Assembly: GCF_964213995.1 (NCBI RefSeq) | Contig: NW_027590139.1 | Location: 744,001 to 808,000 of the forward strand | From: Mustelus asterias | Lineage: Eukaryota | Length of the DNA: 64,000 nucleotides | Direction: 5' to 3' | Part shown: positions 1 to 64,000 of the stretch, in pieces | Position numbering within the stretch: position 1 is the first letter of the stretch | Layout: every line of letters begins with the position of its first letter | Translations under genes and position numbers: made by a program | The notes under the pieces: model-generated | Seen by the model: only the letters and a program-made list of their open reading frames with translations | Database searches by the model: none | Told to the model about the DNA's origin: nothing

Positions 1-1310
1 GCCTTCAGCCCAACTTGTCCATGCTGCCCCTTTTTTTAAACCCCGAAACTAGTCCCAATTGCCCGCATTTGGCCCATATCCCTCTATACCCATCATACCC
101 ATGTAACTATCTAAATGCTTTTCAAAAGACAAAATTGTACCTGCCACTACTACTACCTCTGGCAGTTTGCTCAAGACACTCTCCACCCTCTGTATGAAAA
201 TATTGCCCCTCTGGACCCTTTGTATCTCTCCCTTCTCACCTGAAATCTATGCCCTCTCGTTTTAGACTCCCCTACCTTTGCAAAAAGATATTGACTATCT
301 AGCTGATTTATGGCCCTCATTATTTTATAGACCGCTATAAGATCACCCCTATGCCTCCTGCGCTCCAGAAAAAAAATTCCCAGTCTATCCAGTCTCTCCT
401 TATAACCATCAAATCCCAGTAGCATCCTCGTAAATCTTTTCTGCACTCTTTCTCGTTTAATAACAACCTTTCTATAATAGGGTGACCAGAACTGCACACA
501 GTATTCCAAGTGTGGCCTTGCACAAGTCTTGTACAACTTCAACAAGACGTCCCAACTCCTGTATTTAATGTTCTGACCAATGAAACCAAGCATGCCGAAT
601 GCCTTCTTCACCACTCTACCTATGAACCTGTACCCCTAGATCTCTTTGTTCTGTAACTCTCCCCAATGCCCTACCATTAACTGAGTAAGTCCTGTCCCGG
701 TTCAATCTACAAAAATGCATCACCTCGCATTTATCAAAATTAAACTCCATCTGCCATTCACCAGCCCACTGGCCCAATTGATCAAGATCCCGATGCAATC
801 CTAGGTAACCTTCTTCACTGTCCACTATGCCACCAATCCTGGTGTCATCTGCAAACTTACTAACCATACTGCAAACTTACTAACCATGCCTACTAAATTC
901 CCATCCACATCATGAATATAAATGACAAATAACAGTGGACCCAACACCGATCCCTGAGGCACACGGCTGGTCACAGGCCTCCAGTTTGAAAAACAACCAT
1001 CTACAACCACCCTCTGTCTTCTGTCATCAAGCCAGTTTTGTACCTATTTGGCTACCTCATCCTGGATCCCGTGAAATTACCCTTATGCAACAACTTACCA
1101 TTTGATACCTTGTCAAAGGCCTTGCTAAAGTCCATGTAAAGAACATTAACTGCACTGCCCTCATCTAACTTCTTGGTTACCCATTCAAAAAACTCAATCA
1201 AATTTGAGAGACATGATTTTCCACTCCAAAGCCATGCTGACTGTTTCTAATCAGTCCTTGCCTCTCTGCATGCCTGTAGATCCTGTCTCTCAAAATACCT
1301 TCCAACAACT
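1..1310 (-). mobile_element. CR1/HER1-type LINE, 3' part of ORF2 (RT and C-terminus) with 3' UTR, degraded
   Basis: Minus-strand fragments VPQGSVLGPLLFVIYI, SKFADDT and RPHLEYCVQFWSP, with frameshifts; 20-bp internal tandem duplication near 849-888. Confidence 0.92.
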
Positions 1311-1639
1311 TGTTGGAAGTGTTGTTTACTCTTATGGGAGAATCTCGGGGTCACTGTTTAAACAAGTGTTGCGCATAGAGACAGATTAGATATTTTTCAC
1401 ACAGTGGGTCGTGAATCTTTGGATCTCCATTCCTCAAAAGTAGATATATATCTCTTGGGGCAAAAGGGATATTATGGGGGGATGGGTGGGACAAGGGTAT
1501 TGAATTTGAGGATCAGCCATGACCATAATGAATGGCAGGGAACGTTCAAAGGGCTGAATGGTCTACTTCCGCTTCTATTTTCTATGCATGTTTCTATGTA
1601 AACATGAGGAGCTTGGGGCTGAAGTGTAACCAAAAGGTC

Positions 1640-2865
1640 ATACGACATAGGAGCAGAATTAGGCCACTCGGCCCATCGAGGCTGCTTCACCATTCAGTCA
1701 TGGGCTGATATTTTTCTCATCCCCATTCTCCTACCTTTTCCCCATAACCCCTGATCCACTTATTAATCAAGAACCTATCTATCTCTGTCTTAAAGACACT
1801 CAAAGACCTGGCCTCCACAGCCTTCTGTGGCAAAGAGTTCCACAGATTCACCACTCTCTGGTGGGCCAGTGGGCTGACGAATGGCAGATGGAATTTAATT
1901 TCGACAAATGCGAAGTGATGCATTTTGGTAGATTGAACCAGGACAGGACTTACTCAGTTAATGGTAGGGCGTTGGGGAGAGTTACAGAACTAAGAGATCT
2001 AGGGGTACATGTTCATAGCTCCTTGAAAGTGGAGTCACAGGTGGACAGAGTGGTGAAGAAGGCATTCGGCATGCTTGGTTTCATCGGTCAGAACATTGAA
2101 TACAGGAGTTGGGACGTCTTGTTGAAGTTGTACAAGACATTGGTAAGGCCACACTTGGAATACTGTGTGCAATTCTGGTCACCCTATTATAGAAAGGATA
2201 TTATTAAACTAGAAAGAGTGCAGAAAAGATTTAGTAGGATGCTACCGGGACTTGATGGATTGAGTATAAGGAGAGGCTGAATGGACTGGAACTTTTTTCT
2301 CTGGAGCGTAGGAGGCTGAGGGGTGATCTTATAGAAGTCTATAAAATAATGAGGGGCATAGACAAGGTAGATAGTCAATATCTTTTCCCAAAGGTAGGGG
2401 AGTCTAAAACTAGAGGGCATAGGTTTAAGGTGAGAGGGGAGAGATACAAAAGTGTCCAGAGGGGCAATTTGTTCACACAGAGGGTGGTGAGTGTCTGGGA
2501 CAAGCTGTGGGTACAATTGTATCTTTTAAAAAGCATTTAGGTAGTTACATGGGTGCGATGGGAATAGAGGGATGTGGGCCAAATGCAGGCAATTGGGATT
2601 AGCTTCAGGGGTTTTAAAAAAAAGGGCAGCATGGACAAGTTGGGCCGAAGGGCCTGTTTCCATGCTGTAAACCTCAATGACTCTGGCTGAAGAAATTCTT
2701 CCTCATCTCTGTTTGAAAGGAACATCCCTTTAGTCTGAGGTTGTGCCCTCTGGTTCTAGTTTTATCTACTCGTGGAAACATCCTCTCCATGTCCACTCTG
2801 TCCAGGCCACGCTGTACCCTGTAAGTTTCAATAAATTCCTCCTCAACCTTCTAAACTCCAACAAG
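1640..2865 (-). mobile_element. CR1 LINE 3' fragment, split by a nested CR1
   Basis: QRVVNLWNSLPQKAVEA motif; host sequence CACTCTCTG|GCTGAAGAAATTC resumes at about 2681. Confidence 0.75.
1861..2686 (+). mobile_element. 5'-truncated CR1/HER1 LINE nested in an older CR1
   Basis: WQMEFNFDKCEVMHFG...RPHLEYCVQFWSP and CR1 3' UTR; CTCTGG occurs at both junctions. Confidence 0.92.
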
Positions 2866-2939
2866 CCGTGTAACCGCTTCAGGTAAGTATTCCGGGATGC
2901 AACCTCTCATACTGAATATGTACATGACCCATTAACTTC

Positions 2940-3960
2940 TCTCGGCTGCAAACGTGAGGTGCAGCCTGGGAGTGGGTGAAGCTGTTTGAAAATCTGATGC
3001 TCAAATTTAGTCATTTTTCCGAGCACTAGGACCCGGTGGGAGCAGAAACACAAAGACCCGCCCCCTCACGGTTGCGTCACCAAGACACCAGCGCATGCGC
3101 TCTGCTCCCTGCTCAATCAAGATGGCGGCTGTTAACCTGAGCTTCGTCTCGGGAAAAAGACCCGAAACTGCAAACACGGGACCTACGGGCTCATATTCGA
3201 TGTTTGAGGCCTTTAACAGGTATTTAGAAACCGTCTACGTCCATCCGCCTGTTCGATTGCTCCCTCTATGTTTCTGCATCCTTACCGGCTGCTGATGAGA
3301 CAGAGGAACTTCTCTCCAGTCGCTGTCACCCGCACTGCGCGTGCTGCAAACGCCTTTGCTTACCGCGCATGCGCACTTCTCCCATGCGTGGAACAGGGAA
3401 CTCTTCCGATTGGTCCGGAGCTGCGCATGTTTCAGGTTCCGCCCCTCATTCACTCCGATTGATTGGAGGACCAGCCGCTCCTGCTCGGTCCTCCAGTCCC
3501 GCCCCCTCTTCCGATTGGTTCGGAGCTGCCGTCAATCAGTCACCTGGGCATTGTGATGTGGAGCATGCGCAGTGTCATTGCTGGCCTTGGCGCTTGTTTG
3601 TCCCGGAGAAGCGGAGTCAGCGTTAGGCGGTGGCTGGGAGGATTTGGAAACACTTTGTGGATCCGCAAACCCTTCAGAATCATTGTCAGCTCCCTGGTTT
3701 GCAGCTGCGGGGCTTCTCCCTCCCTCCCTCCCGGGAACAGGCCCAGGTTAACGGCCCCATCCTGGCTCAGCCACTGGAGGATGGTTCACATCAGAGGATG
3801 GGGGAGGGGGACAATAAATAAGAGGTTACACTTTGGCCTCAAATCAATGAGGACTCTGATCTCTGGGAAGGAAGGAAACCCTGGGAGGTGGGCGGGGAGG
3901 ATTCACAAACACCCGCTGGAGGCCCCAACATCCCCAATAAGACCCATTGGTTTTATTGTC
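2940..3960. promoter_or_regulatory. CpG-rich, probably bidirectional promoter and first-exon cassette upstream of Z1
   Basis: NRF1 palindrome GCGCATGCGC at 3091 and 3365, YY1 motif CAAGATGGCGGC at 3118, repeated ATTGG and CCGCCC; inverted paralogues at 22.6-23.1 kb and 52.9-54.05 kb. Confidence 0.75.
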
Positions 3961-3993
3961 AGTCTGCAGACAGCAGCTGGAGAACTGAATCCA

Positions 3994-4871
3994 CAGTAAG
4001 AGTTTTAACAACACCAGGTTAAAGTCCAACAGGTTTATTTGGCAGCAAATGCCATTAGCTTTCGGAGCGCTGCTCCTTTGTCCGATTGAGTGGATATCTG
4101 CTCTCAAACAGGGCATACAGAGACAGAAAATCAAGTTACAGAATACTGATTAGAATGCGAATCTTTACAGCTAATCAGGTCTTAAAGATACAGACAGTGT
4201 GAGTGGAGGGAGCATTAGGCACAGGTTAATGAAATGAGTATTGTCTCCAGACAGGACAGCCAGTGAGATTCTGCAAGTCCAGGAGGCAAGCTGTGGGGGT
4301 TACCGATAGTGTGACATGAACCCAACATCCCGGTTTAGGTCGCCCTCATGTGTGCGGAACTTGGCTCTCAGTTCTGCTCAGCGACTCTGCGCTGTCGTGT
4401 GTCGTGAAGGCCGCCTTGGAGAATGCTTACCCGAAGATCAGAGGCTGAATGCCCATGACCGCTGAAGTGTTCCCCAACAGGAAATGAACGGTCTTGCCTG
4501 GTGATTGTCGAGCCGTGTTCATTCAGCCGTTGTCGTAGCATGGTTTCCCCAATGTACTATGCCTCGGGGCATCCTTTCCTGCAGCGTATTAGGTAGACAA
4601 TGTTGGCCGAGTTGCAAGAGTAGGTACCGTGTATCAGGTAGATGGTGTTCTCACGTGAGACGATGGCATCCGTGTCGATGATCCGGCACGTCTTGCAGAG
4701 GTTGCTGTGGCAGGGTTGTGTGGTGTCGTGGTCGCTGTTCTCCTGAAGGCTGGTTAGTTTGCTGCGGACAATGGTCTGTTTGAGGTTGTGCGGTTGTTTG
4801 AAGGCAAGAAGTGGGGGTGTGGGGATGGTCTTGACGAGATGTTCGTCTTCATCAATGACATGTCATTGATC
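3994..4871 (-). mobile_element. Penelope-like element (family 1): GIY-YIG endonuclease region plus pseudo-LTR
   Basis: Minus strand reads PCHSNLCKTC...SCNSANIVYLIRCRKGCPEA*YIGET...VGEHFS; 13-bp target-site duplication AGAACTGAATCCA at 3981-3993 and 4872-4884; degenerate hammerhead near 4062-4088. Confidence 0.9.
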
Positions 4872-5464
4872 AGAACTGAATCCAGACAGAGGAGAGGGAG
4901 GGAGGGAGAAAACTGGGAATGGAGGAAAAGAATGTTGGAGATGATGAGATGGGTTTGGATTTCAGCCCAGGGAGGAGGGAGAGTGTGTGGAATGGGGATT
5001 TACAGGTTTGGGGAACAAGCGGAAAAAATGTTCCAGAGAAACTAGAATTGTCTGTTCAGAATTTCTATCCTGGACTGACAGTAGTTTTGTTATCTTCTTT
5101 TGCAGGATATTTGAAGGGGAAGATTTACAGACTGGAAACTCAAATCAAATTTCATACGAATATTTTACAATCATTCGATTTATCAGCACCTAAACTCAAT
5201 TAGCCTTTGAATGTGGAAGGAAAAATGTTTGTTCTGCCTGTGGGAAAATATTTCAAACATCAGTGTGACTGGAGAAGCATCGAGACACATGGACACACTG
5301 GAGTGAGACTGTTCCAGTGAACTGACTGTGGAAAGAGCTTTACCCAGTTACGCAGCCTGAAAAACATCACACCATTCACTGTCAGGTGAAACCGTACACG
5401 TGTTCTGTGTGGACAAGGATTTAACAGATCATCCAACCTGGAGAGACACAAAGACACCAGCACC

Positions 5465-6739
5465 ATGGAGAAACAGTGGAAATGTGAAGACTGTGGAAAA
5501 GTTTGTAAAACCCCATCTCAGCTGGAAATTCATCGATGCTGTCACACTGGGGAGAGACCATTCATCTGCTGTATGTGTGGTAAAGGATTCGCTCAGTCAT
5601 TTAGCCTGGTGTCACACCAGCGAGTTCACACTGAGGACAGACCTTTTAAATGCTCTGACTGTGGGAACAGTTTTAAGAGTTCTGAGGGTTTAATTCACCA
5701 TCAACGGGTTCACACTGGCGAGAGACCATTCAATTGCTCTCAATGTGGGAAGAACTTCAGGCAAGTATCTCACCTCACTGAACACCTACGTGTTCACACT
5801 GGGGAGAAACCCTTCACCTGCTCCATGTGTGGGAAGGGATTCACTTGTGCTTCCCACCTCACTGAACACAAGCGTGTTCACACTGGGGAGAGACCATTCA
5901 GCTGCTCTCAGTGTGGGAAACATTTCAGGCAGTATTCCACCCTCACTGAACACAAGCGTGTTCACACTGGGGAGAGACCGTTTGTTTGCTCCTTTTGTGG
6001 GAAAGGATTTGTTAAATCATCCCATCTTCTCAGACACCAGCGCATCCACACTGGAGAGAGACCATTCACCTGCGCTGAGTGTGGGAAGAGATTCACTACG
6101 ACATCTCACCTCGGTGAACACCAGAGTCTTCACACTGGGGAGAAACCTTTCACCTGCTCCCTATGTGGCAAGGGATTCACATGTTTATCCTACCTCAGAA
6201 GACACAAAATTGTTCACTCCGATGAGAGACCCTGTAAATGTTCTGACTGTGGGAAGAGGTTTAAAAGCAGAAATGAACTGATGAAACACCAGCCTCTTCA
6301 CACAGGGGAGAGGCCGTTTGCTTGCTCTGTGTGTGGGAAGGGATTCACTCAGTCATCACAGCTCAGCAACCATCAGCTTGTTCACACTGATAAGAGACCA
6401 TTTAAATGCTCTGACTGTGGAAAGAGCTTTAAAAGTGCAGGGAATCTGCAGAGACACCAAACCACTCACACTGAGAGAGGCTGTTCAGCTGCTCTTCATC
6501 TGGGAACTGATTCACTACTTCATCCCAAATCACTGAACACCTGCGGGTTCACACTGGTGGGAGGACATTCCTCTGATTTGAGTGTGGGAAGGGATTCACT
6601 GTCATCCAGCCTGCTAAAACACCAGTGCACTCCCACTGAGGGAGCATGTTCACCTGCTCCGTGTGTGACAGGGGATTCAATCAGTTCAGCAGCTTTATTT
6701 CACATCAACTTGTTCAGACCGAAAAATAAATGGTTTTGA
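5465..6739 (+). CDS. Z1: C2H2 zinc-finger protein, 12 intact fingers followed by a frameshifted tail
   Basis: CxxC-x12-HxxxH repeats with TGERPF linkers; Kozak context caccATGG; splice acceptor ttttgcag ending at 5105. Confidence 0.85.
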
Positions 6740-6930
6740 TGTTCTGATTGTGACGAGATTTAAAAGTGCAATGGATCTGCTGCAACACAAGCACAACACT
6801 GAGCAGAGGCTGTTTACCTGCTCCATGTGTGGGAAGGGATTCACTCAGTCATTGTATCTCAGTAAATATCAACTTGTTCACAATGAGAAGAGACTGTTTA
6901 AATGCTTGGACTGTGAGAAGAGGTTTAAAA
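6476..6930 (+). pseudogene. Decayed 3' fingers of Z1
   Basis: Out-of-frame finger remnants ([25 protein letters not shown]) cut by an L2 tail. Confidence 0.75.
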
Positions 6931-7050
6931 GCTCCCTCCCTAACAGCACCGTGTACCTGTACCACAGGGACTGCAGTGATTGAAGAAGGCAGCTCACCAC
7001 CACCTTCACAAGAGTAATGAGGAAGGGGCAATAAATGCTGGCCTGAGCAT
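6931..7050 (+). mobile_element. L2-type LINE/SINE 3' tail remnant
   Basis: AAGAAGGCAGCTCACCACCACCTT...GGCAATAAATGCTGGCC, also seen in the tail of the SINE at 18.0-18.4 kb. Confidence 0.6.
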
Positions 7051-7150
7051 TTGAAAAATGGAAAGAAGTCATCGGTGATTTTTCACTCAGTTATTAAGAA
7101 GCAACAGTTTAGATATGATACATAAAAGACATACAACCTGTAATAGGTAA

Positions 7151-7318
7151 GATCCCGGATGAAGGAAATACTGATCTCCGCTAATCGCTGGAGGTGATAT
7201 TCTCCTCGGAAGGGTTTACTGATCCCGGATCAGGGGGATACTGATCTCCGTGTCTGGAGGTGATATTCTCCTCGGAATGGTTTACTGATCCCGGATCAGA
7301 AGGATGCCGATCTCCTGT
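7151..7318. repeat. About 2.5 copies of a roughly 66-bp tandem repeat with internal palindromes
   Basis: Unit CTGGAGGTGATATTCTCCTCGGAAKGGTTTACTGATCCCGGATCAG... Confidence 0.85.
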
Positions 7319-7529
7319 CTCAGTCACCTTTAGCCACTTTGAAAAGCTCTTTGTTGTTTGAAGTGATTTCCCCACACAAAATTCCATTTATGTAGCTTAT
7401 TTCTGTGGCGGCGGGGGAGGGGGGGGGCGCGGGGTGGTGGTGTGGTGGCTCGTGTTGGTGTTTATGTCAATCATTTATTTAATTATCATTTGCAAGGGAC
7501 AGATGTTCAGTGAATTCCCTGCTATTTCC

Positions 7530-8355
7530 ATTCGAGTCAGAGAGGTTTACAGCATGGAAACAGGCCCTTTGGCCCAACTTGTTCATGTCGCCCCTTTTTT
7601 TAACCACAAAGCCAGTCCCAATTGCCCGCATTTGGCCCACATCCCTCTATACCCATCTTACCCATGTAACCACTTTTTAAAACACAAAATTGTACCCGCC
7701 TCTACTACTAATCTGGCAGCTTGTTCCAGATGCTTACCATCCTCTGTGAAAAAATTGCCCCTCTGGACCCTCTTGTATCTCTCCTCTCTCAATTTAAACC
7801 TATGCCCTCTAGTTTTAGACTCCCCTACCTTTGGGAAAAAATATTGACTATCGAGCTGATCTGTGCCCCTCATTATTTTATAGACCTCTATAAGATCACC
7901 CCTCAGCCTTCTACGCTCCAGAGAAAAATGTCACAGTTTATCCAGCCTCTCCTTATATCTCAAACCATCAAATCTCAGTAGCATCCTAGTAAATCTTTTC
8001 TGCACTCTTCCTAGTTTAATAATATCCTTTCTATAATAGGGTGACCAGAACTGTACACAGTATTCCAAGTGTGGCCTTATCAATGTCTTGTACAACTTCA
8101 ATAAGATGTCTCAACTCCTGGATTCAATGTTCTGACCGATGAAACCAAGCATGCCGAATGCCTTCTTCACCACTCTGTCCACCTGTGACTCCACTTTCAA
8201 GGAGCTATGAACCTGTACCCCTAGATCTCTTTGTTCTATAACTCTCCCCAATGCCCAACCATTAACTGAGTAAGTCCTGCCCTGTTTTGATCTATCAAAA
8301 TGCATCACTTCACATTTATCTAAATTAAACTCCATCTGCCATTCGTCAGCCCATT
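7530..8355 (-). mobile_element. 5'-truncated CR1/HER1 LINE
   Basis: MEFNLDKCEVMHF...VKKAFGMLGFIGQ; FPKVGESKTRGHRFK. Confidence 0.92.
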
Positions 8356-8854
8356 GGAAGTCTCTTCAGTCACTTTGTGGTTCATTGCTTGCTGCGACAT
8401 CCTGTTTAACCTTTATGTAGTGAGTTTACATATAGGCCATGATCACCCCACCCTACCAAGTTTGTCTTGTTTCAGGTCTGTGCTGGAGAGACGCTTTTGG
8501 TTGGGATAAACAGTCTACACTGTCCTATAAATTCAATACATTTAAGACTGATTAAGTGGCAATTGTTTCCTGATTTCCCCATCCTTATTCACTTCTCACA
8601 AATGATTTCTGATTAACCCAGTAATTCCTAAACCACGAGCTTGTTTTAATTTCTTGATTACATATCATCGATATGTAATCAAGACGCTACTCGAATGATC
8701 AGAATCAGCAATACAAACCCTTGAGCTTCCAGCAAGACTAAATGTAAAATATAGTACAAGTACATTTTTCACTCAGTAATTAGAACATTTCATTTTTCTC
8801 AGCGCAGCAGCTGGCAGCATTTTAGATTCAATACCAATTGTTCACTTCTCTTCT

Positions 8855-9235
8855 AGCTGGGTCATCCAGGCTGGAAACGTTGGCTCTATTCTCTCTCCAC
8901 AGAAGCTATCAGACCGGCCGAGATTTTTCAGCATTGTCAGTTTTTGAATTTCTTGATATCAGCTGGTCCAGTGATTATTGGCACAGTATCGCGCTGTTTT
9001 TACACATTTTTCCTGGCTATTTTCAAGTGACACAGTGTTCCAGCTGTTGGGTTTATGTTGTACCATCAAGTAGACTTTGCTTTTTGCTTCAATGACACGT
9101 CATCTCTGCTGAATGGATCTCAAACCAGTCTTTGTTGTGTGTGGGGTCATCTGGACCCGAAACGTCAGCTCTTTTCTCTCCTTACAGATGCTGCCAGACC
9201 TGCTGACATTTTCCAGCATTTTCTCTTTTGGTTTG
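8855..9235 (+). mobile_element. Two pLTR remnants of a second Penelope-like family (8855-8945 and 9143-9235)
   Basis: GGGTCATCTGGACCCGAAACGTCAGCTC...ACAGATGCTGCCAGACCTGCTGA; the same tail follows PLE coding sequence at 31.5-31.75 kb. Confidence 0.6.
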
Positions 9236-9779
9236 TTGTGTGTTCCACCTTTACCAAATGTTGCTGCTGCTGTGTCAGAAATTATTGAACTCAGCGACTT
9301 TCCAGTTGCATCAATATCAATGTTGATTGTTAAAGTTTTAATTGATGTGTCTGTAAAATATTTCACTATTTTGTTCAATTTTCCTTGATAATTTCATTTC
9401 AGAATGGGAATGTCACTGTGAAGAACGTGTAAATCAGTAATTGTCAGCAAGGATTAATCAACACTTTCTAATTGGAGATGTTAATTAATGGACCCTTTTA
9501 AACATTGACTTCTGGATTTTGTATCAATTTAGGATTGAAGTAAAAGTTTATAATTTTATTGTAAACCAGTTCCTGAATTCTTGAATTTAGGAGAAAGATC
9601 ACAGAATGTGCGTTTAAAAAGGGACATTGCAGCCCCGAAAATCAGTGACATTTCCAGAATATTGAACTCCAGCCACAGGGTTTGTTAACATCAGCAAAAT
9701 CAAATCAGATATTGTCAGATTATCAATCCTGAATGTGATAAACAGCAGCACTAACAACAGCAGAATTCAATCCCTTCAG

Positions 9780-10851
9780 TCACTTTTGAACTCGCTGATG
9801 TCTCCGCTCTTTAGCTGCCTCCGTGAATCCCTTCCCCCACACACAGCAGATAAATGGCCTATCCCCGGTATGAATTCACTGGTGTACCATCAAGTTGGAG
9901 GACTTTGTGAATCCCTTCCCACATATAGAGCAGATAAATGGCCTCTCCCCAGTGTGAGCTCGCTGGTGTTCAATGAGGTTGGATGAAGATCTGAAATTCT
10001 TCCCACAGGCACTGCAGTTGAATGGCCTCTCCTGAGTGTGAACTTCCTGGTGGTACTGGAGGCTGGATAACTGGGCAAATTCCTCCCCACACACGGAGCA
10101 GGTGTACGGCTTCTCCCCAGTGTGAATTCACTGGTGCGCAGTGAGGTTGGCTGAGGACCTGAACCTCTTTCCACAGTGAATGCAGTCTTCTCGGGTCTCT
10201 TTCCTGTGCTGTACTGTTCTTTTTTCTTTGTTCTTTGAGTTCAGAAATCGGGAGATAATGCTGCAGCTGTATAGGATCCTGGTCAGACCCCACCTGGAGT
10301 ACTGTGCCCAGTTCTGGTCGCCTCATTACAGAAAGGATGTGGAAGCCATAGAACGGGTGCAGAGGAGATTTACGAGGATGTTGCTGGGATTAAGTGGTAT
10401 GCCTGATGAGGATAGGTTGAGAGAGCTAGGTCTATTCTCCTTGGAGAGGCGAAGGATGAGAGGTGACCACTTAGAGGTATATAAGATGTTGAGAGGTATT
10501 GATAGAGTGGATTCTCAGAGGCTTTTACCCAGGGCTGAAATGGTTGTCACGAGAGGCCACAGGTTTAGGGTGCTGGGGAGTCGGTACAGAGGAGATGTTA
10601 GGGGTAAGTTTTTCACTCAGAGAGTGGTGGGTGCGTGGAATCGGCTGCTGGTAGTGGTGGTGGAAGCGGATTCGATTGAGTCTTTTAAGAGACTTTTGGA
10701 TAGGTTCATGGAGGTTAGTAAGATAGAGGGTTATAGATGAGCCTAGAAGGTAAGGAAATTGTTCGGCGCAACTTGTGGGCCGAAGGGCCTGTTTGTGCTG
10801 TCGCTTTTCTATGTTCTATGTTCTATGTTCTCCTCAGTGTGAATAAGCTGG
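9780..10851 (-). pseudogene. Z2: 3' end of a C2H2 ZNF gene (about 5 fingers) with two in-frame TGA stops, a CR1 insertion and no 5' part
   Basis: HQ*IH stops at 10128-10130 and 9876-9878; the linker QLIHTEE|RP is split by the CR1; the upstream end abuts promoter DNA. Confidence 0.88.
10235..10830 (+). mobile_element. 5'-truncated CR1 LINE inserted in Z2
   Basis: MLQLYRILVRPHLEYCAQFWSPHY...; tail (TTCTATG)n at about 10807-10830. Confidence 0.92.
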
Positions 10852-11320
10852 CCCTCCAACCAATCAGAGTGAATGAGGGGGCGGGGCTTGGCTGTGAGTG
10901 AAGCATGCGCAGTCTAGTTAATGGCGACGGAGACAAGCTTTTGTTCCTTGGATCTGCCATCCGTAACGGAGAGAATGGCGAGACGAAGGGAACCACGGAT
11001 CAGGTGAGTGACTGGATACGTAACGTAAACACGTTACATGAACCGCAAATACGGAAAAATATCCCACCGTTTCCCGCGAACCGTTGCCCCCTCCCTGCAG
11101 CAGGGGCCGCAGCTTTCTCACAGAGCTGGGCTCAGCGGCCGCTATCTTTATCCAGGCATTAGCAGAAGAGCGCATGCGCGGCTCCATCTTTGTTCGGGGC
11201 AGGAGCAGCAGAATGTGTCCATCGCCGCCACCTTTGTTGGGGGCAACAATTTTGATTATCTCCAAGTGAGAATCTCTATTCGCCTGCTTCACTCTGTCAC
11301 TTCCAGTTTCTTACTGATGA
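10851..11320 (+). promoter_or_regulatory. CpG-rich promoter and first exon of Z3
   Basis: CCAAT, GGGGCGGGG, GCATGCGCA, TAATGGCG, splice donor CAG|GTGAGT near 11003, NRF1 palindrome at 11170; homologous to 53990-54060. Confidence 0.7.
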
Positions 11321-11778
11321 GGCAGAACAATGATATATATCCAGGGCAGTCACCATTATTTGTATTTATATTGTGCATGAATAGAATTAAACTTTTAAAG
11401 ACATTTCAGAGAAATGTTATGAAATAACAATTGACATTGAGCCACATGACGAGATATTAGGTTTTAAAGAGAATCTTAACTGAGAAAAGTGAGGTGGCGA
11501 ATCAGAGAGGTTTAAGGAGGAAATTCCAGAGCTTCTGAAATAGGCAAAATCAGTAATGATGGAACGATTAAAATCAGGAATGCTCAAGTGGTCAAAATTA
11601 GATGAGTGCAAAGATCTCGGAGGGTGTGGGCCTGGAGGAGATTACAGAGATTGGGATGATTGCAACCATGGAGGAAAACAAGGATAAGAAATTTACAATC
11701 TTGGTGCATCTTAAAATGAAGCATTGTATTTCAGTGAGCATTTGTTTGTAGATCAGCATTCGTCAATATATGTGCCAT

Positions 11779-12062
11779 GGGTGGCACAGTGGTTAGCACT
11801 GCCACCTCACAGCGTCAGGGACCCGGGTTCGATTCCCGGCTTGGGTCACTGTCTGTCTGCGTGGAGCTTGCATGTTCTCCCCCGTGCCTGCGTGGGTTTC
11901 CTCTGAGTTCTCCGGTTTCCTCCCACAGTCTGAAAGACGTGTTAGTTAACTACCCAAACAGGCGCCGGAGTGTGGCGACTCGGGGAATTTCACAGTAACT
12001 TCATTGTAGCGTTCATGAAAGCCTTACTTGTGACTAATAAATAAACTTTCGCTTAAACTTTA
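11779..12062 (+). mobile_element. tRNA-derived V-SINE with an alternative (non-CR1) tail
   Basis: A box TGGCACAGTGG, B box GGTTCGATTCC, V-domain; tail ...CACAGTAACTTCATTG...AATAAATAAACTTT. Confidence 0.85.
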
Positions 12063-12429
12063 ATCTTTAAATGGGGGACATTTCTGCTCATCCAACCTTG
12101 GATGTCAGACAAGTTCGGATGCTATGTAGCTTGGAGGGGAAGTTGCAGGTGATGGTGTCCACATACTCTTGCTGCCCTGGTCCATCCAGGTGGTGGAGGT
12201 TGAGGGATTATGAGATTGTGGTTCAGTTCTAGGTCGAGAGAATGCCTCCCATTTGCCCCTGTCTCTTGCTACTTTCTCTCTGTCTCTCTCTCTGTCTCTC
12301 TTGTAACATAGATTTCTCTGGCCCAGGGTGCTACATCATTCAATATGATGATGACATGTGGTTGAAAGGCAGAGCAGCTTCGACAGGCTGAATGGCCTCC
12401 TCCTGCTCCTATTTCTTGTGTTGTTGCAG

Positions 12430-12600
12430 AGGCCAGGACCTTGTGTAGACTCAGACCAGAGGCCGGCTTTTTTCCCTGAAGGACATTAGTGACCATTTCA
12501 CTTCTGACAAAGGATCAAACAGGTTTCATGGTCACTTTTTCCTTGTGCCAGCCCCATAAATAACCAGATTAATTCAGCTCAATTTCACAACCTGCCTTTT
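12430..12600 (-). mobile_element. Old Deu-domain SINE remnant just upstream of the Z3 splice acceptor
   Basis: CCCTGAAGGACATTAGTGA...TTTCATGGTCA resembles the Deu core at 18.2 kb; paralogous copy at 21130-21295. Confidence 0.55.
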
Positions 12601-12755
12601 GTGAGTTCTTTCTCATCCCCTTTTTTCTGTTTAAAATCAATTTCAGATTATCTGAAGCGGAGGATTTCCAATCAGAAAACTCAAACCAAACATCCCATCA
12701 GGATCAGATGGAGTCACCCAATTTATTGTCAGCTGAATATTTGTGAGTTTTGAAC

Positions 12756-13868
12756 ATGGAAGGAAAAAGCACTGTTCACAGTGGGGAGAAACAGTGGGAA
12801 TGTGGGGAGGGATTCAGATCTCCATGTGAACTGGAAACTCATCGGCCCAGACACACTGGGGAGAGGTCATTCACTTGCTCCAAGTGTGGGAAGGGATTCT
12901 CTCGCTCATCCAGCCTGCTGCAACACCAGCGAGTTCACACTGGAGAGAGACCTTTCAATTGTTCCGACTGTGGGAAGGGATTCGCTCAGTCAGGCAACCT
13001 GCTGAGACACCAGCGAGTTCACACTGGGAAGAGACCATTCACTTGCTCAGAGTGTGGGAAAGGATTCGCTCGGTCCTCTGACTTGATGGCGCACCAGCGG
13101 GTTCACACTGACGAGAGACCATTTAAATGTCCAGTCTGTGGGAAGTGCTATAAAAGTTCCCGGGACCTGATACTCCATCAACGTGCTCACAGTGACGAGA
13201 GGCCATTCAGATGCTCTCAATGTGGGACTGGGTTCAAACAATCATCTCAACTCACTGAGCACCAGCGTACTCACACCGGGGAGAGGCCATTCACCTGCTC
13301 CGTGTGTGGGAATGGGTTCAGTCGGTCATCTAACCTGCGGACACACCAGCGAATTCACACTGGGGAGAGACCTTTCACCTGTTCTGAGTGTGGGAAGGGA
13401 TTCACTCAATTATCCACTCTGCTGAATCACCAGAGTGTTCACAATGAGAAGAGACCATTTCAGTGCCCAGACTGCAGGAAGTGCTACAAAAGTTCCCGGC
13501 AACTGCTCCACCATCAACGAGTTCACACTGAGGAGAGACCTTTTAAATGCCCAGACTGTGAGAAGTGTTTTAAAAGTTCTGGGGAACTGATGCGCCATCA
13601 ACGTGTTCACACTGACGAGAAACCATTCAGGTGCTCTCACTGTGACACTGGGTTCAAGACATCATCTGACCTCACTGTACATCAGCGAGTTCACACTGGG
13701 GAGAGGCCATTCACCTGCTCCCAGTGTGGGAAGGGATTCACTCAGTCATCCCCCCTGCTGACACACCAGCGAGTTCACACCAGGGAAAGGCCGTTCACCT
13801 GCCCCAAGTGTGGGAAGAGATTCACTCAGTCATCCAACCTGCTGAGACACCAGCGAATTCACAAATAA
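12756..13868 (+). CDS. Z3: intact C2H2 zinc-finger protein (12 fingers plus 1 partial)
   Basis: ATG at 12756 (aacATGG), uninterrupted array, TAA followed by AATAAA; splice acceptor ending at 12646. Confidence 0.9.
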
Positions 13869-13949
13869 TTTCAATAAATTAGCTTTGTGTTAACAGTGTT
13901 TAATCTTTTAACTCCTTTAACATATGTTATTTCCTTTTGAAGGGTTCTC

Positions 13950-14470
13950 ATGCTCCCCTGTCTCTTCCATCCTCACCTCCAAGTGTGAGGAGCTCATGGA
14001 GCTTCTTTGTGAGATTGGGACAATCTGATCAGCTGCCTCTGCTGCTTCCCTCCCTTCCACAAGCCCACCGGGACAAACCGTGTCTAAAGTTCCATCTTGC
14101 CCAAGCCCAGAACTTACAGCTTTCTCCAGTTTCTCTCCTATCTCCCTTCATGCCCTCTGCATCTTGTCCATGAGACCCACCTTGTGCTCCATCAACCCTA
14201 TTCTCACTAAACTGCTGATCATCCAACTTCCCCACATTAGGTGATATTGTTGACGGTTCTCTCTTTTCTCTCACACTGTCCCTCTCACTTTCAAATCCAC
14301 TGTCATCACCAATCCTAAAAAAACACTCAATCCCACAGTCTTTGCCAACTGCTACCCCATCTCCAACCTCTCTTTCCTCTCCAAAGCCCCTGCACTAGGT
14401 GTCCCCCAAGTGTTTATCCTTTGCCCCTCCTGTTTCTCATCTACATGCCGCCACTGGGTGACATAATACA
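13950..14470 (+). mobile_element. Degraded L2-clade LINE RT fragment
   Basis: Remnants resembling SMRPT-CS--PI-TKLL, PISNL-FLSK and GVPQ....PLLFLIYM-PLGDII. Confidence 0.65.
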
Positions 14471-14639
14471 GATAGACTGTTGTCTATCTTCTTCCTTCTC
14501 AGCTTCTCTGAGCTGTGAACCAGGCAGCTGAAAGCTGATACTTATTAACTTTTTCTGGACACAGCCCTTTGTACATGATCAATGGTGTTCCTGAACTCTG
14601 GTTCACATGATCAGTCTCTGATTGATTTAATTCCATCTA

Positions 14640-14960
14640 CAGGTCCAGGCAGAGGGCGATCGAAGGGGTCTTCAACCTGACTCTCTGCCCCCTCTAGTGC
14701 AGCTATATTCGTGGCCAGGTGTCCCTGGAAAGGGAGCATGCAGTGTCCAAGGGCACCACTGAAGCCTTCCATGCCCGCTGGGCACTGTAGGGACTGGGGT
14801 GTATTATTGACCCCTTTAATCAAATTTTAATTTGATGTTTTAAGTTTCCTTTCCGCTTTGTTTTTTGTTTCGGGCGGTTCCCCTCCTTTTAGGGAGCTGC
14901 CCCTTTTGAGTTGTCCCGAAGTTAAGCTGATTTTGTTTATTTGGTTGGACACAAAAAAGA
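14640..14960 (+). mobile_element. Tx1/L1-clade LINE 3' end
   Basis: Homologous to 48357-48740 (RSRQRAIEG...QVSLEREH...) with a T-rich 3' UTR. Confidence 0.65.
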
Positions 14961-15469
14961 TGTTCCTGATTGATGTCGGTGGTGTGTAATCAGTTTCTGA
15001 TTGGTTTCTTCATGGTGATGGTCATCTACCGATCATTTCCTGCAACCTCCTGACTGGCCCTCTAATGTATCAGTTACTTTCGGAGTCTGCCCCACGTTAT
15101 AACCTTTCCTGTCATTTTATTAAATTTTATGGCTTCGTACTGAGCCAATGGGAGGCCTAAAGATATCTTCTTTGTCACTTATTTGAGATAAGCAAGTTTA
15201 TGGTGTCAACTCCCAATGGTTAACATTTGGGTTCATTGTCTCTAATGTCTAATTGATGTGTAGAAATCCTGTAGAGTTCTCATTGGGGCAGGTGACTATC
15301 AGTATATTTTGGTTAAAGAAAGTGCTTGCTGGTTTTTGTAGTGGTTGCCAGAGCTTGGAACACAGTTAATTAAAAGGACACAAAGTGACACACAGCCTTA
15401 AACTAATACAGAAATTACAAAGTTACTTCAGATCTGAAATCCAAAGTGGCATCAAATCAGTGTGTAAAA

Positions 15470-16098
15470 GGTGAGATAGCAGGAAACACAAATACAGTAT
15501 GATACATTCAATTGATAAATGTTCAAAACGAATGAGTCAGAATAACTACTGTGTGATGAAAACTAAACTGAAACCTTTAATTTTTCAAACCAAAGATGGT
15601 TATAGCGTGTGAAGGAAAGTCACTGCTTCTTTTAAGATATTAAAAGGTTAAACTAATTTATGACACGGTGCTGAAGGTTTGAAACTTCACAGCTGGTTTC
15701 TTCACACAATATGGCCTCTAATTCAAGTATAACTGTTGTTGTCAATGGCTGAGGAATTAACAGTTCCAGACTGTAGCTGGTGAGATAGCAGGAAACACAA
15801 ATACAGTATGATACATTCAATTGATAAATGTTAAGTAATTAGTCAGAATAACCACTACGCTATGAAAACTGATTGGAGAACTAAAATCTTTAATTTTTCA
15901 AATCAAAGATAGTTATAAAGTCTGAAGGAAAGTGACTGCTTCTTTTAAGATATTACAAGTTAAAAGGATACATTAATTTACGACACAGTGCTGAAGGTTT
16001 GAAACTTCACAGCTGATTTCTTCACACAATATGGTCGCTAACTCAAGTATAACTGTTATTGTCAATGGCAGAGGAATTAACAATTCCAGACCTCAGCT
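15470..16098. repeat. Direct tandem duplication of about 310 bp
   Basis: GGTGAGATAGCAGGAAACACAAATACAGTATGATACATTCAATTGATAAATGTT starts at about 15470 and about 15779. Confidence 0.9.
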
Positions 16099-16229
16099 CA
16101 TCCAGAGTTGATGGGATCCACAGGACTCTGTAATTAAAGTATAAAAGTGAAGCTTTACACCGGTCTCGGGTCATGTGATGTATTTCACTTGTCAAATAAG
16201 GATGCAGTTACAGACAAAGCCAGTTACAT

Positions 16230-16600
16230 GATCATAGAATCATAGAAATCATAGAAACCCTACAGTGCAGAAGGAGGCCATTCGGCCCATCAAGTCTGCA
16301 CCGACCACAATCCCACCCAGGCCATATCCTCTATTCCCTTTTCTTTACCCGCTAATTTACCCGCTAATCCCTCTAACCTACGCATCCCAGGACTCTAAGG
16401 GGCAATTTTTAACCTGGCCAATCAACCTAACCCGCACATCTTTGGACTGTGGGAGGAAACCGGAGCACCCGGAGGAAACCCACGCAGACACGAGGAGAAT
16501 GCGCAAACTCCACACAGACAGTGACCCAAGCCGGGAATCGAACCCGGGACCCTGGAGCTGTGAAGCAGCAGTGCTAACCACTGTGCTACCGTGCCGCCCC
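16230..16600 (-). mobile_element. HE1-type V-SINE, full length
   Basis: tRNA head, V-domain and CR1-like tail (TTCTATGA)n. Confidence 0.9.
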
Positions 16601-16789
16601 AATACGATACGAATGTATTACAATTCAGCAGAATATCACATCAGGTTAATTGATTAATAAGCTTCAATTACTTGATCATTACCCATAACTAAGCTACAAA
16701 CTATTAAACATGACCATTCCTACAGTCAAACAGTCCAGTCAAGCAACAGGCTGACACAGTCATACTTTGAATCATATCTTACTGCCAAT

Positions 16790-17940
16790 GTCTCACAGGA
16801 ACAAGGAGCAGGATTCGGCTATTTGGCCCCTTGAGTCTGCTCCACTATTTAATCAGATCAGGGCTGATCTGATAGTAACCTTAAATCTGCATCCTGCCGA
16901 CCCCCAATAATCTATCACCCACTTGCTTGCCAAGAATCTACCTACATCTGCCTTAAAAATATTCAAAGACTCTGCTTCTACTGTCTTTTCAGAAGAGTGT
17001 TCCAGAGGTTCACGACCCTCTGAAAGAAAATATTTCACCTCATCTCCGTTTTAAATGTGCGAACCCTTATTTTTAAACAGGGACCTCTAGCTCTAGATTC
17101 TCACACAAGAGGAAACATCCTTTCCACATCAACCTGTCAAGACCCTTCAGGATCTTCCATGTTTCGATCAAATTTATCTTACTCTTCTAAACTCCAGCAG
17201 ACACAAACCTAGCCTGTCCAAGCTTTACCCATAATCCACACATTTCTGGCATTAGTCTGGTCAATCGACTGCTTCCAATGTATTTACATCCTTGCTTAAA
17301 CAAGATGACCAATACTGTACACCGTACTCCAGATGTGGTCTCACTGGTGCTCTGGGTAACTGAAGCATAATCTCCATATTTATGTAATCAATTCCCCTCA
17401 CAAATGATAACTTTCCTAATTACTTGCTTTACCTGCTTACTCGCTTTTTGTGATTCATGCAAAGAACAAAGAACAGCACAGGAACAGGCCCTTCGGCCAA
17501 CGCTGATCACATTGTCCTCTCCAGACCAACCGCTTATTTCTCTCTATTCCCCGTCTGTTCATGTGTTTATCAAGATAAATCTTAAATGTCGCTAAGGTAT
17601 CTGCCTCAACCACCTCACTTGGCAGTGCATTCTAGGCCCCCACCACCCTCTGTGTAAAAAACCTTCCCCCAACATCTCCACTGAACCTTTCTCCCTTGTC
17701 TGAAATCTGTCCCCTTGTAATTGTCATTTCTGCCCTGGGAAAAAGCTCCCAACTGTTCACCCTATCCAAACCCCTCATAATTTTATTAACGTCTATCAGG
17801 TCGCACCTCAGCCTCCGTCTTTCCAGGGAGAACAATCCCAGTTTATTCAATCTCTAGAACACTCAGATCCCTCTGCATCTCAGAGCTCTACAATCTCTCA
17901 CCATTTAGATAATCTGCTTCCCTTTTATTCTTCCTGCCAG
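16790..17940 (-). mobile_element. Old CR1 fragment with a younger CR1 nested at about 17460-17855
   Basis: LGLFSLERRRLR...FFTQRVVGA; VEAESLNIFK. Confidence 0.75.
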
Positions 17941-18039
17941 AATGTGCTGTCCTACCAGCAGTTCAGACCTGAGTAGAGGGAGCAGCACAGAGGTGGACAG
18001 TGCAAGTGAGTCATCCTGGGAATCCTCAACTTGAAATTC

Positions 18040-18395
18040 TTTTTCATTGCTTCATGGGAAATGGGCATTGCTGGATGGCCAGCATTTATGGCCCAGTCCT
18101 TGTTGCCCTTGAACTGAGTGACTTGCGAGGCCATTTCAGAGGGAGTTACATGTAGGCCAGACCGGGTAAGGACAGCAGATTTCCTTTCCTAAAGGACATT
18201 AGTGAACCAGATGGGTTTTTACGATAATCAACAATGGTTTCATGGTCATCAATAAATTCTTAATTCCAGATTTTTTTCATTGAATTCAATTTCCACCAAC
18301 TGATGTGGCAGGATTTGAAACCCGGTCCCCAAATCATTAGGTGAGTTTCTGGATTAATAGTTCAGCAAGAATACCATCAGTCATCACCTCCCCTA
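18040..18395 (-). mobile_element. Deu-domain SINE (SacSINE1-like)
   Basis: Reverse complement of the Deu core: CATGTAGGCCAGACC...TAAGGAC...AAGGACATTAGTGAACCAGATGGGTTTTTACGA; L2-like tail. Confidence 0.75.
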
Positions 18396-18399
18396 GATC

Positions 18400-18670
18400 A
18401 ACATGGAGTGTTGGAGAACAAGTCAGGAGCAGCACTGGGCACCCTAAAACTGAGATTCCAACCTGATTACTCTGGAACATGAGACTATAAGCATGCTAAA
18501 CAGCAGAAGCAGCATGTTCCAGGCAGGGCCAAGCGATCCCACAAACAACGGATCAGATCAGAACTGCAGTCCCCCCACATCCAGTCGTGAATGGTGGTGG
18601 ACAAGAGAAAGCTCCACAAACATCACCATCCTGAATGACTGGGGAAAGAAGTGGATCAGTGCAAACAACT
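18400..18670 (+). mobile_element. LINE (L2/CR1 group) ORF2 linker remnant
   Basis: YKHAKQQKQH...TSSREWWWT...STNITILND. Confidence 0.5.
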
Positions 18671-19019
18671 GTGATTTGTGTTTGGTGATCGCGGATGTGT
18701 TACTGATGCCTTCCATGGATTCCAAGGCCAGGAAAGACACTCTGGAAGGTGTGGGGAGCTGGGACTTGTCCAGGAGAGTAACAAGGTATGAAAACTGAAA
18801 TAATCTAGAACTAGGAAGGAGAAAAGGCCACAAAAATGCAGCAATTGGTAACAAGACATTGATTAATCTTTTCTTATCCTGGAGAAATGAAGGTCCCAGC
18901 TTTGTGTCTTAAACAATATTAGTTAATTTGACATTTATCCAGGGTAATAAACCCCAGCCCAGTTATAGCGATCACTAACATCAGCAAAAACACACCCCAA
19001 CTCTCAGAATGAACATTGT

Positions 19020-20069
19020 TCAGTCCTGGATGTGATTAACAGCAGAATCCAATTCCTCCAGACACTTGTCAATTTGTTGGTGTGTTAGAAGATGGGTTGA
19101 CTGAGTGAATCCCATCTCGCACTCAGAGAAGGTGAACGGTCTCTCTCCATTGTGAGTATGTTGGTGTCTCAGCAGGTGGGATGAGTGAGAAAATCCCTTC
19201 CCACACTCAGAGCAAGTGAACGGTTTCTCCCCGGTGTGAATGTGCTGGTGTGTTTGCAGGTTGGATGAGCGAGTGAATCCCTGTCCACAGTCAGAGCAGG
19301 TGAACGGTCTCTCCCCAGAGTGAACTTGTTGGTGCCTCAGCAGAATACTTGAGGTCTTAAAGCTCTTCTCACATTCAGAACATTTGAAAGGTTTCTTATC
19401 CGAGTGAACAAGTTGGTGTGATCTGAGGCTGGTTAAATAAATGAATCCTTTTCCACACAAGGAGCAGGTGAACGACCTCTCCCCAGTGTGAACTCTCTGG
19501 TGTTTCTGGAGGCTGGATAACAGAGTGAATCCCTTCCCACACACTGTACATCTGAATGGCCTCTCCTCATTGTGAACTCGCTGGTGTATCAGCAGATCAC
19601 TTATGGTTTTATAACTCTTCTCACATTCGGAACATTTGAAAGGTCTGTTATCAGTGTGAACCAGTCGGTGTGTAGTGAGGTGGGATGATCGTGTAAATCC
19701 CTTCCCACACACAGAGCAGGTGAACGGCCTTTCCCCAGTATGAGTGCGTTTGTGTTCAATTAGATTCTGTGATCGCTTAAATAACTTCCCACAGTAAGAG
19801 CAGCAGAACTGTTTCTCGGTGTGAATAGATTGGTGCGTGACCAGGTCCTCAGGGCTTTCAGAGTTGTGATCACCGTCAGCATGGTTAAAAAGCCTCTCTT
19901 CAATGTGAACTTGCTGGTGGGTCAGCAGGTGGGATGACTGAATGAATCCTTTCCCGCACATGGAGCAGGTGAATGGTCTCTCCCCAGTGTGACTGCGCCG
20001 ATGCGTTTCCAGCAGCGATGGGTAACTGAATCCCTTCCCACAGTCCCCACATTTCCATGGTTTCTCCAT
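19020..20069 (-). CDS. Z4: C2H2 zinc-finger protein (10 intact and 2 degenerate fingers)
   Basis: [13 protein letters not shown] start; uninterrupted 349-aa ORF. Confidence 0.88.
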   Translation of the reverse strand: MEKPWKCGDCGKGFSYPSLLETHRRSHTGERPFTCSMCGKGFIQSSHLLTHQQVHIEERLFNHADGDHNSESPEDLVTHQSIHTEKQFCCSYCGKLFKRSQNLIEHKRTHTGERPFTCSVCGKGFTRSSHLTTHRLVHTDNRPFKCSECEKSYKTISDLLIHQRVHNEERPFRCTVCGKGFTLLSSLQKHQRVHTGERSFTCSLCGKGFIYLTSLRSHQLVHSDKKPFKCSECEKSFKTSSILLRHQQVHSGERPFTCSDCGQGFTRSSNLQTHQHIHTGEKPFTCSECGKGFSHSSHLLRHQHTHNGERPFTFSECEMGFTQSTHLLTHQQIDKCLEELDSAVNHIQD

Positions 20070-21129
20070 GGTGCAGGTGTTCTTGTCTGTTCAAGCCTTG
20101 TCCACACACAACATGTGTATTGCTTCTAAGTAAGGCTATTAAGGGTTATGGGACAAGGCAGAAAATTGGATTGTCATATCAGATCAGCCGTGATCTCATT
20201 GAATGGAGGAGCAGACTCGATGAGTCCAATGGCCTAATTCTGATCCTAATTCTTATGGTGTTATGGTTCTCTGCTGTGAATGGTGTGATGTTTCTTTCAG
20301 GCTGTGTAACTGGTTAAAGCTCTTTCCAGTCAGTTCACTCTCACTCAGGTCTGTGTCTCGGTGCTTTTCCAGTCACACTGATGTTTGAAATTGTTCCCCA
20401 CCGCCAGAACAGACAAACATTTCTCCTTCCACATTTAAAGGTCGATGGTATTCAGGTTCTGATGAATTGAGTGACTCTGTCAGATGATGTGATGTTTGGT
20501 TTCCATTTCCCATCTGCAATTCATCACCCGTGTGGACCTTGTAAAAGACATTGACAGAGTCGGTATCACTGTCAGCACAGGACAGAAATTCACAACAAAC
20601 AATCTAGTTTCCATGGAATATTATTTCAAATCTTGTTTCCCCAAATCTTGTGGTCCAATCGAACTTCCATCTGAACTGAACCAGAACTTTGTTTCCAGTG
20701 TTTGTGAGACACTCTGTCCCCTGAGTTGTGGAAGATATCGAGTGTTCCAGTCGACACTGTCTGCTCCCTCTCCAGGACCACACGAGCACGGACAAGAAAG
20801 TTAAAGTTTATTTTTATTAGTCACAAGTAAAGCTGACAGTAACACTGTAATGAAGTTACTGTGAAACCACAGAAGAGGAGCCCACAGCCAAGTTACCCTC
20901 TGCTGAACTACAAATTACTGTTTTAACCAGCCCCAAGAACAGGTCCAGGAAAAGATCCTCTGCCCTCCCCAGTCTCCTTCACTGGAGCATGGGGCAGAAC
21001 GGAAGTGTAACTAAAAGTGGAGAAGCAGTTCCTTCAGGGGTTGCAATCTCTCACACTGAATATGTACATGGCTCATGGATTTCTCAAGGCTGCAAATTAA
21101 TTTAAAGAGGAGAAAAAACAGTGATAAAC

Positions 21130-21295
21130 ACAAAGGCAGGTTGTGAAATTGAGCTGAATGAATCTGGTAATTTGTGGAGCCGGCACAAGGAAGACGTGAC
21201 TCCGGAAGCTGCTGGATTGTGATTAAAAACCCAAATGGTTTGTTAATGTTCTTCAATGCAGGAAACCTGTCACCCGTCCAGATCTACACAAGAAT
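21130..21295 (+). mobile_element. Deu-domain SINE remnant, paralogous to 12430-12600
   Basis: AGGCAGGTTGTGAAATTGAGCTGAAT...GGATTGTGATTAAAAACCCAAATGGTT. Confidence 0.55.
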
Positions 21296-21514
21296 TCAGC
21301 CTCAATGGGAGGAGAAAGATAGAGATGAAACAGGGAGGGAATGAATGGTAAGGACTTTATACATCTACAACTGGACAAGAACTGACAGAACCTGCCAAAC
21401 CACAACCTTCACCAACTCAAAGGATGCAGGAAAACTATCACCTCCAAATGTCGTTTTCAATCTAAAATCTTAAAACAACTTGTAATCCTGAAGTAACCTG
21501 CATCCTCCTGCATT

Positions 21515-21715
21515 TAAGGGGCAATTTAGCGTAGCCAATCCACCTAACCTGTACACCTTGGGGGTGTGGGAGGAAACCGGAGCACCTGAAGGAAACTCAT
21601 GCAGTCACAGAGAGAATGTGCAAACTCCACACAGTCACCCAAAGCTGGAATCGAACCTGGATCCCTGGTGCTGTGAGACAGCAGTGTTGACCACTGTGCC
21701 ACCCTGTGCCACTGT
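21515..21715 (-). mobile_element. Partial V-SINE
   Basis: GGGAGGAAACCGGAGCACC...AACTCCACACAG...GGAATCGAACC. Confidence 0.8.
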
Positions 21716-22574
21716 ACTGTGTTGCTCGGAAATACGTTTTAGGATTTTGGCCGAGTGATAGTGAAGGCAGAGCAGTAAACTACCAAGTCAGAATAGTGTG
21801 TGATTCTGAAGAGTAAATGCAGGTAGTGGGGTTTCTGTGCACAAACTGCCCTTATCCATGTTGGGGAAGAGGTGTGTAGTTTTGGAAGCTGCTGTCAAAG
21901 GAGGTTTAGCCAATTGCTGATAATTCTAGTAATGTCCATGTTCCAGTTATTAATTTGAAAATTTTCCAAATGTAAATTTAATGAAAATCCCCGACAGAAC
22001 TACTTTTTCCTTACTTGAAACACAGCTTTAAATGGTCCGTTTGTTTCCAGATTCAGTTCCATGAGCAACGCCTTCAACTAAACAAAATGAAAACACTGCA
22101 GCTGCTGGAAATCTGAAATGAAAAGAGAAAACGTTGGAAATACTCATCAGGTTAGACAGCATCTATGGAGACAGAAACAAAGTTTGCAGTCACTGATGCT
22201 CCTCTAATGAAACACATACCAATAGCTGCTGTTTAACGGGGCCGTGGATCCCACAATCCCCTGTGCCCCAGAAACAGCTCTATCCATCACACACATTTCC
22301 CATTATGACACTTCTATGTCAAGAGGGCAAGCTGTTTAAAAGTCATTAAGTTCCATTTTTGCGTGTTGATGTTCATTAAAGATACGGATCGACTTCCTCC
22401 TCATTATGTATCAATTTCAGATACTTTGGTCGAGAATTTCCATTCCCCTACTTTCTGGTGGATAATGGATGCCTTGAGTACTTAGATTACAGTATAATTT
22501 GATTCCTAATGTTATTGACTGCACCCCTATCCCTAATTTTTACATCGCAGCAAAAAAAGCTCACTGTTCACAAA

Positions 22575-23115
22575 TGAGCAGTTTCGATGGCGTGCGCTTT
22601 ACCCACCATTCCTCGCGGTGGGGAATGTCCCCTATCCCCAGCACAGGAGAGTTGTGCATGCGCAGTGAAACAGTGTTTGACGCATGCGCAGCGTGGATGA
22701 TGGCAATGGGGAGAGACATTCGTCTGTCTCATCAGCAACCGGTAAGGATGCGGATACATGGAGGGATGATTGGAACCGGCAGATGGACGGAGAGGGTTTC
22801 TAAATATCTGGTGAAGATCTCAAACCTCTAATAGTAATCCGCAGGTCCCGTGTTTGCAGCTTCAGGCCTTTTTCCCGGGACGAGGCTCAGGTTAAGAGCC
22901 ACCATCTTGATTCAGCAGGGAGCGGAGCGCATGCGCTGGGATCTTAGTGACGCAACAGTGAGTGGGAGGGGCTTCGGCGTTTTCTGCTCCCAACTGGGTC
23001 CTAGTGACCGGATAGCACAGCAAACTGAGCAACAGGTTTTAAACAGCTTCACCCACTCCCAGGCTACAGCTGATGTTTGCAGCCGAGAGAAGTCTGTGGG
23101 CAATGTACATAGTCC
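22575..23115. promoter_or_regulatory. CpG-rich promoter cassette between divergent Z4 and Z5
   Basis: Inverted paralogue of 2920-3400; NRF1 palindrome at 22927; further GCATGCGCA sites. Confidence 0.72.
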
Positions 23116-23144
23116 AGAAGTTGTTTTTTCCTGTTTGGCGCAAG

Positions 23145-25115
23145 AGTGGTACGGGAATTGTGGCCAAGCCATGGCTTACAAGGGAAATTAGAGGTAGTAT
23201 CAGATTCAAGGAAGAAGCATACAAATCGGCAAGAAAAAGCAATAGATCCGAGGATTGGGAACAGTTTAAAATTCAGCAAAGGAGGACCAAGGGATTGATT
23301 AAGGGAAAAATGGAGTATGAAAGTAAGGTAGCAGGGAATAGAAAAACTGACTGTAAAAGTTTCTATAGATATGTAAAAGATTGACAAAAACAAATGTTAG
23401 AAATGGGAGAATTCATAATGGGGAATAAAGAAATGGCTGAGGAATTAAATTGGTACTTTGCTTCAGTCTTCACAAAGGAAGACATGAATAATATACCAGA
23501 TGGGCTGAGAGAAACATATTTTAGTCAGGGGCTGAAGGAAATCAGCATCAGTTGAGAAGTTTTTGGGGAAATTGATGGGATTGAAGGTGGATAAATCTCC
23601 AGGTCCAGATAAGCTTCATCCCAGAGTACTTAAGGAAGTGGTCCTGGAAATAGTAGATACATTGGTGGTTATTTTCCCAAATTCTTTGGAATCGGTAATA
23701 GTTCCTGCAGATTGGAGGGTAGCTAATGTAAACCCACTATTCAAAAAGGGAGGGAGAGAGAAAACAGGGAACTATAGACAAGTGAGCCTAACATTGGTAC
23801 TGGGGAAGTTGCTGGTGTCTATTATCAAGGATTTCACAACTCGGCATTTGGAAGGCAGTGGTATAATCAGACAAAGACAGCATGGATTTACAAAAGGGAA
23901 ATCATGCTTGACGAATCTATTGGAATTTTGTAAGGATGTAAGTAATAGAGTTGACCGAGGAGAACCAGTGGATGTGGTTTATTTAGACTTTCAGAAGGCT
24001 TTCGACAAGGTCTCACATAACAGACTGCTATGTAAAGTTAAAGGACATGGGATTGCAGGTAATGTCTTGAGATGGATAGAAAGCTGGTTAGCAGATAAGA
24101 AGCGAAGAGTTGGCATAAATGAGTCTTTTTCTGATTGGCAGTCAGTGACTAGTGGGGTTTGGCAGGGATATGTGCTTGGACCCCAACTCTTCACATTATA
24201 TATTAATGATTTGGAAGAGGGAACGGAATGTATTATTTCCAAATTTGCAGATAATACAAAGTTGGGTGGGAGGGTGAGCTGTGAGGAGGCTGCAGAGATG
24301 CTTTAGCGTGATTTGGACAGGCTGAGTGTGTGGGCATCTGCATGGCAGATGCAGTATAATGTGGATAAATGTGAGATTATCCACTTTGGTAGCAATAATA
24401 GGAAGACAGATTATTACTTGAATAGGTGTAAATTGAGGGAGGGGTATACTCAACAAGCTGTTGGATTCCTCGTGCATCAGTCGCTGAAAGTAAGCATGCA
24501 GGTACAGCAGGCAGTAAAGAAGGCAAATGATCTGTAGGCCTTCATAGCAAGAGGATTTGAGTATAGGGATAGGGATGTTTTGCTGCAGTTCTATGGGGCG
24601 TTGGTGAGGCCACACCTGGAGTATTGTGTACAGTTTTGGTGTCCTTATCTGAGGAAGGATGTCCTTGTTATAGAGGGAGTACAGCGAAGGTTTACCAGGC
24701 TGATTCCTGGGATGGCAAGTCAGTCATATGAGGAGAAACTAAATCGGTTAGGATTATATTCACTGGAGTTTGGAAGAGTGGGATCTCATAGAAACTTAAA
24801 AATTCTAACAGGGTTAGACAGGGTAGATACAGGAAGAATGTTCCCAATGGTGGGGGGAGTCCAGAACTCGGGGTCATAGTTTGAGGATAAGGGGTAAACC
24901 TTTTAGAACTGAGGTGAGGAGAAATTTCTTCATCCAGAGGGTGATGAATGTGTGGAATTCACTGCCACAGAATATAGATCAAGGGATATGGAGGAACAGG
25001 AGTGGGGTGGGGGGGGGATTAGGATATTGAATTTGATGATCAACCATGACCATAATGAATGGCGAAGCAAGTTCGAAGGCTGAATGACCTACCCCCACTT
25101 CTAGATTCTATGTTT
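23145..25115 (+). mobile_element. CR1 LINE, about 2 kb of ORF2 (RT) with stops, plus 3' UTR
   Basis: KSPGPD..., QHGFTKGKSCLTNL, YLDFQKAFDKV, SKFADNTK. Confidence 0.93.
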
Positions 25116-25632
25116 CAGTGAGAGAAGTTGCCTGAAGCGGTGGCAAAGAATTTGGTTACACTTCAGCCCCAGGCTCCTCATGTTTACATAGAAACATACT
25201 AGAAAATATAAGTCGGGAGGAGGCTATTCGGCCCTTCGAGCTTGCTCCGCTGTTCATTCTGGTCACGGCTGATCATCAAATTCAATATCGTAATCCCGCC
25301 TCCCCCCCCCCCCCCCCCCCCCACCCCACCCCCCCGTATCCCTTGATCCCCAAGAAATGTATCTAATTCCTTATTGAAATCAGACTCTACTACTTTTGAG
25401 GAAGGGACTTCCGAAGATTCAAGACTCTGAATGAAATAAAACCTTCTCAGCTCTGTCTTCAATGGGCAGCACTGTTTTTTAAACAGTGACCCCCAGATTC
25501 TCCCATAAGAGTAAACATCCTCTCCACATCCAAGACCTTTCAGAATCTCGAAGGTTTAAATTAAGTTGCCTCTTACTCTTTTAAAGTCGAGCAGAAGCTA
25601 AACTTGAGCAGAGAATGTCTCTGGTGTTATTA

Positions 25633-25780
25633 TGTGGTCATGATGTGGAGATGCCAGCGTTGGACTGGGGTAAACACAGTAAGAGTTTTAACAACACCAG
25701 GTTAAAGTCCAACAGGTTTATTTGATAGCAAATACCATTAGCTTTCGGAGCGCTGCTCCTTCGTCAGATAGAGTGGAAAT
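25633..25780 (-). mobile_element. Short Penelope-like (family 1) pLTR fragment
   Basis: Matches 53760-53903 and 3994-4095. Confidence 0.85.
25735..25771 (-). ncRNA. Minimal type-I hammerhead ribozyme motif with intact core
   Basis: CUAU-CUGACGA-A-GGAGC-AGC-GCUCC-GAAA-GC-UA-AUGG. Confidence 0.75.
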
Positions 25781-26179
25781 CAGATTTTCCAGTCATAGAG
25801 TCATTCCAGCACAGAAGGAGTCCATTGGATAACTCGAGTCCATACCGACTCTCACTGTAACTTCATAGTTTTTCACAGTTTTTTTGTGATTTTCACAGTG
25901 ACTTCATTGCAGTGTTAATGTCAGCATGCTTGTGACGCGAATTAATAAATTATCAAAAGTAAACTATAAATCCTCTGTCGTGCAATTCTGTCCGTCTGGA
26001 GTGGGTCCCATTCTGTAACCCTGCAGCACCCATCTAATCTCATTTAGAAATTATTGATCATCTCTGCTTGACTACCCCCACAGGCAGCAAGTTCAAGATC
26101 ATAATTAATCACAACCCCCTGTATCTTCACCAACTGGAGCCATCCGATCCATTAAATATATTTTTAGTTCAGTCAGAGC

Positions 26180-27025
26180 AGAGATATTTGTATCATCGAT
26201 AGTCACAGGTGAGGTGCCTGAAGACTGGAGGGTGGCAAATGTTGTGCCTTTGTTTGAAAAGGGCTGCAGGGAAAAGCCTGGGAACTGCAGGCCAGTGAGC
26301 CTCACATGGGTAAGTTGTTGGAAGGTATTTTGAGAGACAGGATCTACAGGCATTTAGAGATGCAATGACTGATTAGGGACAGTCAGCATGGCTTTGTGAG
26401 TGGTGAAGAAGGCATTCAGCGTGCTTGGTTTCATTGGTCAGAACATTGAATACAGGAGTTGGGATGTCTTGTTGAAGTTGTACAAAACATTGGTAAGGCC
26501 ACACTTGGAATGCTGTGTACAGTTCTGGTCACCCTATTATAGAAAGGATATTATTAAACCAGAAAGAGTGCAGAAAATAATTATTAGGATGCTACTGGGA
26601 CTTGATGGTTTGAGTTATAAGGAGAGGCTGGATAGACTGGAACTTTTTTGTCTGGAGTGTCGGAGGCTTAGGGGTGATCTTATAGAGGTCTATAAAATAA
26701 TGAGGGGCACAGATCAGCTAGATAGTAAATATCTTTTCCCAAAGTAGGGGAGTCTAAAACTAGAGGGCATAGGTTTAAGGTGAGAGGGGCAATTTTTTCA
26801 TACAGAGAATGGTGAGTGTCTTGAACAAGCTGCCAGAGGTAGTAGTAGAGGCGGGTACAATTTTGATTTTTAAAAAGCATTTAGACAGTTACATGGGTAA
26901 GATGGGTACAGAGGGACATGGGCCAAATGCAGGCAATTGGGACTAGCTTAGGGGTTAAAAAAAAAGGCGGCATGGACAAATTGGGGCGAAGGGCCTGTTT
27001 CCATGCTGTAAACCTCTGTGACTCT
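26180..27025 (+). mobile_element. CR1/HER1 LINE with a large internal deletion
   Basis: GEVPEDWRVANVVPLF...QHGFV joined directly to VVKKAF...; CR1 3' UTR. Confidence 0.88.
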
Positions 27026-27669
27026 CGAGACTGTCTGGCAGCCTGCATGGAGATTTTCAGCTCTCTGTGTCCAGGACAGGAAGCAGCGAGCATGGATCTG
27101 TCAATCAGCCTCAATCAGCACTTTCAAGAGAATATGGAGGGTGAATATTAGATACAGCAGAGTGAGAATGGAGGGAGAGTGTGTGGGATGGAGATTTACA
27201 GCTTTTGGGGAATGAGAGAGGAAAGAATGTTCCACAGAAACTAGAATTGCCTGTTCTGAATTTTCATCCTGTACTGACTGTGATGACTTTTGTAAACTCC
27301 TTTTACAGGATATTAGAAGGTGAAGATTTACAGACAGAAATCTTAAACCAAACGTCACATCAACATCTGACAGAGTCACTCAATTCAACGGGACCTGAAT
27401 ATCATCGTCCTTTGAATCTAGAAGGAGAAATGTTTTTCTGTTCTGTCTGCTTCAGGAGATTTTAAACATCAGTGTGACTGGAAAGCACCGAGACATACAC
27501 ACACCAGGGAGAGAGTGCTCTAGTGCAATGCGTGTGGAAAACGCTTCAGTTGCACAGCCTGAAAAAACATCGCAGCATTCACAGCGGGGAGAGACTGTAC
27601 CCGTGTTCTGTGTGTGGATGAGGTTTCAACTGATTGTCCGACCTGGAGAGTCACAAGGACACCTGCACC

Positions 27670-28260
27670 ATGGAGAAACGGTGGAAATGTGGGGACTGTG
27701 GGAAGGGATTTAGATACCCTTCTCACCTGGAAACCCATCGACGCAGCCACACTGGGGAGAGACCGTTCACCTGTTCTCAGTGTGGGAATGGATTCAGTCG
27801 ATTATCCACCCTGCAGACACACCAGCGAGTTCACAATGAGGAAAAGCCATTCATCTGCTTTCATTGTGGGAAGAGATTCACTCAGTCATCCGCCCTGCAG
27901 ACACACCAGCGAGTTCACAATGAGGAGAGACCATTCATCTGCTCTCAGTGTGGGAAGGGATTCAGTCAGTCATCCAGCCTGCAGACACACCAGCGAGTTC
28001 ACACTCGGGAGAGGCCGTTTACCTGCTCACAGTGTGGGAATGGGTTCACTCAGTTATCCCATCTGAAGACACACCAACGGTTTCACACTGGGGAGAGGCC
28101 GTTCACCTGCCCTCAGTGCGAGAAGGGATTTGCTCAGTTATCCACTCTTCAGACACACCAGCGAGTTCACACCAAGGAGAGACCGTTCACCTGCTCTCAG
28201 TGTGGGAAAGGATTCACTCAGTTATCCAACCTGCGGAGACACCAGCGAATTCACGAGTGA
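27670..28260 (+). CDS. Z5: intact C2H2 zinc-finger protein, 7 fingers
   Basis: caccATGG at 27670; splice acceptor ttttacag ending at 27308. Confidence 0.88.
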
Positions 28261-28499
28261 TTCCAGGGGTTGGATTCTGCTGTTATTGTTTCTGCTCTCA
28301 GTTGCATCCAGGACTGCATTTTGTTCATTCTCACAGTTGGTCAATGGGGAGGGTCGGAGGGTTTCTTTCTGCTGGACTGGCCGGTCTCACCACTTTGCCT
28401 CCAGTGGGCTGATAATCTTTTAACCTTGTTGCGAATATCTGGCTTTGGATTTCTCAAGGATCACAGAGTGAAAGAGCGTTAGGAAGTTAAAAGATATTT

Positions 28500-28870
28500 T
28501 GTTCACAATTATGTTTGGAAGCCTCGCAAAGCATGCAGAGGGAGTAGTGAGTGTGAGGGACTGAAAGAGATTAGTATTCGTGAAAAAGTAGCACTGGAGA
28601 AATTAATGGGGTTGGAAGTGAATAAATCCCCAAAAAGCTGCTGATCTACATCCCAGAGTGTTGGAAGAGGTGGCTGTGGAGATAGTGGATACATTGGTGG
28701 TCATCTTTCCAAATTCTATAGATTGTGGAATGGTTGCTGCAGATTGGAAGGTGGTAAATGAAACCCCACTGTTTAAGGAGGGAGAGAGAAAACGGGGAAC
28801 CACAGACCCATCAGCCTGACATCAGCCGGAGGGAAAATGCTACAATCTATTGTACAGGATGTGATAACAG
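28500..28870 (+). mobile_element. Degraded CR1 RT fragment
   Basis: Homologous to 23540-23830. Confidence 0.7.
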
Positions 28871-30129
28871 ATGAATATGCACATTCAGAACAGGGGTACG
28901 TCCCTCGAGCCTGCTCCACCATTCAGTACATACACAGCTGATCTGATTGTAACCTCAACTTCACATTACCACCGACCCCCCAATGAGCTTCAGACTAAAA
29001 CTCCCTCCTCTGGGCAACATCTGGAAGAAATCAATGTTTCCCCCTTTCCATTTCTTTTCTCATTCTGGGGGGAATTGGGGACTTGCAGCAACTGAAGCGA
29101 AAGGAAGTGAATCCAGGGAGGCTGCAGACTCTGGAAAGGTTGGCCCAGGTCTCTCTCTCTCTCTCTTAAAGACATTGACATAATTTCCTCTCTCAGCTTG
29201 ACACATTATTTGTCAGGCTAAAAGGATGGTCTCTTTTCTAATGTTCACGGGCTGGTTTCCCCAGGAGATAGAAACCTGCTCGACCATCCATTATGATCAT
29301 GGCCGATCATCCCTCCCAATATCCCTTCAGCGCCGAGAACTCTATCTAATTTCTTCTTGAAATCACACAATGTCTTGGCTTCAGCTACTTTCTGTGGGAG
29401 TGAATTCCACACATTCACCATTCTCTGGGTGAAGAAATTTCTCACTTCAGTCCTGAAAGGTTGACCCCTTATCCTCAACTCCCCCACCATCAGGAACATC
29501 GAGAGATGGCTGACATTTAAGGGGACAGTAAATATAGGACAGACATCTGTCTAATGTTGTTACATGGTGCATAATTGGTTCTGTAACAAAATACATTTAT
29601 TATTTCTAGTTTTGTAATATAGTACTTTAGCGACATTATATATTTCCATTATACATTCACAGCACAGGTGTCCATTCAGTAACTCGAGTCCATGCCGACT
29701 TTCTGTCGGACAATACAGTCAGTCCCACTACCCCTCTATAGCCCTGTTCCCCTGCAAGTTTATTTCCTTCAGATGCCCAACCCAATTTATTTTAAATTAT
29801 TCTTCTCCACTTCCACCACTGGTGTGATTTTCTGATTATACCCACTCGCTGTCTAAATAATGTTCTTCCTCACACATCCCCTACTCTATCTCAAATTAAA
29901 AGATACAGCACTCTCGATCAAACATTTTCTGGACAGTTAATTGTGCATCTGAAGAGATATATGTACATTTACTGAATTAAAATGTTTGGGTGTCTGACTC
30001 CAGGACCTTGTATCGATAGATCAACATGACTCACTAATTCAGGAGAATTGGGAGGGTGAATATTAGACACATCAGAGTGAGAATGGAGGGACAGTGTGTG
30101 GGACGGAGATTTACAGCTTTTGGGATTTT

Positions 30130-30330
30130 AAAAAATGTATTAGTGTCACAAGTAGGCTAACATTAACACTGCAATGAAGTTACTGCGAAAATCCCCAAGT
30201 CGCCACACTGTTTGGGTACACCAAGGGAGAATTTAGCATGGCCAATCCACCTAACCCGTGGATTGTGGGAGGAAACTGGAGCACCTGAAGGAAACCCATG
30301 CAGTCACGGGGAGAATGTGCAGACTCCACA
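30130..30330 (-). mobile_element. V-SINE (alternative tail) fragment that replaces the Z6 splice-acceptor region
   Basis: AGTGTCACAAGTAGGCT...GCAATGAAGTTACTG...GGGAGGAAACTGGAGCACC. Confidence 0.75.
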
Positions 30331-30615
30331 CATCACATCAACATCTGACAGAGTCACTCAATTCACCGGGACCTGAATATCATCAGCCTTTGAATGTAGG
30401 AGAAATGTTTGTCTATTTTGTCTGCAACAGAAAATTTTAAACTGGAAAAGCACCTGGACGCACAGAGATCCGAGTGAGAATGTTTCAGCTTTAACTAGTT
30501 ACACAGTTTTTCAAAACATTACCCTTTGGAGTCGGGAAAGACGGTCTCCGTGGTCTGTGTTTGTGGACACCTCAGTTGGTTCTTGAACGTGGAGAGTCAC
30601 AAGGACACCTGCACC

Positions 30616-31290
30616 ATGGAGAAACCTTGGGAATGTGGGAAGGGATTCGTTACCCCATCAAGACTGGAAAGTCACCGACGCGTTCACACTGGGGAAAGGC
30701 CATTTACTTGCCCTGATTGTGGGAAGGGAGTCACTCAGTTATCCCACCTGTGGACACACCAGTGAATTCACACTGGGGAGAGGCCTTTTATCTGCACTGA
30801 ATATGGGAAGGGATTCACTCAGTCATCTAACCTGCTCGGACACCAGCGAGTTCACACTGGGGAGAGGCCTTTTATCTGCACTGAATGTGGGAAGGGATTC
30901 ACTCAGTCATCTAACCTGCTCGGACACCAGCGAGTTCACACTGGGGAGAGGCCTTTTATCTGCACTGAATGTGGGAAGGGATTCACTCAGTCATCTAACC
31001 TGCTCGGACACCAGCGAGTTCACACTGGAGAGAGGCCATTCACCTGCACTGAGTGTGAAAAGGGATTCAGAGATTCATCCACTCTGCAGAAACACCAGAG
31101 AGTTCACACTGGGGAAAGACCATTCACTTGCTTTGATTCTGGGAAGCAATTCCAAGATTCCTCCACCCAGGTGAGACACCATCAATTTTATACGGGGAGA
31201 GGCCGCTCACCTGCTCTGACTGTGGGAAGGGATTCACTCAGTTATCCACCCTGCAGACACACCAGCGAGTTCACAATTGCTTACATGAGG
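30616..31290 (+). pseudogene. Z6: C2H2 ZNF pseudogene
   Basis: HQ* stop at 30763-30765, an 84-bp finger present three times (about 30770-31020), later frameshift. Confidence 0.88.
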
Positions 31291-31479
31291 TGGATTCTTC
31301 TGTTAATCACATCCAGGACTGAACCATGTTCATTCTGACAGTTGGTGACGTGGGAGGGTCGGAGGGTTTCTTTGAGCCTGGGAGAGCACATTTCCACTGA
31401 ATGATCCACAAAAACTGATGAAGGACATTTATTTACTCCAGGAGAGTAAATAGTGTTTTCCCCCGACTACATGCAGTTC

Positions 31480-31750
31480 TACAATAAACGCAGAAAGAAC
31501 TGGAAAAATGCAGCCGGTCTGGCAGCATCTGTGGAGAAGAATTTTGTAGAACAGAAGCAAAAGGCGAGGTAATGGTTGTTGTAAAGAAGTGAGTGTTCAG
31601 GACAGAATAATGAACATCTCTGTCTGAAACAAAAAAACCATGAAAACAAGTTCAGGGTGTGAAGTTGTTGAACTCAATGTTGAGTCCAGAAGGCTGTAAA
31701 GTGCCTCATCGGAAGATGAGGGGCTGTTTGTCCAGCTTGTGTTGGGCTTT
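31480..31750 (-). mobile_element. Penelope-like family 2, ORF C-terminus plus pLTR remnant
   Basis: Minus strand HKLDKQPLIFR*GTLQPSGLNIEFNNF followed by TCTCCACAGATGCTGCCAGACC. Confidence 0.7.
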
Positions 31751-32327
31751 TATTTTTTTGACAAAGCGAGTTGTTCTGAACTGCCTGAAAGCAGATTCAA
31801 TAGAATCTTTCCAAAGGGCAAAGACTTGAAAGGGAAGAATTTGCAGGACTGTGGGGACAGATCAGTGTGGTAGGATGAATCAGACAGTCCTTTCAAAGAG
31901 ATAGCAGGGGCACGATGGGCTGAATGGACTCCTGCATCCTGTCAATCTCAGCCTCCTGCTTTTCTGCAGGTTAAAAGGGACAGAATTCAGTGCAGCCTCT
32001 TCCCTGTATCTGTATTTAAAGAGACAGGTTTCTCTTTAGCTCTGAGTGACTGATATAACAATTGGTTGGAGGCCCATTTCCCACTCAGTCCTCCGGCACC
32101 TTCCTGTCTCTCTATTAGTGCGATGCCCATGGCAGTTTCCCAACTGGGGCACAGGCCCCATTATTCTCAGCTAAATTCAGCCCTCAGCTCCGTCACCTGG
32201 CTGTCATTAACACAAGCAATAGAGAGACAGAAAGGTGTCCCAGGCTCAAATGGGAAATCGAAACGTGTGGCTTTTAATGAACTGTTAACATCATTTCTCT
32301 CGTAAGCGAACAAAGAACAAAGAAAAT

Positions 32328-33112
32328 TACAGCACAGGAACAGACCCTTCGGCCCTCCAAGCCTGCACCGACCATGCTGCCCGACTTAACTAAAACCCCC
32401 GACCCTTCCAGGGACCATATCCCTCTATTCCCATCCTATTCATGTACTTGTCAAGACGCTCCTTAAAAGTCACGACCGTATCCACTTCCACTACCTCCCC
32501 CGCCAACAAGTTCCAGGCACCCACTACTCTCTGTAAAAAAATCTGCCTTGTACATCTCCTTTAAACCTTGCACCTCGCACCATAAACCTATGCCCCCGAG
32601 TAAGTGACTCTTCCACCCTGGGAAAAAGCTTCTGACTATCCACTCTGTCCATGCCCTTCATAATCTTGTAGACTTCTATCAGGTCTCCCCTCAACCTCCG
32701 TCACTCCAGTGAGAACAAACCAAATTTCTCCAACCCCTCCTCAGAGCTAATGCGCTCCATACCAGACAACATCCTGGTAAATCCTTTCTGTACCCTCTCC
32801 AAAGCCTCCACATCCTTCTGGTAGTGTGGCGACCAGAATTGAACACTATATTCCAAGTGCGGCCGAACTAAGGTTCTATAAAGCTGCAACATGACTTGCC
32901 AATTTTTACACTCAATGCCCTGGCCGATGAAGGCAAGCATGCCGTATGCCTTCTTGACTACCTTCTCCACCTGCATTGCCACTTTCAGTGACCTGTGTAC
33001 CTGTACACCCAGATCCCTTTGCCTATCAATACTCTGCAGGGTTCTGCCATTTACTGTATATTTCCTCTCTGTATTAGACCTTCCAAAATGCAATACCTCA
33101 CATTTGTCCGGA
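32328..33112 (-). mobile_element. 5'-truncated CR1 LINE
   Basis: PDKCEVLHFG...RPHLEYSVQFWSPHY. Confidence 0.9.
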
Positions 33113-34079
33113 ATAATAAAGGATAACATTCCATTTGTCAGAACTTTGATTTATTTGAACTAAGATTTATGGGGGTTCTCTTGTTTACAATAACCTCCCT
33201 AATCGTAAATCACACCAGGTTCCAGTGTCTTGACCATGTCACAAGAAAGAACACTTTAAATGGTGAATTCAGAAAGTTTATTAATCATTAAAAATGTAAC
33301 AAGTCAGAAAGATAAAAAACAGAGTGTCGATTAACAATTAATAGAGAAAGTTTAACTTAAACAATTGAACAGACTTCTCTCCATCCCTCTCAGACCAGGA
33401 CATGAAGTGACCGCTCCAAAAACATTGATAACTTGTAAAACCAACAGCTCTCCACACCTCTCTGTAAACATATCTCCCTCCACCTCTCTCTACCAAATTA
33501 CCTTCTCAAGATCACTTTTTTATACTTTAAAAATGTTAAAAAGCCCATCTTAGCCAATTCCCATAAATCTTCAATTATGAACGAAAATAGACACGAGTTT
33601 TCAGGCGATTTAAAAAGAAATGAACTGTCTGCTGAAAGGGTTAACTTTTCTACAGAACCTAAAGGGGTGGGGAGTGAGCAGAAAAAACTTGGCACACAAT
33701 TACATCACTTTACACAAGTTTAAAACAAAACAAATGATTTTAAACTTCATCTATTAATTTTTTTGTTATATTCCTCAATCTATTTACTTTAATTTGATCA
33801 GTTTTTGTTAGGGATGGGTAACTTCTGTTCTTTATAAACTGGTTCACTCATTTTGTTTATTCTACATAGGCTTGGAGAATCAGAACCCAGACTTTATCAT
33901 CCTTATCCTTTTTCTCCCTTTGTCACCACTCCCTCTGTTTTGTGGGAGGGTCGTGGGGATTCCAATCAGAACTAATCATTTTATCATAAAAGTAAAATAC
34001 TGCGGATGCTGGAATCTGAAACAACAACAGAAAATGCTGGAAAATCTCAGCAGGTCTGGCAGCATCTGTGGGGACAGAA

Positions 34080-34392
34080 TAGAGCCACTCGACAGTGCAG
34101 AAGGAGGCCATTCGGCCCATCAAGTCTGCACCAACCACAATCCCACCGACCCTATCCCCAGCATTTACCCTGGCTAGTCCCCCTGACACTAAGGGGCAAT
34201 TTATCATGGCCAATCCACCTAACCCGCACTTCTTTGTACTGTGGGAGGAAACCGGAGCACCCGGAGGAAACCTACACAGACACGGGGAGAATGTGCAAAC
34301 TCCACACAGACAGTGACCCGAGCTGGGAATCAAACCCGGGTTCCTGGACCTGTGAGGCAGCAGTGCGAACCACTGTGCCACCGTGCCGCCCT
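34080..34392 (-). mobile_element. HE1-type V-SINE
   Basis: tRNA head, V-domain and CR1-like tail. Confidence 0.88.
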
Positions 34393-35431
34393 AGTTTAAT
34401 TCCAACTCATTCTGAGTAAATATTCTCACCAGGTCCTCTGTTGGGGCTCTGCTAAGCAGCTTTAATGGTCCATGATTGCAGAAACTGAGCAGTCACAGGA
34501 ATGTGGTCAAGATAGTCCAGTCCCATAATGGCTCTCATTCAATCAGCAGTCCTTCAATTATAACAGAATATGTGGCTGTATGTAGCTGCCTCGGCCGTGG
34601 TCAACCCCAACACTGCCTTCCTGAACTGCTGCAATGCCTGAGGTGTAAGTACAGCCACAGTGCTGTTAGGGAGGGATTTCCAGCTACACATTCCAGACTT
34701 TCACTAACTGTTGGTGGATATCAGATTGATATATTCCATTCAACCACTCCCAAGGTGAGTTATTCCAATTCCTTTATTGTCCAGGACAAGATATTTACAA
34801 TATCTTTAAAACAGAAATTAAACATTCCCATTTGATTTCAGGTGTTAACATATTCTGTTAGTTTGTTCTTTATTGTGGGATGTCAGGCTGGGGTTGTTCC
34901 CCTTGGAGCAAAGGAGGTTGAGGGGAGATTTGATAGAGGTGACAAGATTCTGACAGGTTTAGATAAGGTGGACAAAGAAAAGCTGTTCCCATTAGCTGAT
35001 GGGACAAGGACGAGGGGGGACACAGATTTATGGTTTTGAGTCAGAGATGCAGGGGGGGATGTGAGGAAGAATATTTTGGTGCAGCGAATGGTAATGACCT
35101 GAAACTCGCTGCCTACGAGGGTGGAGGAAGTGGAGACAATAAACAATTACAAAGGAATTTGGATGGGCATTTGAGGGGGTTTCAAACAAATATAGTGACT
35201 CTTAACTTCCTAACACCCTGTCACTCTGTGATCCTTGTGAAATTTGAAACCAGGTATTCGCAACAAGACTCAAAGAGCATCAGCCCACTGGAGGCAAAGT
35301 CGTGAGACCAGCCAGTCCAGCAGAAAGAAACCCTCCGACCCTCCCCATTGACCAACTGTGAGAATGAACAAAATGCAGTCCTGGATGTAATTGAGAGCAG
35401 AAACAATAACAGCAGAATCCAACCCCTGGAA

Positions 35432-36694
35432 TCACTCGTGAACTCGTTGGTGTCTCAGCAGCTGGGATGAAACTCTGAATCCCTTCCCACACTGAGAGCA
35501 GGTGAATGGTCTCTCCCCAGTGTGAACTCGCTGGTGTATCTGCAGGCTGGATAATCGAGTAAATCCCTTCCAACATTGAGAGCAGGTGAACGGTCTCTCC
35601 CCAGTGTGAACTCGCTGGTGTCTCAACAGGCTGGATGACTGAGTGAATCCCTTCCCACACTGAAGGCAGGTGAATGGCCTCTCCCCAGTATGGACTCGCT
35701 GGTGTGTCCGCAGCTGGGATAATCGAGTGAATCCCTTCCCACATCGAGAGCAAGTGAACGGTCTCTCCCCAGTGTGAACTCGCTGGTGAGTCAGCAGGCT
35801 GGATGACTGAGTGAATCCCTTCCCACATTGAGAGCAGGTGAATGGCCTCTCCCCAGTGTGAACCCGCTGGTGCATCTGCAGCTGGGATGACTGAGTGAAT
35901 CCATCCCCACATTGAGAGCAGGTGAATGGCCTCTCCCCAGTGTGAACTCGCTGATGTATCTGCAGTTGGGATGACTGAGTGAATCCCTTCCCACAGTGAG
36001 AGCAGGTGAATGGCTTCTCCCCAGTGTGAACTCGCTGGTGTCTCCGCAGGTGGGATGAGTGACTGAAACCCTTCCCACAGTGAGAGCAGGTGAATGGTCT
36101 CTCCCCAGTGTGAACTCGCTGGTGTGTCAGCAGGTTGAATGACCGAGTGAATCCCTTCCCACACTGAGAGCAGGTGAATGGCTTCTCCCCAGTGTGAACT
36201 CGCTGGTGTCTCCGCAGGTGGGATGAGTGAGTGAAACCCTTCCCACAGTGAGAGCAGGTGAATGGCCTCTCTCCAGTGTGAACTCGCTGGTGTATCCACA
36301 GGTGGGATGACTGAGTGAATCCCTTCCCACACTGAGAGCAGGTGAATGGCCTCTCCCCAGTGTGAACTCGCTGGTGTCTCTGAAGGTGGGATGACTGAGT
36401 GAATCCCTCCCCACATTGAGAGCAGGTGAACGGCCTCTCTCCAGTGTGAACTCGCTGGTGTCTCTGCAGGCTGGATGACCGAGTGAATCCCTTCCCACAC
36501 TGAGAGCAGGTGAACGGTCTCTCCCCAGTGTGAACTCGCTGGTGTGACTGCAGGCTGAATGACTGAGTGAATCCCTCCCCACACTGAGAGCAGGTGAATG
36601 GTCTCTCCCCAGTGTGGTTGTGCCGATGAGCTTCCAGCAGAGATGGGGCTCTGTATCCCTTCCCACAGTCCCCACATTTCCATGTTTTCTCCAT
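35432..36694 (-). CDS. Z7: intact, highly homogeneous 15-finger C2H2 protein
   Basis: caccATGG at 36694; 420 aa equals 15 x 28. Confidence 0.9.
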
Positions 36695-37587
36695 GGTGCA
36701 GGTGTCCTTGCCTCTCTCTTGGGTGGACAATCAGTTGAAGCCTCGTCCACACACAGAACACGGGTACCGTCTCTCCCTGCTGTGAATGGTGTGATATTTA
36801 TTCAGGCTGTGTAACTGGTTAAAGCTCTTTAGTCAGTGCACTGGAAGACTCTCACTCGAGTGTGGCAGTGTGTTGGTGCTTTTCCAGTCACACTGATGTT
36901 TGAAATCTTTTCAAATCAACAGACCGGACAATCATTTCCCCTTCCAGATTCAAAGGCCGATGATATTCAGCTCCCATGGAATATGACTCTGTCAGATCGA
37001 GACGTGACGTTTGAGATTTTTGCCTGTGATTCCTCGTTCGAAGTCCTGTGAAATGAGTTTGCAAAAGTCATCACAGTCAGTATAGGATAGAAATTCAGAG
37101 CAGACAATTCTAGTTTCTATGGAACATTCTTTCCTACTTCATTCCAAAAAGTTGTAAATCTCCATCCATATCTGTGGATTCTATTTAAAAATGAAAGTGG
37201 ATGGGCACTTGAAGGAAATAAACTTTCAGGAGAATGGGGATAGAGAGTGGGAATGGGACTGGAATGTTATACAGAGAGTCAGCATGGACTCGAGTTTCCG
37301 AATGGATTCCTTCTGTGCTATAATGGCTTTATGACTGGAAATGTATAACATCGCTACAGCATTATATTACAATGCAAGAAATAATAATAAAAGTATTTTA
37401 TTACAGAAACATAAATAATATATCTAATCTGGGTACCATATAACAACACTAGACATATCTCTGTCCTATATAAACGTAAATGTCAGCCATCTCCTGGGGA
37501 AAGCTGCCCTTTAATTGTGAACATTAGAAAAAAGACCATCCTTTTAGACAGACAAATAAATGTGTCAAGCTGAGGGATCAAAGGATG

Positions 37588-38070
37588 TTTACCAGGCTGA
37601 TTCAGGGAATGGCAGGACTGATGTATGAGGAGAGACTGACTCGGTTAGGATGGTTTTCGTTGGAGTTCAGATGAATGAGGGGGGAATCTCAAAGAGACTT
37701 ATAAAATTCTTACAGATCTAGACAGGATAGATGCAGGGAGGATGTTTCTGATGGTGGAGGAGTCCAGAACCAAGGGTCACAGTCTGAGGATTCAGGGTAG
37801 ACCATTTAGGACAGAGGTGAGGAGACATTTCTTCACCCAAAGAGTGGTGAGCCTGTGGAATTCATGACCACAGGAAGTAATTGATGCCAAAACATTGAAT
37901 GTATTCAAAAGCGGCTAGATATAGCACTTGGGGCGAATGGGATCAAAGGTTATGGGGAGAAAGCAGGATTAGACTATTGAGTTGCTTGATCATCCATGAT
38001 CTTAATGAATGGCAGAGCAGACTCGAAGGGCCAAATGGCTTCCTCCTGCTCCTATCGTCTATGTTTCTCT
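37588..38070 (+). mobile_element. CR1 3' fragment in the Z7 intron
   Basis: FTRLI-GMAGL-YEERL; FFTQRVVSLWNS. Confidence 0.8.
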
Positions 38071-38199
38071 TAAATTTCTTTAAGAGAGAGAGAGAGACCT
38101 GGGCCAACCTTTCCTGAGTCTGCACTCTCCCTGGATTCACTTCCTTTCCCTTCAGTTGTTGCAATTCTCCAATTACCCCCAGAATGAGAAAAGAAAGTG

Positions 38200-38770
38200 T
38201 TTTACTCACAGATGTTGGCCTCTTTTAGGTTGAGACTGAAGGAAGTTTGAGTCTGTCTGAAGCTCAATCTTCATTCACACAAAGCCCGCGCTCTGATTGG
38301 CTGGAGGACCACGGTCTTTCCGGTCCTCCAAGTCTTCCCATTGGCCAGAGCTGGTGAGCCGAAGTGAATCAGAAGTGCGCATGTGCGGATTTTGGGGGAA
38401 TGCGCATGTGCGGGTGTGGGGCGGGGCCCGGGACACAGCTGGCGCTCTGACCATTGTCTGTCCGGGTCTTCCAGCCTTTCCCATTGGACAACAGCTCAGC
38501 GCGGCTGGAGGGCAAAGTCCCGCCCACCCCCACGTGGGGCTCCGCCCCTCATTGTCTGTCTGCGTGGGAGTGACCAATGGGAACTCTGGAGGATCGGCAG
38601 TACTCGGGTCCTCCAGCCAATCAGAGCTCCCCTATTGTCTGAATGCGGAAGTTGCACAATGAGCTTGTTCAGCTGCTCACTCCTGCCCAGCAAAGCTGCT
38701 GCTCTCTCTGAATGAAGATTGAGCTTCAGACAGGCTCAAACTTCCTTCTGTCTTCAACATCTGTGAGTAA
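38200..38770. promoter_or_regulatory. Bidirectional promoter between Z7 and Z8, flanked by inverted first-exon copies
   Basis: Multiple CCAAT/ATTGG, GC boxes, TGCGCATGTGC twice, CGGAAGT; 38203-38277 is an inverted copy of 38710-38770 and both end in CT|GTGAGT. Confidence 0.78.
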
Positions 38771-38844
38771 AACACTTTCTTTTCTCCCCCTTTCCATTTA
38801 TTTTCTCATTCTGGGGGAAATTGTTGACTTGCAGCAACTGATCA

Positions 38845-40365
38845 TGAGAAATAGAAGCAGGAGCGGCCACCAGGCCCTTGAAGCCTGTCCCGCCATTCAA
38901 TCCGATCATAGCTGACTGATGCTGGTTTCAACTCCTTTACTGTGCCATTTCCCCACAGCCCTCTATTCCCCGATCTATCAAATATGTATCCACCTCCACT
39001 TTAAATACTTCTAACGATCCAGCCTCCACCACCCTTTGGGGCGGGGAATTCCAGAGCTTCATCATCCTCTGTGAGAAGAAATTTCTGCACACCTCAGTTT
39101 TAAATGACTGACCCTTTATTTTGTTTGAGACTCTCCCACTCGTGACAATATGTCACCAGCTACCCTGTCAAGCCCCCTCAGGATCTTATATGTTTCAATA
39201 ACTCCTTTGTCTTGAAAACCTCAAGGAAACCAGACCTTGACAATTTACTCCCTCTTGATAGGACAACCCTCCTATCCCAGGAATTAGCCTGGTGAATTTC
39301 CCTTGGACTATGTCCAATATTACTATATCCTTGTTTAGGTAAGGGGATCAAAACTGTATGCATTATCCCCGGTGAGGCATCACCAACACACTGTACAGTT
39401 GCAACAAAACCTCCCTGTTTTTAAACTCCAACCCCTTTGCAATAAAAGCCAAAATGCCATTTTCCTCCTTAACTCGTGTGGGACCTGCCTGCTTGCTTTT
39501 TGTGATTCATGCACAAGAATACCAAGATCCCTCTGTACTTCGCTCACCGGCAGCCTCTCTCCATTTAGATAATCTCCCTGTTGATTCCTCCTACTGAAAT
39601 ACATGACCTCACACTTCCCCACTTTAAACTCCATTTGCCAGGTTTAGAAGACAGAGGGGTGACTTTATTGCATCTTCCCCAACTCTCGACTTATCTTTCC
39701 CGGCCCTATCCCTGTAGCCCTACATTTTTACCCCACTAATCTACCTAATCTACATCTATTGGGACACAAAGGGGCAATTTAGCACGGCCAATCAATCTAA
39801 CCCGCACATCTTTGGACTGTGGGAAGAACCTGGAGCACTCAAAAATCCACACAGACATGGCGAGAATGCGCATACTCCACACAGACTGTCACCCAAGGCC
39901 GGGATTGAACCTGGGTCCCTGGCACTGTGAAGCAGCAGTGCTAACCACTGTGCTGCCATGGCGCCATATCTAAATAAACTACAGATTTCTCGCGATCTAC
40001 CCTCCTTCTTATATCCTCAAACAATTCAAGCAAATTTGTCAAACATAATTTATCTTTCTTAGAACCATGTTGACGAGGTTTGATTATATTCAGCTTTCCT
40101 CAATGATTAGCTATTTGCTCTTTGATTATTGACTCCAGCATCTTGCCAATAATAGATGTTAAATTAACTGGCCTATAGTTCTCTGCCTTCTGCCTTTCTC
40201 CCTTTTTGACCAAGGTAGTCACATTGACCGATTGCCAATCTTCTGATACTCTCCCGGAATCTAGCAAGTTACAAAAAATTTAAACAAAATTCTCCACTAT
40301 CTCTTCAGCAACCTCCATTAAAAAGCTAGCGTGCAGTTCATTGGGTCCTGGTGACTTGTCCGCCC
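38845..40365 (-). mobile_element. Degraded CR1 in the Z8 intron with a nested V-SINE (about 39700-39965)
   Basis: MEFKVGKCEVMYF...QRDLGILVHES; SINE V-domain. Confidence 0.75.
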
Positions 40366-40913
40366 TTAGTCACTGAAGGGAAAGGAAGTGAGTCCAGTCT
40401 ATATAATCCATACATTTTTGGTCCAGTCATATATACATATATCTGTCTGGCAGCCTGCATGGAGATTTCCAGCTCTATGTGTCCAGGACAGGAAGCAGTG
40501 AGCATGGATCTGCCAATCAGCGCCTTCAGGAGAATTGGGAGGGTGAATATTAGATACAGCAGAGTGAGAATGGAGGGAGAGTGTGTGGGATGGAGATTCA
40601 CAGCTTTTGGGGAATGAGAGAGAAAAGAATGTTCCTTAGAAACTTGATTTGTCTGTTCGGAATTTCTATCCTGTACTGACACTGATGACTTTTGTAAATT
40701 CCTTTTACAGCATATCAGAAGGTGAGAATTTACAGACAGAAATCTCAAACCAAACGTCACATCAACGTCTGACAGAATCACTCAATTCATCGGGACCTCA
40801 ATATCACTGACCTTTGAATCTAGAAGGGGAAATGTTTCTCTGTTCTGTCAGCTTCTGAAGATTTTAAGCATGTGTGTGACTGGAAAAGCACCAAGACACA
40901 CACACACACCTGA

Positions 40914-41021
<108 letters not shown>

Positions 41022-41069
41022 TGAGATTTAACTGATTGTTTAAACTACAGAGTCACAAGGACCCAAACC

Positions 41070-41912
41070 ATGGGGAAACCGTGGAAATGTGGGGACTGTG
41101 GGAAGGGATACATGTGCCCATCTCGGCTGGAGATTCATCGACGCAGTCACACTGGGGAGAGGCCCTTCAGCTGCTGTGTGTGTGGAAAGGGATTCACTCA
41201 GTCATCTGAACTGCGGACACACCAACTCGTTCACACTGGGGAGAGGCCATTCACCTGCTGCGTGTGTGGGAAGGGATTCACTCAGTCATCCAGCCTGCAG
41301 AAACACCAGCGAGTTCACACTGGGAAGAAGCCATTCACCTGCTGCGTGTGTGGGAAGAAATTCAGTCAGTTATCCAACCAGCAGAGACACCAGCGAGTTC
41401 ACACTGGGGAGAGACCATTCACCTGCCCTGTGTGTGGGAAGGGATTCCGTCAGTTATCCACCCTGCGGACACACCAGCGAGTTCACACTGGGGAGAGGCC
41501 ATTCACCTGCACTGTGTGTGGGAAGGGATTCACTCAATTATCCACCCTGCAGTAACACCAGCGAGTTCATACCGGAGAGAGGCCGTTCACCTGCCCTCAG
41601 TGTGAGAAAGGATTCACCAACTCTTCCAGCCTGCAGACACACCAGCGAGTTCACACTGGGGAGAGACCATTCACCTGCTCTGTGTGTGAGAAGGGATTCA
41701 CTAACTCATCCAGCCTGCGGACACACCAGCGAGTTCATACCGGAGAGAGGCCATTCACCTGCCCGAACTGTGAGAAGGGATTCACTAACTCATCCAGCCT
41801 GCGGACACACCAGCGAGTTCACACTGGGGAGAGACCATTCACCTGCTCTCAGTGTGGGAAGGGATTCAGAGTTTCGTCCCAGCTGCTGAGACACCAGCAA
41901 ATTCACGAGTGA
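41070..41912 (+). pseudogene. Z8: 10-finger ZNF with a single premature TAA in finger 6 (5-finger product, or a pseudogene)
   Basis: LQ* at 41553-41555; the frame is otherwise intact to TGA at 41912. Confidence 0.85.
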
Positions 41913-42956
41913 TTCCAGAGGTTGGATTCTGCTGTTATTGTTTCTGCTCTCAATTACACCCAGGACTGCATTTTGTTCATTCTCACAGTTGGTCAATGGG
42001 GAGGGTCGGAGGGTTTCTTTCTGCTGGACTGGTCGGTCTCACGATTTTGCCTCCAGTGGCTGGTGCTCGGTAGTTAAGAGATATTTAGTCAGTATTTCTG
42101 TTTGAAAGCCCCCCAAATGCTCATCCAATTTCCTTTGTAATTGTTTATTGTCTCCACTTCCTCCACCCTCGTAGGCAGCGAGTTCCAGGTCATTACCATT
42201 CGCTGCATCAAAATATTCTTCCTCACATCGCCCCCCCTCCCCGCCCCTCCACCCCCCATCCCACATATCTGAACCAAAATCTGCACCCCCTTCGTCCTTG
42301 TCCCATCAGCTAATGGGAACAGCTTTTCTTTGTCCACCTTATCTAAACCTGTCAGAATCTTGTCCACCTCTATCAAATCTCCCCTCAACCTCCTTTGCTC
42401 CAAGGGGAACAACCCCAGCCTGACATTGACAATAAAGAACAAACTAACAGAATGTGTTAATACCTGAAATTAAATAGGAATGTTTAATTTCTGTTTTAAA
42501 GATATTGTGATTATACTTTCCTGGACAATAAAGAAATTGCAATAACTCACCTTGGGTGTGGTTGAATGGAATATATCAATCTGATATCCACCAACAGTGA
42601 GTGAAAGTCTGGAATGTGTAGCTGGAAATCCCTCCCTAACAGCACTGTGGGTGTACCGACACCTCCGGCATTGTAGCAGTTCAGGAAGGCAGTGTTGGCG
42701 CTGATTGTGGCCGAGGCAGCTACATACAGCCACATATTCTGTTATAATTGAAGGACTGCAGATTAAATGTGAGGCATTATGGGACTGGACTATCTTGACC
42801 ACATTCCTGTGACTGCTCAGTTTCTGCAATCATGAACCATTAAAGCTGCTTAGCAGGGCCCCAACAGAGGACCTGGTGAGAATATTTACTCAGAATGAGT
42901 TAGAATTAAACTTATTCCAGGACCGGCTGGTGTTCAGCGGCTGAGATTCCCGAATC

Positions 42957-43206
42957 TGTAAAAAGGGGGTCTGACCAATCAACACACGATGATAGGTAGT
43001 TGGTTCAAAGCGTTCCCAGGCATTATTTGAATTATTTTATCATTTATTTATGACCTGATAGTTGGTGAAGTGACAGTATACTCCAAGTAGCACTGGATTG
43101 AAAAGCGGACGTCTGAGAGTAGATTCTAATGGTTATAATCCTACCCAAGCATGGCCCGTGAAAAACCAGAGCTCGAGTGGGGACCGGACAGGTCTCTTAC
43201 CTGACA
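42957..43206 (-). mobile_element. Possible short solo LTR
   Basis: Minus strand TGTCAG...TATAA...AATAAA...TTTACA; absent from the mirrored arm. Confidence 0.3.
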
Positions 43207-43849
43207 TTTGGAAACTAACAGTAAGAAACTTATCAATACAATGATAAGAGAATAGAGCCAATGTTTTGAGTCTGGATTACACTTCAGAAGAGCTCTTATG
43301 GAGGGTCATCTAGACTCGAAACATTGACTCTATTCTCTCTCCACAGATGCTGTCAAACCTGCTGAGATTTTCCAGCATTTTCTGTTTTTGTTTCAGATTC
43401 CAGAATCCGCAGTATTTCACTTTTATGATAAAATGATTAGTTCTGATTGGAATCCCCACGACCCTCCCGCAAAACAGAGGGAGTGGTGGCAAAGGGAGAA
43501 AAAGGATAAGGATGATAAAGTCTGTGTTCTGATTCTCATGTAGAACTAACAAAATGAGTGAATCAGTTTATAAAGAACAGAAGTTACCCATCCCTAACAA
43601 AAACTGATCAAATTAAAATTATTCGGTTGAGGAAGAAAACAAAAAGAATAATAGGTGAAGTTTAAAATTAAGATTGTTTTGTTGTTAGAGAAGATTTTTA
43701 AAATTATGTAAAGTGATGTAATTGTGTGCCAAGTTTTTTCTGCTCACTCCCCACCCCTTTAGGTTCTGTAGAAAAGTTAACCCTTTCGGCAGACAGTTCA
43801 TTTGTTTTTAAATCGCCCAGAAACTTGTCTATTTTGCTTTATAATTGAG

Positions 43850-44435
43850 GAATAATGGGAACCAGTTAAATGTGGAAATTTTAAGCATAGCCACCAAGAC
43901 CATATTCACTTGTGGTGTGACCCCGAGTCAGGAACAGTTTCAGAGTCAGCAACCATTACTGAGAACATGGCAGAGGGTCATGCTGCTGTGGATGTTCACC
44001 AGGAAATGGTTCCAGCTTTGCCAGTTGACTCTGCTGTGGGAGTGGAAGAGGAATGTTCATTTACAGATTCTCAAACTACCTCTTCACCTCCCATTCCAGA
44101 AACACCATTACAAGATTTGCCAGTGGTATTGTACAGGTCGCAATGAAACCACAAAGCTCCTGACAGACTTCCGTATTGTTAAAGACATTACTTTGTTGTG
44201 TTTCTGTCCTAATGGGGGATTGAAATTTAAGGGGAGAAGTGTTACAGAGTGTTCTTCTCAACCTCTCTCCCTTCTGAGCACGTGTGGGCTTTGGGTGGGG
44301 TTTCAGTCTGCAAGTCCAGGCTGGTTCCAATGCTCCTGTTTCCTTTTGTTTGCCAATGATTTTTAAACTTTGTTATTTATTTATATGAAGAACATCGTGC
44401 TTTTAACAACACGTTTGACTACCTTATCTGTGACT
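43850..44435 (+). mobile_element. Gypsy-type LTR retrotransposon remnant: integrase C-terminus, polypurine tract and LTR
   Basis: HQDHI motif, RSQ*NHKAPDRL, AAGGGGAGAAG followed by TGTTAC. Confidence 0.6.
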
Positions 44436-44679
44436 GAAGTTCCCACAATTGTAAAGCAGGAGATTAGTTAAATGGACAGTCTGAATTGAGAGACAATTAA
44501 AGAATAAATGATTAATTAATACAGATGTTAGAAAGGCTGGAAATGTAAATTTGAACACAAAAGTTTATAACTTTCAGAATTATAAACATTAAGAACGGTA
44601 AAAATGTTGTGGGGGTTATACGATGTTCCCTTCTGAGGACAACAGACTAAAAAAAAACAGACAACAAGACTTGTTAGCG

Positions 44680-44980
44680 TGGCGCTGTGCCACAGGTTCG
44701 CACTGCTGCCTCACAGTGCCAGGGACCTGGGTTCGATTCCTGGCTTGGCTGACTATGCGGAGTCTGCACGTTCTCCCCGTGTCTGCGTGGGTTTCCTCCG
44801 GGTGCTCCTGTTTGTTCCCACACTCCAAAAGACGTGTGGGTTAGGTGGATTGGCCATGTTAAATTCTCAATCAGTGTATCCGATCAGACGCCAGAGTGTG
44901 GCAACTAAGGGATTTTCACAGTAACTTCATTGCAGTGTTAATGTCAGCCTACTTGTGACACTAATAAATAAACTTTAATA
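44680..44980 (+). mobile_element. V-SINE with alternative tail
   Basis: B box GGTTCGATTCC, V-domain, AATAAATAAACTTT. Confidence 0.83.
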
Positions 44981-45295
44981 CTTTGTTAACCTTGACTGGA
45001 GGGAATGAATCAGCTCCTGATCAAGATGTCTCAACATTGAATGACTGATGTTAACCAATTATTGGTCAACACTCAGGCAACCCCACTAAGAGATATCGTT
45101 TGAGAGAAAGAATTGTCTTAAAATTCAGACAATGTGTGCAACTCGCTAAAAACCAAACCAGTTTCATTATTGACAAGTCATAGACCAATTGGCTAATTCC
45201 CAACAATTGGCTGAGCTGGGCTTTCTACATTTTGAAAGTATAAAAAAGGGGATTCGAGAAACCAATTTGGCAAAAGTTTTTAAAAGTTCAAGGTT

Positions 45296-45556
45296 TTTTA
45301 AAGTTTATTTATTAGTGTCACACATTCACACTGCAATGAAGTTACTCTGAAAATCCCCCAGTCGCCACACTCTGGCGCCTGTTCGGGTAAACTGAGGGAG
45401 AATTTAGCATGCTCAATGTATAACCAGCAAGTCCTTCGGTCTGTGGGAGAAAACCCACAGAGGGGGAATGTGCAGACTCTGTACAGACAGTGACCCAAGG
45501 TGGAACTCAAACCCGGGTCTCTGGCGCTGTGAGGCAGCAGTGGGAACCACTGTGTC
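45296..45556 (-). mobile_element. V-SINE with alternative tail
   Basis: Reverse complement of the same tail plus a partial V-domain. Confidence 0.8.
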
Positions 45557-46009
45557 CTACAGAAATGTGTTGGGAGCTGTTGATTTTACAAGTTATCCGT
45601 GTTTTCAGAGCCACCACTTCATGTCCTGGTCTGAGAGGGATGGAGGGAAGTTAAAGTTAAGCTTTCTCCTTTACTGTTGATCGATACTTTGCTTTTTTAT
45701 CTTTCTGACTTGTTACATTTTTAATGGTGAATAAACTTTCTGAATTCACCATTTAAAGTGTTCTTTCTTGCCATATGGTTAAGTCACTGGAACCTGGGTG
45801 AGTTATGATTAGGGAGGTTGTTGTAAACAAGTGAACCCCATAAATCTGAGTTCAAACAATTCAAAATTCTTACATATGGAATGCAATCCTTTATTCTGAG
45901 AGAAATTGAACATTGAAGTAAAGATGTTCTGCTTCAGTTATACAGGGTGTTGCTGAAACTGCATCTTGACTAGTGGCTGCAGTTTTTGTCTCCTATTAAT
46001 CAAAGGATC

Positions 46010-46320
46010 GTAGAATCCCTACAGTACAGACAGAGGCCGTTCTGTCCATCGAGTCTGTACCAAACACCATCCCATCCAGGCCCTATTCCCATAACCACAT
46101 GCATTTACTCCAGCCAGTCCGCCTGACACTAAAGGTCAATTTATCATGGCCAATCAACCTAACCCACACATCTTTGGACTGTGGGAGGAAACCGGAGCAC
46201 CCGGAGGAAACCCACGCAGAGAATGTGCAAACTCCACACAGACAGTGACCCGGGCTGGAATTGAACCTGGGTCCCTGGTGTTATGATGCAGCAGTGCTAA
46301 CCACTGTGCTGCCGTGCTGT
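46010..46320 (-). mobile_element. HE1-type V-SINE
   Basis: Head, V-domain and CR1-like tail. Confidence 0.87.
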
Positions 46321-46701
46321 CCCATTTTATAAATACCATGGAAGCAGTTCAGAGGAGGTTTACTAGATTGATTCCCAATCCAGTAGTGTGAAATATTAAC
46401 ACTGTTTCTCTCTCCATAAATGTTGCCAGACCTAATGCATTTTTGCAGTTCTTTCTGTATTTATTTCAGATCTACCTGTAGCGGTAGGAAAAATATTTAT
46501 TATCCAGGATAAATAAATGTCCTTCATCAGCTTTTGTGGATCATTTCAGTGGAAATGTGCTCTCCCAGGCTCAAAGAAGCAAAGTCGTGAGACCGGCCAG
46601 TCCAGCAGAAAGAAACCCTCCGACCCTCCCCATTGACCAACTGTCAGAATGAACATGGTTCAGTCCTGGATGTGATTAATAGCAGCATCCAACCCCTGTC
46701 A

Positions 46702-47544
46702 TCATTTGTGAACTCGCTGGTGTCTCCGCAGACTGGATGACTGAGTGAATCCCTTCCCACACAAACAGCAGGTGAACGGTCTCTCCCCAGTGTGAACTCG
46801 CTGGTGCTCCCGCAGGCTGGATGATGTTCTAAATCTCTTTGTGCAGTGAGAGCAGCTGAACGGTCTCTCCTCAGTGTGAATGCGCTGGTGGATAAGCAGA
46901 TCCCGAGAACTTTTGAAACCATTGCCACAGTCAGAGCATTTAAAGGGTCTCTCCTGGGTGTGAGTGAGATTGTGACTCAGCAGGCTGGATGAATGAGTGA
47001 ATCCCTTCCCACACACAGAGCAGGTGAACGGTCTCTCCCTGGTGTGAATTCGCTGGTGCTCCCGCAGGTGGGATGATGTTCTAAATGTCTTTGTGCAGTG
47101 AGAGCAGCTGAACGGTCTCTCCCCAGTGTGAATCCGCTGGTGGATCATCAGTTCCCGAGAGCTTTTGAAACTACTTCCACAGTCAGAGCATTTAAAGGGT
47201 TTCTCATTGCTGTGAGTGACTTTGTGTTTCGACAGGTTGGATAACTGCATAAATCCTTTCCCACAGACCAAGCAGATGAATGGTCTCTCTCCAGTGTGAA
47301 CGCGCTGGTGTCTCTGCAGATCGGGTAAATGAGTGAATCCGTTCCCACACTCAAAGCAGATGAACGCTCTTTCTCCAGTGTGAACCAGTCGATGTCGCTG
47401 CAGATGATATAACCGAGTGAATCCCTTCCCACACACAGAACAGGTGTACAGCTTCTCTCCAGTGTGAATACGTCGATGAATTTGCAGCTCAGAGGGGGTT
47501 TTGCAACCCTTCCCACAGTCCCCACATTTCCACGGTTTCTCCAT
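46702..47544 (-). CDS. Z9: intact 10-finger C2H2 protein
   Basis: 280-aa uninterrupted ORF starting [10 protein letters not shown]. Confidence 0.9.
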   Translation of the reverse strand: MEKPWKCGDCGKGCKTPSELQIHRRIHTGEKLYTCSVCGKGFTRLYHLQRHRLVHTGERAFICFECGNGFTHLPDLQRHQRVHTGERPFICLVCGKGFMQLSNLSKHKVTHSNEKPFKCSDCGSSFKSSRELMIHQRIHTGERPFSCSHCTKTFRTSSHLREHQRIHTRERPFTCSVCGKGFTHSSSLLSHNLTHTQERPFKCSDCGNGFKSSRDLLIHQRIHTEERPFSCSHCTKRFRTSSSLREHQRVHTGERPFTCCLCGKGFTQSSSLRRHQRVHK

Positions 47545-47698
47545 GGGGCAGGTGTCCTTGTGTTGCTCCAGGTTTGACCATCAGTTGAAGTCTCACACAG
47601 AACAAGATTATAGTGCCCTGCTGTGATGGGGCAATATTTTTTCAGGCTGTGTAACTGGGAGACTCTTTCCACAGTCAATGCATGGGAAAATCTCAGTT

Positions 47699-47701
<3 letters not shown>

Positions 47702-47750
<49 letters not shown>
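47702..47750. repeat. (TG)n microsatellite inside the Z9 leader
   Basis: About 24 TG units. Confidence 0.97.
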
Positions 47751-47751
<1 letters not shown>

Positions 47752-48356
47752 AGTCCTGTTCCAGTCACACTGATGTTTAAAGACTGCGAAAGCCGACAGA
47801 ACAGAGAAACATTTCTCCTTCTGGATTCAAAGACCGAAGATATTCAGGTCCCGATGAATTGAGTGACTCTGTCAGATGTTGATGTGATGTTTGGTTTGAG
47901 ATTTCTGTCTGTAAAATCCTCAACTTCTGATATCCTGTAAAAGGAGTTTACAAAGGTTATCACTGACAGTACAGGATAGAAATTCAGAACAGACAATTCG
48001 AGTTTCCATGGAACATTATTTCCACTCTCATTCCCCAAGAACTGCAAATCTCCATCCCACACACTCTCCCTCCATTCTCACTCTGCTGTATCTAATATTC
48101 ACCCTCCCAATTCTCCTGTAGGTGCTGATTGACAGATCCATGCTCACTGCTTCCTGTCCTGGACAGAGAGAGCTGGAAATCTCCATGCAGGCTGCCAGAC
48201 AGATATATGTCTATCTGACTGGACTAACAATGTGTGGAACATATCGACTGGATTCACTTCCTTTCCCTTCAGTTGCTGCAAGTCCCCAATTTCCCCCAGA
48301 ATGAGAAAAGAAATGGAAAGGGGGAGAAAATAAAGTGTTTTACTCACAGATGTTGG

Positions 48357-48740
48357 CCTCTTTTAAGGCCAAACCAAATAAACAAACTCAAGTTAAATCA
48401 GGACAAAGTAAAAGGGGCAGCTCCCGAAAAGGAGGGGGAACAGCCCGAACAAAAATCAAAGTACAAAGGAAACTTAAAAACATCAAATCAAAGTGTGATT
48501 ATTAGGGTCGATAACGCACCCCAACACCTGCAGTGCCCAACGGGGGCGGAAGGCGTCAACCGCGCCCGTGGACACCACATGCTCCCTCTCCAGTGACACC
48601 TGGCCACGAACGTAGCCGCAGTAGAGGGGCAGACAGTCAGGGTGGACGGCCCCCTCGATCGCCCGCTGCCTGGACCGATAAATGGCACGCTTCGCCAGGC
48701 CCAGGAGCAGGTTCACGAGGAAGTCGCCATCCTGACCCAC
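48357..48740 (-). mobile_element. Tx1/L1-clade LINE 3' end inside the Z9 first exon
   Basis: DFLVNLLLGLAKRAIYRSRQR...VSLEREH...RWAL, resembling Tx1 ORF2 C-termini. Confidence 0.7.
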
Positions 48741-48744
48741 CCCT

Positions 48745-48985
48745 CTCTGCGTGGGTTTCCTCCAGGTGGTCCGGTTTCCTCCCACGGTCCAAAGATGTGC
48801 GGGTTAAGTTGATTGGTCATGCTAAAACAAATTGCCACTTAGTGTCCTGGGATGCATAAATTCGAAGGATTAGCGGGTAAAATATGTAGGGATATGGGGG
48901 TAGGGCCTGGGTGGGATTGTGGTCGGTGCTGACTCGATGGGCCGAATGGCCTCTTTCTGTGCTGTAGGGTTTCTATGATTCTATT
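48745..48985 (+). mobile_element. 3' part of an HE1-type SINE
   Basis: V-domain end and CR1-like tail. Confidence 0.85.
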
Positions 48986-48989
48986 GTCC

Positions 48990-49400
48990 CTCTGAAGACA
49001 GAGGTTCTGAACCAGCCCCTGAAACCACGCCCATTGTGACCCGCCACCGACAGCAGCGCATGCGCTCTCCTTCCCCGCTGAAACAAGATGGCGGACGATA
49101 ACCGGGGCCTGTTCCCGGGATAAAAGCCTGGGAGCTGTAAACCCAGGACCTGCAGGGTCTATTCGGGCCGTGCGGCCTACAGCGGGTGTTTGTGAAGCCA
49201 GAGCTCCCTCCCTACCCCGACTCCCGGCTCCATTTCTCCCGCAGCCCCACCGACTCACCCGTTGAAAAAAGCATCTCCCGCATTCATGGGGCTCTGGGCA
49301 AAGTGACACTGCGCACGCTCCAGATATAGCACCGCGCCTGCGCAATAGGCTCCTGTGGAATGAATAGGACACGTTCACACCCGCAGGGGCACCTGGGAAT
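48990..49400. promoter_or_regulatory. CpG-rich promoter upstream of Z9
   Basis: NRF1 palindrome at 49056, YY1 motif CAAGATGGCGG at 49084; similar to 3090-3200. Confidence 0.68.
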
Positions 49401-49902
49401 TAATGGCGTCATTGTCAATCAAAGACAATAATAGAAAATTATCTTGTGCAATTAAGATCAATTAATTTTTAAAAATGCATTCCTCGGAATTTGTGCGCTG
49501 CCATTCTCTATTTCTAAAATTAATTTAAACCAGTGCTCTCCTGTGGGAATACCCCGAGTTTTAAAAACTTTTCCCACTGGTTTCCTCTCCTCTCTCTGCT
49601 CTCCTGAAGGTGCTCATACTGGTTGGGTAAGTCCCACAGAGACTGGTTTCTTGCACTTTCTTTCTCCTGATGCTGACTATTCTGTTTTATGGAATGATAC
49701 ATCACAGATGGAAACCACTTGGCACATCCTGCCCAGTCGGGCTGTCTTTAAGATTTGTCCAATTAATCCCACAGCCCTGCTGGCAGAGTGAGAACGATAT
49801 CTATATGTACTGCAGCAATGCAGGAGGTGAATGGAAAATGTTTTCCAGTTGCATACCTCTCAGACACACTCACCCCTAGAAAGATAAATTGGCCCTGTGT
49901 AC

Positions 49903-50860
49903 TAAGAACAAAGAAAATTGCAGCACAGGAACTGGCCGTTCGGCCCTCCAAGCCTGCACCGACCATACTGCCCGACTTAACTAAAACCCACTACCCTCCC
50001 AGGGACCATATCCCTCTATTCCCATCTCATTCATGTACTTGTCAAGACGTCGCTTAAAAGTCAAGACCGTATCTGCTTCCACTACCTCCCCCGGCAATGA
50101 ATACCAGGCACCCACCACTCTCTGTGTAAAACATCTGCCTCGTACATCTCTTTTAAACTTTACCCCTCGCACCTTAAACCTATTCCCCACAGTAATTGAC
50201 TCTTCCACCCTGGGAAAAAGCTTCTGACAATCCACTCTTTCCATGCCTCTCATAATCTTGTAGACTTCTATCAGGTCTCCCCTCAACCTCCATCGCTCAA
50301 GTGAGAACAAACCAAGTTTCTCCAACCTCTCCTCAAAGCTAATGCCCTCCATACCAGGCAACATCCTGGTAAATCTTTTCTGGACCCTCTCCAAAGCCTT
50401 CCTTCTGGTAGTGTGGCGACCAGAATTGAACACTATATTCCACGTGCGGCCTAACTAAGGTTCTATAAAGCTGCAACATGGCTTGCCAATTTTAAACTCA
50501 ATGCCCCAGCCGATGAAGGTAAGCATGCCGTATACCTTCTTGATGACCTTCTCCATCTGCATTGCCACTTTCAGTAATCTGTGTACCTGTACACCCAGAT
50601 CCCTCTGCCTATCAATATTGTTAAAGGTTCTGCCATTTACTGTATATTTCCTATCTGTATTAGACCTTCCAAACGGCATTACCTCACATTTGTCCGGATT
50701 AAACTCCATCTGTCATCTCTCCACCCAAGTCTCCAACTGGCCTATATCCTGCTGTATCCTCTGATGGTCCTCATCACTATCCGCAAATCCACCAACCTTT
50801 GTGTCGTCCGCAAACGTACCTATCAATCCAGTTACATTTTCCTCCAAATCATTTATATAT
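49903..50860 (-). mobile_element. CR1 LINE truncating Z10
   Basis: IYINDLEE...FADDTKVGG; MEFNPDKCEVM. Confidence 0.9.
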
Positions 50861-50861
50861 A

Positions 50862-51296
50862 TTATATATATCCTGTGTGAATTCGCTGTTGTGTCCAAAG
50901 ACTGGATGGCCCAGCAAAATCCTTCCCACACAAGGAGCAGGTGAACAATCTCTCCCCAGTGTGAACTCGCTGATGTGCACTGAGGTTGGATGAACATGAG
51001 AACCCCTTTCCACAGGTGGAGCAGCTGAACGGCCTCTCCTCAGTGTGAATTTGCTGGTGTAACAGCAGGTGGGATAGTGAATCCTTTCCCAAACACAGAA
51101 CAGATGGCCTCTCTCCAGTGTGACTGAGTCTATGGTTTTCCAGCAAGTACAGATAATTGAATCCTTTATCACAATCATCACATTTCCATGGTTTCTCCAT
51201 TTTCCCAGCCCTAATGTGACCGTGTCGATGGGTTTCCAACCGGGATGGATAATTGAATCCTTTACCACAATCCTCACATTTCCACGGTTTGTCCAT
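50862..51296 (-). pseudogene. Z10: short degenerate ZNF cut by a CR1
   Basis: Two MxKPWKC start fingers, one internally deleted finger, array ends at the CR1 junction. Confidence 0.8.
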
Positions 51297-52261
51297 GGTG
51301 CTGGTGTCCTTCTGTCTCTCCAGGTTGGATGATTAGTTGAAGCCTCATCCACATACAGACCATGGTGTGATGTTTTTCAGGCTATGTAACTGGTTAAAGC
51401 TCTATCCACAGTCAGTTCACTGGAGCACTCTCACTTGGGTGTATGTGTGTGTCTCAGTTCTTTTTCTGTCACATTGAATTTCGAAATTTTCTTCCACTGA
51501 CAAAACAGGGAACGATTTATCCCTCCACTGTCAAAAGCAATCATATTTAGGTCATGATGAATCGAATGGCTCTGTCAGACTTTGATGTGAAGTTTAGTTT
51601 GAGTTTCCTGTCTGTGAATCTTCCTCTTCTAGTTCCCTGCACAAAGAGCTTTAAAAAACTGCTTCAGAACAGACAATTTCAGTTTCCACGAAACATTTCT
51701 CTGTCTCATTTATCTTGAGCTGTAATCCCCATCCCACACACTCTCTCTTGTCCCTGAGCTGAAATCAATCTCATTGCCCCATCTCCACTCTGAGCCCAGC
51801 TCCCTCTCCCTCCAGCTGGATTCAGTCCTGCAGGCCATGTGCAGATTGAGAGTACAATCAAGGAGTCAATTATTTTCCGTCCAAGTCAGGGGCCGTGCAG
51901 CCCCACTGACTCTGTTGTTACCACAATGGGCACACGTGCTCTGCTCACCAATGAAACACCACAATGACCATTAACATCGGCCTGTTCCTTGGAAAAGCTC
52001 CATTTTATTTGTGCCACAACAGCAGCGGAATTACCTCCTGCACAGGCACAAAGGTATCATCAGTCACAGAAAATAATTGCAGCTGGTGTCTCAAACCTCA
52101 TTTTACCATTTGCTCCCAGACATTCTCAATTCAATTTTGAAATGCAAACTGAAATCTGGCAAAGTGGGGTAAATTAAACACATTTTAATGGTCATTTTCA
52201 GAATGACTATTTCCGAGAATTAATTCCCAAGTCAGGAAATTAAAATTCTCATCAGCAATGT

Positions 52262-52590
52262 CGGCGGCACAGTGGTTAGCACTGCTGCCTCACAGCTCCA
52301 GGGACCTGGGTTTGATTCCCAACTTGGGTCGCTGTCCGTGTGGAGTCTGCCCATTCTCCCCATGTCAGCGTGGGTTTTCTCCAGATGCTCCGGTTTCCTC
52401 CCATTGTCCAAAGATATGCCAGTTACGTGCATTGGCTATGCTAAATTGCCCCTTCGTGTCCCGGGATGAGTAGGTTAGAGGGATTAGCAGGTTACATATG
52501 TGGGGTTATGGGAATAGGGCCTAGGTGGGATTGTTGTCGGTGCAGACTCGATGGGCCGAACAACCTCCTTCAGCACTGTCGGGATATGAA
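52262..52590 (+). mobile_element. HE1-type V-SINE
   Basis: GGCGGCACAGTGGTTAGC head, V-domain and tail. Confidence 0.87.
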
Positions 52591-53293
52591 ATACATTGGG
52601 AGAATTGCTATTTTAATGGGTATTTTCACAAATGCTATAAAATGATTTTTCAACACAAATTAATATTTTCTTCAACAGATGATTAATAAATAAAAAGTAT
52701 TTAATAAAACAACCACCCAGTGTGGGGTTCAGGATTCTAACTCAGGGTTTCTGAGCTCCAGGAACCACTAACTGAACCAACCGAGAATTGTCTCCACAAA
52801 ACTTCCCCAACTCCCTCCCGGGAAAAAGCTGCAAACCCGGGAGCTGCAGCTTTTTACTGGGGGTGTTGGGGCCTCCAGCGGGTGTTTGTGAATCCTCCCC
52901 GCCCACCTCCCAGGGTTTCTTTCCTTCCCAGAGATCAGAGTCCTCATTGATTTGAGGCCAAAGTGTAACCTGTTATTTATTGTCCCCCTCCCCCATCCTC
53001 TGATGTGAACCATCCCCCAGTGGCTGAGCCAGGATGGGGCCGTTAACCTGGGCCTGTTCCCGGGAGGGAGAAGCCCCGCAGCTGCAAACCAGGGAGCTGA
53101 CAATGATTCTGAAGGGTTTGCGGATCCACAAAGTGTTTCCAAATCCTCCCAGCCACCGCCTAACGCTGACTCCGCTTCTCCGGGACAAACAAGCGCCAAG
53201 GACAGCAATGACACTGCGCATGCTCCACATCACAATAAGAAGTTTAACAACACCAGGTTAAAGTCCAACAGGTTTATTTGGTAGCAAAAGCCA

Positions 53294-53330
53294 CACAAGC
53301 TTTCGAGGCTCTAAGCCCCTTCTTCAGGTG
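53294..53330 (-). ncRNA. Minimal hammerhead ribozyme motif
   Basis: CAC-CUGAAGA-A-GGGGC-UUAGA-GCCUC-GAAA-GC-UU-GUG. Confidence 0.75.
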
Positions 53331-53760
53331 AGTGGGAATTCTGTTCACAAACAGAATTTATAAAGACACAGACTCAATTTACATGAATAATGGTTGGAAT
53401 GCGAATACTTACAACTAATCCAGTCTTTAAGAAACAAAACAATGGGAGTGGAGAGAGCATCAAGACAGGCTAAAAAGATGTGTATTGTCTCCAGACAAGA
53501 CAGCCAGTGAAACTCTGCAGGTCCACGCAACTGTGGGAGTTACAAATATTGCGTCCACAGTTGCGTGGACCTGCAGAGTTTCACTGGCTGTCTTGTCTGG
53601 AGACAATACACATCTTTTTAGCCTGTCTTGATGCTCTCTCCACTCCCATTGTTTTGTTTCTTAAAGACTTGATTAGTTGTAAGTATTCGCATTCCAACCA
53701 TTATTCATGTAAATTGAGTCTGTGTCTTTATAAATTCTGTTTGTGAACAGAATTCCCACT

Positions 53761-53797
53761 CACCTGAAGAAGGGGCTTAGAGCTTCGAAAGCTTGTG
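53761..53797 (+). ncRNA. Minimal hammerhead ribozyme motif
   Basis: CAC-CUGAAGA-A-GGGGC-UUAGA-GCUUC-GAAA-GC-UU-GUG. Confidence 0.72.
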
Positions 53798-54307
53798 TGG
53801 CTTTTGCTACCAAATAAACCTGTTGGACTTTAACCTGGTGTTGTTAAACTTCTTACTGTGTTTACCCCAGTCCAACGCCGGCATCTCCACATCATGACCA
53901 CATCACAATGCCCGGGGACTGATTGACGGCAGCTCCGGACCAATAGGAAGAGGGGGCGGGTCTGGAGGACCGAGCTGGAGCGGCTGGTCCTCCAACCAAT
54001 CGGAGTGAAGGAGGGGCGGGACCTGAAGCATTCGCAGTGCGGGTAATGGCGACGGACGGACGGTTTTAACTCGGAAGCGAGATCAATACGAGGTAGAGGG
54101 CGGCGTGCGGGGAATGATAAATGTGGCGGGTGGGTGGAGAGACTTTGTAAACATGTTGTTCAAACCCAATCCCCGGAAATGAACTTCCCGGTTCCCCCCC
54201 TTTGTACCAAATGGAGCGGCAGCTTGTAGTGTTAGACCCGGGCTGACTGCCGCCATTGAGGCTGCATGTGGGAGGCCGGCAGGGATTGTGATCGGAGAGT
54301 GAAGCCC

Positions 54308-54415
54308 TGACGTCACAATGGAATGGGTGGGAGTGTGAGGTCACAATGGAATGGGTGAGAGTGTGACGTCACAATGGAATGGGTGAGAGTGTGATGTCAC
54401 AATGGAATGGGTGAG
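54308..54415. repeat. Four copies of a 28-bp minisatellite containing CRE sites
   Basis: TGACGTCA at 54308 and 54364; variants TGAGGTCA at 54336 and TGATGTCA at 54392. Confidence 0.9.
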
Positions 54416-54472
54416 GGTTCCAGATGAGCTGAGACTGGGCTGGAGTCGGGCGATGGCACTGACATGTGGCCC

Positions 54473-54775
54473 GGTGGCACAGTGGTTAGTGCAGCTGCCT
54501 AACAGCGCCAGGGACCCGGGTTCAATTCCAGCCTCGGGTCGCTGTCTGTGCAGAGTTTCTTCATTCTCCCCGTGTCTGGGTGGGTTTCCTCCGGGTGTTC
54601 CGGTTTCCTTCCACAGTCCAAAGATGTGCCGGTTAGACGGATTGGCCATGATAAATTGCCACTTGGTATCAGGGGGATTAACAGGTAAATATGTGGATAG
54701 GGTCTGGATGGGATTGTTGTCGGTGCAGGCTCGATGGGCTGAATGGCCTCCTCCGACAATGTATTTTATGATTCA
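54473..54775 (+). mobile_element. HE1-type V-SINE
   Basis: Head, V-domain and tail. Confidence 0.85.
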
Positions 54776-54899
54776 TTACTGTTAATTAATTAATTACTTT
54801 GAATGAAGGTGGTCTTGATGATGATGTGGACGTGGCTGGAAGCTCATATTGGGATGAACTATTTCACCCTGGTTGTGAACAGCCTAGTTCAGCCTCAGA

Positions 54900-55250
54900 C
54901 AGTAAGTAATCTCACAACACCAGGTTAAAATCCAACAGGTTAATTTGGTGGCATAAGCCACAGGATTTTGGAGCGCTGCTCTTCATCAGGTGAGTGGGAG
55001 TTCTATTCACAAACAGGGCACAGAGACACAAACTCAATTTACAAAATAATGGTTGGAAGAGTCTTTACAGGTAATCAAGTCTTAAAGGTACAGACAATGT
55101 GAGTGGAGAGAGGGTGAAGCACAGGTTAAAGAGATGTGTATTGTCTCCAGCCAGGACAGTTAGTGAGATTTTGCAAGCCCAGGCAAGTTGTGGGGGTTAC
55201 AGACAGTGTGACATGAACCCAAGAACCCGGTTGAGGCCGTCCTCATGTGT
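54900..55250 (-). mobile_element. Penelope-like family 1 pLTR and ORF end, with a degenerate hammerhead
   Basis: THEDGLNRVLGFMSH; CUGAUGA present but GAAA changed to AAAA. Confidence 0.85.
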
Positions 55251-55329
55251 GATTGACAGATCCATGCTCACTGCTTCTTGCCCTGGATGCAGAGAGCTGA
55301 AAATTTCCATGCAGGCTGCCAGACAAATA

Positions 55330-58300
55330 AATAAGAACATAAGAACATAAGAAATAGGAGCAGGAGTAGGCCATCTAGCCCCTCGAGCCTGCCCGGCATT
55401 CAATAAGATCATGGCTAATCTGACGTGGATCAGTACCACTTACCCGCCTGATCCCCATAACCCTTAATTCCCTTACCGATCAGGAATCCATCCATCCGCG
55501 CTTTAAACATATTCAGCGAGGTAGCCTCCACCACCTCAGTGGGCAGAGAATTCCAGAGATTCACCACCCTCTGGGAGAAGAAGTTCCTCCTCAACTCTGT
55601 CTTAAACCGACCCCCCTTTATTTTGAGGCTGTGTCCTCTAGTTTTAACTTCCTTACTAAGTGGAAAGAATCTCTCCGCCTCCACCCTATCCAGCCCCCGC
55701 ATTATCTTATAAGTCTCCATAAGATCCCCCCTCATCCTTCTAAACTCCAACGAGTACAAACCCAATCTCCTCAGCCTCTCCTCATAATCCAAACCCCTCA
55801 TCTCCGGTATCAACCTGGTGAACCTCCTCTGCACTCCCTCCAATGCCAATATATCCTTCCTCATATAAGGGGACCAATACTGCACACAGTATTCCAGCTG
55901 CGGCCTCACCAATGCCCTGTACAGGTGCATCAAGACATCCCTGCTTTTATATTCTATCCCCTTCGCAATATAGGCCAACATCCCATTTGCCTTCTTGATC
56001 ACCTGTTGTACCTGCAGACTGGGCTTTTGCATCTCATGCACAAGGACCCCCAGGTCCCTTTGCACGGTAGCATGTTTTAATTTGTTTCCATTGAGATAGT
56101 AATCCCATTTGTTATTATTTCCTCAAGTGTATAACCTCGCATTTCTCAACGTTATACTCCATTTGCCATATCCTCGCCCACTCACTCAGCCTGTCCAAAT
56201 CTCTCTGCAGATCTTCTCCGTCCTCCACACGATTCACTTTTCCACTTATCTTTGTGTCGTCTGCAAACTTTGTTACCCTACACTCCGTCCCCTCCTCCAG
56301 ACCATCTATATAAATGGTAAACAGTTGAGGCCCGAGTACCGATCCCTGCGGCACGCCACTAGTTACCTTCCTCCAACCGGAAAAACACCCATTTATTCCG
56401 ACTCTTTGCTTCCTGTCGGATAGCCAGTCCCCAATCCACTTTAACACACTACCCCCAACTCCGTGTGCCCTAATCTTCTTCAGCAGCCTTTTATGGGGCA
56501 CCTTATCAAACGCCTTTTGGAAATCCAAAAACACCGCATCCACCGGTTCTCCTCCATCAACCGCCCTAGTCACATCTTCATAAAAATCCAACATGTTCGT
56601 CAAGCACGACTTTCCCCTCATGAATCCATGCTGCGTCTGATTGATCGAACCATTTCTATCCAGATGCCCTGCTATCTCCTCTTTAATAATGGATTCCAGC
56701 ATTTTCCCTACTACAGACGTTAAGCTGACCGGCCTATAGTTACCCGCCTTTTGTCTCCTTCCTTTTTTAAACAGCGGCGTAACATTAGCCGTTTTCCAAT
56801 CAACCGGCACTACCCCAGAATGCAACGAGTTTTGATAAATAATCACTAACGCATCCACTATTACCTCTGACATTTCTTTCAATACCCTGGGATGCTTTCC
56901 ATCCGGACCCGGGGACTTGTCCACCTTCAGTCCCATTAGTCTACCCAGCACTGCCTCTCTGGTAACATTAATTGTATTAATGGGATACGGCACGGTAGCA
57001 CAGTGGTTAGCACTGCTGCTTCACAGCTCCAGGGTCCCGGGTTCGATTCCCGGCTCGGGTCACTGTCTGTGTGGAGTTTGCACATTCTCCTCGTGTCTGC
57101 GTGGGTTTCCTCCGGGTGCTCCGGTTTCCTCCCACAGTCCAAAGATGTGCGGGTTAGGTTGATTGGCCAGGTTAAAAAAATTGCCCCTTAGAGTCCTGGG
57201 ATGCGTAGGTTAGAGGGATTAACGGGTAAAATATGTGGGGGTAGGGCCTGGGTGGGATTGTGGTCGGTGCAGACTCGATGGGCCGAATGGCCTCCTTCTG
57301 CACTGTAGGGTTTCTATGATTTCTATGAAGTATTTCTCCTGCTGCCAACCCTCTATCGTTAATATTTGGCAAACTATTTGTGTCCTCCACCGTGAAGACC
57401 GACACAAAAAACTTATTTAAAGACTCAGCCATATCCTCATTTCCCACTATTAACTCCCCCCTCTCGTCCTCCAAGGGTCCAACATTCACTCTAGCCACTC
57501 TATTCCTTTTTATATATTTATAAAAACTTTTACTATCATTTTTTATATTAATTGCTAGCCTAGCTTCATAGTCTATCCTTCCTTTCTTTATCACTTTCTT
57601 AGTTTCTCTTTGTTGTTTCTTAAATTTTTCCCAATCACTTGTTTCTCCACTATTTTTGGCCACTCTGTACGCAGCTGTTTTTATTTTAATACTCTCCTTT
57701 ATTTCCTTCGTTATCCACGGCTGGTTCTCCCTTTTCTTACAATCCTTGTTTTTGGCTGGAATATATTTTTGCTGAGAACTGAAAAGGATCTCCTTAAAAA
57801 TCCTCCACTGTTCTCAGCTATCCTACCTGCCAGCCTGCTCTCCCAGTCTACCTTAGCCAATTCATCCCTCATCCTATCATATTTCCCTCTGTTCAAACAG
57901 AGGACACTGGTTTGGGACCAAACTTTCTCCTCTTCCATCTGAATCAGAAATTCGACCATATTGTGGTCACTAGACCCAAGAGGGTCCTTCACAATAAGAT
58001 CCTTAATTCTACCTACCTCGTTACACAATACCAGATCCAAAATAGCTCGTTCCCTCGTCGGTTCCGTAACATGCTGTTCAAGGAAACTATCCCGACAGCA
58101 TTCTAAGAACTCTTCCTCCATTCCACCCTTACCGACTTGAGTCTGCCAGTCAATGTGCATGTTGAAGTCCCCCATGATTATTGCCGTTCCGTTTTTACAC
58201 GCATCCCTTATCTGCTTGTTTATAGCCCTCCCTACCTCAACATTATTATTTGGGGGCCAATATACCACACCTACTAGTGTCTTTCTCCCTCTACTATTCC

Positions 58301-58620
58301 TCATCTCTACCCATAATGATTCCACGTTTTGTTCCTCAGAGCCTATGTCATCCCTCAGTACTACCCTGATATTATCTCTTATTAATAGCGCGACCCCACC
58401 ACCTTTTCCTTCCTGTCTATTCTTCCTAAACGCCTGATACCCCTGGATATTCATCTCCCAGTCCTGGTCACCTTTCAGCCACGTTTCTGTAATGGCCACT
58501 AGATCGTACCCACTTGTGCTGATTTGCACCATCAACTCATTTACCTTGTTCCGAATGCTTCGTGCATTCAGGCAAAGTGTCCTTATTCCAGCTTTTATCT
58601 GGACCCGCTTTGATGAGTCT
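55330..58620 (-). mobile_element. Long CR1 LINE with a near-complete ORF2 (APE endonuclease and RT), broken by frameshifts and a SINE
   Basis: YDLVAITETWL...IIMGDFN...SSDH; QHGFMRGKSCLTN, FADDTK; tail (TTCTTATG)n. Confidence 0.95.
56985..57327 (+). mobile_element. HE1-type V-SINE nested in the CR1 ORF2
   Basis: Splits GEIL|NTINVTREAV; near-identical to the copy at 16230-16600. Confidence 0.92.
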
Positions 58621-59433
58621 ACATTACTGGAGTAAAAATGTGTGGAATATACAGACCGAATTCACTTCATTCCCTTCAGTTGCTGCAAGTCCCCAATTTC
58701 CCCCAGAATGAGAAAAGAAATGGAAAGGGGGAAACATTGATTTCCTCCCAGATGTTGTCCAGAGGAGGAAGTTTCAATCTGAAGCTCATTGGACAACTTC
58801 CGCATTGTGACGTCACAATGGAGCCTGCCTGAATCAGCGAATAGGAATCTCTCTTCCTACATCAAGAGCTGATGTTTCTTGTCTAGATGACCCTTTGTCA
58901 AAGCTCTGAAACATCTGTTCTTTTCTCTCCATACAGATGCTGCCAGACCTGCTGAGAATGGGGAGACAGTGTGTGGGATGGAGATTTACAGCTTTTGGGG
59001 AATGAGAGAGGCAAGAATGTTCCATAGAAATTGTCTGTTCTGAATTTCTATGCTGTACTGACACTGATGACTTTTGTAAACTCGTTTTACAGGATATTGA
59101 AAGAGGAATCACAGGCCGAAATCTCAAACGTCATGTCTAGACGTGACAGAGTCATATTCCTTGGGACCTCAATATCATCGGACTTTGAATCCAGAAGGAG
59201 AAATGATTGTCCGGTCTGTCGATTTGAAATGTCAGTGTGAGTGAAAAAGCATCAACACACTGCCACACTTGAGTGAGTGTGTTCCAATGCACTGACTAAA
59301 AAGCTTGAACCATTTACACAGTTTGAATAAATATCACACCGTTCACAGCGGGTAGAGACTGTAATCTTGTTCTGAGTATGGGCGAAGTTTCAACTAATTG
59401 TCCAGTCAAGAGAGAGGTAAGGACACCTGCACC

Positions 59434-60780
<1,347 letters not shown>

Positions 60781-61009
60781 TGACAGGGGTTGGATTCTGC
60801 TGTTATTGTTTCTGCTCTCAATTATATCCAGGACTGCATTTTGTTCATTCTCACAGTTGGTCAATGGGGAGGGTCGGAGGGTTTCTTTCTGCTGGACTGG
60901 CCGGTCTCATGACTTTGCCTCCAGTGGGCTGATGCTCTTTGAGTCTTGTTGCGAATACCTGGTTTTTAGATTTCACAAGGATCACAGAGTGACAGGATGT
61001 TAGGAAGTT

Positions 61010-61280
61010 ATAGAGGTTTACAACATGGAAACAGGCCCTTCGGCCCAACTTGTCCATTCCGCTCAGTTTTTACCACTAAGCTAGTCCCAATTGCCCGTAT
61101 TTTGCCCATATCCCTCTATACCCATCTTACCCGTGTAACTGTCTAAATGCTTTTGAAAAGACAGTATTGTACCCACCTCTACCACTGCCTCTGGCAACTC
61201 GTTCCAGACACTCACCACGACCTGAGTGAAAAACTGCCCCTCTGGACCCTTTTGTATCTCTCTCCTCTCACCTTAAACCT
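61010..61280 (-). mobile_element. Short CR1/HER1 3' end
   Basis: RFKVRGERYKRVQRG plus 3' UTR. Confidence 0.85.
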
Positions 61281-61874
61281 CAAACTAAGAACAAGAAATG
61301 TATCGATAAAATGATTAGAGAATAGAGCCAACGTTTTGAGTCTGGATGATACTTCATGAGAGCTGTTATGAAGGGTCATCCAGTATTGAAACTTTGGCTC
61401 CATTCTTCACAGGTGCTGTCAGACCTACTGAGATTTTCCAGCATTTTGTGTTTTTGTTTCAGATTCCGGTATCTGCAGTATTTTACTCTTCTGATGAAAT
61501 GATTAGTTCTGATTGGAATCCCCATGACCCTCCTTCAAAACAGAGGGAGTGGTGGCAGAAGGAGAAAAATGATAAGGATGATAAAGTCTGGGTTCTGATT
61601 CTCCGAGCCCATGTAGAATTAACAAAATGAGTGAACCAGTTTATAAAGAACAGAAGTTACCCATCCCTAACAAAAACTGATCAAATTAAAATAATTAGGT
61701 TGAGGAAGAGAACAAAAGAATTCATAGATAAAGTTTAAAATCAACTTTGTTTTGTTGTTAGAGAAGTTTTTAAAAATTATGTAAAGTGATGTAACTGTGT
61801 GCCAAGTTTCTTCTCACTCCCCACCCCTTTCGGTTCTGTAGAAAAGTTAACCCTTTCAGCAGACAGTTGATTTA

Positions 61875-64000
61875 GTCATGGAGTCATAGAGGTTTCCAGC
61901 TTGGAAACGGGCCCTTCAGCCCAACTTGTCCATGCCGCCCCTTTTTTAACCCCTGTGCTCATCCCAATTGTCCACGTTTGGCCCATATCCCTCGACACCC
62001 ATCTTACCCATGTAACTGTCTAAACGCTTTTTAAAAGACAAAATTGTACCTGCCTCTACTACTACCTCTGGCACCTTTTTCCAGACACTCACCACCCTCT
62101 GTGTGAAACAAGTGCCCCTCTGGACCCTTCTGTATCTCTCCCCTCTCACCTTAAACCTATGCCCTCTAGTTTTAGACTCCCCTCCCTTTGGGAAAAGATA
62201 TTGACTATCTAGCTGATCTATGCCCCTCATTATTTTATAGACCTCTATAAGTTCACCCCTAAGCCTCCTACGTTCCAGGGAAAAAAGTCCCAGTCTATCC
62301 AGCCTCTCTTTATAACTCAAATCATCAAGTCCCGGTAGCATCCTAATAAATCTTTTCTGCAGTCTTTCTAGTTTAATAATATCCTTTCTATCATAGGGTG
62401 ACCAGAACTGTACACAGTATTCCAAGTGTGGCCTTACCAATGTCTTGTAAAACTTCAACAAGACATTCCAACTCCTGTATTCAATGTTCTGACCAACATG
62501 CAGAATGCCTTCTTCACCACTCTGTCCACCTGCAACTCCATTTTCAAGGAGCTATGTACCTGTACCCCTAAATTTCTGTTCTGTAACTCTCCCCAACACC
62601 CTACCATTAACTGAGTAAGTCCTGTCCTGGTTCGATCGCCCAAAATGTATTACCTCGCATTTATCTAAATTAAACTCCATCTGCCATTCGTCAGCCCACT
62701 GGTCCAATTGATCAAGATCGCGCTACAATCCTAGATAGCCTTCTCCACTGTCCACGATGCCACCAACTTTGGTGTCATCTGAAAACTTACTAACCATGCC
62801 TCCTACATTCTCATCCACATCATTAATATAAATGACAAATAACAGTGGACCCAGCACCGATCCTTGAGGCACACCGCTGGTCACAGGCTCCAGTTTGAAA
62901 AACAACCTTCTACAACCACCCTCTGTCTTCTGTCATCAAGCCAGTTTTGTATCCATTTGGCTAACTCACCCTGGATTTCATTAGATTTAACCTTAAGCAA
63001 CAATCTACCACGCGGTACCTTGTCAAAGGCCTTTCTAAAGTCCATGTAGACAGCATCACCTGTACTGCCCTCATCTACCTTCTTGGTTACCCCTTCAAAA
63101 AACTCAATCAAATTTGTGAGACATGATTTTCCACTCACAAAGCCATGCTGACCGAACCTAATCAGTCCTTGTGTCTCTAAATGCTTGTAGATCCTGTCTC
63201 TCAAATACCTTCTGACAACTTACAGATGTGAATCACACCGCCCTTTAGTTCCCAGGCTTTTCCCTGCAGCCCTTTTTAAACAAAGGCTCCACATTTGCCA
63301 CCCTCCAATCTTTAGGCACCTCACCTGTGATTATCGATGATTCAAATATCTCTGCTCGGAGACCCGCAATTTCCTCCCTCGCCTCCCACAGTGTTCTGGG
63401 ATACACTTCATCAGGTCCCGGGGATTTATCTACCTTGATGCGCTTTATGACTTCCAGCATCTCCTTCTCTGTTATAAGTACACTTCTCAAGACATCACTT
63501 TATTTCCCCAAGTTCCCTAACATCCATGCTTTTCTCAGCAATAAATAATGATGAAAAATATTCATTTATGATCTCACCCATCTCTTGTGGATCCGCACAT
63601 AGATGACCTTGTTGATCCTTAAGAGGCCCTACTCTCTACCTAGTTACTCTTTGGCACCTTATGTATTTATAGAACCTCTTTGGATTATCCTTTGCCTTAT
63701 CTGCCAAAACAATCTCGTGTCCCCTTTTTGCCCTCCTGATTTCTCTCTTAATTCTACTCCTACACCCTCTATATTCTTCAAGGGATCCCAGCTGCCTATG
63801 CATGTCATGTGCCTCCTTCTTCTTGATGAGGGCCTCAATATCTCGAGTCATCCAGGGTTCCTGACTTCTACCAGCCTTGCCCTTCACTCTAAGAGCAATG
63901 TGCTTATCCTGAACACTGGTTAAAACACTTTTGAAAGCCTCCCACTTTCCAGACGTCCCTTTGCCTTCCCACAGACTCCCCCAGTTAACTGTCGAAAGTT
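61875..64000 (-). mobile_element. CR1/HER1 LINE ORF2, continuing past the window end
   Basis: KSPGPD, QHGFVSGKSCLTNL, GVPQGSVLGPLLF, RPHLEYCVQFWSP. Confidence 0.94.

Follow-up and report, generated by a model that had tools for sequence, protein, structure and literature searches.

A palindromic Penelope-like insertion in a multicopy zinc-finger promoter of Mustelus asterias and the spaced-palindrome target of its family

Introduction

Positions 53225 to 53909 of the window (the whole stretch of 64,000 nucleotides analysed here, which lies on contig C107 of a 3.68 Gb genome) hold a nearly perfect palindrome, inserted in the promoter of a zinc-finger gene, Z10. What kind of enzyme writes such a structure, how does it find its target, and does the result do anything for the host? 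A preliminary description had read the palindrome as a young Penelope insertion with two outward-facing ribozymes whose priming was helped by homology between element and target, and had suggested that the promoter acts as a transposon trap and that Z10 may have been silenced. We compared the locus with its paralogs, with other copies of the element in the genome and with published accounts of related elements. These accounts are cited by PMC number or DOI and are represented by the portions of their text available to us.

Results

Structure of the insertion

The insertion consists of two truncated copies of one element, in opposite orientations, between the two copies of a duplicated target:

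3421 to 3940, plus strand: paralogous promoter module with the empty target at 3550-3561, recognised by sequence comparison
53225 to 53236, plus strand: left copy of the 12-bp target-site duplication, a direct repeat that is single copy in empty paralogs
53237 to 53548, minus strand: inverted, tail-less, 5'-truncated 3' end of the element (last ORF codons and pLTR), 99.4% identical to the full-length copy L053
53549 to 53554, no strand: junction filler of 3-6 nt, identical to 53561-53566
53555 to 53854, plus strand: sense, 5'-truncated pLTR copy, 98.8% identical to L053
53855 to 53897, plus strand: one-sided tail of 43 nt, ending at the element's ORF start codon (53894-53896)
53898 to 53909, plus strand: right copy of the 12-bp duplication, in which the initial 4 nt agree with the closest subfamily's RNA as well

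The palindrome arms (53231-53536 and 53555-53860) are 99% complementary and lie 18 nt apart, and within the element proper (53237-53536) they mismatch at 2 of 300 positions (53307/53784 and 53421/53670), in agreement with the roughly two differences and the 18-nt spacer first described. The inverted arm really extends to about 53548-53551, which leaves just the 3-6 nt of filler as spacer. The 12-bp target-site duplication is likewise a true direct repeat, and the uninterrupted site in the paralogous promoter is found, in reverse orientation, at 3550-3561. The tail is on the right end and the left arm is without one; the one-sided tail of such elements has been defined in PMC8557442 and PMC11167929. 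The final 6 nt of what had been quoted as the element's 3' end belong to the target duplication, and 4 of them also match the element RNA.

An assembly artefact is an unlikely source of the palindrome, because the insertion and its flanks recur in four places, three with private mutations in the arms and one with identical arms, and a fifth copy of the same insertion exists in partly deleted form. We also rejected a MITE-like fixed palindromic unit: an identical centre occurs only in segmental duplicates with common flanks, and independent copies differ in centre and length.

The parent Penelope-like family

The genome contains 23,176 exact matches to a 45-nt piece of the palindrome's right end. 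Among the first 100 tail-bearing copies on contig C1, for each of which 1.5-3 kb was fetched, 72 have an inverted arm and 28 have none within the fetched range. Since inverted copies predominate in this sample and the arrangement is described as typical in PMC8557442 and PMC3846280, the palindrome is an ordinary footprint of an abundant Penelope-like family.

The full-length copy L053 carries an intact 892-aa ORF with a reverse transcriptase (RT) domain (Pfam RVT_1, E 9.5e-10) plus, at the C terminus, a GIY-YIG endonuclease that was read from the sequence; Pfam did not detect GIY-YIG. Directly before the GIY-YIG lies a CX4CxxC linker, which falls within the CX2-5CxxC definition of Neptune/Nematis (PMC8557442). 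The arms of the palindrome are 98-99% identical to the L053 3' end and its tail ends at the L053 start codon. The preliminary reading as a young Penelope-like insertion is right; over the full arm, L048 is the closest (99.0%) among 11 copies compared. Three hallmarks of EN+ Penelope-like elements (PLEs) are present: RT and C-terminal GIY-YIG in a single ORF of the parent element, a pLTR with an inverted 5'-truncated copy and a one-sided tail (43 nt here), and a minimal hammerhead motif in the pLTR. We assign the family as Neptune-type by the linker motif, which covers Neptune and Nematis alike. The Penelope/Poseidon clade, which is without the CX2-5CxxC linker that the family here possesses, was rejected.

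Other arrangements also occur. L053 (880-3558, minus strand) and L051 are full-length partial-tandem copies between inverted pLTRs, with 13-bp duplications. Five of the 72 inverted-arm copies (L034, L075, L081, L102 and L106) have tails on both arms, with no duplication found, and could be separate insertions that lie side by side. The window also holds older pieces of Penelope-like sequence (78-88% identity) at 3992-4311, 25632-25780 and 54899-55201; many promoter paralogs have the one at 3992 in the same position.

Hammerhead motifs

Each arm contains one hammerhead motif:

53294 to 53330, minus strand: mirror copy of the minimal hammerhead motif, core boxes read from the sequence
53761 to 53797, plus strand: minimal hammerhead motif with a stem I of 3 bp and a stem II of 6 bp and without its own stem III, read against the description in PMC4209133

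Both face outward, and as sequence motifs the two ribozymes of the preliminary description are confirmed. They share with the minimal metazoan PLE hammerheads of PMC4209133 the core boxes, the extra base before stem II, the G10.1-C11.1 pair and the palindromic 15.2-16.2, and show no difference of substance from the motifs in the portion of that paper compared. The paper had already described hammerheads paired on opposite strands at distances of 100-700 bp, and its single minimal motifs gave no cleavage in vitro. An Rfam scan of the window returned 0 matches at gathering score, the hammerhead motifs included, and the motif does not form in the single-strand (monomer) fold of the element. An active hammerhead in read-through RNA is not supported: the antisense arm is transcribed first in either direction, and the hammerhead would therefore be paired with it.

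A spaced palindrome at the family's target sites

A target duplication was found in 64 of the 72 inverted-arm copies, and the rebuilt empty sites display a symmetric motif. The spacing TG-N16-CA occurs at 43 of these 64 sites and TG-N17-CA at 12, for a total of 55/64 with (C)TG-N16/17-CA(G), while shuffled controls for TG/CA spacing give a mean of 0.8 and a maximum of 3-4 per spacing. The target profile reads CTG, 2 bases, a 12-bp core, 2 bases, CAG, with the left half stronger. Fixed in advance as a rule, the motif held in a second subfamily at 13 of 16 sites and, in a further set, at 16 of 17 (maximum in shuffles, 3); these test sets exclude the 13/30 and 10/27 loci that gave no tail, arm or duplication, and one dropped duplicate. 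At the present site one half of the motif is intact:

53221 to 53222, plus strand: TG half of the family motif, separated from the start of the duplication by 2 nt, as the rule predicts

The other half-site is CC at 53912-53913, where the family consensus is CA. The site is thus an imperfect match, TG-N16-CC, of a class that makes up 4 of the 64 sites.

Short microhomology at both junctions

We scored microhomology as the match of the target to the RNA just past the junction, with the nicks placed by the motif. From the 64 sites we dropped 11 (9 without a TG-N16/17-CA match and 2 duplicate targets); junctions whose ends were shifted or that held untemplated bases were then removed as well, 6 on the right and 8 on the left. 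Target-RNA microhomology is 1.32 nt at the right, tail-side junctions (n=47) and 1.29 nt at the left ones (n=45), against permuted values of 0.43 and 0.49, and none of 20,000 permutations reaches the observed value on either side. No microhomology is present at 14 of the 47 right and 15 of the 45 left junctions. At the present site the overlap is 4 nt if the source is the L048 subfamily. We found no report of a spaced-palindrome target with two-sided microhomology in the literature we searched (mostly open-access, and including the available portion of bioRxiv 10.64898/2026.07.22.740005); structure, tail, ribozyme and duplication were already known.

A second insertion at the same 12 bases

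A paralogous promoter (G000:C469) contains an independent, shorter palindrome whose 12-bp duplication is identical and whose tail lies at the opposite end. Either nick can therefore prime the tail-bearing copy, and the cut positions are independent of orientation and of tail likeness: the opposite pair at the same 12 bases is a natural test of target symmetry. Two insertions at one promoter site exceed our estimate of about 0.03-0.04 per 650 copies (0.004 if random), which is a lower bound, since the promoter copy number is itself a lower bound. Open promoter chromatin or another factor may therefore favour the site. A further copy, L223 (G000:C106), has a tandem repeat of about 35 bp that abuts the exact end of the same 12-bp target, possibly a third event there.

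The pair also bears on the homology-assisted priming that was originally proposed, which stands in kind, as short microhomology throughout the family, but not in detail, since the 10-bp likeness between tail and target cited for it is a one-off. It is the longest of 65 sites, and the other 64 share 3-7 nt, like shuffles. That this likeness guided the insertion, with the promoter family serving as a homology-directed hot spot, is scarcely credible even though the likeness is real and the site was struck twice. The insertion junction sits 11 nt beyond the likeness; the primer strand of the second, opposite insertion is not complementary to that stretch of RNA, yet the same cuts were used; family targets show no tail likeness above shuffles; and just 2 events occurred among about 650 copies.

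Both arms derive from one template

Arm pairs agree at 402 of 431 subfamily-diagnostic sites, compared with 56% for random pairs, and the 5' breaks of the two arms correlate (rho 0.84), with 36 of 57 pairs within 30 nt where 12.6 are expected. For the break comparison 15 elements with central gaps >50 nt were dropped, and one artefact (L133) may remain in the 36/57. Given the matched subfamily variants and the correlated breaks, both arms derive from one template.

How one RNA could give two opposed copies is suggested by the in vitro behaviour of an anole PLE (PMC11167929): both target strands are nicked and extended, and reverse transcription begins at a pair of neighbouring RNA sites that bound the tail. 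On balance we favour a dimeric enzyme that reads CTG-N16-CAG, makes a double nick with a 12-nt stagger and primes from both ends on one RNA. The enzyme would nick both strands of the symmetric target 12 bases apart, each strand presumably 2 nt before the CA(G) half-site. Of the two ends, one would then prime where the tail ends and its partner about 40 nt upstream, with 1-4 paired bases probably helping in each case; both copies would stop early and be joined by end-joining.

Fold-back copying would account just as well for the correlated breaks and the matched arms. In that case one nick would prime a tail-bearing cDNA, which self-primes a DNA copy; this copy ends close to the tail and pairs with the overhang of the second strand. 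Self-priming has been proposed for PLE head-to-head repeats (PMC3846280), and the arms of the present insertion were identical when it was made, as copy L004 shows (0 differences). We nonetheless regard it as unlikely. Of the 57 simple elements, 21 have breaks >30 nt apart and 27 have an inverted arm longer than the sense arm, as does the present insertion, by 12-15 nt; a fold-back copy could exceed its template only by the loop. Inverted arms with element sequence far beyond the sense arm, which would count against fold-back, were seen in part. Several centres are perfect palindromes without a loop, and the positions of the tail-less end are confined to a narrow zone, which corresponds to the second RT start site seen in vitro (PMC11167929).

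What was observed directly comprises the family and its target motif, the structure, the length of the duplication, the microhomology at the junctions, the matched variants of the arms and the second, opposite insertion. From this we consider it likely that the palindrome is a truncated, non-coding insertion of a Neptune-type PLE, made by a double nick 12 bases apart with both 3' ends copying the same RNA, and that it has no host function. The zinc-finger gene whose promoter received it was damaged by then, and gene and insertion were later duplicated together.

The promoter module and its duplicates

The insertion splits a promoter module that exists in many copies:

52854 to 53236, minus strand: multicopy ZNF leader module (presumed first exon), 96% identical to 3550-3940 and 95-99% identical to 25 of 25 paralogs fetched
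53898 to 54069, no strand: portion of the promoter module that holds the CCAAT and GC boxes, its distance from the leader increased by 673 bp, with a CpG o/e of 0.85

The insertion has the CCAAT boxes (53940 and 53996) and GC boxes on its right and Z10 on its left, so the boxes are indeed separated from the Z10 side with its presumed first exon, as had been noted. Just right of the promoter, window 54308-54446 contains 4-5 tandem 28-bp units with a TGACGTCA motif. Two of the duplicates, L143 and L144, have about 1.2 kb of extra LINE-like sequence at 54069 (compare window 54064-54069) that is absent from the window. One assembled contig, from another organism and a run presumed to be RNA, spans the empty site; contigs give neither strand, start nor level.

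The target module is present as 643 exact empty copies, compared with 4 intact filled sites. The 4 intact copies of the present insertion have common flanks of 7-14 kb, and duplication involved these whole blocks, not the element alone. The fifth copy (L213, on G000:C261) has lost the left arm and the leader module through a 1,454-bp deletion equivalent to window 52080-53533. The deletion ends 3 bp from the palindrome spacer, with 2-bp microhomology, and as a single case is compatible with palindrome fragility.

Z10 was damaged before the insertion

The gene beside the palindrome is itself interrupted:

49900 to 50870, minus strand: LINE reverse-transcriptase fragment truncating Z10, presumably CR1-like and older than the palindrome
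50862 to 51296, minus strand: Z10 reading frame with 3 intact and 2 degenerate C2H2 fingers, its 3' end cut by the LINE

In the window copy the Z10 frame is open, and stops lie upstream of the start codon. We fetched 20 of the 40 Z10 paralogs listed. All 20 contain the LINE junction, 15 a 4-bp frameshift in finger 3 and 4 the older in-frame form. Their target site is empty in 12, with an independent insertion, another repeat and a deleted copy in one each and no site in range in 5. At about 51060-51100 of the window, in comparison with L213-L232, the palindrome-bearing copies have the 4-bp loss and a further 5-bp loss that restores the frame. Because the LINE junction and frameshift extend to paralogs with empty sites, both lesions predate the palindrome. 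This runs against the suggestion that the insertion silenced an intact Z10, although it may have changed the expression of the already damaged gene. At 95-100% identity, at least 40 copies of the LINE-truncated Z10 unit exist (C71, C87-C109, C124-C669 and others); it is a damaged gene that is duplicated again and again.

A transposon trap is very unlikely

If transcribed, the palindrome would form the stable hairpin of about 300 bp that had been anticipated: the read-through RNA is predicted to fold at -587.9 kcal/mol. This stability, the position of the element within a CpG-rich promoter module, the duplication of the insertion to 5 copies and the existence of small RNAs against PLEs in rotifers (PMC3846280) could all be taken to mean that the ZNF promoter drives a 300-bp hairpin RNA for small-RNA or ADAR silencing, and that the copy is kept for that purpose. 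We consider such a functional trap very unlikely. Inverted copies are the family norm, and thousands of equivalent palindromes would form the same hairpin. The arms are collecting private mutations, one of the five copies has lost an arm to its deletion, and whole blocks were duplicated rather than the element. No enrichment or retention of the insertion is seen across the promoter family, with 643 empty copies against 2 independent events, and we found no report of a shark zinc-finger trap in the mostly open-access literature searched. As judged from sequence, the palindrome is most likely without host function: the locus is one of thousands and probably does nothing.

Discussion

What this locus adds is a same-site pair of insertions in opposite orientation and a dating that clears the insertion of silencing Z10. 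The origin of inverted PLE structures was called unresolved in PMC8557442; if correct, a dimeric enzyme that primes from both ends would account for their head-to-head arrangement and for the tail on one side, a long-standing puzzle. With its defined target motif and an intact 892-aa ORF, the family can be put directly to the in vitro assay already published. Such an element, cutting at a short symmetric motif and copying itself in from both ends, would, if real, also be relevant to developers of RNA-templated insertion tools.

Among known systems, the Neptune/Nematis type PLEs described in PMC8557442 agree with the family here in their RT and C-terminal GIY-YIG with internal cysteines and CX4CxxC linker, in 5' truncation with an inverted truncated copy at the 5' end, and in a one-sided tail of 30-40 bp and a hammerhead in the pLTR. 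That paper, in the portion available, ties the linker to microsatellite targeting, whereas the target here is the spaced palindrome (C)TG-N16/17-CA(G) with duplication of a 12-13 bp core.

The Penelope families of Adineta vaga (PMC3846280) resemble the elements here in their inverted pLTRs, the tail on one pLTR and palindromic junctions; they have 8-10 bp duplications and small-RNA silencing of the family. Their structures were put down to self-priming on an antisense template, and no target motif is given in the portion of that account available.

PAc, the Poseidon element of Anolis carolinensis (PMC11167929), also cuts and extends both strands, as we infer here, and can be likened to the present family in its two adjacent RT start sites bounding the tail, its predicted dimer and its protein-assisted hammerhead. 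It differs in preferring ATT in AT-rich DNA, where the family here has a symmetric CTG/CAG motif, and in RNA start sites that are reported as non-homologous to the target, where we see significant microhomology of 1-4 nt. The PAc ORF starts within the hammerhead, whereas the ORF here starts at the tail end.
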